This document shows, piece after piece, positions 1-64,000 of a stretch of DNA of 64,000 nt. This stretch comes from Bdellovibrionota bacterium (GTDB lineage: Bacteria > Bdellovibrionota_C > UBA2361 > CAKMMH01): positions 1-64,000 of the forward strand of contig JBMNLI010000012.1 in the NCBI GenBank assembly GCA_050952645.1. The letters are read 5' to 3'. A model generated the notes under the pieces. The model had not been told where the DNA came from. It was given only the letters and a program-made list of their open reading frames with translations, and made no database searches. Each line of letters begins with the position of its first letter. Positions within the stretch are counted from its first letter, which is position 1. Position numbers and translations under genes: made by a program.

Positions 1-11
1 TCACCATCTGT

Positions 12-977
12 TCAATTTCCTAAAAGAATAAATTGTGGTTGTTCCATAGGTGGCAGATTATTCTTTTTTCGCCCTCTGTTGACTATCCATTTTGAAAGAT
101 CTAATACTACTTCTTCGTCCCTACGAACCAGATCTGTTAGAGGAAAGACTATCGGGTCTCTATCTTTTGTGCTTATTGGTACTGCAAGGCAATATTGAGT
201 AGGGAATTTAGGCACAAATAATTCTCTTTGGTCGTTGTAGGCAATAGCAATTTTTCCTTTGAGATGCTTTAAAAGAATAAAAAACCTATAATCTTCCTCA
301 ATATAATATTCACAGCCAGGGCATAACCCTTCCATTCGGGCTATTAAACGCTCTTTTCCATCCTTGCCTTTTGAAAAAAAACAACAGTATCTCGTCTCAC
401 TTAAGCAAGTCCTTCTACCCATTGCTATACTTAAACAATTGCCACCGCACTCGGTAATCGTTCCAATGAACATTTGGTCGTCGCAGATTTTTTTAGCAGT
501 CTCTATATTTATATCGGTCAAATCTAATGTTGGTTCTTCAAGCTCGAAAATACATCTTAGATAAAAATCAAAATCATAAGGTGTAGAAGTATCTGGCTTT
601 TTAAAATATAAATTTAGGACTTTTTTGTGTGGTGGCACTACGTTGATCCTGAAATGTGCCTCTGTATATTCGATAATACTGAGAATTCTGTTTTTAAATT
701 CGTCCTTATTACTTACTTCTAATACCAAGTTCTCCTGTTTATATCCTGGTGTTAATGCCTTGACACTATCTTTAGGAATTTCAGAGCATTCATGCCGACA
801 GATAGAAAAGGCAAACACCCCTTTATTATTTTCTAATACTACAGGAGAAAGTTCTAAGCCTTCAAACGATAGCCAAGCTTGAATTTCCTTAAAACCAAAC
901 TTCTTGTTTTTTTCTATTAAGAGTAGGAGTTTATGCTCAGTCTTAGTCGGCCAATCGCCACCCCTAACTTCGCTCAT
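12..977 (-). CDS. hypothetical protein (321 aa)
   Basis: Long ORF with a purine-rich RBS-like stretch (AAAGGGA) upstream on the minus strand; no family recognised. Confidence 0.7.
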   Translation of the reverse strand: MSEVRGGDWPTKTEHKLLLLIEKNKKFGFKEIQAWLSFEGLELSPVVLENNKGVFAFSICRHECSEIPKDSVKALTPGYKQENLVLEVSNKDEFKNRILSIIEYTEAHFRINVVPPHKKVLNLYFKKPDTSTPYDFDFYLRCIFELEEPTLDLTDINIETAKKICDDQMFIGTITECGGNCLSIAMGRRTCLSETRYCCFFSKGKDGKERLIARMEGLCPGCEYYIEEDYRFFILLKHLKGKIAIAYNDQRELFVPKFPTQYCLAVPISTKDRDPIVFPLTDLVRRDEEVVLDLSKWIVNRGRKKNNLPPMEQPQFILLGN

Positions 978-1278
978 CTCTAATCCCTTTCTTAAAAGGA
1001 GTTTTGTAATTGGAACCTTTCTTTAAAAACCAGCGCAGACAGTAGCGCTCGTCAAGGTTAATTTTAAGTCTGTAGTCTAGCAGAGATTTTAATTTTAGTC
1101 TAGTGCTTCCTTTCTTAAAATTTTCTGATTCCTAATTTTGCCCTATATAAAATTACGATAAATGATAAGAATTATTTAAAATATCGAGATAAAATCACTC
1201 TTAAAATTAGGTAAAGTTATCTTAACGTTTTTTAGGGTTTATTTTAAATTTAACAGTATAAAAAAATATAAAAAAAGA

Positions 1279-1362
1279 TATTCGCTCATATTTTAGTGAA
1301 AATCAGTCAACTATTCGCTCATATTTTAGCAAAAAGAGATTGATTATTCGCTCATATTTTAG
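1279..1362. repeat. three exact 18-bp direct repeats TATTCGCTCATATTTTAG, 33-bp period
   Basis: Copies at 1279-1296, 1312-1329 and 1345-1362 with unrelated 15-bp spacers; the array ends 45 bp before the AAA ATPase start. Confidence 0.95.
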
Positions 1363-1407
1363 TAAACTCTATTAAAATTAAGTAGTTATATTAAAAACAG
1401 GTAAAAT

Positions 1408-2751
1408 ATGATATATTTAAAGCGTAAAATAGATGATTTCTTTCTCTCGTGGAAAAAAAATGAAGATAAAAAACCTTTAATAGTGCGTGGCGCACGTCAA
1501 GTAGGTAAAACTGAGTCTATTCTCCATTTCGCTAAAAAAAATTATAAAAATGTAGTATATATAAATTTTGTAGAATCTCCTTTTTATAAAAATATTCTAT
1601 CAGATGGTTTTGCAGTAAAAGATATTATAAAAAATATTTCCTTGATAAATACAGAGTTCCGTTTTGAAAAAAATAAAACTATTATAATTTTCGATGAACT
1701 TCAAGAATTTCCCAATATTGCTACATCATTAAAATTTTTTATGTTAGATAAACGCTTCGATGTCATAGCTAGTGGGTCGATGCTTGGTCTAAATTATAAA
1801 TCAATCGAGAGCAATAGTGTTGGATTTAAAATTGATTACGAAATGCATTCTTTAGATTTCGAAGAATTTCTTTGGGCAGTGGGATACGAGCAAGAAAACT
1901 ATATCGTATTGTTAGAAAAAATGAAAAAAATTATTCCTTTGAATGAAGTTGAATTAAAAGTTTTTTCAAACTTGTTTTTAGATTTTTGTGTCATAGGTGG
2001 TATGCCTGCTATCGTAAAAGAATATGTGGCTAAAAAAACTTTTGAAGGAATTTTAGATATGCAAAGACAGCTAGTGCGTGATTACAAAGAAGACATTAGA
2101 AAATATGCACTAGGTATAGAACAAGCTAAAATTATAAATGTTTTCAATCAAATTCCAGTGCAGTTATCAAAAGAAAATAAAAAATTCCAGATTTCAAAAG
2201 TAGCAAAGGGTGCAAAGTTTAAAGATTATTCGGGTTGTATAGAGAGGCTTAAAGATGCAGGAATTGTTAATGTTTGTTATTGCCTTAATTATCTAGAGTT
2301 TCCTCTTAAAGGGAATTTCGATATAAACAAATATAAAATATATTTTGCAGATACTGGCTTGCTTGTAGCATCGCTCGATGATGAAACTCAAGAAAACTTA
2401 AGAGTAAATAAGAATTTGCACATATATAAAGGAGCTTTCTTTGAAAATATAATTGCTGAATCGTTAGTAAAACAAGGCTATGAGCTTTATTACTACAAAC
2501 GAGATAATTCAACATTAGAAAATGATTTTTTCGTAAGAACTTCAAAAGATTTGATACCAATTGAGGTTAAAGCTAAAAATAATAAAGCAAAATCACTAAC
2601 AGAGTTAATAACTAGTGAGCGATATCCTGCTATTAAATATGGTATTAAATTTATCGATGGTAATATCGGTTTCTCAAATAATATATGGACTTTTCCTTAT
2701 TTTTGTAGCTTTTTACTAAAAAGATATTTAAGCTCTAGTCCCCCTTCCTAG
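1408..2751 (+). CDS. AAA+ ATPase with C-terminal DUF4143 / PD-(D/E)XK-like domain (AAA_14-DUF4143 family)
   Basis: Walker A GARQVGKT, Walker B IIIFDELQ, GGMP motif, KIYFADTG, C-terminal ENDF...IPIEVKA. Confidence 0.9.
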   Translation: MIYLKRKIDDFFLSWKKNEDKKPLIVRGARQVGKTESILHFAKKNYKNVVYINFVESPFYKNILSDGFAVKDIIKNISLINTEFRFEKNKTIIIFDELQEFPNIATSLKFFMLDKRFDVIASGSMLGLNYKSIESNSVGFKIDYEMHSLDFEEFLWAVGYEQENYIVLLEKMKKIIPLNEVELKVFSNLFLDFCVIGGMPAIVKEYVAKKTFEGILDMQRQLVRDYKEDIRKYALGIEQAKIINVFNQIPVQLSKENKKFQISKVAKGAKFKDYSGCIERLKDAGIVNVCYCLNYLEFPLKGNFDINKYKIYFADTGLLVASLDDETQENLRVNKNLHIYKGAFFENIIAESLVKQGYELYYYKRDNSTLENDFFVRTSKDLIPIEVKAKNNKAKSLTELITSERYPAIKYGIKFIDGNIGFSNNIWTFPYFCSFLLKRYLSSSPPS

Positions 2752-3242
2752 TTAATAGTGTTTTTTTAGATCTTATAAAATTAGATAAAGAATTTTAAAA
2801 AATATCTAAAAATAACTACATTGAAAAAAATATCTTTATAAGTGATAATATTACTAATAGAGTTCTTATGTTAAAGCTCTTCTTAAATAAATCCTATTGC
2901 TACAAAAAATATACTGTAAAATTTAGTGTTTTTAGCAAAAAACGATAAAACTTAAGCTTCCATGCTACTAGCAATATATTTTAAATATATTATTAATTTA
3001 TATACATATTAAAAGTATATTATTAAAAGTATATCAAAAGTATATATAGTGGCAAGTAATCGCTAATGCATAAAAAAATTTTAAAAGTTTTTTTATTGTC
3101 TAGAAAAGCTAATCTAAAAAAGGTAGCGACGAAAACTCGTAGCAAAAAAATTTATGCAAAAAAATTTACGCAAAAAGATTTATTTTAAAAGTGCTTTTTT
3201 AATAGAGTAAAAAAATTTTTTTTAATTTGTATAGTTTTAAAT

Positions 3243-5529
3243 ATGGCAGTAATAAAATCATCGATAGAAAAAGAATCACAAGATAGATACTTAACTTACG
3301 CTCTAAGTGTAGTTTCAAGTAGAGCACTCCCAGATGTGCGAGACGGACTTAAACCAGTTCAAAGAAGAATCCTATATGCGATGTATAAAAACCTTAATTT
3401 AAAACCTACTACTTCTTACAGAAAATCTGCATCCGTTGTAGGTGAGGTTTTAGGTAATTATCATCCTCATAGCGATACCGCTTGCTATGAGGCTATGGTA
3501 AGAATGGCTCAAGATTTTTCTTTACGATATCCAATCGTCGATGGGCAAGGAAATTTTGGATCATTAGATGGAGATTCTCCTGCGGCTTATAGATATACTG
3601 AGGCAAGACTTAAGGCTTTTGCTCTAGAGGTAATAGGTGAGATCGATGAAGAAACAGTCGAGTTTAAAGATAACTTTGACGGAAGACTAAAAGAACCTCA
3701 AGTGTTTCCTAGTAGAGTGCCTAATCTTTTAGTAAACGGCGCTTCTGGTATAGCAGTCGGAATGGCTACAAATATTCCTCCTCATAATTTAAAAAATGTT
3801 ATATCCGCTCTTATCGGACTTTTAGAAGATAGCGAAATTACAAACTCTAAATTAGTAAGCTTAATAAAAGCCCCAGACTTTCCTACTAGTTGCACAATCC
3901 TAAACTCTAAAAATGAACTAGATGAGATTTATAGTAGCGGAAAAGGTGCAATAAGAATGCGTGGCGACTGGGTAGCAGAACAGGGGGGAAGAGGAAAAAA
4001 CTTTATCATTATAACATCTATTCCTTATGGCGTTAACAAGTCGCAACTTATAGAAAAAATAGCATCGCTAATTACAGATAAAAAACTTCCGCAAGTAGTA
4101 GACATTCGAGATGAGTCTACGAGCGATGTTAGAATAGTTTTAGAATTAGCTCAAGGTGCCGATGCAGAGGTTGCAATGGCTTTTATATACAAAAATACGC
4201 CTTTAGAAAGCAATTTTAATGTTAATTTAACCGCTCTAGTGCCTAGCAAAGGGATAAGCTTAAAGCCTCAAGTGTTATCTTTAAAAGAATGTCTTCAATA
4301 TTTTCTAGAGTTTAGAGTAGATGTAACTAAAAGAAAATTAACTTTTGAAAAAAAACAGCTCGAAGCTAGGGTGCATATTTTAGAAGCACTAGCTAAAATT
4401 TTTGATGCTTTAGATGAAGCTATAAAAATAGTTAGAAAAAGTTTAGGAAGAGTAGATGCCGCTGAAAAATTAAGAGTACGCTTTAGTCTTACCGAGGTTC
4501 AATCGTTTGCAGTAGTCGATATGAAAATATATCAATTATCAAAAACGAATATCGAAGAGGTTAGAGAAGAGTTAAAAGCGAAATTAAAACGTATAAAAGA
4601 AATCGATGCGTTATTAAAAAGTGAAAAAGCTATTTTTAATATCATAAAAGAAGACTTAGAAAGTGTATCAAAGAATTCGGTGATGCTAGAAAGAGTAAGC
4701 TTATAAAAGATTGGCAAGACCAAATAGTAGAGTTCGATAAGAGTGAATATTTAGTAAAAGAAGATATCTACGCTATTATCACTAAAGATGGCTGGATAAA
4801 AAGAATTAGACAAAACAATGAGCTTTCTTCTACAAGGCTAAGAGATGGAGATAGCATTTTTAAAGCTTTTCCAATAAATACGTTAGATAATGTAGTGTTT
4901 ATCACTAATTTAGGAAGCGTCTATTCTCTTAACGCTTCAGAGTTCCCGTCTTCTAGTGGCTACGGCTCACCAATTCAAAAGATTTTAAAATTTAAAGATG
5001 GCGAGATCATAGTTGAGGCGTTCTTCCTTAAAAATTCCGAAGAAGAACAAGTCGATTTGTTAAATTTTGTTGATGATAATAAAATGGATGAGATAAAAAA
5101 TAATGAAAGTGTAATTTTAATTACGAAAAAAGGCATGGGAGTAGGATACTGCTTAGGAGATCTTACAAATATTAAAAAAAGCGGAAGACGTATAATGAAA
5201 GTTAAAGATGATGATGAGTTAAGAGTAGTAGTAAAGTTTGATAAAAATTTAGCTATGTTTACTAGCGATGCATCCGCTTTATCGATAAAAACAAAACAAA
5301 TCCCACTAAAAGAAAACCCCGTAGTTGGAGTTATCTTAATGAGTGTTAGAGATGAGGAAGAACTCGTAGCGGCGATAAGCTATGAAGGAGATGAAGCTTA
5401 ATTGTTTTAAGCGATAAAGGAAAAGAGGTCGTTGTAGATACCTCTTCTATCGTAAAGGGAAAAAGAGGCTTAAAAGGAAATAAGATTTTATCAAAAGCTA
5501 GATTAGTAAATGTTAATCTTGCAAGATAA
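3243..5529 (+). CDS. parC: DNA topoisomerase IV subunit A, with two apparent frameshifts (~4670, ~5398)
   Basis: [16 protein letters not shown] and catalytic AAYRYTE. The frame continues as EFGDARKS...ITKDGWIKR into ORF 4895-5401, then IVLSDKGK...ARstop at 5529. No GyrA-box; short C-terminal domain. Confidence 0.85.
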
Positions 5530-5630
5530 AAAAATAAAAAATAAAAAATAAAAAAATAGTTTTTTAAAAGCCATTTTCAAAATGTAAGGAACTAAAAATT
5601 TTTAAAGTTAAATAAGGAAGTATTTATATT

Positions 5631-7559
5631 ATGGTAAATAGTAATTCATATAATGCAGCAGATATCGAGGTTTTAGAAGGGTTAGAACCCGTTAGAAAAC
5701 GCCCTAGCATGTATATAGGAGGCACGGATAAGACGGGGCTTCACCATTTAGTTAAAGAGATAGTAGATAACTCCGTAGATGAGGCGATGAATGGCTATGC
5801 AGATAAAATAGTTATAACGCTTCATAAGGATTTAGAAAGTATTTCAGTAAAAGATAATGGGCGTGGAATTCCAGTCGATAATCACCCTAAATTTAAAAAG
5901 CCTGCGTTAGAGTTGATCTTTACTACGCTTCATGCAGGAGGAAAATTTTCGGATAAAAACTATTTATCTGCTGGAGGTCTTCACGGAGTTGGGGGAGCTG
6001 TGGTAAATGCACTTTCTTTAGAAATGCTCGTCGCCGTTAAAAGAGATGGCTACACATGGACACAAGAATATAAAAAAGGAAAAGTGGTTTCACCATTACG
6101 AAAAGGAACAAAGACTAGAGGCACGGGAACGACAGTATTTTTTAGACCCGACAGCGAAATATTCCCTTCGACTAAATTTGATGTAGAGAAGATAAAAGAG
6201 ATTGCCAAAGAGAAAGCATTTTTAAATCAAGGATTAAAAATAATATTTAAAAATGAAAGCGACGATGAAGAGTTTACGTTTTTTTACGAGGAGGGGATAA
6301 AGTCTTATTTAACGGAGCTTTTAGGAGAGCTTAAACTCCAATCTGTCGTAGGAGAGGATTTTTATCTAGAAAAGCAAGATGGAATAAAAATTGAAACGGC
6401 TTTTACTTGGACTGAAGACACGAGTGAGGTAATAAAATCTTACGTAAATGGTATAAACACTCTTGATGGTGGAACGCATGTAGAGGGGTTTAAGTCGGGA
6501 CTTGCTAAAGCTATAAGAAATTATATAAATGTTCACGATTTAAATTCAAAAGGACCAAAGCTATCCTCGGAAGATATGCGAGAGGGGCTAGTCGCTATTT
6601 TATCGATAAATATACCTAGTAGAGTAAGTGAGCTTCAATTCCAAGGGCAAACTAAAGATAAATTAAACAATGTTGAGGTTATAGCTCCCATAGATACGCT
6701 TTTAAAAAGTTTTGAAAATGTGCTTAATGCAAACCCTCAAACTGCTGGAAAAATCATAGAAAGAATAGTGCTTGCCGCTAGAGCTAGAGCAGCCGCTAGG
6801 AGTGCTTCGCAGAGTGTAAATAGAAAAAGCGCACTAAGCTATAGGTTAAATTTGCCAGGAAAACTTACGGACTGCACATCGAATAATCCAGATAAATCTG
6901 AGCTTTTTATCGTAGAGGGAGATTCGGCAGGGGGAAGCGCTAAACAGGGAAGAGATAGAAAAACGCAAGCAGTTTTTCCGCTTAGGGGTAAAATTTTAAA
7001 CTCGTTATCTATATCACTAGATAAAATTAAGGATAATAAAGAGCTAAGCGATTTAGCGCTAGCTATTGGAGCTGGTATTGGAGATAAGTTTAGAGTAGAA
7101 AAAGTGCGTTATGGCAAAGTAATTATTTTAACTGATGCCGATGCCGATGGAATGCATATAGCAACGCTTTTAATGGCTTTTTTCTTTCGTTTTATGCGTC
7201 CTTTAATAGAGAAAGGACATTTATATTTAGGGCTTTCTCCTTTGTATAGAGTGCGTGTAGGTGGGGGAGCAAAGTGCGAAGACTACTGGGCTTTTTCAGA
7301 CGAGGAGCGTGACAGGCTTATAAAAAAGTTTAGTAATAAAAAATATATGATCACTCGTTTTAAGGGTTTAGGAGAAATGAATCCTAGCACTCTTTGGGAA
7401 ACTACTTTAGACCCAGCGCATAGAACGATTTTAAAAATTACTATCGACGATGTAAAAGAAGCAGCTAAAATGTTAGAAAAATTATTTGGAAAAGATGCTA
7501 AGGATAGATACGAAATGATTTGTGATAATGCTTATAGACTAGAGGCAGATTTAATGTAA
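5631..7559 (+). CDS. parE: DNA topoisomerase IV subunit B
   Basis: [34 protein letters not shown]; 642 aa without the GyrB insertion; a separate gyrB is present. Confidence 0.88.
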   Translation: MVNSNSYNAADIEVLEGLEPVRKRPSMYIGGTDKTGLHHLVKEIVDNSVDEAMNGYADKIVITLHKDLESISVKDNGRGIPVDNHPKFKKPALELIFTTLHAGGKFSDKNYLSAGGLHGVGGAVVNALSLEMLVAVKRDGYTWTQEYKKGKVVSPLRKGTKTRGTGTTVFFRPDSEIFPSTKFDVEKIKEIAKEKAFLNQGLKIIFKNESDDEEFTFFYEEGIKSYLTELLGELKLQSVVGEDFYLEKQDGIKIETAFTWTEDTSEVIKSYVNGINTLDGGTHVEGFKSGLAKAIRNYINVHDLNSKGPKLSSEDMREGLVAILSINIPSRVSELQFQGQTKDKLNNVEVIAPIDTLLKSFENVLNANPQTAGKIIERIVLAARARAAARSASQSVNRKSALSYRLNLPGKLTDCTSNNPDKSELFIVEGDSAGGSAKQGRDRKTQAVFPLRGKILNSLSISLDKIKDNKELSDLALAIGAGIGDKFRVEKVRYGKVIILTDADADGMHIATLLMAFFFRFMRPLIEKGHLYLGLSPLYRVRVGGGAKCEDYWAFSDEERDRLIKKFSNKKYMITRFKGLGEMNPSTLWETTLDPAHRTILKITIDDVKEAAKMLEKLFGKDAKDRYEMICDNAYRLEADLM

Positions 7560-7610
7560 AAGATTTTTAAAGTCAATTTATTTTATGCAAATTCCTTTAA
7601 AGTCAATTTC

Positions 7611-7735
7611 CTTTTGGTGGGGGAGTGATACTAATTTTAATGTCTATAATAACCCACCTTTAAACGTCAAAGAACAAAATAATTTTATCAATTTACATTA
7701 GAAGATAGTTTAACCCACTCAAAACGTGAAGAGCC
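7611..7735. mobile_element. two partial right ends of MITE family A
   Basis: GAGTGATACTAATTTTAATGTCTA..CCCACCTTTAAACGTCAAAGAAC, followed by CCACTCAAAACGTGAAGAGCC, which is identical to 9598-9618. Confidence 0.75.
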
Positions 7736-7828
7736 AAAAAATTGTGTTTTCCACTTTGGGCATTCTTTTTTAAAATTTTCGATATTCATTTATAGAGTGT
7801 TTTTTATTTTAAAAAAGGAGACTGTAAA

Positions 7829-8467
7829 ATGAATGAAATAAATGGAAATTTAAATTATAATTATGGAAACTACGCAGGTGGATATAATTATAAAAACTAT
7901 GATAATGGGTATAGTTATGGAAACTATCCAAGCTTAGGTTATCAAAATATAGGTTATCAAAATCAAAGTGATGTAGGTAGCTACTTAAAGCCTATTTCTT
8001 CTTCTAAAGCAAATGAAAGTTGGTTAAATAAAGTAAGAGATGGTGCGATTATTGGTGGGCTTACTGGCGTATCATCAAGAATATGGAATGCAACTTCAGC
8101 TCTAACTACTAATTTTAGTAGAGGGCTCTCTAGAGTTTCGGGTTTTCTTGGTGGTGTTGTTGGTTTTCTTTCCGTATGTAGAGATGCTGAAAGCGCTATG
8201 AAAGACGACAGAGAAAAAGGAAGAGACTTTAGGTCTATTAATGATGGCACTTTCCTAAGAGAATTGATAACTTCTAGTGCAAGAAATGGAGCTGCGGCAA
8301 GTTGTGGCGCAATAGCTGGAATTGGAACGGCTCTAACTGGCGTTGGAGCTTTTGCTAGTGCTGGAGTTGGAGCGGCTGCTGGTAGTGCTTGTTATTATGT
8401 AGCTGATAAATTAGTCAGTGAGTATTTGGATGAAAAATACCCTAGAACGGAAAATTATATAAATTAA
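7829..8467 (+). CDS. hypothetical protein with N/Y/G-rich low-complexity N-terminus and glycine-zipper-like helices
   Basis: AAGGAG RBS; NYNYGNYAGGYNY... N-terminus; GxxxG-rich C-terminal half. Confidence 0.8.
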   Translation: MNEINGNLNYNYGNYAGGYNYKNYDNGYSYGNYPSLGYQNIGYQNQSDVGSYLKPISSSKANESWLNKVRDGAIIGGLTGVSSRIWNATSALTTNFSRGLSRVSGFLGGVVGFLSVCRDAESAMKDDREKGRDFRSINDGTFLRELITSSARNGAAASCGAIAGIGTALTGVGAFASAGVGAAAGSACYYVADKLVSEYLDEKYPRTENYIN

Positions 8468-8706
8468 AAAAATGCTTCTTTACGCCTTTTAAGGTGGTTT
8501 AAAATGACTAAATAAAATTTCCCTAAGCTATATTAAGAAACGTGTAAAGAGCAAAAAAAAAAGCGTACAGGGCTAAAAACAAAAAAATAAGCCTTTAAAA
8601 TTTATGGTGAAAGTTTCTTAAAGACATTTCTCAAAATTTCAAAAGGCTTACTTATTTTTAGCCTTCTACGCTTTAATGTTTGTAAAAGAAAGTTTATAAA
8701 AAAAAT

Positions 8707-8808
8707 GGTTCTTCATGTTTTAGGTGGGTTAGAAAAATTGTTTTTGGGCTTTGTCGATAAGTGATGCTAGTTTTTAGATCTAAAACCCACTTTTAAACGT
8801 GAAGAACT
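8707..8808. mobile_element. MITE family A copy (~102 bp)
   Basis: TIRs GGTTCTTCATGTTTTAGGTGGG / CCCACTTTTAAACGTGAAGAACT; flanks AAAAAAAT / AAAAAAGT. Confidence 0.85.
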
Positions 8809-8920
8809 AAAAAAGTGATAAAAGTTTTTTTATAACAAGCCTTAAGCTAAAGCGATCTAAATTGAAGCAATCTAGATTAAGGCGAGCTAGGCTAAAGCGA
8901 TAAAGCATAGTAATAAAAAA

Positions 8921-9193
8921 CTAATCGCCTTTAGTTAAACTATTTAACTTTATTGCTAAACGACTAACTCTTCTAGATGCGTTCTTCTTATGGTAAACGC
9001 CTTTAGTTGCTGCGCTTGCTAACCTTTTTTCTGCAATTATAAAGTATTCTCTTGCTCTTTCGATATCATTCTCTTCTATCGCTTTGTTTACATTCTTTAC
9101 AGCAGTTCTGCAAGCAGACTTTACTAATCTATTACGAAGCCTCTTTTTTAAATTTTGTCTTAAACGCTTTTCAGCAGATTTATGATTTGGCAT
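8921..9193 (-). CDS. rpsT: 30S ribosomal protein S20
   Basis: MPNHKSAEKRLRQ...HKKNASRRVSRL. Confidence 0.97.
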   Translation of the reverse strand: MPNHKSAEKRLRQNLKKRLRNRLVKSACRTAVKNVNKAIEENDIERAREYFIIAEKRLASAATKGVYHKKNASRRVSRLAIKLNSLTKGD

Positions 9194-9343
9194 CTTTTCT
9201 TTGACCCTTTAAATATAAAAATAAATATTAAAAATTTTTCAATGCTTAATTTAAATACACAATTTAATTAGTTTAGCAAAAACTATCTCTCTTTGCAATA
9301 GCTTTGGGGGAGTAAAAATATTGTGAAAATACTACTTTTTTAT

Positions 9344-9618
9344 GGTTCTTCACGTTTTGGGTGGCCCCGAGAGAAGCAAAACGCCATTTTGTTTAATTGA
9401 GTTTTTGTGAAAGTTATCCACAGCCTGACAGCTTGACCTTTAGCTTTTAATTACTAGGTCAAGTTATCAGTTATGGATAACTTTTCTTAACAACTCTAAT
9501 GTTTATTTTTCCCAATAAAATTAACTATTATTTTAATAAAATAACAACAGTTTTATAAAATAATTTTGGAAATTCACATTATAAAAAAGACTCCAACCCA
9601 CTCAAAACGTGAAGAGCC
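9344..9618. mobile_element. long (275 bp) MITE family A element with exact 8-bp target-site duplication
   Basis: 21-bp TIRs matching at 19/21 positions (9344-9364, 9598-9618), flanked by TTTTTTAT at 9336-9343 and 9619-9626. Confidence 0.85.
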
Positions 9619-9633
9619 TTTTTTATCTGTTTT

Positions 9634-10377
9634 CTACTTACTTTTTTTAGACTTAGTAAGCTTTAATTTTAATCTTGCTAAATCAAAGTCCTCTGTAAAC
9701 TCTTCTAATTCCTTGCTTTCTTTACAATGCTTCTTATACGTTCTAAGTATACTGCTTGAAGGAAGCTTTAGCACAATTGAACAAGCATTGTTTTTATGTA
9801 GATACAATTTTCCTTGTAAACCTTTTATATTTACCTTTTTTTCAAAATATATTGGTATATGCGGTGGCATAAGCTTATTTACAGTATCATTTAATCCGAA
9901 ATCTATCTCATTTGCGATTTTAGGGTGGGGAACGTATATGCTTATCTTTAATTTCTCTTGATTTTTATTAACGTACGTTCCTTTGTAAGTGATAAATAGC
10001 TCTTGCTTATCTACGGTGCTACTAAAAGAGTTTGATTTTCTATAAAAATTACTTCCTCCTTCTCCTACCCAAGCAAATAAAGCTTTTGAGCCACCTTTTT
10101 CAGTAAAAAGTGTTTTTAAATTTGGATTATCATCAAACCAAGCAGGGTCGTCTAAAAATTTACTCGCTCTTATATCTTTAGCCTTATCTCTTATATCGCC
10201 TAAAGGACTGCTAGCAAACGCATTTAAAGTAAGACAAGATGATAAAACTAAGTAAGTAAATAAATAAATAAAAATGTTAAATATTATATTATTTATCGCT
10301 AGATTATTTATCGATATATTATTGCTTGATATTTTATCTATTATTTTATTCATTCTTTTATTCATTCTTTTATTCAT
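9634..10377 (-). CDS. hypothetical exported or membrane-anchored protein
   Basis: Hydrophobic N-terminal segment ending in AFA; abuts the upstream gene. Confidence 0.75.
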   Translation of the reverse strand: MNKRMNKRMNKIIDKISSNNISINNLAINNIIFNIFIYLFTYLVLSSCLTLNAFASSPLGDIRDKAKDIRASKFLDDPAWFDDNPNLKTLFTEKGGSKALFAWVGEGGSNFYRKSNSFSSTVDKQELFITYKGTYVNKNQEKLKISIYVPHPKIANEIDFGLNDTVNKLMPPHIPIYFEKKVNIKGLQGKLYLHKNNACSIVLKLPSSSILRTYKKHCKESKELEEFTEDFDLARLKLKLTKSKKSK

Positions 10378-11882
10378 TATTCTTTACTCCATATAAAAAT
10401 ATCTCCTATTCTAGAGTATAGTAAAAAATTATTTTCAATTAAAAAGTTTTTTAATTCTATTTTATATAATGTATTACCAAAGTTATAAACGACAATCCCC
10501 ACATTGTGATTAGCAATGTCTTCTAAAATATCTTTTTTCATTTTTGTGTTGTATTTTCTTGATATTTCAATAGGCACTCTTACTAAAAAAGGATTTTCAG
10601 TCCCTGGTAAAAGTTTATGCTTGCTACCTAGTGAATGCCCAGGCCAGATGGATAATAAATAAGCTTTCGTATCTAATTTATTTATATGCTCATTTATTTT
10701 TTCAATGGCATGTATGCTCCAAATTTCAGGATTTTGCCCAGATATTCCAATCACATTATGTGCAGTTAGAGTGTTTGCTTTTAATACACTCGGATAATAA
10801 AACGCATTTGTGCTAATAAACATTAAAGCTATAAGCGATTTTAAAAAAATATTATTAAGGGATTTTATAAAATCAACGCTCATAACAGTAATAAAAATTA
10901 TAATGCAAGATTGGTATTGTAGATAAGTAGGAGTTGGAATTAAATTTAAAATTAAAATGTATAACGTATATAAAATTGGAAAATATATATTTTTTTTCTT
11001 TAGCATAAAAAAGAAATAACAAACTCCCCAAAGTATAGGTATAAAATAAGTTATAAACATTTGTTTTTTTATCACTTGATTAGAAGGAGAAAGCCCTAGT
11101 ATTTTCGATAGCGAAGATGCTTTTCTTAATAAAGTTTTTTCTATTAAGTCTTGGCTTCTAACTAGATGATAGCCAAAATTATTAAAAATAAAAATTTCTT
11201 GAGATAAAATAAAATAATAAATGGCAGGTAAGAGCGCTAAAATGCTTCCTGCCGTAAAATATGCAAAATCTTTTTTGCTAAGTCTTCCTTGCTTTACGTA
11301 AATGTGAAAAAAAATTAAAGGAAACAATGAAGCGAAGTGAAGCCTAGTTAAAGTAAGTAATCCAAATAAAACACCTATAACGAAAATTTTCTTAGTATTG
11401 TTTTTTGTATTTTTTTTATGGGGGCTTAAATAAGATTCTATTAAAATAAAAATAGCTAGCAAGAAAAGATTTACTAACGCATAACTTTTAATAACTGTAA
11501 GCCATGAGAAAGCCATCGGGTGAATAGCAAATAAGATTAGTGATAGTTTTGCTAGCTGCAAAGAAGAATTTTTCTTAATATGAAAAAACAAAAGGCTACC
11601 AGTAAGAAAATATATTATGCCCGTTATGCCTCTAGCTACATACCAAGAAACTCCGAACATTTTCATACAAAACGCATAAAATAATGCTGTAAATGGCATT
11701 TGTGGAAAGAAAAAATCTTTATATAAAATTTTATTTTTAAGTAAAAGTTCACTCGCTATTATGTAAAATCCTTCATCCCTAGCTATTAGACGGTTTAAAG
11801 AAATAAATATGCAATGCGCAAAGAATAAGAATAAAGATAAAAGAGTAATATTTAGTGTAAAATTTTTTCGGGTCTTAAACAT
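10377..11882 (-). CDS. GT-C fold membrane glycosyltransferase (ArnT/PMT_2-like)
   Basis: Polytopic membrane protein; RDEGFY after TM1 and LYKDFFFPQMP. Confidence 0.8.
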   Translation of the reverse strand: MFKTRKNFTLNITLLSLFLFFAHCIFISLNRLIARDEGFYIIASELLLKNKILYKDFFFPQMPFTALFYAFCMKMFGVSWYVARGITGIIYFLTGSLLFFHIKKNSSLQLAKLSLILFAIHPMAFSWLTVIKSYALVNLFLLAIFILIESYLSPHKKNTKNNTKKIFVIGVLFGLLTLTRLHFASLFPLIFFHIYVKQGRLSKKDFAYFTAGSILALLPAIYYFILSQEIFIFNNFGYHLVRSQDLIEKTLLRKASSLSKILGLSPSNQVIKKQMFITYFIPILWGVCYFFFMLKKKNIYFPILYTLYILILNLIPTPTYLQYQSCIIIFITVMSVDFIKSLNNIFLKSLIALMFISTNAFYYPSVLKANTLTAHNVIGISGQNPEIWSIHAIEKINEHINKLDTKAYLLSIWPGHSLGSKHKLLPGTENPFLVRVPIEISRKYNTKMKKDILEDIANHNVGIVVYNFGNTLYKIELKNFLIENNFLLYSRIGDIFIWSKE

Positions 11883-11934
11883 AAAAGTTATTATATTTAT
11901 TAAAGCTATAATTGCAAGATTAGTTTGTAATGTT

Positions 11935-12112
11935 TGCCTTTTCTTTCTTGCTTTTTTGTTTTAGTTTTTTTCTCGTTTTTCCTAGTTTCTTCTTTCTTTA
12001 CTCTTTCTTTCTTCTTTGTTTCTTTCTTTCTCTTGTTTCTCTTGTTTCTTTTTCTAGTTTTTTCTTTTTTCTTATTTTTTTCTTTCTCGTTTTTTTTCTT
12101 CGTTTTTTCTTT
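11935..12112. repeat. ~180-bp polypyrimidine/polypurine tract
   Basis: Plus strand is almost exclusively T/C, between the divergent GT-C and gyrB genes. Confidence 0.8.
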
Positions 12113-12260
12113 ACAAAATAAATCGCAAAATAGATATGCTTTTAACTAGAAGATTTAACTTAAGAAAATGCCTTTTGTAAAAGCCATATTTTATGCATTT
12201 TTAAAGAATTATTATGTAATACTCCTTTGCTAAAATTAGCTAAATAATGTATCATAATAA

Positions 12261-14750
<2,490 letters not shown>

Positions 14751-14752
14751 TC

Positions 14753-15784
14753 ATGAACAAAAAAATTAAAGGTGATAGAAAAAATTTAAAAGAGTTTACT
14801 TTTATAGATCTATTTGCTGGAATTGGTGGGATTAGGCTTGGATTTGAAGCGGTCGGTGGACGCTGTGTTTTTAGTTCAGAGTGGGATAAATTCGCCGTGC
14901 AAACTTATAAGGCAAATTTTTTTGATAAAGAAGTGCATGGAGATATTACGAAAATTAGTGAAAAAGATATTCCTCCTTTCGATATTTTGTGTGCAGGTTT
15001 TCCGTGTCAGCCGTTTTCGCAGGCTGGACTCAAAAAAGGACTTTTAGATACGCGCGGAACTCTGTTTTTTGATATTGCTAGGATAGTTGAATATCATCGA
15101 CCGAAGGTTGTTTTTTTAGAAAATGTCAAGAGATTTAAAACGCATGATGCTGGTAATACTTTTTTAGTAGTTAAAAATGTTTTACAAGAGTTAGGATATA
15201 GCGTTTATGATAAAGTTCTTAATGCAAAAGATTTTGCACTTCCACAAAATAGGGAGCGAATTTTTATAGTAGCATTTTTGGGAAAGACTGAATTTAATTT
15301 TCCGCTTCCTTACAATACTAAAACTCGTCTAGGTGATATTTTAGAGAGAGATGTTTTAGATAAATATACTTTATCAGATGCTCTCTGGGCTGGACATCAA
15401 GCTAGAAAAGAAAAAAATTTAAAAAAAGGATATGGGTTCGGGTATTCTATGTTTAATGAAGATAGCGTTTATACTAGCACTATTTCTGCTCGGTATTATA
15501 AAGATGGCTCCGAGATCTTGATTGAACAAAAAGGAAAAAACCCAAGAAAACTAACTCCTCGTGAAGCAGCTAGACTTCAAGGATTTCCCGACACTTTTAA
15601 AATTCCTGTAAGTGATAATCAAGCTTATAAGCAATTTGGAAATAGCGTAGCGGTTAATGTTATTAAGGCACTAGCAAAAGAAATCGTTCTAGGAATGGAG
15701 AAATTAGAATTAAGAAAGAAAGAAAATTTAAAAAGTATAAATTTAGAAAGTATAAAAAACGAGGCTATAAAAAAGGCATGTTAA
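14753..15784 (+). CDS. DNA (cytosine-5)-methyltransferase, SsoII/Dcm-like
   Basis: FAGIGG, GFPCQ, ENV, QNRERIF; target-recognition region TISARYYKDGSEILI. Confidence 0.95.
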   Translation: MNKKIKGDRKNLKEFTFIDLFAGIGGIRLGFEAVGGRCVFSSEWDKFAVQTYKANFFDKEVHGDITKISEKDIPPFDILCAGFPCQPFSQAGLKKGLLDTRGTLFFDIARIVEYHRPKVVFLENVKRFKTHDAGNTFLVVKNVLQELGYSVYDKVLNAKDFALPQNRERIFIVAFLGKTEFNFPLPYNTKTRLGDILERDVLDKYTLSDALWAGHQARKEKNLKKGYGFGYSMFNEDSVYTSTISARYYKDGSEILIEQKGKNPRKLTPREAARLQGFPDTFKIPVSDNQAYKQFGNSVAVNVIKALAKEIVLGMEKLELRKKENLKSINLESIKNEAIKKAC

Positions 15785-16816
15785 ATGAAGCTAAAAAATT
15801 TAAAAATAGATGAGCAAAAACAAAAAATAAATTTTATATTCTATGTTTTTTTAAAAGAGTTTAATACTTCTTTTTCGATAAAAGAAATAAAGCAGGTCTT
15901 GGAAATTTATGAAACATATAAGTGTAATTCGAAAAGCTATAAAAGTTTTTTACAAGTATTAGAAGTTAAAGTTTTGAGTAAAAAAAAATTAGTAGCAAAA
16001 GAAAATGTTGTTGCTTTGCTAAAATATATTGATAGTGATGTAATTTTAAAATTATTCATATTCACATTAAAATTACTAATTATAAAACCGATGCTTTTAC
16101 AAGAAATAGAGTTAGCTTCGATGTTTACAAAATTGATAAAAAGTGAGAATATTCATCCATTATCTTTAGCATACGATAGATTAGGGAAAATGAATGCGTA
16201 TCATACGAGAGTTAACGGAGCTTTAATAAGTTTAATTTTCTTTCATTATATTGAAAATAAAAAAAATTTTTTGCTAGATGTAAACACAAAGTACATGGAA
16301 GAATTATCAAAAGATTATGATTTATTAAAACAAAAAGGGATTGAAGGAAATGAGATTTTTTCTATTATGTTTTCAGAATCTATAAATCAACATATTACAT
16401 CTACTGCTGGGAGTAAATATGAAGAGAGAATATTAAATTTATTGATTAGTATAGGCATCGATAAAGATAATATAAAAAAAATGCATGACAAAACTGATAA
16501 ATCAACAGAGTATGATTTCTTTTTTAAGATTGATAATAAAACTTTTGGGATTAGTGCCAAACGAACTTTAAGAGAAAGGTATAAGCAATTTTTAAAAACA
16601 TCATATATGACACCAGTTGATGTATTAGTGGAGATTACTCTTGGTTTAGATTTGTCTTTTGAAAAAGCGAAAACTATTACATCACAAGATGTATATATTT
16701 TTATTGCTGATGAGGTATATAATTCCAGAGAAGACCTAAGAAGTCTAAAAGGCGTTTTGCCTACAACACAAATATCGCTTAAGACTTTCAAAAGTTTAGG
16801 AAGGGCGAAGAAGTAA
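15785..16816 (+). CDS. putative type II restriction endonuclease (EcoRII-C/SsoII-like)
   Basis: Abuts the MTase; AGSKYE...YDF...SAKRTLRERYKQ motif. Confidence 0.75.
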   Translation: MKLKNLKIDEQKQKINFIFYVFLKEFNTSFSIKEIKQVLEIYETYKCNSKSYKSFLQVLEVKVLSKKKLVAKENVVALLKYIDSDVILKLFIFTLKLLIIKPMLLQEIELASMFTKLIKSENIHPLSLAYDRLGKMNAYHTRVNGALISLIFFHYIENKKNFLLDVNTKYMEELSKDYDLLKQKGIEGNEIFSIMFSESINQHITSTAGSKYEERILNLLISIGIDKDNIKKMHDKTDKSTEYDFFFKIDNKTFGISAKRTLRERYKQFLKTSYMTPVDVLVEITLGLDLSFEKAKTITSQDVYIFIADEVYNSREDLRSLKGVLPTTQISLKTFKSLGRAKK

Positions 16817-16825
16817 CTCTTCTCT

Positions 16826-17530
16826 CTATCTATCATACTGCAATTTTTTTCTTAATCTTCCAAGTCTAGTAGATGGCCCTTTGCTTCGCTCGATGCAAAG
16901 TCTTGTAAGGACATTTAAAAGTTCTTCGTCGCTGCCTTTAACAAAAGTATGAGCAAGGTTAACGGCGCTATTAAGATTTGCTAAATATTTTGGAATCTCA
17001 TATTTAGCAGTTTCAAATTGTTTAGATTGCCTTAAGATGCTAGCCATATTATCTGTGCTTGCCATCATTATAGCAGCTAGTGCTTCATTTCTATCATTAG
17101 CTTGTAGCACAAAACTATTAATAGGCTCGCCTTTAGTCGCCGTAGTAATAGAGTTATCTACGCCTTCTATCGTAAAAGGTTTTACTAAAAAACCTCTTGC
17201 ACCATTTATTAGCATATCGAACACTCTATCGATTTCAGGTTCCGATGAGCAAGCGATGGCGATAACGTTATTTTCAAGTTCTAGTAGTTTTTTCATAAAC
17301 GCTTCTATCGGCATATTAGTTTCTTTAATATTAAAGAAAACATGGGTAAAATGACGTTGCTCAATTTTTTCTAGTGAGGCTAGATGATTAGGAGAGTCGC
17401 TTATATTAAAAAAACCTATAGTTTGCAAGGCATGCTTTAGGTTATTTCTTTCTGCAGCATCTTGTTCTACAATAAGAATGGTTGCGTTAGTTTTTTCTTG
17501 ATTAGTTATTTTTAATTCTGTTTCAAGCAT
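16826..17530 (-). CDS. response regulator receiver-domain protein (atypical)
   Basis: ILIVEQD...GARGFLVKPF receiver pattern; the phospho-Asp position appears to be Asn. Confidence 0.8.
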   Translation of the reverse strand: MLETELKITNQEKTNATILIVEQDAAERNNLKHALQTIGFFNISDSPNHLASLEKIEQRHFTHVFFNIKETNMPIEAFMKKLLELENNVIAIACSSEPEIDRVFDMLINGARGFLVKPFTIEGVDNSITTATKGEPINSFVLQANDRNEALAAIMMASTDNMASILRQSKQFETAKYEIPKYLANLNSAVNLAHTFVKGSDEELLNVLTRLCIERSKGPSTRLGRLRKKLQYDR

Positions 17531-17626
17531 ATTTTTTTTTAAAAATTATTAAAAATATTACTGTAAAAAACTATGTGGCGTAACTTTCGGAAAAATTTGT
17601 AATTTTCTTTAGGATTTGCATTCAAA

Positions 17627-18424
17627 ATGATTTTAAAAATTGGATTTTTAGGAGATATAGTAGGAAAAAGCGGTAGAAATTTTGTTAAAACGAGTATCGA
17701 GAGCATAAAAAAAGAATATTCTTTAGACGTTCTTATCGCTAATGCTGAAAATGCTTCGGGAGGAACGGGGCTAGGAGCAAAGGAAGCGTTAGAGCTACAT
17801 TTAGCAGGGATAGATTTAATTTCGCTAGGAGACCATAGCTTTAGTAATAATACGCTTTTAAGCTTTATAAATTCAAGGGACAACACATTTTGTATAACTC
17901 CTTGTAATTACGAAGATAATAAGGCAAAAAAAGAGTATATAGTTTATAATTTTAATGGTGTAAACATAGTCTTATTTTCAATGTTAGGTGCTGTGTTTAT
18001 TCAAGAAAAAATAGAAAACCCTTTTTTAAAAGTCGATAAGGTTTTAGAAGATATAAATAAGAATGTGCCTAACAATATAATAATTCTTGATTTTCATGCA
18101 GAGGCGACATCTGAAAAAATGGCTATGGGATATTTCGTAGACTCTAAAATCTCCGCATTTTTTGGCACTCATACGCACGTTCAAACTAACGATGCAAAAA
18201 TTTTGCAAGGGGGCATTGGGTATATTACCGATGTTGGGATGTGTGGTCCTAGAAATGGCGTTATAGGTATGGATATTTCTTATTCTTTAGAAAGACTTAC
18301 TGGAAAAAGAAAAAAAGGCTATAAATTAGCGCGTGGCGAAAGCAAGATAAATGGCGTAGTAGTTTTAATAGATACGAAAACTAAAAAAACTAAGGAAATC
18401 AAAAGTTTTAAGTTATTTGAATAA
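17627..18424 (+). CDS. ymdB: YmdB-family metallophosphoesterase
   Basis: GDIVG, NAENA, DFHAEATSEK, GTHTHVQT, YITDVGM. Confidence 0.92.
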   Translation: MILKIGFLGDIVGKSGRNFVKTSIESIKKEYSLDVLIANAENASGGTGLGAKEALELHLAGIDLISLGDHSFSNNTLLSFINSRDNTFCITPCNYEDNKAKKEYIVYNFNGVNIVLFSMLGAVFIQEKIENPFLKVDKVLEDINKNVPNNIIILDFHAEATSEKMAMGYFVDSKISAFFGTHTHVQTNDAKILQGGIGYITDVGMCGPRNGVIGMDISYSLERLTGKRKKGYKLARGESKINGVVVLIDTKTKKTKEIKSFKLFE

Positions 18425-18687
18425 TTTTTTTATCTCAAAATATTTTAATTTTTATTTTAATTTAGTCTTTAAAATTCTACTTTCAATTATACTTTTAAAT
18501 CTACTTTTAAATTTTGTAATTAACTATTTTCGTAAATATTCTTTAAATTTTTAATTTTTTTGAATACTTTTAAGTATTTTTGGCTTCTTATACTTTAGAA
18601 AGTTTTTAGTTTTTGCCGACAGTTATTATAGTTTTTTATAACTATCAAGAAAAATTTTATTTGGAGAATAATTATTTGGAGAATAAA

Positions 18688-19497
18688 ATGAAAAAAGTAT
18701 TTATAATGGTATTTACAATTAGTTTAGTTTGCTTAGTTTCAGTTTCTAGCGCTCAAGATAGATTACCTGCCGATAATGGTATTGCAAAATATCATACTGA
18801 ACCAAGATATAGGGAAAGTGAGTCTCATCCGTTAAGAATAGTAGCTTACGTAGTTCACCCTCTCGGCTGGGCACTTAGAGAGGGGATAATTAGACCTATC
18901 GATTATTTAATATCTTCAAATGAAACTACTAAAAGTATTTTTGGATATAGAGAGCCTTATAGTTTTAGAAAAGAGGCTGGTTGTTTTAGCGCACATACAG
19001 ATTTTTCAGATTGTAGAAAGTATGCGCCTTATAATTACAATAAGGGGTCTTTTATTACTTTAGCTCATAATGATGAACATGATAAAATATATGCAGATGC
19101 TAGCGATGCATTTGGTGCTAATACTTGCTTAGATGGTAATTGCAACAATTTAAGAGGGAATCTAAGAGAGGTTTATATGCCCGATGTAAATTTTGATTTT
19201 GATAAAAAAGAGCTTAATACCTTAGGAAAGGGGAAAGCTAGAGTGATAGCAAATATGTTAAAAGAAAAACTTGGTGTAAATGTCGTGTTAAGCGGTCATG
19301 CTGATTACATAGGCTCAGACACTTATAATCAAAAACTTGGATTAGATAGAGCAAAAGCTTTAAAAGATGAGTTAGTTTCTTTAGGCGTTCCGTCGGATAG
19401 AATTTCAACCGTAAGCTTTGGAAAAGAGCGCCCAGTGTTAGGCGAAAAAGACGCTCCTGCAAGAGCTGTAAATAGAAGAGTAGAGGTTAGCTTTTAG
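18688..19497 (+). CDS. OmpA-family exported protein
   Basis: Signal peptide; C-terminal NFDFDK...GHAD...YNQKLGLDRA...NRRVE. Confidence 0.88.
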   Translation: MKKVFIMVFTISLVCLVSVSSAQDRLPADNGIAKYHTEPRYRESESHPLRIVAYVVHPLGWALREGIIRPIDYLISSNETTKSIFGYREPYSFRKEAGCFSAHTDFSDCRKYAPYNYNKGSFITLAHNDEHDKIYADASDAFGANTCLDGNCNNLRGNLREVYMPDVNFDFDKKELNTLGKGKARVIANMLKEKLGVNVVLSGHADYIGSDTYNQKLGLDRAKALKDELVSLGVPSDRISTVSFGKERPVLGEKDAPARAVNRRVEVSF

Positions 19498-19606
19498 GTT
19501 GTTGTTTAAATAATTAAGTTTTTTGTCTTAAGTTTTTTTAGAGTATTTTAACAAACTAAGAAGTTCGTTTTAATTATTAGGTTTTAATTTATCTTGGAGT
19601 TTCTTT

Positions 19607-22600
19607 ATGAATTTTGTGAATGAAAAATATAAAAAACGAGAAATATATTATAAGATTATTTTAGCAAAATTAAATATATCAAAATTTAAAAAATTATTTT
19701 TACTACTTATTTTTATTTTTAATTTCTTTTTTTCTATCATATTTTATAGTAGCACTTGCTTAGCGTTCGACCCGATATTAGATAGTGCAAAAAGTGTAGT
19801 AAGTGATGAGTATGGGAGCAATATTTGTGCTATTTCTGCTAGTGATGAGCTTTACTGTTGGGGAGATAATGACACTAATTTAATATCGCCTTTCCAAGTT
19901 GGTAAAATAGAAGCTCCACAAAAAATTGCTGGGCTTGAAAATGTAAGTGCAGTTAGTATAAATGGCGCTTATATGTGTGCTATTTCAAATAATAAACTTT
20001 ATTGTTGGGGAAATAATGAGTATGGACAAATAGGAACTGGGGATACTACTCAAGTGCTAACTCCTCAAATGATATTACCCGAGTTTGATATTAGTCAAGT
20101 TGCTATAGGAGATTGTAATACTTGCGCTATAACTACGACTGGTAAGCTTTATTGTTGGGGAGAAAACGAATATGGTCAGGTAGGGGTTAATAGCAATGAA
20201 GAGAAAATACTCGTTCCAACTGAAGTTCTTGATGATGTTAGTTATATAGCAATATCAACCGATAAAGTAGCTTGTGCTATAAAAACTAGCGGAGACCTAT
20301 ATTGTTGGGGAAGTAACAGGTATGGGCAGCTTGGTATTGGAGATTTAAATATAGATGTAGCGAAGACGCCCCAAAAAATATTAGAAAAAATAGGTAGTAT
20401 TAATCTTTTTAGTGAAATCAAGTGTGCAATAAAAATTAATGGAGAGCTATATTGTTGGGGGAGAAATCATAATTCTTTATTAGATGAAAATGGTTCTGAA
20501 CAAATACTTGCACCATTAAAGATTTTAGATAATGTAAAACAAGTAGTTTCTTATGGTCCTTATTTTCTTGGTTCCTATATTTGTGTAGTAACGAATGATA
20601 ATAAAACTTATTGCAAAGGAGATAATAGTAGTGGACAAGTGGGAATTGGAACTAACGAAAGTTTTGTTAACTCTTTTTCAAAGGTATTAGATGATACTTC
20701 TTACATATTACATAAGCGCGACCTTATTTGCGCTCTTACAAACGATGAAAATCTTTATTGTTGGGGTTCATTTGATTTTGGGCAAACGAGAAACGATTTT
20801 ATTGACTTTTTTACTTATTCAAAAATTCCTTTATTAGTTTCAAAAGGTGTAAATCGTTTTTTTCTAGGTTCTCAATATGATTTGTTCATAACAAATAAAA
20901 CTGATAAGCTTTATAGTTATCAAAGAGGTTTGTATATTCGAAATCAAAAGAATAAAACAAAAGTTTTAGAAGATGTAAAAGAGATTTACCCAATTGCCAC
21001 GAGTCCTTGTGCTAGTAAACTCGATGGCACAGTTTATTGCTGGGGAGACAATTCTAGCGAGCAACTTGGAAGAAGTGGTGATTTTAGTAATATTTCAAGC
21101 TCCGTTCCCATTTTGGTAGATATTTATAGTGATAAAGGCGGAATAAGAAATATAAAATCTTTTTCAAGGAACGAATCTACAAATTGTGCAGTAAGAGAAG
21201 ATGGAAATCTTTTTTGCTGGGGGCAAGATAATTTGGGAACTAGTGGAGATGAAATACAACCTGTAATGAGTGGTGTGACTAACGTAAAAAAAAGCTCGAT
21301 ACATAATTGTGCTTTAAAAAGCGATCTTCTTTATTGTTGGGGACATAATGCGCAAGGACAATTAGGGATTGGAAACAATGACATTTCTCGAACTCCTCAG
21401 CTAGTTTCGACATTAGGAGAAGTGGCAGATTATGCTCTTAGTTCGTATACAACTTGTGCTATTAAAAAATTAGATAAAACCCTTTGGTGTTGGGGAGCTA
21501 ATTGGGGTGGGCAATTAGGAATAGGTAATACTTATTCTCAAAATCTTCCTAAGCAGGTTGAAGGGTTATCAAATGTAAAGAAAGTATTTGTAGGAGAGTC
21601 GTCGTACACTTGTGCTATAACTCAAGATGATAAACTTTATTGTTGGGGGTATAACTATGATGGGCAATTAGGAATAGGAGATACACAAAAAAAACTTGTG
21701 CCAACATTAGTAGCAAATAATATAAAAAGCGTTTCTTTAGCTAACAGTCATACTTGTGCAATAGATTTAGATAACAAACTTTATTGTTGGGGAGATAATT
21801 CTTTTGGGCAATTAGGAATAGGCGATACACCAAATAGCCTTGTGCCAGCATTAGTAGCAAATAATATAAAAAGCGTTGAGGTATATCCTTGTTATAATGG
21901 TTGGATTGCTAAATATACTTGCGCAATAAATTTAGATGATAATCTTTATTGCTGGGGAGATAATGGCCACTACCAATTAGGGCTTGGCGATAGCACTAAT
22001 AGGTATACCCCACAATTAGTTTTAAGTAATGTTAAAGATGTTAGAGTAGGTTTGGAAACGGTTTGTGCCATAGATAAAGATAACGATCTTTTTTGTTGGG
22101 GAGATGATACGTATGGCCAAGTAGGAGATGGTCCAGACGAGCCAAAAGTGTATTTTACTGGCGGTGAAACTCCACTATCTTTTTGTTCTGATTGTTGCAA
22201 CCATTGGAATTATGCAAACTTAGGGCAAACGTGCAATAATGGATTAGCAAATACTTGCTACTATGAGGGAACGCTTAATTGTTATAATGGCACTCTAGAT
22301 AATCCTGCAATTATATGTAGCGCGATAACTCCTAAATGTTGCGAAGATGCTTTATATTCTTCTATAGGTTTAAATTGTAGCGATGGTATCGGAGTTTGTA
22401 AAGGAAACGGGCTTTACGTCTGCACTGGGGATACGCCTAGTAGCACGGTTTCTTGTCCTGCTAAAGCAAATACGGATGCTAAAACTAAGGAAATTTGCGA
22501 CGGTCTAGATAATGATTGCGATGGTGAAATAGATGAAGATTTTTTTATAGGGCAAGAATGCACTCAGAAAACTAGCGAGATTATAGTAGATGGCATCGTG

Positions 22601-23302
22601 CGTGATATAATAGGAAGAGGTGCTTTTAAATGTAAAAACACTACTCAAAGTTATTGCGAAATTAACGATACTGATGGCGATGGCGTCCTAGATAATGAAG
22701 ATCTATGCCCTAATTTAGATGATAATGCGACATTTACTTATTATGGGTCAAAGCCAAAGTATTACGGTAAGACTTACAAAAACAGCGATGATATGGACGG
22801 CGATGGAATAATAAACTGCTTAGATGATTGTATAGGAAAGAGTAAAAGAGGATGTGAACGAACGCCAAGGAATTATTGGGGAATCGTTTTAACTCCAACA
22901 CCTACCCCGACCCCTACACCAACGATTACTCCTACACCAGTTATAATAGATGTTGTATATCCACAAAAAAGAATGCCAAGACCGCAAGTAGCAAAAAATA
23001 ATAAAAGAAATACTTTATCAATTAAGCTTCCAAAGGTTATTAAAGCTTCGATAGATAAAAAAAGAAAAACAAATAATGCAAAATATACATACCAGATACA
23101 TATAAGAAAATTAAAAAGAAATGGCGTTAAAGATAGATTTTATAAGTTAGGAAAAAAGGTTTTAACTTACCACGGTAAAATTAAATATAGAAGCAAAAGA
23201 ATGGATAAGGGTATTTACTCTGTTAGATATCGAATCGTAATTACTAGAAATGGCGAAACTAGATATACTAAGTGGAGTAAAAGAAAACTAGTAGAAATTT
23301 AG
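19607..23302 (+). CDS. large secreted RCC1-repeat protein with Cys-rich, DxDxDG and PT-linker regions
   Basis: About 15 LYCWGxN..GQLG repeats; EICDGLDNDCDGEIDE; DTDGDGVLDNEDLCP; (PT)n; basic C-terminal domain. Confidence 0.88.
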   Translation: MNFVNEKYKKREIYYKIILAKLNISKFKKLFLLLIFIFNFFFSIIFYSSTCLAFDPILDSAKSVVSDEYGSNICAISASDELYCWGDNDTNLISPFQVGKIEAPQKIAGLENVSAVSINGAYMCAISNNKLYCWGNNEYGQIGTGDTTQVLTPQMILPEFDISQVAIGDCNTCAITTTGKLYCWGENEYGQVGVNSNEEKILVPTEVLDDVSYIAISTDKVACAIKTSGDLYCWGSNRYGQLGIGDLNIDVAKTPQKILEKIGSINLFSEIKCAIKINGELYCWGRNHNSLLDENGSEQILAPLKILDNVKQVVSYGPYFLGSYICVVTNDNKTYCKGDNSSGQVGIGTNESFVNSFSKVLDDTSYILHKRDLICALTNDENLYCWGSFDFGQTRNDFIDFFTYSKIPLLVSKGVNRFFLGSQYDLFITNKTDKLYSYQRGLYIRNQKNKTKVLEDVKEIYPIATSPCASKLDGTVYCWGDNSSEQLGRSGDFSNISSSVPILVDIYSDKGGIRNIKSFSRNESTNCAVREDGNLFCWGQDNLGTSGDEIQPVMSGVTNVKKSSIHNCALKSDLLYCWGHNAQGQLGIGNNDISRTPQLVSTLGEVADYALSSYTTCAIKKLDKTLWCWGANWGGQLGIGNTYSQNLPKQVEGLSNVKKVFVGESSYTCAITQDDKLYCWGYNYDGQLGIGDTQKKLVPTLVANNIKSVSLANSHTCAIDLDNKLYCWGDNSFGQLGIGDTPNSLVPALVANNIKSVEVYPCYNGWIAKYTCAINLDDNLYCWGDNGHYQLGLGDSTNRYTPQLVLSNVKDVRVGLETVCAIDKDNDLFCWGDDTYGQVGDGPDEPKVYFTGGETPLSFCSDCCNHWNYANLGQTCNNGLANTCYYEGTLNCYNGTLDNPAIICSAITPKCCEDALYSSIGLNCSDGIGVCKGNGLYVCTGDTPSSTVSCPAKANTDAKTKEICDGLDNDCDGEIDEDFFIGQECTQKTSEIIVDGIVRDIIGRGAFKCKNTTQSYCEINDTDGDGVLDNEDLCPNLDDNATFTYYGSKPKYYGKTYKNSDDMDGDGIINCLDDCIGKSKRGCERTPRNYWGIVLTPTPTPTPTPTITPTPVIIDVVYPQKRMPRPQVAKNNKRNTLSIKLPKVIKASIDKKRKTNNAKYTYQIHIRKLKRNGVKDRFYKLGKKVLTYHGKIKYRSKRMDKGIYSVRYRIVITRNGETRYTKWSKRKLVEI

Positions 23303-23304
23303 AT

Positions 23305-23435
23305 CCCAAACTTTTCCTTGTTTTACGTATGCTATTTTTGATAATTTATGTAAGCGCTTCTTAATTTTTTAATTGTTTTGAATAGGTTATAAAGTTAAAA
23401 TTAAATTTTATACGTAAAACAAGGGAAAGTTTAAG
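23305..23435. mobile_element. MITE family B (131 bp) with 6-bp TSD TTAGAT
   Basis: AAACTTTTCCTTGTTTTACGTAT (23308-23330) is inverted at 23410-23432 with 1 mismatch; TTAGAT at 23299-23304 and 23436-23441. Confidence 0.8.
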
Positions 23436-23544
23436 TTAGATAAGTAGCTTACAAGAAATAAAATAAAAATTTACTGAAATAAAAACTTGCTAAAAGAAAA
23501 ACTTGCATAGAAAGATTTACATAGAAAAGTTTACAAAGAAAAGT

Positions 23545-24270
23545 TTACAAAGAAAAATTATCGCCTAGGTAATATCTTTGTGCTTTTTTACTAGTCGCTA
23601 TTTCTTTAGGTGTTCCTTCTTCTAAGATTTGTCCATCTACTAGGATATAGGCTCTATCACAAATGCCTAAAGTTTCCCTAACATTATGATCTGTAATTAA
23701 AACTCCTATACCTTTATGACAAAGTGCTTTTATAATTTCTTGAATATCTGCGATAGCTAGAGGGTCGATACCAGCAAACGGTTCGTCTAATAAAATAAAG
23801 TGTGGCGATTTAGTAAGAGTTCTAGCGATTTCTACACGTCTTCTCTCCCCACCCGAGAGAGAAGAAGCTAAATTATTTTCTAGCGCACTTACTCCAAACT
23901 CTTCTAAAAGTTCCTGCATTCTGTCTTTTCTAGCTTTTTGAGATGGAAAAGGGATAGTTTCTAAAATTGCCATCAAATTTTCTCCAACGGTTAGCTTTCT
24001 AAAAATTGAAGCTTCTTGTGGTAAATATCCTATGCCCTTATGAGCTCTTAAATACATCGGGTCTTTAGTAATATCCTCATTGTCTAAAAAAACTCTTCCT
24101 ACATCTGGCCCGATAAGCCCGACACACATATAAAAACTAGTAGTTTTTCCAGCCCCATTTGGACCTAAGAGCCCGACTACCTCTCCGCCATTAATGTTTA
24201 TCGAAACATCGTTAACTACTTTTCTGTTATTATAAATTTTTACTAAATTTTCTGCTGATAGTTTATGCAT
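23545..24270 (-). CDS. lptB: LPS export ABC transporter ATP-binding protein
   Basis: [51 protein letters not shown]. Confidence 0.95.
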
Positions 24271-24448
24271 AAGCTAAATCCTATAAGAATTTAAAAAAAA
24301 TAACAAGATAAATAAGAAGATATTGATAGAAAGAAGTGTTATTTAAAAAGTATGAGAATTAAGCAAGTTAGCTAGAAAAACCTTGCTAAATGAAAATATT
24401 TAGAAGCAATCTAGCCATTAAATAAGATTAAATAAATATGGTATAACA

Positions 24449-24477
24449 GAAACTTATTTTGATTTTTAGCATCGAAA
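24449..24477 (+). promoter_or_regulatory. putative ECF-sigma promoter GAAAC-N16-CATC
   Basis: Near-identical 29-bp motif also at 25841-25869. Confidence 0.5.
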
Positions 24478-24556
24478 AGTTATAATTAAAGTTTAAAAGT
24501 ATTTAACTAGAAATAATAAATTTTATAATTTTTTTAAATTCTTTAAGGAGAAAAAA

Positions 24557-25519
24557 ATGAGTAGAAATGCAGGACTAGGCGCAGCAGATAGAGGTGGAAA
24601 TGCAGGCCCTTCAGCAGGTAGAGGTGGACAAGTTAGAAAAGGGGATAAAAAAGCACAAGCTACTAGTCCTTTTGAAGAAGCAAAAATAAGTGCTGGCGAA
24701 GGTTTATTAAGAGAAATGTTAGAAGAAAAGAGATTCGATACTAATGGAGTTGTCGCAATGCTTAATAGGGATGAAAATATTGATGAAAATATTAAGGAAG
24801 CTGCAAAAATTTTATCTGATCATACTTCATACCTAGCTAAAGCAAATGAACAAGGAAGTCCTAAAGAGCCAGTTGCAATTAGACTTCTTAATTGTATGTC
24901 TCGTGAGAATTTTCAAGAAATTCAGAAAATAGATCCTAAAATTACAGAAGTTATAAAAAATGCTTTTAGTAATAGTATCAAAAATAAAGAATTTCAAGAA
25001 GCAACAACTATTTATGAATTAATGAAAGATTTTGCCCCTAACGAAAGCATGGTTTCTAAGGAAATAGAATCTTTAATGCAAAAAGTAAAAGATACAGTGG
25101 ATATGGTAGTAAAGGTGAATAAAAATATGCAAATATATCTTGCACATGAGTCATATAGAAAAAGACAGGCTAATTTAGATGAACGACGTCATGATTTTGA
25201 ACGTGAAAGAGAACAGCGTGATTTAGATGAACAACGTCATGATTCTACACTTGCACAAGAGAATGCTGTTGTAGTTGGAGATGTAGTTCGTGATTGTAAA
25301 ACTTTTAATTTAATGAAAGATGCTTTATATTGTGCGAAAAATTTAGGATTAGGAAAAGGGCTTAAAAATATGCTCGAGGCAGAAGATGGAAAAATGTTAA
25401 AAGATATAATTAGTGTAATGAAAAGAAATGTTTATACGGCAAATGGAGATGTTATAGCTTTACTTGAAGATTTAGGATTTCCTAAAGAATTATTTGAAGG
25501 TATAAAAACTGCTGATTGA
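24557..25519 (+). CDS. hypothetical helical protein
   Basis: AAGGAG RBS; G/A/R-rich N-terminus; internal LDE(R/Q)RHD duplication. Confidence 0.8.
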   Translation: MSRNAGLGAADRGGNAGPSAGRGGQVRKGDKKAQATSPFEEAKISAGEGLLREMLEEKRFDTNGVVAMLNRDENIDENIKEAAKILSDHTSYLAKANEQGSPKEPVAIRLLNCMSRENFQEIQKIDPKITEVIKNAFSNSIKNKEFQEATTIYELMKDFAPNESMVSKEIESLMQKVKDTVDMVVKVNKNMQIYLAHESYRKRQANLDERRHDFEREREQRDLDEQRHDSTLAQENAVVVGDVVRDCKTFNLMKDALYCAKNLGLGKGLKNMLEAEDGKMLKDIISVMKRNVYTANGDVIALLEDLGFPKELFEGIKTAD

Positions 25520-25563
25520 GGCTCTATAAAAAGCCCTTTTTAGAATTATATATTTTAAAGTTT

Positions 25564-25667
25564 GGTTCTTCACGTTTTAAGTGGGTTAGAAAAATTGTTT
25601 TTTAGGCTTCGTGGGGTGAGTGATACTAATTTTAAGGTCTAAACCCCACCTTTAAAAGTGAAGAGCT
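25564..25667. mobile_element. MITE family A copy (104 bp)
   Basis: GGTTCTTCACGTTTTAAGTGGG...CCCACCTTTAAAAGTGAAGAGCT; flanks TAAAGTTT / AAAAGTTT. Confidence 0.88.
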
Positions 25668-25840
25668 AAAAGTTTTATATAGTGCTATTTAAAAGTTTCT
25701 AGTTTTTTTATTTAATAAATAACTATTTAATCTAATCCTCTCTTTATCTTTATCTTTATCTTTATCTTTATTTTTATTTTTTCTTAAAATAATTTTTTCT
25801 AAATTTTCCTTAATTTTCTTAACTTTCCCTCCATTATAAA

Positions 25841-25869
25841 GAAACTATTTTCTATTTTTAGCATCGAAA
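25841..25869 (+). promoter_or_regulatory. putative ECF-sigma promoter GAAAC-N16-CATC
   Basis: Matches 24449-24477; 45 bp upstream of the glycosylation operon. Confidence 0.5.
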
Positions 25870-25914
25870 TTTATGTAAAAAGTTTTAACTCATTATTATA
25901 AGGAAAAAACTCTT

Positions 25915-27737
25915 ATGATAAATTTCTATGAAAAAAATTATAAAATTCTTTATAGCAAATTCCCAAATATAGCAAAAAGTTTAGATAAAATAGATGATTT
26001 TAATGATATAGAAGTTAAAGAAACTAATGAGGGAAGAGTTATATTCTATAAAAACCAGTGTCTAGATAACGCATATAAGCCTATAACCGCTAGCAAAAAA
26101 TGGTTAGAAATGCAAACTATCGAGGGAAAAAATATTTTTATCTTCGGTTTCGGTTCAGGATACCACGTAAGAGAATGTATAGAGAAAAATAAAGAAAGCT
26201 CTGTAAGTGTTATTATACCTAGCGCTACGTTGTTTAAAAAAGCACTCGAAATAAACGATGTATCTGACACGCTAGAAAATATTTCAAATATAATTTTTGT
26301 AGATGATAATAATTTAGAAATTACTTTTGATAATGATAGCGAGCTTTTAATCCGCCCTCAAGAACAAGTGTTTTTTAGCGAAGTATTGAGTAAAATAAAA
26401 ACTAGATTCTTTTCTAAAAAAGGCTTCTCAGCTTTAAATCCAAAGATTGGTGTCCTAGGTGCAATGTCTGGAGGCACACTGCCAATGCTCGCTTATCTCG
26501 GAAACGCTTTAACTAACCTTAATCAAAAATTTAGACTATTAGATACTGCGCCTTTAATAAAGGTTATAATTATATGTCGAGCTTGATAAGAGATGATTAC
26601 GCTAAAAGTTTGGCAAACGGAAATTATATAGATATGATTTCAAATATAGTAGTAGAGTCTATAAAAGAAAAACCTGTAGATATTTTAATATGCTTAGCTC
26701 AAGCTCCAATTACTCCTAAAGCCTTAACTAGCTTGCGTCAAATGGGAATTATAACGGTTCTCTGGTTTGTGGAAGATTACTTAAGGTTTACTTACTGGGA
26801 GCAAATGGCGCCTTTTTATGATTATATTTTCACTATTCAAAAAGATGAATGTATACGAGCTATAAAAAAAGCTGGTTGCCCTAGCGTGTTTTATCTTCCT
26901 GTAGCTTGCGATGAAACTGTGCATAAGGAACAAATCTTAAGCAAAGAAGATATAGAAAGATGGGGTTCTCCAATCTCATTTTTTGGCGCAGGCTACCATA
27001 ATAGACAGCAGTTTTTTGCTACAATGTGCGAGCTGCCATTTAAAATTTGGGGAACCGAGTGGCCTAAGTGCAAACCATTCGATAGAATGGTTCAAGAGGG
27101 AGGACGTCGCTTAACGCCCGAAGAATATACGAAAGTTTTTAACGCTACAACGATAAATATAAATCTTCACTCTTCTACCGAATGTGATGGCGTTGAACCA
27201 GATGGAGATTTCGTAAATCCTAGAACTATCGAGCTTGCTAGCTCGAAAGCTTTCCAATTAGTCGATAGAAGAACGCTCTTAGGTGAAATGTTTAAAGAGG
27301 GAGAAGAGATAATTACTTACTCTTCTAGAGATGAGTTATTAGAAAAAATAGATTATTACCTAAATAACGAAGACGCTAGAAAAGAGGTTATAGAGAAATC
27401 TTACGCTCGTGCGATGAAAGACCATACTTACACATCACGCATAAGAGAAATGCTTTCAATTATTTATAGCGAAAAGTTTGAGTACTTAAGAGAACGCCAT
27501 GAAAACAGTGCTTGGCAAAGAATGCTACGTCGAGCAAAACCTCATAAAGAATTGTATCAAAGAGTGCTAGTAGCTTATGAGCGTGGAGATGAGGCGACGC
27601 TCGATGCTCTAGTTTCAGATATAGTAACGGGACAAGGAAAGCTTACGGATACGGAGCAAAAACTATTATTTTTACATCATATAAAATCACAAATTATTAA
27701 ATTATCTGGTGATGATAGCAGAAAAAGGAGTGCATAA
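25915..27737 (+). CDS. Maf-like N-terminal domain plus CgeB-family glycosyltransferase (one gene, apparent frameshift ~26553)
   Basis: IFGFGSGYHV (Maf-like); WFVEDY, GAGYHNR, ININLHSS, VNPRTIE, DHTY (CgeB-like); the two ORFs overlap at a T-run. Confidence 0.75.
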
Positions 27738-27740
27738 CGT

Positions 27741-29499
27741 ATGAAAAGAAAATATAAAGAAAAAATCTAATATCTTGCTTGTAAATATTACTCGCCTTGG
27801 AGATATGATCCAATCGACACCTACAATCATCGGGTTAAAACAGGAAAATCCAAATGCTAAAATTACAGTGCTAGTAGAAAAACAGTTTGAGGCTATATGC
27901 CATTCTATCCCAGAAATAGATGAGGTAGTGCCAGTAGATTTAGGAATGACTGTTCGTGCGATTACTCGTGAGGGGGATGGAATAATAGATGCTTATGAGT
28001 ATGTAGATGAACTAGTAAGCTCGCTAAGAGCTAAAAATTTTGATTACTGTTTGAATATGTCATCTTCCGCATACACCGCATTGCTACTAAGTTTGCTAGA
28101 TATAAAAAGACGTGGTGGTTGGACGGCAGACGAGGAGGGCTTTAGAGTTATTGAATCTGAATGGGCAAGACTTTTTGCAACATCGGTGTTTCACCAAAAT
28201 AGAAAATATAGTCCGTTTAATTTAGTCGATGTTTTTAGATGCGCAGGAGATGTTGAAAAACATCCTAATACTTTAAAAATTGCCGTTAAAGATGAGGCTA
28301 GAGAGTATTGTAGAAAATTTATAGAAGACGCAAAGTTTACGAATACGGGGCCTCTTCTAATAGTGCAAGCTGGAGCTAGCCAATCTAAAAGACAATGGGC
28401 ACCTAGCAACTTTATTAAGTGTATAAGTATTTTAGTAAAAGAACATAATGTTCGAGTGGTGCTTAGCGGTTCTAAAAAAGAGCTTTCTATTATTAATCCT
28501 ATTAAAGAGGGATGTAATAGCGAGAACGTAGCCGTAGCAGCTGGAAAGACTAACATTCCGCAATTAGCAGCGCTATTAGAAATGGCAGATTTATTACTAA
28601 CTGGAGATACAGGGCCTATGCATATGAGCATCGCCGTTGGAACTCCCGTAGTGGCAATGTTCTTAGCGTCTGCATTTGGCTTTGAAACGGGGCCTTATAG
28701 AGAGGGAAATTTAGTGCTACAACCAAAGATTGGCTGTTATCCTTGTAATCCAAATAAGGCATGCTCAAAACCGATATGCCACTTTGCTATAGACCCTGAG
28801 GATTTAGCAAGGCTAGTTATAGAAAGATTAAAAAGCGATTTTTTGGTGCTTCCTAAAGGGATTATCAAAAAAAGTAATATGACCGTTTTTAGAACTTATT
28901 TTGATGAGTTTGGCTTTTATGATTTAGAGGCTTTAAATTCCGAAGATGAGGATGTTTCTAAAATGCGTAAGTCTTATAGAAAGCTTTGGCTCGATGATAT
29001 AGGAGGCTTTCTAGTTGATGATAGTAATAGCAGTAAAGATAAAAATAATGATAATAATCAAAATAATAATCAAAATAACAACAATGATAACAATAATGAT
29101 AACAATAATGATAGCAATGACGATAAGAAGCCTACATGTATTATATACGATGCTGAACTTCCAGATAGTTTGCCTTGGAAACAAAATTTAAATGAGTTAA
29201 AAAAATGCGCAAAAGAGGGAAAGACGCTTATTGCTAAATTAGAAAGGCTAGTAAAAGACACAAACTCGCCTGCAAAAGAATTAGGGGTAGTAAATAGAGA
29301 AATTTCAGAGTTAGACCGAAGAATCGAGCAGTTAGGATACGACAGTCCCGAACTTGCCCCTCTTAGTCGTCTATTTGTTTTCTCAAAAGAAAATATTTTT
29401 GGAACCGAAGTGTTAGATTTAGCATCTCAAACTAGAGAAATATATGACGACTTAGAGAGACGCTCTAATAAGCTTGAAGAGTATTTTTTAAAACTTTAA
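27741..29499 (+). CDS. GT9 (heptosyltransferase-like) glycosyltransferase with C-terminal extension; apparent frameshift near the start
   Basis: TRLGDMIQSTP, QAGASQSKRQW, TGDTGPMH, CYPC...C. Confidence 0.85.
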
Positions 29500-29577
29500 T
29501 TTTAACTTTGGTTTTTTTAACTTTGGTTTTAAATTTTTAATTTTTATTTTGAATTATAATTTAAGGAAATAATATAT

Positions 29578-30168
29578 ATGGAATCTATACTAATAAACGG
29601 ACAAGCGTGGGAAGCACCTGTGCAAAATTCATTAAAGATGACTGAGCTAGTAGAGCTTGTAAAATCCTCTATCGACCCGTCGCAAATTATTACTGGTATT
29701 TTACTAAATGGAAAAGATTTAGAAGATTCCGATTGGAATGGCTATGTATCGATGGAAAGCACCGATATTCTAGAGATAGAAACTGATACTGTGGAAAATT
29801 ATATTGAAGATAGGATTAGCGTTTGCCCAAATATTATAACTCAATGTTATTTGCAATTTAGACGAGCAAGAAAGCTTTTTCAAAATGGAGAAAGTTTCGA
29901 TGCTAATAACAAGTTAGTAGAAGCGGTGCAAGCATTAAAGTCTTTTTTCGACTGGTATTCAACGTTGCTCGCTCTTATGACTGAGGCTCAAAAAGAAAAA
30001 TACGATATAGAAGAGTATGCAAATAGAATTTATGAAACTTGCAAGAAAATTTGTCAGCAGCAATTATACCAATCTTGGTGGGAGTTAGGAGAGCTTTTAG
30101 AAAAAGAGCTAGAGCCTACGTTAGACGAACTCGAAGACGTGCTAATAAATAACGCTAAGGGAAATTAA
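29578..30168 (+). CDS. hypothetical protein, likely flagellar/glycosylation-associated
   Basis: Good RBS; co-oriented with the GT genes. Confidence 0.7.
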   Translation: MESILINGQAWEAPVQNSLKMTELVELVKSSIDPSQIITGILLNGKDLEDSDWNGYVSMESTDILEIETDTVENYIEDRISVCPNIITQCYLQFRRARKLFQNGESFDANNKLVEAVQALKSFFDWYSTLLALMTEAQKEKYDIEEYANRIYETCKKICQQQLYQSWWELGELLEKELEPTLDELEDVLINNAKGN

Positions 30169-30355
30169 GTTCTTTAGCTTTTTTAGTTTTAAAAAAAACG
30201 CACAAGAACTATCGTTTTTTCATTAAATATCTTTTCGTTCTCTACCGATATATCTATTACGAGTATAAATACGCGAAAGAATATACGAAATATATTTTTA
30301 AAATAATCATATTTTAATAATTTTAATAATTTTAAATTTATAAAAGTGATAATTT

Positions 30356-30772
30356 ATGGATGAGCTATTTGTAGATGAATGTATAAGTATAATCGTAATT
30401 GATAACCAAGAAAACTATGCTAACGCTTTAAATGATTATATCGATATATGTAATTATATAGGAAAATTTCAAGTAAAATTAGAGAGTAATATAAAGGAAG
30501 CGATAAAGGAAATATCGAAAAAACCAAATTGTATAGTAGTTTTAGATGCTTATGTTGGAAAGGAAAAAAGTATAAAATTTTTAAAGAGCGTTTTAAATAA
30601 AGATGTTAAAACGGTTCTAGTAAGTGATAATTCGTCAGACGATATAAAGAAGATGGCAAAAAAATATGGCGCAATAGGCTTTTTAAAGAAAAAATATGAG
30701 CCTGAGGATTTAGATTCACTCTTTGAGATGATTTTTAAGAATTCTCTAAGTAGAGAGATAATAATAAATTAA
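30356..30772 (+). CDS. single-domain response regulator
   Basis: IVIDN, VVLDAY, VSD, GAIGFLKK. Confidence 0.75.
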   Translation: MDELFVDECISIIVIDNQENYANALNDYIDICNYIGKFQVKLESNIKEAIKEISKKPNCIVVLDAYVGKEKSIKFLKSVLNKDVKTVLVSDNSSDDIKKMAKKYGAIGFLKKKYEPEDLDSLFEMIFKNSLSREIIIN

Positions 30773-30861
30773 TTTTTAGCAACTAATTGCTATGTTTTAT
30801 CATCAAATATTTAAAGTGAGTGTTTTAAAAGAAAAGTTTTTTTAAAAAATAGTTTTTATAT

Positions 30862-31866
30862 ATGGCACCAAGAGAATTATTAAATACAGAAAAAGCTGCA
30901 GTATGTCTTTTAAGTTTAGGAAAGGAAATTGCGTCTCAAGTTTTGCAACATTTAACTGAGCAAGAAGTAAAAAGAATAAGCCGTGCATTTATGGCAGTTT
31001 CAGAGCTTGATAGAGAAACTCAATTCGAGGTTACTAATCAATTTAGAAAGATGCTTAACGCTGGTGAAAAAGTTCTCGTAGATGGTAGAGAATTTGCAAA
31101 AGAGATTATCTCTGAAGCTTTCGGAACGCAAGAGGCTGGGGAAAATTTGCTAGACTATATTACCGGTGTAAGAAAGGAAGATATTAGTTCCATTTTTGAA
31201 GAAGTGCCAGATAAGATTTTAAATCCGTTTATCGCAGCAGAACATCCGCAAACCGTCGCATTTTTAATGACTAAAATGAATCCTGAACAAGCTGGAAATG
31301 TTTTGCAATCGATGAGCGAAGAGATGCAGACGGATATTTTAGTAAGAATATCAAACTTAAATAATGTAAAAGGCGATGTGGTAGATGAGGTGCGTGAGGT
31401 TCTAAGAACGCAACTTATTAGCGGTCTTGAGCATGAAGAGGAGGTCGGAGGGCCTAAGTCTGCCGCTGATATTCTTAACTTTGTTGATAGGAATAATGAA
31501 GAGAGAATTCTCGTTGAAATTGAGGAAATATATCCAGAGCTAGCTGAAAATATAAGAAATTTAATGTTTACATTTGAAGATTGCAAAACGATTGATGATA
31601 GGGGTATCCAAACTATACTTAAGGAAGTTCCTCGTGATCAATTAGTGATAGCTTTAAAAATTACTAGTCCAGAGTTAAAAGATCTTATATTAAGAAATAT
31701 GTCTAAGCGTGGTGCTGAGATGATAGTCGAAGATTTAGAGTCTTTAGGTCCTATTAAATTAAAAGATGTTGAAAAAGCGCAACAAGGGATAGTAGATATC
31801 GTTAGAAGATTAGAGGCTGAAGGAAAGATCGCTTTAGGTGGTGGTGCTGAAGAACAATACGTCTAG
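30862..31866 (+). CDS. fliG: flagellar motor switch protein FliG
   Basis: EKAAVCLLSLG, EHPQTVA, GGPK, MFTFED, NMSKRGA. Confidence 0.95.
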   Translation: MAPRELLNTEKAAVCLLSLGKEIASQVLQHLTEQEVKRISRAFMAVSELDRETQFEVTNQFRKMLNAGEKVLVDGREFAKEIISEAFGTQEAGENLLDYITGVRKEDISSIFEEVPDKILNPFIAAEHPQTVAFLMTKMNPEQAGNVLQSMSEEMQTDILVRISNLNNVKGDVVDEVREVLRTQLISGLEHEEEVGGPKSAADILNFVDRNNEERILVEIEEIYPELAENIRNLMFTFEDCKTIDDRGIQTILKEVPRDQLVIALKITSPELKDLILRNMSKRGAEMIVEDLESLGPIKLKDVEKAQQGIVDIVRRLEAEGKIALGGGAEEQYV

Positions 31867-32195
31867 TTTGTAAGTAAAATAATCTAAATTAAATTTTCAA
31901 ATACAAAAAAAAAGATTCTATAAAATTCTTTTTTTTTTATCGGGCAAACGGTAGTATCAAAAATAATTCTAAAAATAATTCTAAAAATAAAGAAATAATA
32001 TTATATATTTACACTAATATTTAATTGATATAAAATCAAAATCAAGTTTTTCATAAGCTTTTTGTAAGCTTTAGCCTATGGATTATTTCAAAAGTTTTAT
32101 CTTAATAACGGGTGATTTTGTTTAATATGCATTTCTTAAAAATTTTAAAATCTAATAATAAATCTAATAGCAAATTTAATAATAAAGCTTTAAAG

Positions 32196-35100
32196 ATGAG
32201 TAGAAATTCAAAAGGAGAGGTCCTTGTAAGTTTCGTGCTTGCTGCAATAGTTTTTATTGCTATTGCGTTTGGTATTATGGAGATGGGCATCTTTGCATAC
32301 AAAGAGGTTGTAGCTAGCGATAAACTTAAAACGATCGTAAGAAAAGCTGAGTCGAGAAGCGAACTGTTTATAGACTTAAGTGCTAGTGAGCTTTTAAATA
32401 TAAGAGATAGAACTTGGTATCCTTGCACTCCTGTATGCGATGATAAAGGGGTGGCTTCATGTGTAGAAGATTATAGGCTAGTATTGCCAGGAAGTCCCGT
32501 TACTTGTAAAGAGGTATGTGATTTTTGGAAAACATCGTATGAGTTAGCAAAGTCTGAAGGAGATATGCGTGGCATACTTAATAATGATGTGCCAGATGTG
32601 GTATACGATAAAAATGGGACTTGTAAAGCAAAGGTCGCTTTGGTGCTTCCAGGGTTTGAAAGCAAATCTATAAACCCAGATGACCCTAGTGCAGTAAAAG
32701 AGTTTAAGGCTATTAATACGACTCATACCGTGTTAAGACTATTACAAGGCAAAGGGAGTATAATAGCAAAAACGAATGTAATAAAAACGAAAGGCTTATT
32801 TTCTTTTTATAGCGATGGAGTATTTAAACATGAAACGTTTCACGTTGGAAAGCCTAGAATGGCGATAGTAATAGATGATGATGTTCCACCGCTAAGTCCG
32901 TCTAGTTCTAGTAGTTCAAAGAGTTCGCCTAGTAGCTCGTCAACGATTAGTCCTTCTTCTAGCTCTAGTAAGAGTAGTTCTTCTAGTAGCAGGTCTAGTA
33001 GTAAGAGTAGTTCATCATCTAGTAGTTTATTAAGTTCTAGTTCTTCTAGTAGCTTATCGTCTAGTAGTTTATCGCTAAGTAGCAGTAGCAGTTTATCTAG
33101 TAGCAAAAGTTCTTTATCGTCTAGTATCTCATTGCTAAGTAGCAGTAGCAGTTTATCATCGCTAAGCTCGTCAAGCTCTTCGTCTAGTTTAAGTAGCTCT
33201 TCTAGTTCGAGTTTAAGTAATGGCAGTTCATTATCTAGTTTAAAGAGTTCGCCTAGTAGCTCGTCAACGATTAGTCCTTCTTTTAGCTCTAGTAAGAGTA
33301 GTTCTTCTAGTAGCAGGTCTAGTAGTAGGAGTAGTTCATTATCTAGTAGTTTATTAAGCTCTAGTTCTTCTAGTAGCTCATCGTCTAGTAGTTTATCGTT
33401 AAGTAGCTTATCGCTAAGTAGCAGTAGCAGTTTATCATCGCTAAGCTCGTCAAGCTCTTCGTCTAGTTTAAGTAGCTCTTCTAGTTCGAGTTTAAGTAAT
33501 GGTAGTTCATTATCTAGTTTAAAGAGTTCGCCTAGCTCTAGTAAGAGTAGTTCATCGTCTAGTAGCTTATCGCTAAGTAGCAGTAGTAGTTTAGCTAGTA
33601 GCAAAAGTAGTTCTAGTAAGAGTAGCTCTTTTAGTAGTTTATCATCTAGTCTAAGTATCTCTTCTAACGGTAGCTCGTTATCTAGTAAGTCATCTAGTAA
33701 ATCTTTAGCTTCTAGTAGTTTTTCTTTGTCTTCAAAAGATGTTGATTTAAGTTGGTCTTCTGAATTTAGTAGAATTTCATCATCTAATAGAAGCAGTGAA
33801 ACTTCTAATAGTTTTAGTGTAAGCGAAAGTTTTGATTCTTATAGTTTTAGTGATAATAGTTTTAGCGATAATAGTTTTAGTGATGCTAGTTCTAGTTATA
33901 GCAATGATGGAAGTTTTAGTAGTTTATCATCGAATGGTGGGGGCTGTAAGTGTCCTAGTGGTTATGTATGTTTAGATGATATAGAAGGGGACGATAATCC
34001 TAGTGGCGTAGGCAATAGATGTTGCAATAAAGAAGATGGCACGCCAGGGACTGGCTGTTGTAAAGAAGATAATTATTTTATAGGAGATAATGGCGAGCAA
34101 CTATGTTGCGAAGATGGAGAAACTCCAAAATACGTTATAGATGTAAACGGCAACTCGGTTTTTGTATGTAATGCTAGATGCCCAGATGGAAGCGTAGAAA
34201 ATGAAACGGGTAGAGTTATAGTAAGTGATGAAAAAAGTTATAATGAAAAAATTTGTTGCCCAGCAGATATTCCAGACTTTAAGGGATTTGGATATTTTAC
34301 TGGCGTTCCAGTATGTTGCAAAGAAGAGGAGATTTTTTGTCGTAGTGCATGTTGCAAAAAAGATGAATTTTGTGCTGATATAGCAGGCACTTTAAGGGCT
34401 TTTCACGATAACAAAAATGGCTCGCTAGAGCCTTTACCTGCTCAAACGTGTTGTAAAAAAGAGGGGCAAGTTTTTTGTGGTGGCACGTGCTGTGAGGCTG
34501 ATAAGTGCATAGCTCCGCTAGGGACGATTAGACCTAATCAGCGAATTAGCGAATATGTGTGCTGCCTTGGTAGTATTATAACGCATGAAAGCGGTGTGTT
34601 AGAATGCTGTGATACAACGGAAGATAAAAATGTAGTAATAGGTGATATATGTTGCAAAGCTGAGCTCGTATACACGGAAGATAATGAGCAAAAATGTTGC
34701 GATGGAGATTTACAAGAGGTTGAAATAGGAGGCGTTAATGCTAACACTAGCGACAAAAGTGTTTCTGTTGCTTCTTTTAGTTCTACTGCTTCTAAAATAA
34801 AAGAAAGTGGCGATAAGGGAGCTTATAGCATCGATTCTAACACTAGCAGTGTTAGTTTAGATGATAACAAATCTACTATTAAAGTATGTTGTCCTATGGG
34901 GCAGACTGCGTTCGTTGATACTTATGGCAATCCTAGATGTTGCGATGGAACTGCTTATAGAAATCTAAGCGGCAACATGGAATGTTGCCAAACGAATGAA
35001 AGAAAATCATCAACTAATTATTTAAAAAAATATAGTCTAGTAGAAAGAGTAGACGCTACGGGACACACGCAATACGCTTGCTGCCCTAATATGGTTAATA

Positions 35101-36107
35101 ATGCGTATGCGTATTTTAATAATGGTATTTTAACTTGTTGTGGAGAGCATAGAAAAAATTACACATTAGCTGGGCAGGAAATATGTTGTGAAACGAAAAA
35201 TCATGAAGATGCAGATGGCACAGTTTTTATAAATAGCGATGGAAAGATAGAATGTTGTGATAAAGAAAACCATAAAATAAAAGAAGCAGGGGGTAAAAAG
35301 ATTTGCTGTATTGGCAATTCAACGGCTTATATAGATGGTAGTGGTAGCATTCAGTGTTGTGAATATACAGGCGAAGGGGATTATGTAGGAGGTAAGGGAC
35401 ACGTTCAGCATAGAGTTATAGGGAATGTATGTTGTGAAGCGGAAAGAGTGTATACGGATTACCAAGGGTTTGTTCGTTGTTGTGAAGCCGATTTAAAGAC
35501 TATTCCTAATGATGATAAGAAATATTGTTGTAAAGATGGCGAGCTTCCTTATATTGATAGTGATGGTAGTGGTGAGTGCTGTGATATTAAAAAAATATAT
35601 TTAAAAGATGGGAAGCGAGAATGTTGCGAACACGACTTGTGTGGCGATAAGTGTTGTAAAAAAGATGAAAGTTGCATAGATGGTGTGTGTGCAAGGGTTA
35701 ATGAAGATGAAAATTGTCTAGGTGATGCGTGTAAGGAAGATGAGGATAGTAAAGAGGATAGTAAAGAAGATAGTAAGGAAGATAACGAAGAATACAATTG
35801 TATGCTTAGAGAGAGTTTTAAATCTGTAGATTGCACGCCAGGCGATAAGACTAAAGAATGTTGTGGAGGTAGTTGCATATGGTTTGATGAGGTTAAAAGA
35901 TATATGTGTTCGCTTCCTGAAAAGAATTATGGTAAGCCTTGTGAAAGTGATGCGGATTGTGATGATGACACTTATAGGTTAAAGTGTGAAAGTGGTAAGT
36001 GTGTTTTTTCTAAGTGTCCTATTGCACGTTGTATTAGAAATGATGGCTCTACTTATATGGCTCCACTTTGTGGAACTTGCGAGAAGAATGGAATGACTAC
36101 ACCTTAA
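32196..36107 (+). CDS. TadE/pseudopilin-like N-terminus, Ser-rich linker and Cys-Cys repeat region (putative surface protein)
   Basis: SKG|EVLVSFVLAAIVFIAIAFGIMEMG; ~350-aa Ser-rich tract; about 28 CC dyads. Confidence 0.8.
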   Translation: MSRNSKGEVLVSFVLAAIVFIAIAFGIMEMGIFAYKEVVASDKLKTIVRKAESRSELFIDLSASELLNIRDRTWYPCTPVCDDKGVASCVEDYRLVLPGSPVTCKEVCDFWKTSYELAKSEGDMRGILNNDVPDVVYDKNGTCKAKVALVLPGFESKSINPDDPSAVKEFKAINTTHTVLRLLQGKGSIIAKTNVIKTKGLFSFYSDGVFKHETFHVGKPRMAIVIDDDVPPLSPSSSSSSKSSPSSSSTISPSSSSSKSSSSSSRSSSKSSSSSSSLLSSSSSSSLSSSSLSLSSSSSLSSSKSSLSSSISLLSSSSSLSSLSSSSSSSSLSSSSSSSLSNGSSLSSLKSSPSSSSTISPSFSSSKSSSSSSRSSSRSSSLSSSLLSSSSSSSSSSSSLSLSSLSLSSSSSLSSLSSSSSSSSLSSSSSSSLSNGSSLSSLKSSPSSSKSSSSSSSLSLSSSSSLASSKSSSSKSSSFSSLSSSLSISSNGSSLSSKSSSKSLASSSFSLSSKDVDLSWSSEFSRISSSNRSSETSNSFSVSESFDSYSFSDNSFSDNSFSDASSSYSNDGSFSSLSSNGGGCKCPSGYVCLDDIEGDDNPSGVGNRCCNKEDGTPGTGCCKEDNYFIGDNGEQLCCEDGETPKYVIDVNGNSVFVCNARCPDGSVENETGRVIVSDEKSYNEKICCPADIPDFKGFGYFTGVPVCCKEEEIFCRSACCKKDEFCADIAGTLRAFHDNKNGSLEPLPAQTCCKKEGQVFCGGTCCEADKCIAPLGTIRPNQRISEYVCCLGSIITHESGVLECCDTTEDKNVVIGDICCKAELVYTEDNEQKCCDGDLQEVEIGGVNANTSDKSVSVASFSSTASKIKESGDKGAYSIDSNTSSVSLDDNKSTIKVCCPMGQTAFVDTYGNPRCCDGTAYRNLSGNMECCQTNERKSSTNYLKKYSLVERVDATGHTQYACCPNMVNNAYAYFNNGILTCCGEHRKNYTLAGQEICCETKNHEDADGTVFINSDGKIECCDKENHKIKEAGGKKICCIGNSTAYIDGSGSIQCCEYTGEGDYVGGKGHVQHRVIGNVCCEAERVYTDYQGFVRCCEADLKTIPNDDKKYCCKDGELPYIDSDGSGECCDIKKIYLKDGKRECCEHDLCGDKCCKKDESCIDGVCARVNEDENCLGDACKEDEDSKEDSKEDSKEDNEEYNCMLRESFKSVDCTPGDKTKECCGGSCIWFDEVKRYMCSLPEKNYGKPCESDADCDDDTYRLKCESGKCVFSKCPIARCIRNDGSTYMAPLCGTCEKNGMTTP
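32918..33600 (+). repeat. intragenic tandem duplication within the Ser-rich tract
   Basis: AAAGAGTTCGCCTAG-initiated units at 32918, 33242 and 33521. Confidence 0.85.
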
Positions 36108-36180
36108 ATGAAAAGGTGATATTTAATATAATCTATTTATATATAATTTAAGTTTATATAATTTAAGACTATTTATATTT

Positions 36181-36915
36181 ATGCAAACATCGATAACTCC
36201 ACAGCAAAAAAAATATGCAAGTGCTAATAATGCACTAAAGTTGTACAAGTCTTATATAGTTGGGGAAGAGAGTTCTTATATAACTTTAATCATCTATGAG
36301 TTTCTAGTTTTTTTAGGAAATTTTACACCTAGTATATTTGGTGTGGCGATTAGAATTTTAGTATATAAAATTTTTCTTAAAAAATTAGGCAAGAAATCTT
36401 ACTTTGGAAAAAATGTAGAGATAAGAAATCCATCGAAAATTAAAATTGGTAAAAAGGCTATAGTCGATGATAATGTATTAGTAGATGCTAGAGGAGAAAA
36501 TGCTAATATCGATATAGGAGATTTTACGCTTATCGGGAAGAATACGATGATAATTTCTAAAAATGCAGATATTAAATTAGAAGATGGAGTTAATATTAGT
36601 TCTTTTTGTAGGATTGCTTCTGAGTCTAAAATTCATATAGGAAAAAGCACTCTTATTTCTGCTTATTCATATATAGGCCCTGGGAACCATAGTATAAAAG
36701 CGGATGAAAATAGCCAAAGGGCTAGTGAAAAAATGGATATTAAAGGGGGAGTCTATATCGGTGATAACTGCTGGGTAGCGACTAGGGCTACCATCTTAGA
36801 TGGAGTAAAAATTGGCAACAATTCGATAGTTGCAGCTCACTCATTCGTTAACAAAGATGTCCCTGAAAATGTTATCGTAGCTGGCACTCCTGCAAAGATT
36901 ATAAGGTATTTATAA
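36181..36915 (+). CDS. hexapeptide-repeat (LbH) acyltransferase
   Basis: [IV]Gxxxx repeats; GVYIGDNCWV...VAGTPAKII. Confidence 0.9.
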   Translation: MQTSITPQQKKYASANNALKLYKSYIVGEESSYITLIIYEFLVFLGNFTPSIFGVAIRILVYKIFLKKLGKKSYFGKNVEIRNPSKIKIGKKAIVDDNVLVDARGENANIDIGDFTLIGKNTMIISKNADIKLEDGVNISSFCRIASESKIHIGKSTLISAYSYIGPGNHSIKADENSQRASEKMDIKGGVYIGDNCWVATRATILDGVKIGNNSIVAAHSFVNKDVPENVIVAGTPAKIIRYL

Positions 36916-36928
36916 AATAAAATTTTTT

Positions 36929-37027
36929 GGTTCTTTCACGTTTTAGGTGGGTTAAGAAAATTGTTTCTTTTGGGCTTCGTGGATGAGTGATTATGAGAGC
37001 AAGCTAACCTTAAAATTGTGAAGAACT
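36929..37027. mobile_element. MITE family A copy (diverged)
   Basis: GGTTCTTTCACGTTTTAGGTGGG...GGGCTTCGTGGATGAGTGAT...TGTGAAGAACT. Confidence 0.8.
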
Positions 37028-37158
37028 TTTTTTTTACTTTTTTACGTTTAGGGGGAGGGATTTTAGTCTTGTAAGTTTTAGGTTAATGATTATATAATAT
37101 TTTTACTTAAGTTTTTTTATTACGGTATTTTTTTGAAAAAAGCAAATTGTTAATTTAA

Positions 37159-37904
37159 CCCCAAACTTCTTGTTGCAAGCTTGGAGAGTGTTGTGCATAT
37201 AGCAATTGGGAAACAGAGATATTTGTATGTTGTCCATCTGGTGAGACATATGATGAAAATACTGGTAGGTGTACAAATGAAAGTGAAGGTAGCACATGTA
37301 GCGGAAGTTATAATAGTTATGAAACGGAATCTGTAAGTAGTGTATCTAGTAAAAGTTCAGAAAGCCAAGCGAGTTGCGAAAGTGGCTCTTATGCTTGTGG
37401 AACTAATTGCTGTTCTAGTGAGCAAGATTGTTATAATGATAGAAGTGAATGTTGTGATGGTAAGTTTGTAAATGGGACGTGTTGCCCAACAGAGAGAGTT
37501 TACGATGGTTCTAAATGTGTGATGAGGGTAAGGTTGCTTATACATCATACTTAGGAAGTGGTTGCTGTGAGATAGATCGTATATATACGCATGATATTTA
37601 TGAATATTGTTGTCGTGAACCGTTATGTGGTGGTGAATGTTGTGGCGAACTAAGAGAATGTAATAATGGCGAATGTGTAGATAAAGAAGGATACTCGGCT
37701 AGTTCAGGCTCTCAAAGTATTTGCTTTCAACTGATTCAATATCAAGAAGAGTTGCTAAAGACAAAAAGTTCGGAGTTGGAAAAGCTTGATTCTATTTTAA
37801 GAATTGAAAAAGGAAAGATCTTTTTTCAATCAAGGAAAGACAGAGAAATTGAAATTGCTGAAGCTTTAGCAGGTGAAAACAAGGCGATGGGTAAGCAAAA
37901 TTAA
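37159..37904 (+). pseudogene. 5'-truncated CC-repeat gene fragment, paralogous to 32196-36107
   Basis: Frame opens after a stop with no start codon (PQTSCCKLGECC...), shifts at ~37518 into ORF 37515-37904. Confidence 0.7.
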
Positions 37905-38199
37905 TTCCTTAATATTTTGAGCTCTTTTTACTTTTTATAGTAGGGGGCTCTTTTTTTTTATTCGTCAAGTTTTACTTTTCAAAGTTAATACTGCTTCTTA
38001 AAGGCAATTTTTTTCGTCATTAGTGTTGTAGAAAAACTTATTTAATGATATCTTAAGTAGTGGAGCTTTTTTGCATGATAAATCCTAATATAGTGTATTA
38101 GTTGCTACTTTGACGCTAATTTTTAGTGCGTTATTTTTAAGTATTTATTTTGCAAATATTTTAAAAAAGTTTTTATTTTATTATAAGGGAATTTTTATT

Positions 38200-38778
38200 A
38201 TGGAAAAATCGTTAAAGGGAACGCAAACGGAAAAAAATTTATTGACGTCTTTTGCTGGTGAGTCTCAAGCAAGAAATAGATATACGTATTTTGCTAGCGT
38301 AGCTAAAAAAGAAGGATATAGACAAATAAGTGAAATTTTTGAGGAGACTGCAAACCAAGAAAGTGCACACGCTAAAAGAATGTTTAAATTTTTAGAAGGT
38401 GGCTCGGTAGAAATTACTGCATCATACCCAGCAGGAGTTATCGGGGATACTTTAGCAAACTTAGAAGCTGCCGCTAAAGGCGAACATGAAGAATGGGAAA
38501 TGGATTATCCAAAATTTGCTGAAATAGCTAAACAAGAAGGCTTTAATGAAATTGCCGCTATGTATAGGGCTATCGCAATATCTGAAAAACAACATGAAAA
38601 AAGATACATAGCACTAGCTGAAAATATTAAAAATGGCACAGTATTTAAGAAAGCTGAAAAAATTAAGTGGTTCTGCAAGAATTGTGGCTACGTCCACGAA
38701 GGGGAAACGGCACCTGCAACTTGCCCAGCTTGTGTGCATCCTCAAGCCCATTTTGAGATGTTAAAAGAAAATTGGTAA
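38200..38778 (+). CDS. rbr: rubrerythrin
   Basis: FAGESQARNRY, ExxH motifs, C-terminal CKNCG...CPAC. Confidence 0.95.
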   Translation: MEKSLKGTQTEKNLLTSFAGESQARNRYTYFASVAKKEGYRQISEIFEETANQESAHAKRMFKFLEGGSVEITASYPAGVIGDTLANLEAAAKGEHEEWEMDYPKFAEIAKQEGFNEIAAMYRAIAISEKQHEKRYIALAENIKNGTVFKKAEKIKWFCKNCGYVHEGETAPATCPACVHPQAHFEMLKENW

Positions 38779-38795
38779 TTTAAAAGTTTTTGTTT

Positions 38796-38831
38796 AAGCC
38801 TCTTAAAAAAAAACGTTTAAGAGGCTTTTTT
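38796..38831 (+). terminator. intrinsic terminator
   Basis: AAGCCTCTTAAA / TTTAAGAGGCTT stem followed by a T-run. Confidence 0.8.
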
Positions 38832-38869
38832 AATTAAAGTAATTTAAAAAATATATTTGGAGTGTTTAT

Positions 38870-40348
38870 ATGAATAACGCAAAACGATTAAAAGTTCTTA
38901 TTTTTATTATTAGTTATAATCATGAAAATTTATTAGGAAAAGTTCTAGATAGAATTCCTGAGTCTCTTCACACAGATTATCCTAATGTAGATTTTGAAGT
39001 TTTAATAATTGAGGATGCTTCAAAAGATAAAACGTTTGAAGTTGGATACGAGTTTTTAAAAACATACAAAAAATTTAAAACGACACTCCTTTCTAATCCT
39101 ATAAATCAACAATTCGGAGGAAACCAAAAAATTGGGTATACGTATGCTATACAAAATGATTTTGATCACGTAGTGCTTCTTCACGGTGATGGGCAATACG
39201 CCCCAGAGATGATTCCAACGCTTGTAAAACCTTTAATCGATGGCGAGGCTGATGCTGTGTTTGGTTCTCGTATGATGGATCCTAAGGGGGCGTTAGAAGG
39301 TGGTATGCCTAAATATAAATTTATAGGAAACAAAATCTTAACAAAAATTGAAAACTCGATGATAGGTAGTAAACTTTCTGAGTGGCACTCAGGTTTTAGA
39401 TTGTACTCGGTAAACGCTTTAAAGAAGATGCCTTTTCAATATAGTTCAAACTATTATGATTTTGATACACAAATTATTATTCAATTAGTAGGTCAAGGGC
39501 TAAGAATAACAGAGATTCCTATTCCTACATATTATGGAGATGAAGAATGTAATGTTGATGGATTCAAATATGCTAGAAAAATTTTAATCGCTTGTATGTT
39601 ATTTAAGATTCAAGATTGGGGAATTTTTCATCATCCATGTTATTACTTAGAAGATAGATACAAAAAGAAACCTAGCAGGCTTTCTTTTGATACGTCTGCA
39701 AAAAGATTAGTAGATAAGCTAAAAACTGTAAAAGGGCTTTCTCTAGTAGTTTTAGATAAAAAAGAATATCAAATAAAAGAGTACCTAGATAACGAAAAAC
39801 TAAATATAGAAATCGTAGAACCTGAGTTTGATTTAGCTATTTTAGATGAAGATAAAGAAAAGTTTGAAGCAGTATTTTTTATAGATAGCTTCGAGTGTTT
39901 TTCTAATCCTGAAGAATTGCTAGTAGCTTTAAGAGAAAGCAAGAGAACTTGCGATAGTAAGTGTTATGGTGCAGTTTCAAATGTTGCCTTTATTTTTACT
40001 AGATTGATGCTCCTTTTTGGAAGCTTTAATTATGGTATTAGAGGGATTTTAGATTTTAGACATAAGAGATTATATACACGTAAGTCTTTAAGAAGATTGC
40101 TACAATACCATGCTTGTGAAGTAGAAAAAATAGAGAGCATATCCGTTCCTTGGAAACTAGTGTTTAAAAGTAAGATAATGGTAGCTTTAGCTTCATTTAT
40201 TTGGAGCTTCGGATACATACCATTTAAGGGATTATTTTCTTATCAATACTATTTCGAGTTTAAAACTCTTCCATCTATAAAAGCATTGCTTAAGAGAACT
40301 AAAGAGTATACTAAGCAAAGAGAAGAAGAGATAAAAAATAAGAAATAA
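38870..40348 (+). CDS. GT2 (DPM1-like) glycosyltransferase fused to a degenerate methyltransferase-like domain
   Basis: IIEDASKD, LHGDGQY, FGSRM, HSGFRLY; C-terminal GILDFRHKRLYT. Confidence 0.85.
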   Translation: MNNAKRLKVLIFIISYNHENLLGKVLDRIPESLHTDYPNVDFEVLIIEDASKDKTFEVGYEFLKTYKKFKTTLLSNPINQQFGGNQKIGYTYAIQNDFDHVVLLHGDGQYAPEMIPTLVKPLIDGEADAVFGSRMMDPKGALEGGMPKYKFIGNKILTKIENSMIGSKLSEWHSGFRLYSVNALKKMPFQYSSNYYDFDTQIIIQLVGQGLRITEIPIPTYYGDEECNVDGFKYARKILIACMLFKIQDWGIFHHPCYYLEDRYKKKPSRLSFDTSAKRLVDKLKTVKGLSLVVLDKKEYQIKEYLDNEKLNIEIVEPEFDLAILDEDKEKFEAVFFIDSFECFSNPEELLVALRESKRTCDSKCYGAVSNVAFIFTRLMLLFGSFNYGIRGILDFRHKRLYTRKSLRRLLQYHACEVEKIESISVPWKLVFKSKIMVALASFIWSFGYIPFKGLFSYQYYFEFKTLPSIKALLKRTKEYTKQREEEIKNKK

Positions 40349-40579
40349 AAATAAGAAATAGGAGATAAAAAAAAGGGAGTAGTTTTAAAAGACGAATTTC
40401 TTTTACAACTACCCCCTACTTGCAAAAAGGATGGTATATGCCTAACAAATAACACTATCGAACGAAAAATAGTTTTCATTATATTTTGTATCTTTTTTTT
40501 CTTGCCTATTGTATTTTTTAAGATAACTTGTTATATTTAAAAGAATATTTTTTCAATTAAATATTTTTCAATTAATTGA

Positions 40580-40652
40580 GGCTCGATAGCCAAGTGGTCT
40601 AAGGCAGTGGTTTGCAAAACCATTATCTCCGGTTCGAATCCGGATCGGGCCT
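40580..40652 (+). tRNA. tRNA-Cys(GCA), CCA not encoded
   Basis: Acceptor stem GGCTCGA/TCGGGCC with U73; anticodon loop TTGCAAA; T-loop GTTCGAATC. Confidence 0.95.
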
Positions 40653-40793
40653 ATAACTCATTTTATATAGTTTTGTGCCTTATTATATTTAAAAAAATTT
40701 TGGATTGATAAAAGTATACGGCTAGAGCTATGCTTTCTAAATTATCTTATTTAATATTTTAATATTCTTACTTAATATCGTTATTTAATATTG

Positions 40794-41372
40794 TTATTTT
40801 ATATCATCACCAAGTAAGTCGATAAAAAATAGTCCCGTTCCAAAGTCTAGTATTTCTTCCGTGCAAACTCCTGCATATACCCCAAATAGTAAAAGGTCGA
40901 CGCCAGCTCCTAACTCCCCAGGGCAAGTATTTCTAGACTGTGATTCCGAAAAAAAGGGACCTGCACCAATTTCTTCACCTATTTCTAATTTCACAGGAAC
41001 ATCTCGACCAAAATTTCCAAACCTTAATGATGCTGGTATCATTTCCCTATAACCGAACTGCCCATATTTAGTAATCCTTACTACGGCTCCAACCGATGGC
41101 CCTACGCCAATATCAAACTTAAAAATATCTATAAGGTCTAACACTCTATTTATAGGCCATAAGAGGACTTGCTTAAAAATAGATGGCGACTCTTTTTTCT
41201 TTGGCTCTGAGATATCACTCCACGGCCTTTTAGGACTTACCTCTACTTTATTTTCTGAGTTTTCCACGGCAAAAGAATAGCTTGTTATAAAAAGCGAACT
41301 TAAAAAAATAAAAAATAAGATAGATAAAAAATTTTTTGCTATATATGTAAATTTTTTAAATTTAGTTTTCAT
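40794..41372 (-). CDS. hypothetical exported protein
   Basis: Signal peptide ending SFA; Gly-rich amphipathic segments. Confidence 0.75.
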   Translation of the reverse strand: MKTKFKKFTYIAKNFLSILFFIFLSSLFITSYSFAVENSENKVEVSPKRPWSDISEPKKKESPSIFKQVLLWPINRVLDLIDIFKFDIGVGPSVGAVVRITKYGQFGYREMIPASLRFGNFGRDVPVKLEIGEEIGAGPFFSESQSRNTCPGELGAGVDLLLFGVYAGVCTEEILDFGTGLFFIDLLGDDIK

Positions 41373-41593
41373 AAGATATATGCTAACAAAGAAAAGTTAT
41401 TAAAGAAATATAGAAAAAATCGACCTCTTTCACGTTTTAATATTTGCCTTGTTGATTGCCAAATTAAACTAGACACTAAAATAAAAATATCCTATTTTTA
41501 TAAATCTTACCATCTTTAATTTAAAACGCCGTTTCCTTTTTTAAAAAATATTTCATCAAATTTTAAAAAAATAAATAAAAAACAATTTTGTGC

Positions 41594-41658
41594 TTGACGA
41601 TTCGTTAAAAAACTAGTATCTTTCAAACATTAGGTGGGTTAATGTGGGATTTTGTGGG
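41594..41658 (+). promoter_or_regulatory. mraZ promoter with three GTGGG MraZ boxes
   Basis: TTGACG-N17-TATCTT; GTGGG at 41634, 41644 and 41654 (10-bp period). Confidence 0.85.
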
Positions 41659-41783
41659 AGAATTGGATAAATTCTATAAAATTAGGAAATAAGTATGTAA
41701 TTAGCTTAAATTGTTAGGTTTTTTAACTAAATTTAAAAAATATTTATAAATATAAAGAGTAATTTGCATATAATTATATATGA

Positions 41784-42443
41784 ATGGAAGAGAAATTTTC
41801 TAAAAATAACAATTTAAATGGTAAGAATGGCGAAAATGTGGGTGATGGTAATGTAGGTGATAATGTAGGTGAAAATAAAGACCTTTCACTAGAGTTATCT
41901 GAAACATCTTTTCAAGCATCTTTGCAGTCATCTTTGCAAGCATCATTAGAGAAGCAAGATGCTTTAGAAGGAGGCTTTGCTACTTGCTCGTCTTTCCATG
42001 GCAATTTTACTCATGCGATAGACTCAAAATTTCGTGTAAATTTACCTGCTGAATATAGGAGAGTTCTTTTAAGTTCTAATCAAACTAGCGTGGTAATTAC
42101 TAACTACGTTAGTGAAGGGGCAAAATGTTTAGAGGGGTTTTCTTTGTCTTCTTGGATAGAGTTTGAAAATAAATTACGTTCAAAAAGTAGGTTTGACGCA
42201 AAGCTCCAAAGATTAGAAAACTTTTATTTAAGTAGGGCGTGTGAGTGCCAAATAGATAAAAGTGGAAGAATTTTACTTCCTGAGTATTTAAGAGTTTATG
42301 CTGGGCTTTCTAAAGATGTAACTTTTACATCTTCGATACATGGCTTTCGTATATGGGATAGTAGGGTTTGGGAATACGTATTTAAAGAGGCTGAAAAGGC
42401 TCTGCTTGCCGATCCTAACCTTTTTGCTGAGATCGATATTTAA
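41784..42443 (+). CDS. mraZ: transcriptional regulator MraZ with N-terminal low-complexity extension
   Basis: HAIDSKFRVNLP and IDKSGRILLP; position before rsmH. Confidence 0.92.
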   Translation: MEEKFSKNNNLNGKNGENVGDGNVGDNVGENKDLSLELSETSFQASLQSSLQASLEKQDALEGGFATCSSFHGNFTHAIDSKFRVNLPAEYRRVLLSSNQTSVVITNYVSEGAKCLEGFSLSSWIEFENKLRSKSRFDAKLQRLENFYLSRACECQIDKSGRILLPEYLRVYAGLSKDVTFTSSIHGFRIWDSRVWEYVFKEAEKALLADPNLFAEIDI

Positions 42444-42522
42444 ATATAGAATTTGCGTTTTTTTCATATGCTTTCTATGTATTTTTTTAGGGTATTCTTT
42501 TAACTTAGGCTAGTTGTAGCAA

Positions 42523-43446
42523 ATGATGTTAGAAAAAACTACTCATATATCGGTAATGAAAAAAGAAGCCACTAAATACTTAGGAGCTAAAGAAGGTGGT
42601 GTTTTTTTAGATTGCACACTAGGCGGTGGGGGGCATACTAAAGCGCTACTTGATGCTAATAAAAACAACATTGTTTACGCAATAGATAGAGATATAAACG
42701 CAATAGAAAGAGCAAGAAAGTTTTTAAAAGATTATAAAGACAGATTATTTCTTTATAATTTTGAATTTTCTAAAGCCGATAGTGATGTTTTTAATGGCAT
42801 TAAGTTTGATGGGATTTTAGCAGATTTAGGACTTTCAACAGATCAACTAAAGGAAGATAGAGGGTTTTCTTTTAATGATGAAAGTTTCCTTGATATGAGA
42901 ATGGACAAAGAGGCTAAGCTTACTGCAAATGAAATAGTTAACGAAACTGAAAGTAAAGAGCTTTTTCGCATTTTAAAAGAAGGTGGCGTTGGAAAAGAGG
43001 CTAGTAGTATCGTAAACGTTATATTAAAAAATAGACCGATTGAGACGTCTAAAGAGCTTGCAGATATTATAAAGTCGGTTTCTTATAAATTTTTTAAAGG
43101 AAAGAAAGTCCATCCTGCAACGGTTGTGTTTCAAGCTATAAGGATAGCGGTAAATAATGAGTTTGAAGAAATAAAAAAACTCTTAAGCAACGTTCCAGAT
43201 ATGGCTAAAGCGAAAACTAGGCTAGTAGTTATAAGTTTTCATTCTCTAGAAGATAAGATAGTCGCTTCTACTATGAGACGTTGGCAAAAAGGAGAAAATG
43301 ATAACTTATCACTTATTCCGATTAAGGAAACGGCAAAAGGGTTAGGAAAGCTTATTACTAAAAAATCATTAGTGCCAAGCGATGAAGAGGTTTTAAAAAA
43401 CCCTGCATCGAGAAGTTCTTTAATGAGAGTTTTTGAGTTTTATTAA
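42523..43446 (+). CDS. rsmH: 16S rRNA m4C1402 methyltransferase
   Basis: HISVM, DCTLGGGGH, LDMRMD, FQAIRIAVN, SFHSLEDK. Confidence 0.96.
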   Translation: MMLEKTTHISVMKKEATKYLGAKEGGVFLDCTLGGGGHTKALLDANKNNIVYAIDRDINAIERARKFLKDYKDRLFLYNFEFSKADSDVFNGIKFDGILADLGLSTDQLKEDRGFSFNDESFLDMRMDKEAKLTANEIVNETESKELFRILKEGGVGKEASSIVNVILKNRPIETSKELADIIKSVSYKFFKGKKVHPATVVFQAIRIAVNNEFEEIKKLLSNVPDMAKAKTRLVVISFHSLEDKIVASTMRRWQKGENDNLSLIPIKETAKGLGKLITKKSLVPSDEEVLKNPASRSSLMRVFEFY

Positions 43447-43529
43447 ATTTTTTTAGTTAGTTTAAAAAATTTTTAAAGTTAAAAATTTTAAGTTTATTAA
43501 ATTGTAAGTTTGTAGTTTAGGAGGAGTAA

Positions 43530-43844
43530 ATGGCTGTTTGTCTTGATTATCAATCTGTTTACGTTAAAAGAGAAAAAGTAGTTGGCAATAAACTTTTAAT
43601 ATGTGCAGTTTTGTTATTGATGTCTGTGCTAATTTTTCGTGTGTGGATAAGAGCCGAAAAAGTAGCGTTAGGATACCAAATCGCAGAAGCACAAAATAAG
43701 ACTAAGGAATATAGCACTATAAAAAAAGACTTAGCAACGCAACTTTCAGTACTTAAAAGATACGATAATTTAATGGGATTAGCGCAAACGAGACTTAATT
43801 TTAATATAGAAGCTCATCCGCAAGTTTTTACAGTAGAGTATTAA
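43530..43844 (+). CDS. ftsL: cell division protein FtsL-like
   Basis: Single TM plus coiled coil between rsmH and ftsI. Confidence 0.75.
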   Translation: MAVCLDYQSVYVKREKVVGNKLLICAVLLLMSVLIFRVWIRAEKVALGYQIAEAQNKTKEYSTIKKDLATQLSVLKRYDNLMGLAQTRLNFNIEAHPQVFTVEY

Positions 43845-44094
43845 GATATTAAAAATATATTAGACGGCTTAGTGATATTAAACTTAGTGATATTAAAAAG
43901 TCCAAAGATTATAAGAGAAAGGGGGATTTTTTAAAAACTTTAAAGCAAGCATTAAGGAAGAGTTATTAAGGAAAGAGTTTAGATAAAAACATTAAGATAA
44001 AAATATTAAGTTAAAAAAAAATAATAATAAAAAACTTAAGAATAAATAAACTTAAAGAAGCGTATTAAAGTTTTAGGCGGTAAGGTTAAAGGGG

Positions 44095-45837
44095 ATGCTA
44101 TCTAAGAATAATAAGACAAGTGGCATATTTATAAGTAATAATGAAAGTCGTTATAGGGGAAAGGACTTTGAAAAAATTAGAGTAGGGCGTTCTTCTTTAA
44201 TAGTATTTTTTTCTATTATCTGGTTTTTTGCTCTCATTATAAGATTATACTACATTCAAATTTTAGATATCTATCATTTACAAGATAAAGGAGAAAATCA
44301 GCATTACAAATCTATAACTATAATGTCTGAGCGTGGCACAATTTTCGATCGCTTCCAAAAACCTATGGCAGTTTCGATAGAAGCTCCGTCGGTTTTCGTT
44401 CATCCTCATAAACTTAAAAATAAGAAAGAGGCTAGCAAAGTTTTAGCTAAAATATTATCTATGGACGAAGAAGAGATTTTAAACAAACTCGATACGAAGT
44501 CGCCTTTTGTTTGGATAAAAAGGCAGTCTTCAAGAAACGAAGCAGAAAAAATACTACAATTAAAAGATGAAGCGATTGGTGTGCAAAGAGAATTTAAAAG
44601 AATATACCCTTACTCTAGAGCTGCAAGCACTTTAATCGGAAAGGTTGGAACCGATGGTTATGGACTTTCAGGTCTAGAAGCAGTTTTTGATAAAAAGCTA
44701 AGAGGCACTTCTATAAAAGAAGTTATAGAAAAAGATGCTTTAGGAAAAACTATAAAATCAAAAGATGCAAGTTTGTTTGTAGTTCCTAAGGGAGAAGATA
44801 TAAGTATAACTATCGATGCAGATTTACAATTGATAGTAGATGAAGAAGTGCAGAATGCAAAAGAAGATTTAAATGCAAAAGCAGTTATTGCAACGATGAT
44901 CGATGCATACACGGGGGATATTTTGGCAATGAGTCAAAGTTCTAGTATAAATTTTAATGTTGATTCTATTAGCTCAAATAAGGATTTAAAAAATTTAGTA
45001 ATAGAAACCGTTTTCGAGCCTGGGTCTATATTTAAGCCCATAGTTGCAGCTATCGCTTACGATTTAGGTTATGTTAAAGAGGATGAAATGTTCGATTGTG
45101 AAAATGGTAAATATTATTATGGAGGAAAAATCATAAAAGATGCGCACCCATCTGGAGTGCTTTCTTTTAGAGATGTAGTTATAAAATCTTCAAATATTGG
45201 TATGGTAAAGATAGGTGATAGGCTAGGCAAAGAGAAGCTTTATAAAGCACTGTCGGTTTTTGGAATAGGTAAGCTTGTAGATTTAGATTTTTCTGGGCAG
45301 ACTGCAGGTATTTTTCGCAATTATAAAAATTGGGCAAAAGTAGATGTTGCCACGCATTCGTTCGGGCAAGGGGTTGCCGTAACGTCTCTTCAAATACTTA
45401 GAGCTATCGCTCCGTTTGTTAATGGGGGATATTTACCAACTCTTCGCTTGTTAAAGTCTAAGCCTATAAAAAAAGAAAAAATTATTAAAGATAAGACTGC
45501 AAACTTTATAAAAGGTGTTCTTATAGATGTAGTTAATGCTTCTTATGGAACTGGTAAAAGAGCGAGAATAGAGAATTTTGTAGTAGGCGGTAAAACTGGA
45601 ACGGCACAAAAAGCTAAAAAGGACGGGAGAGGCTATGAAGAAGGAAAATATATAGCATCTTTCGTTGGGTTTTTAGACACTACAGATTTAAATATTCCTG
45701 TAATGCCACTTCTTATAGTAAATGTAGATGAGGCAAACGCTGATAGTATTTATGGTGGTGCATTAGCAGCCCCAGTGTTTAAAAAAATTATGGGAAGAAG
45801 TATTGTGAATTTACAAAAAAGAGTGTTGTTAAATTAG
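44095..45837 (+). CDS. ftsI: PBP3 transpeptidase
   Basis: RGTIFDR, EPGSIFK, SSN, KTGTAQK. Confidence 0.93.
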   Translation: MLSKNNKTSGIFISNNESRYRGKDFEKIRVGRSSLIVFFSIIWFFALIIRLYYIQILDIYHLQDKGENQHYKSITIMSERGTIFDRFQKPMAVSIEAPSVFVHPHKLKNKKEASKVLAKILSMDEEEILNKLDTKSPFVWIKRQSSRNEAEKILQLKDEAIGVQREFKRIYPYSRAASTLIGKVGTDGYGLSGLEAVFDKKLRGTSIKEVIEKDALGKTIKSKDASLFVVPKGEDISITIDADLQLIVDEEVQNAKEDLNAKAVIATMIDAYTGDILAMSQSSSINFNVDSISSNKDLKNLVIETVFEPGSIFKPIVAAIAYDLGYVKEDEMFDCENGKYYYGGKIIKDAHPSGVLSFRDVVIKSSNIGMVKIGDRLGKEKLYKALSVFGIGKLVDLDFSGQTAGIFRNYKNWAKVDVATHSFGQGVAVTSLQILRAIAPFVNGGYLPTLRLLKSKPIKKEKIIKDKTANFIKGVLIDVVNASYGTGKRARIENFVVGGKTGTAQKAKKDGRGYEEGKYIASFVGFLDTTDLNIPVMPLLIVNVDEANADSIYGGALAAPVFKKIMGRSIVNLQKRVLLN

Positions 45838-45880
45838 TTTTAAAGAAAGATTTTTTAAATTTTAAAAAAGGTAAGTAGTA

Positions 45881-47362
45881 ATGAGTCAGCCAATTATGAT
45901 TAAAGAAATTGCAGAAGCCATTAATGGAAAGCTCGTAAATTATAGTGAAAATTTGCGAATAGATTACGTGAGTATGTCTAGTCAGCAAATAAAAGACAGC
46001 ACGCTGTTTGTTGCAATTAGAGGCTTTAGTGTTGATGGTCATAATTTTATAGATGATGCTTTTAAAAAAGGTGCTATTGCAGTAGTTTGCGAAGATGAAA
46101 GTTATTTGCATGGAAGAGTAGGGATAGTAGTAGAAAATGCTAGATATGCGTTTTCAAAGATAGCTTGTATGCATCACGGGAATCCATCATCTAGGATGTT
46201 TTTAGAGGGCGTCACTGGAACTAATGGAAAGACTACGGTTAATTGGATATTATACCATCTATATACGCTACTTAATGAGAAAGCGTTAAGGCTTGGAACT
46301 CTTGGTGCATATTCTGAAGGGTTTATAAATAAGGAGTTTGCAACGGGTATGCCCGACTCTTTAACTATACAAGGGCTCTTTGAAGATTTCGTAAATGCTA
46401 ACGGAAGTTATGGAGTGCTTGAATATACCTCTCAAGGAGGTTCTCAATATAGAGGGGATTTTCTAGAATACGACTCGGCTATTTTTACTAATCTTACGCA
46501 AGATCATTTAGATTACCATGAAACGATTGAAAATTATTTTTTAGCTAAACAAAGATTTTTTGATTTGCTTTTAGAAAGTCCTAAGAAAGATAAGAATGCG
46601 ATAATAAATATCGATTGTCCTTATGGAGAAAGATTATACGATTATTTAAAAGAAAGCGAGCTAACACTATATAGTTATGGAAGTAAAGAGGGGGCAGATA
46701 TTTATATAAAAAGTTTTGAACAAGATATTAAAGGGAGCAAGCTAGTTTTGAGTTTTTATGATGTAGATTATCTTATAGAGTCTAGTTTTATAGGAGAGTT
46801 TAATGCTCATAATATAGCTGCAGCCTTTGGGGCTTTCGTAGCAAGAACTAACGATCCGCATAAGTTTGTAGAAATATTCGAGTTTGTGCCTCCAGTTTTA
46901 GGTAGGTTAGAGCCTGTGTCGAATCCTCATTTTGGTATTTATATAGATTACGCACATACCGACGATGCGCTAAAGAATGTTCTTCAAACGCTAAGAAAAG
47001 TTGTAAGACCTGATGCGAAGCTATGGTGCGTTTTTGGTTGTGGTGGTGATAGAGATAGAACTAAGAGACCGAAGATGGCAAAGGTAGCATGTGAGCTTGC
47101 AGATAAGGTAGTTATGACTATGGATAATCCAAGAACGGAAGATCCTAATCAAATTTTATCTGATATGTTAGATGGTTGTGAAAATCCTGATATAGTAGAG
47201 TTAGATAGAAAGATTGCTATTTATGAAACTTTACATAGAATGCAAGAAGGAGATGTAGTGCTTATTGCGGGTAAAGGGCATGAAAACTACCAGATAATAG
47301 GCACTGAGAAAATTCCTTATTCTGATAAAGAAGCGGTTGAAGAAATTTTAGCTACTATGTAA
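45881..47362 (+). CDS. murE: UDP-MurNAc-tripeptide synthetase (DAP-type DNPR motif)
   Basis: GVTGTNGKTT, TNLTQDHLDYH, DYAHT, DNPR, AGKGHE. Confidence 0.95.
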   Translation: MSQPIMIKEIAEAINGKLVNYSENLRIDYVSMSSQQIKDSTLFVAIRGFSVDGHNFIDDAFKKGAIAVVCEDESYLHGRVGIVVENARYAFSKIACMHHGNPSSRMFLEGVTGTNGKTTVNWILYHLYTLLNEKALRLGTLGAYSEGFINKEFATGMPDSLTIQGLFEDFVNANGSYGVLEYTSQGGSQYRGDFLEYDSAIFTNLTQDHLDYHETIENYFLAKQRFFDLLLESPKKDKNAIINIDCPYGERLYDYLKESELTLYSYGSKEGADIYIKSFEQDIKGSKLVLSFYDVDYLIESSFIGEFNAHNIAAAFGAFVARTNDPHKFVEIFEFVPPVLGRLEPVSNPHFGIYIDYAHTDDALKNVLQTLRKVVRPDAKLWCVFGCGGDRDRTKRPKMAKVACELADKVVMTMDNPRTEDPNQILSDMLDGCENPDIVELDRKIAIYETLHRMQEGDVVLIAGKGHENYQIIGTEKIPYSDKEAVEEILATM

Positions 47363-47475
47363 AGTAATATATGTAAAATATTATACGTAAAATTAAATAA
47401 AATAAGTTAAATAAAAAAAGTTAAATAAAATTAAGTTAAGAAAAAAATTAAACGAATTTAAGGTGTGAAAAAAAT

Positions 47476-48555
47476 ATGTTATACAATTGGCTATATACCT
47501 TTCATCAAGATTATTCATTTTTTAATGTATTTAAGTATCAAAGTTTTAAAGCGATGTCCGCTTTTTTATTCTCATTTTTTCTTGTGCTATTTATCCAGCC
47601 AAGGCTAATAAATTGGTTAAAAAAACAAGGATTAAAAGGACAACCTATAAGAGAAAATGGGCCTAAGTCGCATCAAGCAAAATCTGGCACTCCTACGATG
47701 GGGGGATTGTCTATAATCTTTGCGATAATCGTCTCGATGTTTCTTTTTACAGATATTACGAATTTGTACGTTATTCTTTCGATTTTTGTGCTTATCTCTT
47801 ACGCAATATTAGGTTTTGTAGATGATTGGAGAAAAGTCACGAAACAAAACACTAAGGGAGTTTCAGGAAAGGTAAAGATTTTTTGGCAAGTGTTAATAGC
47901 TACAATCTTTGCAAGCGTTTTAGTTTACAATGGTTTTTCGACTGAATTACATTTCCCATTTTTTAAGCATTTTTATATCGACTTAGGATATTTTTTCATT
48001 CCTTTTGCAGTATTAGTTATAGTTGGAACATCTAATGCGGCAAACCTTACAGATGGTTTAGACGGGCTTGCGATAGGTCCTATAATGACCGTAGCTCTTT
48101 TATACGTTATATTAACTTACATAGCAGGACATAGTGAGCTTGCAAAATACTTATCAGTTTTTTATTTACCACAAGCTGGTGAACTTAGCATTCTTCTTAC
48201 CTCTCTTATAGCTACTGGGTTAGGTTTCCTATGGTATAATACTTTCCCTGCAACAGTTTTTATGGGAGATTTAGGCTCGCTTTCTCTAGGAGCGTTTTTA
48301 GGGGCTATCGCAGTTTTAATAAAGCAAGAGCTTTTATTAGTTATTGCTGCTGGAGTTTTCGTAGTTGAAGCGTTATCAGTGATTATTCAAGTATATTACT
48401 TTAGGCTTAGTGGTGGAAAGAGAGTGTTTAAGATGGCTCCTATTCATCACCATTTTGAGTTAAAGGGGCTTTCTGAACCTAAGCTTATAGTTAGATTTTG
48501 GATAGTCTCAATACTGCTTGCAGTTATTTCGCTAGCAACATTAAAATTAAGGTAA
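47476..48555 (+). CDS. mraY: phospho-MurNAc-pentapeptide transferase
   Basis: GTPTMGG, NLTDGLDGLA, FMGDLGS, MAPIHHHFE. Confidence 0.97.
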   Translation: MLYNWLYTFHQDYSFFNVFKYQSFKAMSAFLFSFFLVLFIQPRLINWLKKQGLKGQPIRENGPKSHQAKSGTPTMGGLSIIFAIIVSMFLFTDITNLYVILSIFVLISYAILGFVDDWRKVTKQNTKGVSGKVKIFWQVLIATIFASVLVYNGFSTELHFPFFKHFYIDLGYFFIPFAVLVIVGTSNAANLTDGLDGLAIGPIMTVALLYVILTYIAGHSELAKYLSVFYLPQAGELSILLTSLIATGLGFLWYNTFPATVFMGDLGSLSLGAFLGAIAVLIKQELLLVIAAGVFVVEALSVIIQVYYFRLSGGKRVFKMAPIHHHFELKGLSEPKLIVRFWIVSILLAVISLATLKLR

Positions 48556-48566
48556 AAGTCGATCTT

Positions 48567-48635
48567 CTTTTGGGCTTCGTCGAGGTGAGTGATACTAATT
48601 TTAAGGTCTAAAATCCATTTAAAACGTAAAGAGCC
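48567..48635. mobile_element. right half of MITE family A
   Basis: GGGCTTCGTCGAGGTGAGTGATACTAATTTTAAGGTCTAAAATCCATTTAAAACGTAAAGAGCC. Confidence 0.8.
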
Positions 48636-48638
48636 AAG

Positions 48639-48702
48639 AATTTATAAAACAAATAATTTATGAAACAAAGAATTTATGAAACAAAGAATTTATGAAACAA
48701 AG
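48639..48702 (+). repeat. 16-bp tandem repeat AATTTATGAAACAAAG x3 plus one degenerate copy, over the ftsW start
   Basis: Units at 48655, 48671 and 48687; degenerate copy at 48639. Confidence 0.9.
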
Positions 48703-49820
48703 AATAAGTTATAGAGATAAAAATTTAAAAACGCCTTTTTTGTTAGAGCCTGCTATCGTTATATTAGTAATGGTTTTAAGCTTCTTTGGCTTAATTATGA
48801 TTTATTCTACAAAGTCTGTAACTGATAGTGAGAATTTATATTTTTTTAAGCAACTAAATGCTGTGATAGTTGGCATTGTATTGATGTTTCTAGTGTCGAG
48901 AGTGAAGATTAGATTTTTATATAAAATTTCTAAATCTATGCTTCCTCTTTTAATAATTTTTATGCTCTTACCGCTAATCCCAGGAATTGGAAGTGATGCT
49001 GGAGGGGCTCAGCGCTGGGCAAAGATAGGTTTTTTTAGATTTCAGCCAGGGGAGTTTGTAAAAATATTTTTTATCATATACTTAGCTGGTTATTATGCTA
49101 GACATGAAGATAAGATAGAAGAATTTTTAGGAGGGTTAATAAATCCGCTTTTACTAATTTCGCTAGTTGGAGGACTGTTTTTACTACAGCCAGATTTAGG
49201 AAGTGCTATAATAGTAGTAGGAGCTAGCCTTACAGTGGCATTTGCAGTAGGGGGTTTCTTTAAGGTATTTTTTGTTAGGTGCCATATTGTTTGGTGTAGC
49301 AGGAGTTTTTGCTATTATTTCTGCTCCTTATAGAATGAAAAGAATTGAGGCTTTTTTTCATCCTTTTGAAGATACATCGGGGAAAGCTTACCAGTTAGTG
49401 CAATCTCTTATAACTATCGCTGGTGGTGGATTTAGTGGAGTTGGCTTAGGAAACAGTCAGCAGAAATTACATTTTTTACCAGCTTCGCATACAGATTTTA
49501 TATTTGCGGTAGTAGCGGAAGAGTTAGGTTTTTTAGGTGCTATAACGCTAATGACGTTATTTATATGTTTATTTTATCAATGTATGAAAATTGTAAGAAA
49601 AACTACTCATGATACGTTTGCATATTCGCTATCTATCGGCTTAACGTCGTTAATTTTTATTCCTGCCTTTTTTAATTTTGGTGTAGTTACGGGAATGCTA
49701 CCTACTAAAGGGCTAGTGCTACCTTTTATAGGCTACGGTGGGTCTAATATAATAGCTACCTTTTTAATAGTAGGCTTGTTATTAGCCATAGTTAGAGGCG
49801 TATATAAAAGAGAGATATAG
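48692..49820 (+). CDS. ftsW: SEDS protein FtsW, apparent frameshift ~49255
   Basis: GAQRW, FQPGEFVK, QPDLG; then YQLVQS, LPASHTDFIF, GLVLPFIGYGGS. Confidence 0.9.
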
Positions 49821-49910
49821 AGATATAAAAAAGAAATATAGCGTAATGCTACTTCTCTGTGTAGGGAGGATATATCTTTTAAGTTCTTATTTTCTTTTTT
49901 GTTTTTTTAT

Positions 49911-50810
49911 TTATCTTTCTTTTACGAAATCTTTTATTAAATCTTTCGCTTTAGTTTCTTTAAAATCGTTAAATAAATTTTTAGAAATCTCAAAATCCCA
50001 AGGCATATTAGAAACTTTTACAATATATTTATCATCGATTTTCTTAAAACTTAATGTGATAAGCGTTTCAGTTTCTTTTAATACATCTATTTTAAAATCA
50101 GGGGCATCTAGTTTTATTTTATCGACGCTTAGTATATCTAAAAATTTTAAAGAGAATAATTTATTTAAAAGAAAATCCATTTTTTCTTCATCTATAACTT
50201 TTTTATCTTCTAATTTATCAATCGTAAATTTTTCTCCATCTTTAATAATAGAAAACGAGTTAAAAGATACTTTCGTAACTAATTCTTTTGAAAAACCTAA
50301 GAAATCTTTTTGATACCACGAGGTTACATCTACTCCTAAATCAAACTTTGATAAATTAGCTACAAAGCTATCTTTACTATTTTTATTTCTTATATAGACT
50401 TTTTTAAATTCTGGAGTATCGCCTAAATAAAGAGTATCTAGTTTTTCATTTTCAAATAAAGCAATTTCTTCTACGTGTTTCTTTTCAGTTAGCTTAAATT
50501 TTTCTAATGCATTTTCACTAGTTCCAACTCGTCTGATTTCATGCGTATTAAAAACGGCATTTAGAATATTGCTAACTTTTTCTTGAGAAGCTGGAAATTT
50601 AAACTTATCTTTTAAAAGCCAAATATCGTTTTCTTTTATAAGTTCTAATTTTTCTTTATCTTCCTTAAGTATTATTTTAGTAATATTTTCTTTTTTTAAG
50701 TGTGATAGAGCGTGTTTATCTTTAACGTTTTTACTAGTTGGGTATGTTAAAAAAATAAGTAGCACTATTTGTAAAAGTAATGTAATTTTTAAAAATTTTT
50801 CTAAATTCAT
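49911..50810 (-). CDS. DUF4340-like protein (partner of the Gld-type ABC module)
   Basis: N-terminal TM; typical position after GldG. Confidence 0.7.
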   Translation of the reverse strand: MNLEKFLKITLLLQIVLLIFLTYPTSKNVKDKHALSHLKKENITKIILKEDKEKLELIKENDIWLLKDKFKFPASQEKVSNILNAVFNTHEIRRVGTSENALEKFKLTEKKHVEEIALFENEKLDTLYLGDTPEFKKVYIRNKNSKDSFVANLSKFDLGVDVTSWYQKDFLGFSKELVTKVSFNSFSIIKDGEKFTIDKLEDKKVIDEEKMDFLLNKLFSLKFLDILSVDKIKLDAPDFKIDVLKETETLITLSFKKIDDKYIVKVSNMPWDFEISKNLFNDFKETKAKDLIKDFVKER

Positions 50811-50857
50811 TTATAATTTCTCCTTGTTTTTTTATTTTATATATTTTTTCTCAACTA

Positions 50858-53741
50858 TTAATCAATTATCAATTTTAATTCTTTTAACTTTGAATTTCTT
50901 TTTAATTTATAAATTATATAGCATAGGAGCAGTAGCCCAAACGCTATCGTATAATTTAATATTTCATAAAATTCTTTCTGAGATTTCGATATGGGTTTTA
51001 GAGTCTCTGAAAAATTAGTTTTTCCACGAATACTTAAAAGTGTTTTATCTTCTAGAGACCAATCTATCGTGTTTTCTATAAGTTTAAGTGAGTTCATATA
51101 ACGGCTAGAACCAGTGCTAGCAGAAACTCTTAATGTGCTATCTTCTACAAACTCATTAGATGCAAAAATGATAATTTTTGAAGATGACGGAGAGTGAGTG
51201 ATAAAAGATACTATATCTCCTTTATTATTTTCATTATCATTTCCATTATCATTTTTATTTTCTTTATCTTCTTTTTTATTATCTTTTGCAAATGGGTTTT
51301 CTTTTTCATTAAAGTAAGAAGGAAAATTCCCCTCGATAATATATCCTAACGTAAATGGACCTTTTTTATCGGTCTGTCTAAAGCCCCAAGTAGGAAATAA
51401 AATAAAGTTAGGCTCTAAGTCTGTAGTTTCTAAAGCCCAAGATGTTTTTGAACTCCTAAGGAGTGGCACTACTTTTCTGTCCTTATTTTTTTTCTTTATC
51501 TATCTTTATCTCATTTGTAAAGTTAAGCGTAACTTGCGTAATACCAGATGAGATTCCGACGTCTTTATTTAAATCTCTTACATCAACGTATATAGGGTAA
51601 GGAATCATTTTTAACTCCTGCACGACTATGCCACCTAAATTTCCTATTTATAGGCACTGGATAATTTTCATTGTTCTCATCTAAAACGAGTTCCTTGTCA
51701 AACGTAATACCGTGATGAGTAAACCATTTTTCTAGTCCAGTGTTAAGAGAGGTAATAGAAACGCTATTTTGCGTTCTAGTAGTTTGGTGAGTGGCAGTGT
51801 TAAATATTACGCTTCCTCCTTTCATTAAAAATTGGTCTATGGCATATACCGCCTTTTCACCGTATTCACTAGGAGCGTTTATTAAAAGTATATCGACATC
51901 TTCTGGCACTATACCGCTTTCTAAATCTATAACTTTTGTTTTGTAAGTCTCTTGAAGTTTTTGCATCAATATTTGATAGCTTTTTCCCGTTCTAGTATAT
52001 CCGTAAGCCCCCATATTAAAGTTCGTTTTAGGAGAACTTACGCCAACTGTTTTTATATAACCTTTTGAAAATCTTTTTAAGGTATTGTCGATGCTTTGCT
52101 CTAGGCTAGCTTTTTGATAATCGTTTGGAAGCATCACGGCGTGAGTTTCAGTTTTATTATCTAAAAGCATATAAAAATAAAAAGCATTATTACTTAAAAG
52201 GCTTCCTACCATCGGTTTAAATCCGTAGCGTTCGTAAAGTTCTTTTGCGATTTCTTTATTTGGCTCTATAAATTTGTATTGAAACTTTGTAGGAGCTTTG
52301 GCTTTTAAGTCTTCTAAAATATCTTTTAGGTCGTTTTTTAATACTTTTAAAGTATCTGGCAGAACCGCATCGGAGGAAATATAGGCGTTAAATGTGATAG
52401 GAGTTGAGAGCTCTTTAAAAATAGTATTTATATCCTTAAACTCGAAAAGCACTTTTTTTATTGAGCGAGTGATATCATACTCAGGGTTTTTTTAAAAGCA
52501 CCTCTATATCCGTTTCATCGTTTACCTTTATCTCTATTAAGTCTTGAAAATTTAGCGTTTCAAATTTATCGCCATACTCTACTAAAATATCGAAATATGA
52601 GCTAACTAAGGAAGCTTCGTATTTATCTGCTACTTGAAACGGAATAGACCTAATGCCATATTTAGTGTTTGCTAGTTTTTCTTCTTCTTGGTTATCGATA
52701 GGGTCTATAAGCTCGATTTCTATTTTTCCTTTTCCTGCAACCTTGTATTCTTTTATTAAATCTTTTAATTGTGGAACTAGTGGAGATAAAAGAGGGGTGA
52801 GTTTTTTTACTAAAATAACCTTTAATAATTAGTGGCTCTTCTAAGTTCTCTATAATATCTTTTGTTGCACTCGAGATTGAGTATCTTTTGTCTTTCGTTA
52901 AGTCTACTCTCAAAAAATTTACGTAGTTTAAACAGAAATTAAAAAGAAAAACATTAGCTATAATTAGAAAAAATAATTTATTAGTTTTTAAATGGTTTTG
53001 ATTTTTTTTTATCCCAAGAAAAACTTTCTAGTGTGTAGAGATTTAATGTTAAAAATATAATAGTAAGTGATAAGTAGTAATAAATATCTCTTATATCGAG
53101 AACGCCTCTAGTAATCGCCTCAAACCTAGAGCCACTTCCGATAAGTCTTAGTGTATCGGCGGTGCTACTACTAAATAGCGAGGTAAAAAAATTAGAGCCT
53201 AGCAAGTAAAAGATAGATAGTATTAAGATAGATGTTATAAGGCTTACTATTTGATTGTCTGTTTTTGCACTTACGTAAAGCCCAAGGGCGATGTAGAAGC
53301 TAGCAAGAAAAATGCAGGCTATATATGCGCCTATAACTGGCCCTAAGTCGAGATTTCCAAAAGTAGAAACGGTGATAGGAATTCCTATGGTCATAAAAAG
53401 ACAAAGTATTACTAGGCAAAGGCAAGCAAAGAATTTTCCCATCACAAAGTTAAGTCTATCTTTCGGGCTACTAAATAAAATTTCCAAGGTGCCTGCTCTT
53501 TTTTCTTCGCTCCACATCTTCATAGTTAAAGCCGACACTAGGAATATTAGTGAGATAGGAAGCCACGCAAATAGTGGTTTTATATCTGCGATATTTCTTG
53601 CAAAAAAACTTTCTACCCAAAAGAATGCGAAAAGGTTTACTGCAAGAAAACAAAATATAAATATGTAAGCTATCGATGATGAGAATAATGATTTTTAGTT
53701 CTTTGTAAAAGATACTTTTTGAGTTTTTTTAGTATGTCCAT
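50858..53741 (-). CDS. fused GldF-like ABC permease / GldG-like protein, broken by multiple apparent frameshifts
   Basis: EEKRAGTLE, KTDNQI, RGVLDIRD (GldF-like); RVDLTKDKRYSIS, AIDQFLMKGG, NTIDW (GldG-like); frames rejoin mostly across homopolymers. Confidence 0.75.
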
Positions 53742-53743
53742 AT

Positions 53744-54661
53744 TTATTTTACAACCTCTTTAAAAATATTATCTAGAGAATTTTCCTTTGCGTAAATTTC
53801 AAAGATTGGAAGATTCATATTGCTAAGTAGTTTTGAGATTTTTTCTAAATCTGCATTACTAGTATTAGGCGTGTAAATTCTGCATTTGAAAAAATCTGGC
53901 GATTCGTCTAAGATTATAATCTCACGTTCTATTTTTATAGTTTTTGTAAGTTCTTTAAAAAACTTTTCGCTATAATGAGTTTTAATAATAATAGAGTCTG
54001 CCTTGGTTAAATTTTCTAGAGTTTCATCTTTTATAAGTTTTCCATTAGATATTATTAAGGCACGTTCGCATATCGCCTCTACCTCTTGCATAATGTGTGT
54101 CGAAAGGATAACGGTCGAGGTTTCGCTTAGTTTTTTAATAAGGCGTCTAGTTTCTTGAATTTGACTAGGGTCTAGTCCGTTAGTAGGTTCATCTAAGATA
54201 AGGATAGGGGGTTCTCCTAAGATTGCACTAGCAAGACCTACACGTTGTTTTAGCCCTTTAGAAAGGGTGTTTATCGGAGATAAAATTCTATCTTTTATAT
54301 TCGTGCTTTCTATAGCTTTTTTTAGGGCGTTATTTAGCTTATCCCCTACAAGCCCTTTTAGTTCTCCTAGAAATAATAGATATTCGATAACCGTGAAATC
54401 TTGGTATGTAGGGCAATTTTCAGGTAGGTATCCTATATACTTTTTAATCTCTTTAGGATCTTTTTTTATATTTATATCGTTAATAGTTATATTGCCGCTA
54501 CTAGGTTCGAGAATAGTAGTTAGCATTTTCATAATAGTAGTTTTGCCAGCTCCGTTATGCCCGAGAAGACCTACGATTTGTCCTTTTTTAATATTAAATG
54601 ATACGTTATCAACGGCTAGGAAATCGTCGTAATAACGACTTAAGTTTTCTACTTTTATCAT
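53744..54661 (-). CDS. GldA-like ABC transporter ATP-binding protein
   Basis: GHNGAGKTT, LSKGLKQRVGLA, LDEPTNGLDP, STHIM. Confidence 0.92.
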   Translation of the reverse strand: MIKVENLSRYYDDFLAVDNVSFNIKKGQIVGLLGHNGAGKTTIMKMLTTILEPSSGNITINDINIKKDPKEIKKYIGYLPENCPTYQDFTVIEYLLFLGELKGLVGDKLNNALKKAIESTNIKDRILSPINTLSKGLKQRVGLASAILGEPPILILDEPTNGLDPSQIQETRRLIKKLSETSTVILSTHIMQEVEAICERALIISNGKLIKDETLENLTKADSIIIKTHYSEKFFKELTKTIKIEREIIILDESPDFFKCRIYTPNTSNADLEKISKLLSNMNLPIFEIYAKENSLDNIFKEVVK

Positions 54662-55030
54662 ATATACAACCTTTTTTAAAATAAATAACTTCTTTTATTT
54701 TATGAAAATTTTATATTTGCGTCTAGTGGTATTAAATAAAGAATTTAGTTCTTTAAGGGGTAAAATAGCTAAAAAATTTATTTTTAAGGTTAAAATTTAC
54801 CTTTAAATGCAAAAAGAGCCTAAAAGAACTTTAAAAAGCAAAAAAAAAAAGAAAAGAAAAACAAAAAGAATATAAAAAGAATATAAAAAGAAAAGTTTTA
54901 AATTTCGATAAGTTAGCTAATAAGAGAAATTTTTAGCTTAAGATAAATTTTGTATTACCCGACATTTTATTTGTAAGTTAAATCTCTAGTAATATATTTT
55001 GCTACTTCTAGAGAGCTAATTGGAGAAAGT

Positions 55031-55495
55031 ATGAGTATGTATAATAAAAATGCCCATGAACAGTATAAGAATATTCAGGTAACGACGGTCGATAGGGGAA
55101 GATTGCTACTTATGATGTATGAGGGAGCTATAAAATTTTTAAAGCAATCTAAAGCGGGGATAGAAGAGAATGATATAGTTAAGTTTTGTAGATTTTTAAG
55201 CAAGGCTCAAGCTATTATAGCAGAGCTTATGAATACACTCGATTTTGAAAAAGGTGGAGATATAGCTAGGGATTTAGATAGGCTATATGATTTTATGTTA
55301 TTTTATTTAACTGAGGCTAATCTTTATAGGGATCCTAAAAGGATAGCGAAAGTAATATCGCTTATTGAAACTATTTATTCAGCTTATAAAGAGATTATAG
55401 AAAACAATAAATCGTCTAAAGTAGAAGAAAATTTTGATAATATAAACAATCCTAAAGTAGGCGAGGCGATTAAAAAAGTAGAGATATCGCTGTAA
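55031..55495 (+). CDS. fliS: flagellin export chaperone FliS
   Basis: LLLMMYEGAI, IIAELMNTLD, LDRLYDFM. Confidence 0.93.
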   Translation: MSMYNKNAHEQYKNIQVTTVDRGRLLLMMYEGAIKFLKQSKAGIEENDIVKFCRFLSKAQAIIAELMNTLDFEKGGDIARDLDRLYDFMLFYLTEANLYRDPKRIAKVISLIETIYSAYKEIIENNKSSKVEENFDNINNPKVGEAIKKVEISL

Positions 55496-55615
55496 GGAAA
55501 ATTAAGTGGAAATTTAAGTAGGTATTTAGCGTTTTTTTTTAAAGACGCTTTAAGAATATTCAACCTTCTTATGCAACCTAAAGAAACGGCGTTCGCTATG
55601 GAGTGCGTGTTTTTT

Positions 55616-55893
55616 TTAAGAGCCTAACATCTTAAGTTCTTCCCAAAAATCTGAAAGTGAAATCCCAGTAGGCTCATCAATAAAAATAACGTCGTCTAAA
55701 ACCACTTCAGTTATTAAAGTTTCGGGGATTTGCATCTTTAAAGAAGCGACGTTATAGAGCGTTTCTTTGATTTCTTTCCAACTCATTTGCGTTCCGTCAT
55801 CTCTAGTAAAGTCGCCACTTTCAACGACTGTTCCTCGATTTGATTGGACATTTCAATTCTATACATTTTTGGTTTTGTATTGTCTCTACACAT
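55616..55893 (-). CDS. small hypothetical protein (~90 aa) with one apparent frameshift; not in the ORF track
   Basis: AAGGAG RBS; MCRDNTKPKMYRIE... shifts into SNRGTVVESGDFTRDDG...FWEELKMLGS. Confidence 0.5.
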
Positions 55894-56459
55894 CCTTTTT
55901 CTCCTTACTGCGTTAAGGGTATGAAGATAGATAACCTTAAGTTTTCTATAATATCTTAACATTACAATTTACAATATTTAAGAGCAAAAGAAGAGAGTAA
56001 AAATTTTTTAGAACCTTTTTAACTCTATTTGCATCATACCTTATAAGAAATGCTAGAAAGGGCAGAAGATTTTTTTTAGGTTTTAGATTGGGTTTAATTT
56101 TTCTTTGGTTTTCCCTTAAGGAAATTTTGTAAGAAAGTGTTTTTCGTTTTTTTATCTTTTACATTAGGTTGTTTAAGGTTTTTACTTAAAGCATTTTTGG
56201 AAGTTTTCACTTAGGGTGGGAGCAGTAAAAGGCTATTTAAATATATAATTTAAATATATAAGTTAAATTATAGCTTAAAAATAGATAGATACCACTCTTT
56301 TAAAGAAAGTTCCTTAAATAGTCTTTTATTGCTCTCATCTTAAATTAAGGGTATGCGTCTTTTTGGCATTTCTTTCTTTTTCTTTTTTCTTTTTTTTATC
56401 TTCTTTTTAATTTTCTTTAAACCTTTTTTAAATCTTTTTTATATGATAGTTTAACTTAG

Positions 56460-57506
56460 ATGAAAAAGATTTTTTATATATTTTTAAGTTTTCTATTAGC
56501 TTTTCTTATTTTCGTTTTAGGTTTTCTTTTTTTTGGATATAGATACTTAAAGGTCGCTTACGAAAATAAAATATTAAATGTTTCTAAAGCCCAAATTACT
56601 CTTAGTAGAGGCGAGCCGCTTAAAAAATTCTCAAAAAAATTAAAGGATAACAATGTTATCGATAATGAACTTTTTTTCTACTTATGGGTAAGATTTTTTT
56701 CAGATTATTCAAAGTACCAATCTGGTCCCTATTTATTCGACGGCTATATAACTCCTAAAATTATCGATGAAATGATTACTAAAGGAAAAATTTATGAGCC
56801 TATAGTATTTAAAATTACCATTCCTGAAGGGTATAATTTTAGACAGATCTGCGAAAAAATAAATAGCCTCGATAATACTTACGAGTTTGACGATTGTTAT
56901 TCGTTGTTTAAAGATAAAAAGCTTTTAGAAAAATATAATATCGAAAGCCCGACGTTAGAGGGGTTCCTGTATCCTTTAACTTATAGTTTTACTGAAGTTC
57001 CAACGATAAGAGAAATTATACAAAAAATGCTAGATACTTTTTTTGAAAAACTTCCTAAGGATTATATAGAAAATATTTCTAAATTAAATCTATCTTTAAA
57101 AGATGCCGTAACTTTTGCATCTTTAATCGAGCTAGAAAGTGCAGACCCTAAAGAAAGAGAAATAATTTCAGGCGTTATCTGGAATAGACTTAATGCTAAA
57201 ATGCCACTAGGAATAGATGCATCGCTTATTTATGGTATAAAAGATTATAAGGGAAACATTAGTAGTAAAGATTTAAAGGATTCTAAAAATAAGTTTAATA
57301 CTCGTATGTTTTTAGGACTTCCTCCTACACCTATCGCATCACCGTCTTTAGAATCTCTGCTAGCCGTGATTTCCCCGAAAGAACATAAGTTTTATTATTA
57401 CGTTTTAAATTATGAAAATAAAAATGAGCATATATTTTCTAGAAATCTAAGAGAACATAATATTCACGTTAGAAATCTAGTTAAATCTTATAAAAAAAGA
57501 AAATAA
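56460..57506 (+). CDS. mltG: endolytic transglycosylase MltG
   Basis: TIPEG, LEGFLYP, ASLIELE, WNRL, GLPPTPI. Confidence 0.92.
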   Translation: MKKIFYIFLSFLLAFLIFVLGFLFFGYRYLKVAYENKILNVSKAQITLSRGEPLKKFSKKLKDNNVIDNELFFYLWVRFFSDYSKYQSGPYLFDGYITPKIIDEMITKGKIYEPIVFKITIPEGYNFRQICEKINSLDNTYEFDDCYSLFKDKKLLEKYNIESPTLEGFLYPLTYSFTEVPTIREIIQKMLDTFFEKLPKDYIENISKLNLSLKDAVTFASLIELESADPKEREIISGVIWNRLNAKMPLGIDASLIYGIKDYKGNISSKDLKDSKNKFNTRMFLGLPPTPIASPSLESLLAVISPKEHKFYYYVLNYENKNEHIFSRNLREHNIHVRNLVKSYKKRK

Positions 57507-57761
57507 AACCTTTTTAGAAATTTATAATCTAAAATAAATAATAAGTATTAAATTAAGTATTAAATATTGATGACTTTTTTTTAAAATTCGTTATAGTCTA
57601 AGTTGTAATTTATGTTATAGTTTGAGTTGTATTCTTTATAGTATAAATTATTTATAGTGCAAAATTTATAGCACAAAATTTATATTGCAAAATTTTTATA
57701 ATACAAGTTTTATTTTTATAGTGCGAAATAGTGTGAAGTTTTTTTTAGGTAAATTTAAGTA

Positions 57762-59849
57762 ATGGTTAAAAAAAATAATTTTAAACAAGGTAGCGAAAAG
57801 TTGCTGTTAAGTATAAAGGAAGAAGTACCACTAATCGTTTTTCAAGATTCCTACCTAGCACCATACTCGAGTTATTTTAATGATATCAAAAAACTAGTAG
57901 ATGATACGAGAAAGAGACTAACCGAGGACAAGTGTTCACTGTGGGATTTTGCTACTGCACATAAATTTTTTGGTCTACACTTAGAAGAACACCTAGAAAA
58001 AGAAGAGTGGATATTAAGAGAGTGCGCCCCGAACGCTACTAATGTTTATTTAATTGGCGATTTTTCAAATTGGAAGCCGTGCGAAAAATACGAGTTTACT
58101 CGAACTAGTTCGGGTATTTGGGAAATAAAATTACCAAAAGAAACTTTAAGACATCACGATTTATATAAGTTATATATAAAATGGCAAGGAGACGAGGGAG
58201 AACGCATCCCATCTTACTGTCAAAGAGTAGTGCAAGATGAATGCACGAAACAATTTTTAGCACAAGTCTGGGAGCCTGAAAAACGATACGTATGGCGAAA
58301 TGAAAATTTTGTTTTTGATAGTGATGAACCACTTCTTATTTATGAATGCCATATAGGTATGGCTAAGGAAGAGCCTCAAGTTGGAACTTATGTAGAGTTT
58401 GAAAAAAATATTTTACCTAGGATAAAAGATGCTGGTTATAATGCTGTGCAAATAATGGCGATACAAGAACACCCTTATTACGGCTCTTTTGGATACCAAG
58501 TTTCTAGCTTTTTTGCTCCATCGTCTCGCTTTGGAACTCCCGAAGAGCTTAAGTCTTTAATCGATAAGGCGCACGATCTGGGACTTAGAGTTTTTTTAGA
58601 TATAGTCCATAGCCATGCTGTTAAAAATGAAGTGGAGGGAATTTCTAAGTTCGATGGCACGCATACTCTATTTTTTCATGATGGGGATAGAGGGGAGCAT
58701 CCGCTCTGGGATTCTAGATTGTTTAATTATTCAAAGACTGAGGTTTTAAGATTTTTACTTTCAAACGTTAGATATTGGCTAGAAGATTATAAGTTTGATG
58801 GCTTTAGGTTTGATGGCGTAACTAGTATGTTATATAAAAACCATGGCATAGGAACCTCGTTTATGAGTTATAATGATTACTTTTGTGATAATTTAGATAA
58901 AGAGGCGCTAGCTTATTTAACGCTTGCAAATGAGGTCGTTCATGAGGGAAACCCTAATGCGATAACTATCGCTGAAGATGTAAGCGGTTTTCCAGGGCTT
59001 GCATGTAGTGAAGAAAAAGGCGGCAATGGCTTTGATTATAGACTAGCTATGGGGATTGCCGATTTTTGGATAAAAATATTAAAAGAAAAAAAAGATGAAG
59101 AGTGGCACGTTGAGGGAATCTTATGGGAGCTTACTAATAGAAGAAATGATGAGAAAACTATTTCTTACGCAGAGAGTCACGACCAAGCACTAGTAGGAGA
59201 TCAAACTATTATTTTTAGATTACTAGGGACGTTAATTTACGATAGTATGAGGACAGAGCAAAAAAACTTTCTAGTAGATAGGGGGCTTTCGCTTCATAGG
59301 CTTATAAAGTTTATCACGATTTCCACCGCAGGGGACGGATACCTTAATTTTATGGGAAATGAGTTTGGGCATCCAGAGTGGATAGATTTTCCACGAGAGG
59401 GGAATAACTGGTCTTATCATTATGCAAGGAGACAGTGGAGTTTAAGAGATAATAAGGACTTGCAGTTTAATAAGATGGCGAATTTTGATAAGGCTATGAT
59501 AAATTTCTTTAAAAAGTATAATATAATAAAAGGTTATAATTACGTAGAGAAAGTTTTTAGCCACGTAGATGATCAAGTTTTATGTTATAAGAGAGCGGGT
59601 TTGTACTTCTTATTTAATTTTAATCCTGAAAAGTCGTTTGTCGATTATAAGATAACTGGCGTTGAGAGCGGAACGTATGTGCTAGTTTTTGAAACCGACG
59701 GTGGAGAGTTCGGTGGAAACGATAGAATAAATAAATCTCAAGAATTTTTGACAAATAATAAAAAAATTGGTAAAAATCGTTATGAAACTTATTTTAAAGT
59801 ATATCTTCCGACTAGAAGTTGCATAGTTTTAGAGCTTCTTAAAGAATAA
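57762..59849 (+). CDS. glgB: 1,4-alpha-glucan branching enzyme (GH13_8-type)
   Basis: IYECHIG, EHPYYGSFGYQV, FDGFRFDGVTSM, AESHDQ, FMGNEFGHPEW. Confidence 0.93.
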   Translation: MVKKNNFKQGSEKLLLSIKEEVPLIVFQDSYLAPYSSYFNDIKKLVDDTRKRLTEDKCSLWDFATAHKFFGLHLEEHLEKEEWILRECAPNATNVYLIGDFSNWKPCEKYEFTRTSSGIWEIKLPKETLRHHDLYKLYIKWQGDEGERIPSYCQRVVQDECTKQFLAQVWEPEKRYVWRNENFVFDSDEPLLIYECHIGMAKEEPQVGTYVEFEKNILPRIKDAGYNAVQIMAIQEHPYYGSFGYQVSSFFAPSSRFGTPEELKSLIDKAHDLGLRVFLDIVHSHAVKNEVEGISKFDGTHTLFFHDGDRGEHPLWDSRLFNYSKTEVLRFLLSNVRYWLEDYKFDGFRFDGVTSMLYKNHGIGTSFMSYNDYFCDNLDKEALAYLTLANEVVHEGNPNAITIAEDVSGFPGLACSEEKGGNGFDYRLAMGIADFWIKILKEKKDEEWHVEGILWELTNRRNDEKTISYAESHDQALVGDQTIIFRLLGTLIYDSMRTEQKNFLVDRGLSLHRLIKFITISTAGDGYLNFMGNEFGHPEWIDFPREGNNWSYHYARRQWSLRDNKDLQFNKMANFDKAMINFFKKYNIIKGYNYVEKVFSHVDDQVLCYKRAGLYFLFNFNPEKSFVDYKITGVESGTYVLVFETDGGEFGGNDRINKSQEFLTNNKKIGKNRYETYFKVYLPTRSCIVLELLKE

Positions 59850-59914
59850 ATTTTTTAAGAATAAATTTCATCAAATTAAATAATTCTTAATTTTAAATAT
59901 ATTTAAAGCGGTAA

Positions 59915-60073
59915 ATGATCGACAAAGAGACAATTTTTGAAAAAAAAGGTAAGACTGAAGAGGAGCGACATTTCCAAGAAGAACAAAGAAGGCTTCTAGA
60001 AAAACTTCTTAGTAAAAAGAGAGAAGAAGCAAAGGAAGAATCAAAAGTAGAAGCGAAAAAAGAGAAAGAATAA
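59915..60073 (+). CDS. 52-aa charged helical peptide, IF1/zeta-inhibitor-like; not in the ORF track
   Basis: MIDKETIFEKKGKTEEERHFQEEQRRLLEKLLSKKREEAKEESKVEAKKEKE. Confidence 0.6.
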   Translation: MIDKETIFEKKGKTEEERHFQEEQRRLLEKLLSKKREEAKEESKVEAKKEKE

Positions 60074-60273
60074 AGCCGATAAAAATTTATTTTTGAAAAT
60101 CTTTACTAAAAATCAAAAAAACTTTACTCAATCACTTGAGATAATTTCAAAAAAATGTATTATATATAAGTCTTTGTAGTAAATTTTAATAAATTTTATA
60201 GTGAAATTTTACCAATTATATATTTTGTTATATATTTGATATTAGTTTTTCTAAAGATTAAAGGAGTTTAAAA

Positions 60274-60390
60274 GTGAAAGTTCGAGCATCAGTGAAACCT
60301 ATATGTAGTGCTTGCAAGGTAATTCGTAGAAAGGGAAAAGTTATGGTTATTTGTAGCAAATCCCCTAAGCACAAACAACGCCAAGGCTAA
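60274..60390 (+). CDS. rpmJ: 50S ribosomal protein L36 (Zn-binding form)
   Basis: GTG start after [44 protein letters not shown]. Confidence 0.96.
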
Positions 60391-60544
60391 TTTAAATTTT
60401 TTTAAATTTAAATTTTTAAAGTTTAATTTTTTAAAAGCATTGTGAGTTAGAGTTATAAATAAAAACGAAATAAGAGATTTAAGTAATTTTTTAAAATAGA
60501 TATTTAAAAATATTTTTATATAAAATTTTTAGGAGTTAATAGAT

Positions 60545-60928
60545 ATGCCACGTATAGCAGGTGTAGATTTACCAAAGAATAAAAGAATAGTAGTAGGCTT
60601 AACGTATATTTATGGTATAGGTTTATCGAGTTCAAAAAAGATCCTTACGAAAGCGGGAATCGATTTTAATATTAGAACTGATGATTTAACTGGTGATGAT
60701 GTAGCTAAGATTAGAAGCATTATTGAAAAAGAAATGAAGGTAGAGGGAGACTTAAGAAGAGATACCCAAATGTCTATTAAGAGACTTATGGATTTAGGCT
60801 CTTACGTTGGACTTCGTCATCGTAGGGGGCTACCTTGTAGAGGGCAAAGAACTAAAACTAATGCTAGGACTCGCAAAGGGCCTAAACGTGGGCCTATTAC
60901 AGGAAAGAAAAAAGCTACTAAGAAGTAA
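60545..60928 (+). CDS. rpsM: 30S ribosomal protein S13
   Basis: RIAGVDLP...[14 protein letters not shown]. Confidence 0.98.
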
Positions 60929-60969
60929 GTAAGCTTAAGAAATAATGCTTAAGAAATAATATAGCAAAT

Positions 60970-61002
60970 AGCGAAATGAGTTTTGAAGCTCGTTTCGCTT
61001 TG
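60970..61002 (+). terminator. hairpin / possible terminator after rpsM
   Basis: AGCGAAATGAG / CTCGTTTCGCT stem with a short T-tail. Confidence 0.55.
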
Positions 61003-61506
61003 GTTAAAAAATTAAAGGGTTAAAATTAAAGGGTTAGATTATTAGGTTAGTAAGAGTTAAGTTAATTTGATTTTTTATGTTTAGTTATTTAATTTATTTA
61101 GTTATTTAATTTAATAGTGTTAGTGTAAGTTAGATTAAATAGTTAAACAGAAAAGTTAAACAGAAAAGTTAAACGATATGTTGATATACGTAAATATAAT
61201 ATAAAAATTTAATTTTAATTATATACGTGTGTAGTATTGAGTTATTTATGTATCACAATAACTTTGCATTATTTATTTATTTAATATTTATTTTAATGAT
61301 TAGTTTTAATGTAAAGTTTCTTAAAGTAGTTTCATATGATATTTGTAGCTCAATTTTTTTAATTATTAAAATATAATATATAAGTTAAATTTTAGAGTGT
61401 ATTTTGCTAATTTTAAAGTTTAGAAGATATAGTAAAAAAATATAGTAAAAAATATAGTAAAAAATTTAACAAAATATTTAGCATTGAGTAAAAAGGAGTA
61501 TTTTAA

Positions 61507-61893
61507 GTGGCAGAAGCACGCACAAAAAAGAAAAAAGTGAAAAAAAATGTTCCTGTGGGAATAGTTCATATACAAGCTTCATTTAACAATACGCTTGTTA
61601 CGGTAACGGATCCTAGTGGGGATGTTATTAGTTGGTCTAGTTCTGGATGCAATGGTTTTAAAGGAACGAGAAAATCTACGCCGTTTGCTGCACAAGTGAC
61701 TGCAGAGCAAGCGGTTAAGAAAGCTAAAGAGATGGGAGTTCGCACCATTAGTATTTTAGTTAAAGGGCCAGGAGCAGGTAGAGAGTCTGCGCTAAGAGCT
61801 ATATCGGGTTGTGGCGTTACGGTTACGTCTATAAAGGATATAACGCCAGTTCCTCATAATGGATGTCGTCCTCGTAAGAGTAGGCGAGTGTAG
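61507..61893 (+). CDS. rpsK: 30S ribosomal protein S11
   Basis: [21 protein letters not shown]. Confidence 0.98.
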
Positions 61894-61922
61894 TATTTTT
61901 ATATATGATAAAGGTATTGTAA

Positions 61923-62549
61923 ATGGCAAGATATACAGATGCAAAATGTAAATTATGTAGAAGAGAGGGCGAAAAGCTTTTTCTTAAAGGTGAGCGTTGT
62001 TATACGAATAAATGTTCGCTAGAAAGGAGAGATGGAGTTCCAGGGCAACATGGTAAAAGAAGACAATCTTTTTCAGAATATAAGCTTCAATTAAGAGCTA
62101 AGCAAAAGGTTCGTCGTATTTATGGTGTTTTAGAAAAACAATTTAGAAAATATTATAAAAAGGCTGCTAGTGCAAAGGGCGTAACGGGAACGGAAATGCT
62201 TATTTCATTAGAGCGTCGTTTAGATAATATAGTTTATAAGATGGGATTTGGCTTATCTAGGGCTCATGCTAGACAATTAGTAAGCCACGGTCTTATTTTA
62301 GTCAATGGAAAAAAAGTTAATATTCCATCGTATCAAGTTTCAGTTGGTGATACTGTTGAGGTTTTACCTAAAAGCAAATCAAATGCAGATATCCAGTCGG
62401 CAATGTCGTTTGCACAAAGTCGTGTAATTCCTGAGTGGCTATCTCTTGATAAAGATAATGTCAAAGGTGTTGTTAATGCTTTGCCAGTGCGTGAAAACTT
62501 ACCTTCAACTATAAACGAACAACTTATTGTTGAATTGTATTCACGATAA
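61923..62549 (+). CDS. rpsD: 30S ribosomal protein S4
   Basis: MARYT..CKLCRREG, LERRLDN, IVELYSR. Confidence 0.98.
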   Translation: MARYTDAKCKLCRREGEKLFLKGERCYTNKCSLERRDGVPGQHGKRRQSFSEYKLQLRAKQKVRRIYGVLEKQFRKYYKKAASAKGVTGTEMLISLERRLDNIVYKMGFGLSRAHARQLVSHGLILVNGKKVNIPSYQVSVGDTVEVLPKSKSNADIQSAMSFAQSRVIPEWLSLDKDNVKGVVNALPVRENLPSTINEQLIVELYSR

Positions 62550-62586
62550 TTTTTTTAACTACTTAACTAAATAAAAGAGGGTGTTA

Positions 62587-63603
62587 ATGAAACGTATAAA
62601 TCTTATGGATTTGATTACTCCAAAAAGAGTAGAGGTTACTAATGAAATTGAGGATAAACAATTTGGAAAGTTTGTTGCAGAGCCATTAGAAAGAGGCTTT
62701 GGCATAACACTTGGCAACGCTTTAAGGCGTGTTATGCTATCAACCTTAGAGGGAGCTGCGATAACTTCCGTAAAAATTGATGGCATAAGCCATGAATTTT
62801 CGACGATCCAAGGCGTAGTCGAAGATGTTACCGACATTGTCCTAAATTTAAAAGAAGTTGTTTTGACCATAGATGGAAAAAACGAGGCTCAACTTTCGTT
62901 AGACGTGCAGGGACCTTGTGATTTAGTAGCAGGAATGTTTACGGGCGATAGCGCTGTTACTATCATTAATCCAGAATTAAAGATAGCAACTTTAGGTGAA
63001 GGAGCTCGTGTTAAAATTGATATTTCAGTTAAAAAGGGGCGTGGTTATGTTCCTGCTGAGAATAACAAAATAGAAGGTGCCCCAGTTGATACGATTTTTA
63101 TCGATTCAATTTATTCACCTGTAAGAAAAGTTAATACTATAATAACTAATGCTCGTGTAGGTCAAAAAACAGACTATGATAAATTAACACTAGAGGTTTG
63201 GACCGATGGTAGCATCGACCCTAGATGTGCAGTAGCAGAGGCAGCTTATATACTAGTAGAACAGTTTAATCTTTTCGTTGGTGAGAATCTAATAGTTGAA
63301 GAAAAACCTGAGATAGTAGAAGCTCCTAAAGCTAAGTTCAATGAAAACTTATTTAAGAGAATCGATGAAATTGAGCTAAGTGTTAGAAGTGCAAACTGTT
63401 TAGAGAATGCAGATATTAAATATATCGGTGAGCTAGTAACTCGCACTGAGAGCGATATGCTTAGAACTAAGAATTTTGGTAGAAAATCTTTAAACGAGGT
63501 TAAAGAGATTCTTGCTGAAATGGGTTTAAAGTTAGATATGAAATTAGATGGATTTCCTACTAGAGAAGAGCTAAATAATATGAGAAATCCAGTAGGGAAA
63601 TAG
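62587..63603 (+). CDS. rpoA: RNA polymerase alpha subunit
   Basis: EPLERGFGITLGNALRR, LSVRSANCL, NFGRKSL. Confidence 0.98.
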   Translation: MKRINLMDLITPKRVEVTNEIEDKQFGKFVAEPLERGFGITLGNALRRVMLSTLEGAAITSVKIDGISHEFSTIQGVVEDVTDIVLNLKEVVLTIDGKNEAQLSLDVQGPCDLVAGMFTGDSAVTIINPELKIATLGEGARVKIDISVKKGRGYVPAENNKIEGAPVDTIFIDSIYSPVRKVNTIITNARVGQKTDYDKLTLEVWTDGSIDPRCAVAEAAYILVEQFNLFVGENLIVEEKPEIVEAPKAKFNENLFKRIDEIELSVRSANCLENADIKYIGELVTRTESDMLRTKNFGRKSLNEVKEILAEMGLKLDMKLDGFPTREELNNMRNPVGK

Positions 63604-63744
63604 TAATATAATAATTTAAAAGATATATATATATTTAAGTGTCTTAAAAAGTTTTTTGCGTTTTATAAACTTGACTTAAGAGCTTACTTTTATAATATTT
63701 TTGTGATATTTTTTTTGATATTTTGTGATGTAGGAAAAGTTAAA

Positions 63745-64000
63745 ATGAGGCATTTAAAAGCAAGAAGAAAATTTAATAGAACCCCAGCTCATAGAAGAGC
63801 GTTATTTAGAAATTTAGCAACGGCGTTATTAAAGCATGGTAGAATTGAAACTACTGTGGAAAAAGCTAAAGATCTTCGTGGCGTAGTTGAGCGTCTTATA
63901 ACTATGGCGAAAGTAGATAATTTACATAATAAAAGACAGGCTTTTAGTTATTTAGAAGAGAAAGAAATAGTAAGAAAGCTTTTCGATGAGATAGCTCCAA
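63745..64000 (+). CDS. rplQ: 50S ribosomal protein L17 (runs off the window end)
   Basis: MRHLKARRKFNRTPAHRRALFRNLA...IETTVEKAK. Confidence 0.96.
   Translation, partial: MRHLKARRKFNRTPAHRRALFRNLATALLKHGRIETTVEKAKDLRGVVERLITMAKVDNLHNKRQAFSYLEEKEIVRKLFDEIAP

Follow-up and report, generated by a model that had tools for sequence, protein, structure and literature searches.

The window (the whole 64,000-nucleotide stretch of DNA that we analyzed) carries, at positions 1279 to 2751, a short array of direct repeats followed by a gene of the PDC-S01 / COG1373 family. The repeat TATTCGCTCATATTTTAG occurs in three exact copies (1279-1296, 1312-1329, and 1345-1362), with periods of 33 and 33 and with 15-nt spacers, and the array stops 45 nt short of the start codon (ATG, 1408), an arrangement that the original prediction had described correctly. 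The features are as follows.

1279..1296, + strand: repeat 1; core ATTCGCTCAT starting at 1280, followed by a T-tract and a G (from the sequence and homolog comparison)
1297..1311, + strand: spacer 1, 15 nt; its two ends are A-rich in homologs
1312..1329, + strand: repeat 2 (from the sequence)
1330..1344, + strand: spacer 2, with the predicted -35 box at its end
1340..1345, + strand: predicted -35 hexamer TTGATT, 4 of 6 consensus bases (from a sigma70 score)
1345..1362, + strand: repeat 3; 1346-1362 is the exact 17-bp spacer of the predicted promoter
1363..1368, + strand: predicted -10 hexamer TAAACT, 4 of 6 consensus bases (from a sigma70 score)
1408..2751, + strand: PDC-S01 / COG1373 gene, 447 aa, with NTPase, helical lid, winged helix, and PD-(D/E)XK nuclease (from Pfam, PADLOC, and a structure model)
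1489..1512, + strand: Walker A motif GARQVGKT (from the sequence)
1684..1698, + strand: Walker B motif IIFDE (from the sequence)
2116..2370, + strand: predicted winged-helix domain, aa 237-321 (from the model, fold comparison, and conservation)
2509..2577, + strand: nuclease motif with D373, E386, and K388 (from alignment and fold comparison)

In 300 shuffles of positions 1000-1407, the longest equally spaced triple reached 7 nt, compared with the 18 nt observed. The conserved core begins at 1280, position 1279 being variable in two other strains. The 18-mer is unique in the 1.95-Mb genome; a search for further copies, as had been suggested at the outset, found none at up to 2 mismatches. Runs X1-X5 and X7 have DNA contigs with near-identical pieces, and the cassette DNA was not found at the equivalent place in the three closest relatives searched. 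The predicted promoter is weak, with 8 of 12 consensus bases, and a stricter standard scan called none.

The ORF at 1408-2751 matches AAA_14 (E 7.8e-24) and DUF4143 (E 1.2e-31) in Pfam, and the PADLOC profile PDLC04786 (PDC-S01) matches residues 3-440 (E 9.1e-147), that is, the full length. These Pfam matches, together with the presence of D373, E386, and K388, bear out the AAA_14-DUF4143 assignment and the D...EVK nuclease motif that had been read from the sequence. In a structure model (pLDDT 88), an NTPase is followed by a helical lid and then by a winged helix at about aa 237-321, and the nuclease forms the C-terminal part. The best fold matches of residues 1-324 are the archaeal NTPase-wHTH proteins Paby2304 (2qen; Z 16.8, rmsd 5.0, 272 aligned) and SSO1545 (2fna; Z 16.0, rmsd 3.6, 265 aligned), followed by NLR/STAND proteins and DNA-bound Orc1/Cdc6 (Z 10.6-11.2). 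The C-terminal domain is closest to the PD-(D/E)XK domains of Can1/Can2/Card1 and McrC, with middling scores (Z 6-8, rmsd 3.3-5.4), and its Foldseek match to Can2 has an E of 1e-4. E346, D373, E386, and K388 are invariant across 71 aligned homologs. The HTH part (aa 252-277) is the best-conserved segment, at 95% compared with 71-79% for the NTPase, lid, and nuclease. Our searches found no solved structure of a sequence homolog, and NCBIfam and PHROGs gave nothing useful.

The gene stands alone between a divergent ORF that fits no known family and topoisomerase genes of the parC/gyrA type. The divergent ORF (window 12-977, - strand, 321 aa) has neither a family match nor a paralog. The parC/gyrA-type gene at window 3243-5401 is split into ORFs 3243-4706 and 4895-5401, possibly by a frameshift or an assembly error.

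Boxes at the predicted promoters of homologs

Our homolog set consisted of the best 80 of 447 confirmed stretches (61-67% identity), with a usable start in 78. Record titles among these best 80 of 447 name Clostridia, Bacteroidales, Treponema, Fibrobacter, Coriobacteriia, Bifidobacterium, Gastranaerophilales, and Endomicrobia, hosts that we take to represent about seven phyla. Allowing ≤1 mismatch, the window 10-mer has 130 matches on the + strand of the 300 nt upstream (76 loci) and 0-1 matches in each of seven control zones. A box matrix finds at least one box in 66/78 loci and at least two in 58/78, with 4 matches in 0.96 million other strand-bases; the matrix was derived from those 10-mer matches and is hence partly circular, whereas the seed test itself is non-circular. 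Successive boxes are spaced by 32 (49 cases), 33 (56), 34 (2), or 64-65 bp (3), so that 107 of 110 spacings fall at 32-34 bp. Phased repeats upstream of homologs, which the original prediction had proposed to look for, are therefore present, and several of the 12 zero-scoring loci carry, by eye, variant boxes with the same period. The loci with conserved boxes span 31-59% GC, and their median pairwise protein identity is 68%.

The consensus box reads ATTC(G/C)CTCAT, one free base, a T-tract, and GT. The tract is AAA in 34 of 432 boxes, and A- and T-tract boxes occur together in 9 of 157 distinct arrays, which fits a readout of duplex shape. Across homologs, the spacers are 13-15 nt long and 72% AT. 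They had been described as unrelated, and this holds for the window, where the two are identical at 6/15 positions in register; across homologs, by contrast, spacer likeness is 60% within arrays (68 pairs) compared with 39% between arrays (5603 pairs), and 12 of the 68 within-array pairs are ≥90% identical. The claim that the repeat is under selection is supported, as are its phasing at about three helical turns, its conservation with the protein, and its variation with the protein clade.

A further suggestion had been that the array is a mini-array transcribed into short guide or regulatory RNAs, similar to those of CRISPR or TIGR systems. The fixed-length repeat-spacer layout would suit such a role, and in two of four tests the fold of the + strand is slightly better than that of shuffles (z -2.1 and -2.4). 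Yet a different array gives a z of -0.07, no Rfam match was found, and transcription is predicted to start downstream of the repeats. Moreover, the short, AT-rich spacers resemble tandem duplicates, A- and T-tracts interchange, and a second strain keeps the spacers while the upstream gene (window 12-977) differs at many sites. TIGR arrays are described in PMC12045711 as two alternating 8-12-nt repeats with 9-nt spacers, a layout unlike the one 18-nt box per 32-33-nt unit seen here. CRISPR arrays have 25-36-nt repeats and unique spacers of similar size, in contrast to an 18-nt box with 13-15-nt, often duplicated spacers. A guide RNA function is very unlikely on these grounds, and the mini-array suggestion is not supported. 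TIGR-Tas systems also have a Nop-domain protein next to the array; the Nop family did not come up in the Pfam scan and is unlisted in the fold searches, which does not exclude it. The idea that the repeat pairs in antisense with the region around the start codon (a 10-nt complement at 1402-1411) was rejected separately, since by eye it was not seen in homologs and the repeats precede the predicted start site.

The array overlaps or abuts the predicted promoter of its own gene and is phase-locked to it. Namely, the best predicted sigma70 promoter lies within -2..0 bp of the repeat lattice in 46/59 arrays (by a simple score), and the promoter spacer begins 30-34 bp past the last box in 26/31 loci (only downstream DNA was scored; the shuffle null is 15%), the distance to the ATG in those loci varying from 47 to 72. 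The last strong box fills the -35/-10 spacer in 11/59 loci, the window included, and lies upstream of the -35 in most loci.

Since the array sits on the predicted promoter and travels with the gene across many groups, it is likely a binding site of the protein encoded there. Our preferred reading, which we consider probable, is that the array is a DNA operator bound by the winged helix of this protein, which would thereby repress its own gene. The self-regulating one-gene module envisaged in the original prediction thus comes out as the best reading, in the form of a predicted operator. A single winged-helix domain would occupy each 18-bp box, with the HTH reading the CGCTCAT half and the wing perhaps reading the A/T tract by DNA shape. 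The three-turn period would place the boxes on one face of the helix, allowing a cooperative, nucleotide-dependent assembly of protomers over the predicted promoter, and a last box in the -35/-10 spacer or just upstream of the -35 would block RNA polymerase. Orc1/Cdc6 and STAND proteins assemble in such a cooperative, nucleotide-dependent way. Such repression would keep a potentially toxic effector-type nuclease low in any new host, and array and gene together would make up a portable 1.5-kb cassette. Infection or foreign DNA is the leading candidate for what triggers the nuclease, at somewhat less than an even chance.

Alternatively, the protein may bind the array and activate the promoter, in a positive feedback like that of MalT-type STAND regulators. 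The end of the last strong box about 7 bp before the -35 box in 26/31 loci is a position that would suit an activator. However, this box occupies the -35/-10 spacer in the 11 loci mentioned above, many predicted promoters are near consensus and should need no activator, and positive feedback on a nuclease would be risky. Activation is thus quite improbable.

Box types among clades and paralogs

The preferred binder, the encoded protein, can be considered against the distribution of box types in a diverse set of 65 PDC-S01 genes, the majority of which come from a single host family. Within one host family, the window-type matrix matches 18/29 genes at ≥55% identity and 0/35 below, and the remaining 11/29 close genes fall below the matrix threshold. 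In the wider clade, a 31-33-bp lattice exceeds the shuffle maximum in 35/46 genes, and the boxes change with the HTH. A distant clade has a 23-bp lattice in 13/15 genes; its unity is by construction, since it was gathered with a single query. Six genes of one subclade (L320, L322-L324, L326, and L327) are without a direct-repeat lattice. Two loci whose hosts belong to different groups but whose HTH is of one type (L254 and L298) have a common box, and the protein of L223 is 32% identical and yet has a very similar box. In the genome of the window itself, the predicted promoters of the three other intact paralogs bear repeats, direct or inverted, that are different. Box sequence and period track the protein clade and not the host. 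Clade tracking alone is no proof of contact, since box and gene are co-inherited, and residue-level covariation in the close subfamily was uninformative, HTH and box both being near-invariant.

No neighbor gene co-travels with the cassette, as 137 neighbors sort into 114 families, of which the biggest has 4 members. The paired box was found in 4/5 genomes searched, at one site each; therefore, it does not mark a regulon. We infer from these patterns that the simplest candidate binder is the encoded protein. If a host transcription factor bound the boxes instead, their promoter position would be no surprise, as it suits any regulator. Yet the identical box type extends over about seven phyla while paralogs in one genome differ, and a genome holds one site; a host factor is accordingly highly unlikely.

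Several PDC-S01 genes occur in pairs or as fragments. The window's own genome (G000) has two convergent paralogs at C10:200605-203701, with inverted or direct repeats at each promoter; the second has a D-Q-T nuclease motif in place of D-E-K, and relatives in L253 and L255 likewise deviate (D-Q-A). At C17:10703-11101 of this genome, the 3' stub of a fifth PDC-S01 gene (profile aa 328-432) is fused directly behind a protein kinase-like gene. In L223, L004, L036, and L253, PDC-S01 genes or arrays of different subfamilies stand back to back.

The array had also been called iteron-like. Plasmid Rep proteins, which have iterons, autoregulate, and archaeal Orc1/Cdc6 proteins bind ORB boxes. Like both, PDC-S01 would combine an ATPase with a winged helix and has phased direct repeats beside the gene, and a reading of the repeats as replication iterons, with the protein as a replicon initiator, could appeal to the Orc1/Cdc6-like fold (Z about 11) and to the direct repeats that adjoin the gene. 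In contrast to these systems, PDC-S01 has a fused nuclease, scattered sites, many paralogs, and a 33-bp period, with no sign of an origin; compared with Orc1/Cdc6, its locus is not stable or essential. The fold comparison gives a Z of 10.6-11.2 for Orc1/Cdc6, below the 16-17 for STAND-like proteins. Homologs at E≤1e-60 are on just 3 of 72,556 plasmid records, which counts against a replication role, and the gene forms solitary chromosomal insertions amid housekeeping genes, has several paralogs per genome, and is often deleted. We judge an initiator role extremely unlikely.

The neighborhood can be described further. Most of the 63 neighbors scanned in Pfam are housekeeping genes. Among another 59 neighbors, PADLOC matches at 1e-10 were obtained for 6/59, four of them clear. 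PDC-S01 occurrence is patchy, multi-copy, and often marked by deletion.

Gene-less arrays and cassette ends

A pattern scan of metagenome contigs gave at least 119 matches, at least 80 of them with long flanks, which form 50 clusters. Among the matches listed, 30 of the 50 clusters have a gene start (23 full length and 7 cut by the sequence end), and the others are 2 contig ends, 1 chance coding repeat, 4 arrays with a 3' stub only, and 13 with no gene trace. The gene start is missing in 17 of 47 informative non-redundant metagenome arrays among the matches listed, and the 37 scorable short-flank matches listed fall into the same classes, mostly repeating the 50 clusters. In 301 Lachnospiraceae genomes, the pattern was found in 17 and a reversed control in 0; these 17 comprise 9 intact loci (one in the centre genome), 1 stub, 6 gene-less arrays, and 1 doubtful case, and the gene start is missing in 7/16 arrays. 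A relative from the window's own genus also carries a gene-less array. In 7/7 orphan-bearing genomes, all incomplete assemblies, we found no cognate gene elsewhere (best 40% or none), and an eighth, also an incomplete assembly, holds only a broken copy.

Allelic pairs or stubs allowed seven junctions to be mapped, about +6, +15, +33, +35, +35-45, +49, and +88 nt past the last box; the zone within which all seven fall (6-88 nt) is 7% of the array-to-stop distance. Two of them, base-mapped against intact alleles, are blunt and without microhomology, and the right ends of the deletions vary (aa 46, 206, about 383, 392, 410, or beyond the gene). Among the matches listed, no locus combines a retained 5' part with a missing 3' end, and 23/23 start-bearing, long-enough genes reach the C terminus. 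At least three scars (L121, L130, and L161) retain the predicted promoter. For gene-less arrays without an intact allele, we likewise infer deletion scars. Occurrence of the box before unrelated genes had been named as a finding that would speak against the original prediction; it does occur, but where it can be traced, the arrays are deletion scars of the same gene. These biased deletion scars are new here and are the main unexplained feature.

One explanation is that the array also serves as an assembly site from which the nuclease cuts just downstream, so that the cassette would now and then delete its own gene and may, in the manner of a selfish element, favor its own exchange. This is compatible with binding of the array by the winged helix. 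The frequency of arrays without a gene start, the narrow junction zone, the two blunt junctions, the variable right ends, the intact C termini, the retained promoters, and the lack of a cognate gene in the seven orphan-bearing genomes would all agree with it. So would the cassette ends, as the sequence shared by close intact pairs (91-99% identity) starts ≤50 nt from the first box in 8/12; it often ends at the stop codon. Selection, however, predicts the same, and can explain the breakpoint bias: a broken gene would derepress a strong promoter, favoring deletions that remove the promoter or nearly the whole CDS. The junctions, moreover, do not fall at a single base, and the bias is known here for PDC-S01 alone. 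Long direct duplications (53-113 bp) flank just 4/87 cassettes (3 independent), compared with 0/60, 0/514, and 1/81 in controls; they were found in 3/47 of the diverse set and at 2 gene-less arrays. The flanks of the window cassette have none. Ordinary host recombination suffices to account for them, since an AbiE-type cassette in L047 lies within a duplication of a similar kind. No terminal repeats or recurrent adjoining transposase were found, and a suspected circle junction proved spurious. We consider self-cleavage unlikely.

That circular form, via a 2812-to-1258 joint, had been suggested by 21 bp of AT-rich sequence in a 340-bp contig that is unrelated. A candidate target duplication at the window cassette (score 34) was not significant, as 37% of AT-rich windows reach this score. 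The close-pair junctions examined for insertion sequence or transposon marks are without terminal inverted repeats, a transposase, or a regular short target duplication. In L034, a perfect 105-bp duplication of a host gene start (2766-2870 and 4385-4489) surrounds the cassette and suggests a very recent insertion.

Other repeats are present in the window's genome. The element at 1186-1256, of which the genome has five further copies, was at first taken for the relic of a 23-bp PDC-S01 array, a reading rejected on finding that the best copies have terminal inverted repeats and are MITE-like. It is a probable MITE with terminal inverted repeats and outward -35-like hexamers, present in six copies (G000 C8:5515-5617, C15:43805-43883, C16:24980-25049, C2:41264-41334, C17:339875-339976, and the degenerate window copy at 1186-1256), and a pattern search did not find it in 90 other genomes of the order. 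Just past one MITE copy, from about 25075 of C16, a CRISPR-like array with 36-nt repeats begins. An intergenic repeat of ~28 nt, REP-like and in dozens of copies, occurs on many contigs (e.g., C12:7712 and 36953). Gene-less 23-bp and 33-bp lattices lie at C17:239445-239515 and C10:317729-317830, the former resembling the live array of a PDC-S01 paralog in the same-genus genome (L331); both may be scars of other subfamilies.

Three viral contigs match array patterns; one is a chance coding repeat, and two resemble gene-less arrays. The latter, L082:1950-2050 and L335:1790-1850, hold 32-33-bp arrays of the box without a PDC-S01 gene and could be scars or possible decoys. A single-protein query found no homolog in viral_contigs, and 9 distant matches occur in GenBank phage records.

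Relation to known systems

In the parts of the sources available to us, PDC-S01 ranks fourth in frequency among defense gene families (PMC12988326) and is very abundant, and most PDCs await validation (PMC12988326, PMC13356809). One PDC-S01 CDS was among eight candidates in E. coli challenged with T4, T5, and T7 and is absent from the four named protective in the accessible portion of that source (10.1101/2024.09.26.614923). The main text of 10.1101/2024.01.29.577857, to the extent available, does not mention PDC-S01, and the available part of 10.64898/2026.10.19.760177 contains a passing mention and describes no arrays. From similarly partial sources, the function of DUF4143 is given as unknown (PMC3424549), a DUF4143 gene changed 6.6-fold in Thermus with a plasmid (PMC4406477), and IniR is an SSO1545-like regulator (PMC5760070). 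Within the PDC-S01/DUF4143 literature covered, available in part and with most subscription papers outside its scope, we found no description of arrays, autoregulation, or deletion scars.

By its composition, a single gene with an ATPase fused to PD-(D/E)XK, intact motifs, and no conserved partner, the window protein is a member of PDC-S01. Compared with the STAND-like proteins Paby2304 and SSO1545, which match it best in structure, and with Avs, its nuclease is C-terminal, and a length of 447 aa leaves no room for a TPR-type sensor. Avs proteins have an N-terminal effector and long C-terminal sensor repeats, whereas the 447-aa model has the NTPase first, the nuclease last, and no repeat region. 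We know of no operator arrays for Paby2304, SSO1545, or Avs proteins. PDC-S01 has no CARF sensor, and its likeness to Can1/Can2/Card1 and McrC, with middling Z values, is one of shared fold and not of function.

Autoregulated defense or addiction genes include the C-protein/C-box of restriction-modification systems, AbiEi, and antitoxins. The likeness to such modules is that a toxic nuclease would be held down by a repeat-binding protein at its own promoter, easing horizontal transfer. In contrast to them, regulator and nuclease in PDC-S01 would be one polypeptide with an NTPase switch, and the putative operator is a direct-repeat lattice of 2-5 copies. Overall, the array-gene unit would work like known self-repressing nuclease modules and is no member of the iteron, CRISPR, or TIGR classes. 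The array is a real conserved cis-element of a huge and uncharacterized family, with an autoregulatory operator as its most likely role.

A more radical interpretation of the family is that PDC-S01 genes are selfish one-gene elements and not mainly anti-phage, the protein polymerizing on its own array and the nuclease cutting downstream. We give it a small chance. If true, it would explain the sharp ends of the cassette, the abundance of arrays without a gene, and the large number of paralogs that have private operators, and PDC-S01 would be a natural site-anchored nuclease that takes its specificity from an exchangeable pair of HTH and array. Whichever applies, the scars record frequent and biased gene loss, which bears on host benefit versus selfishness, and orphan repeats of this kind can be mistaken for regulons or mini-arrays.

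PDC-S01 is among the commonest predicted defense genes of prokaryotes and is without demonstrated activity; a candidate cognate DNA site is the first direct handle on it. The predicted operator suggests why testing a bare coding sequence may fail. The cultured Ruminococcus albus 7 has a PDC-S01 copy (WP_013483414.1) with a variant array. Finally, paralogs with private boxes would form natural orthogonal repressor-operator pairs.
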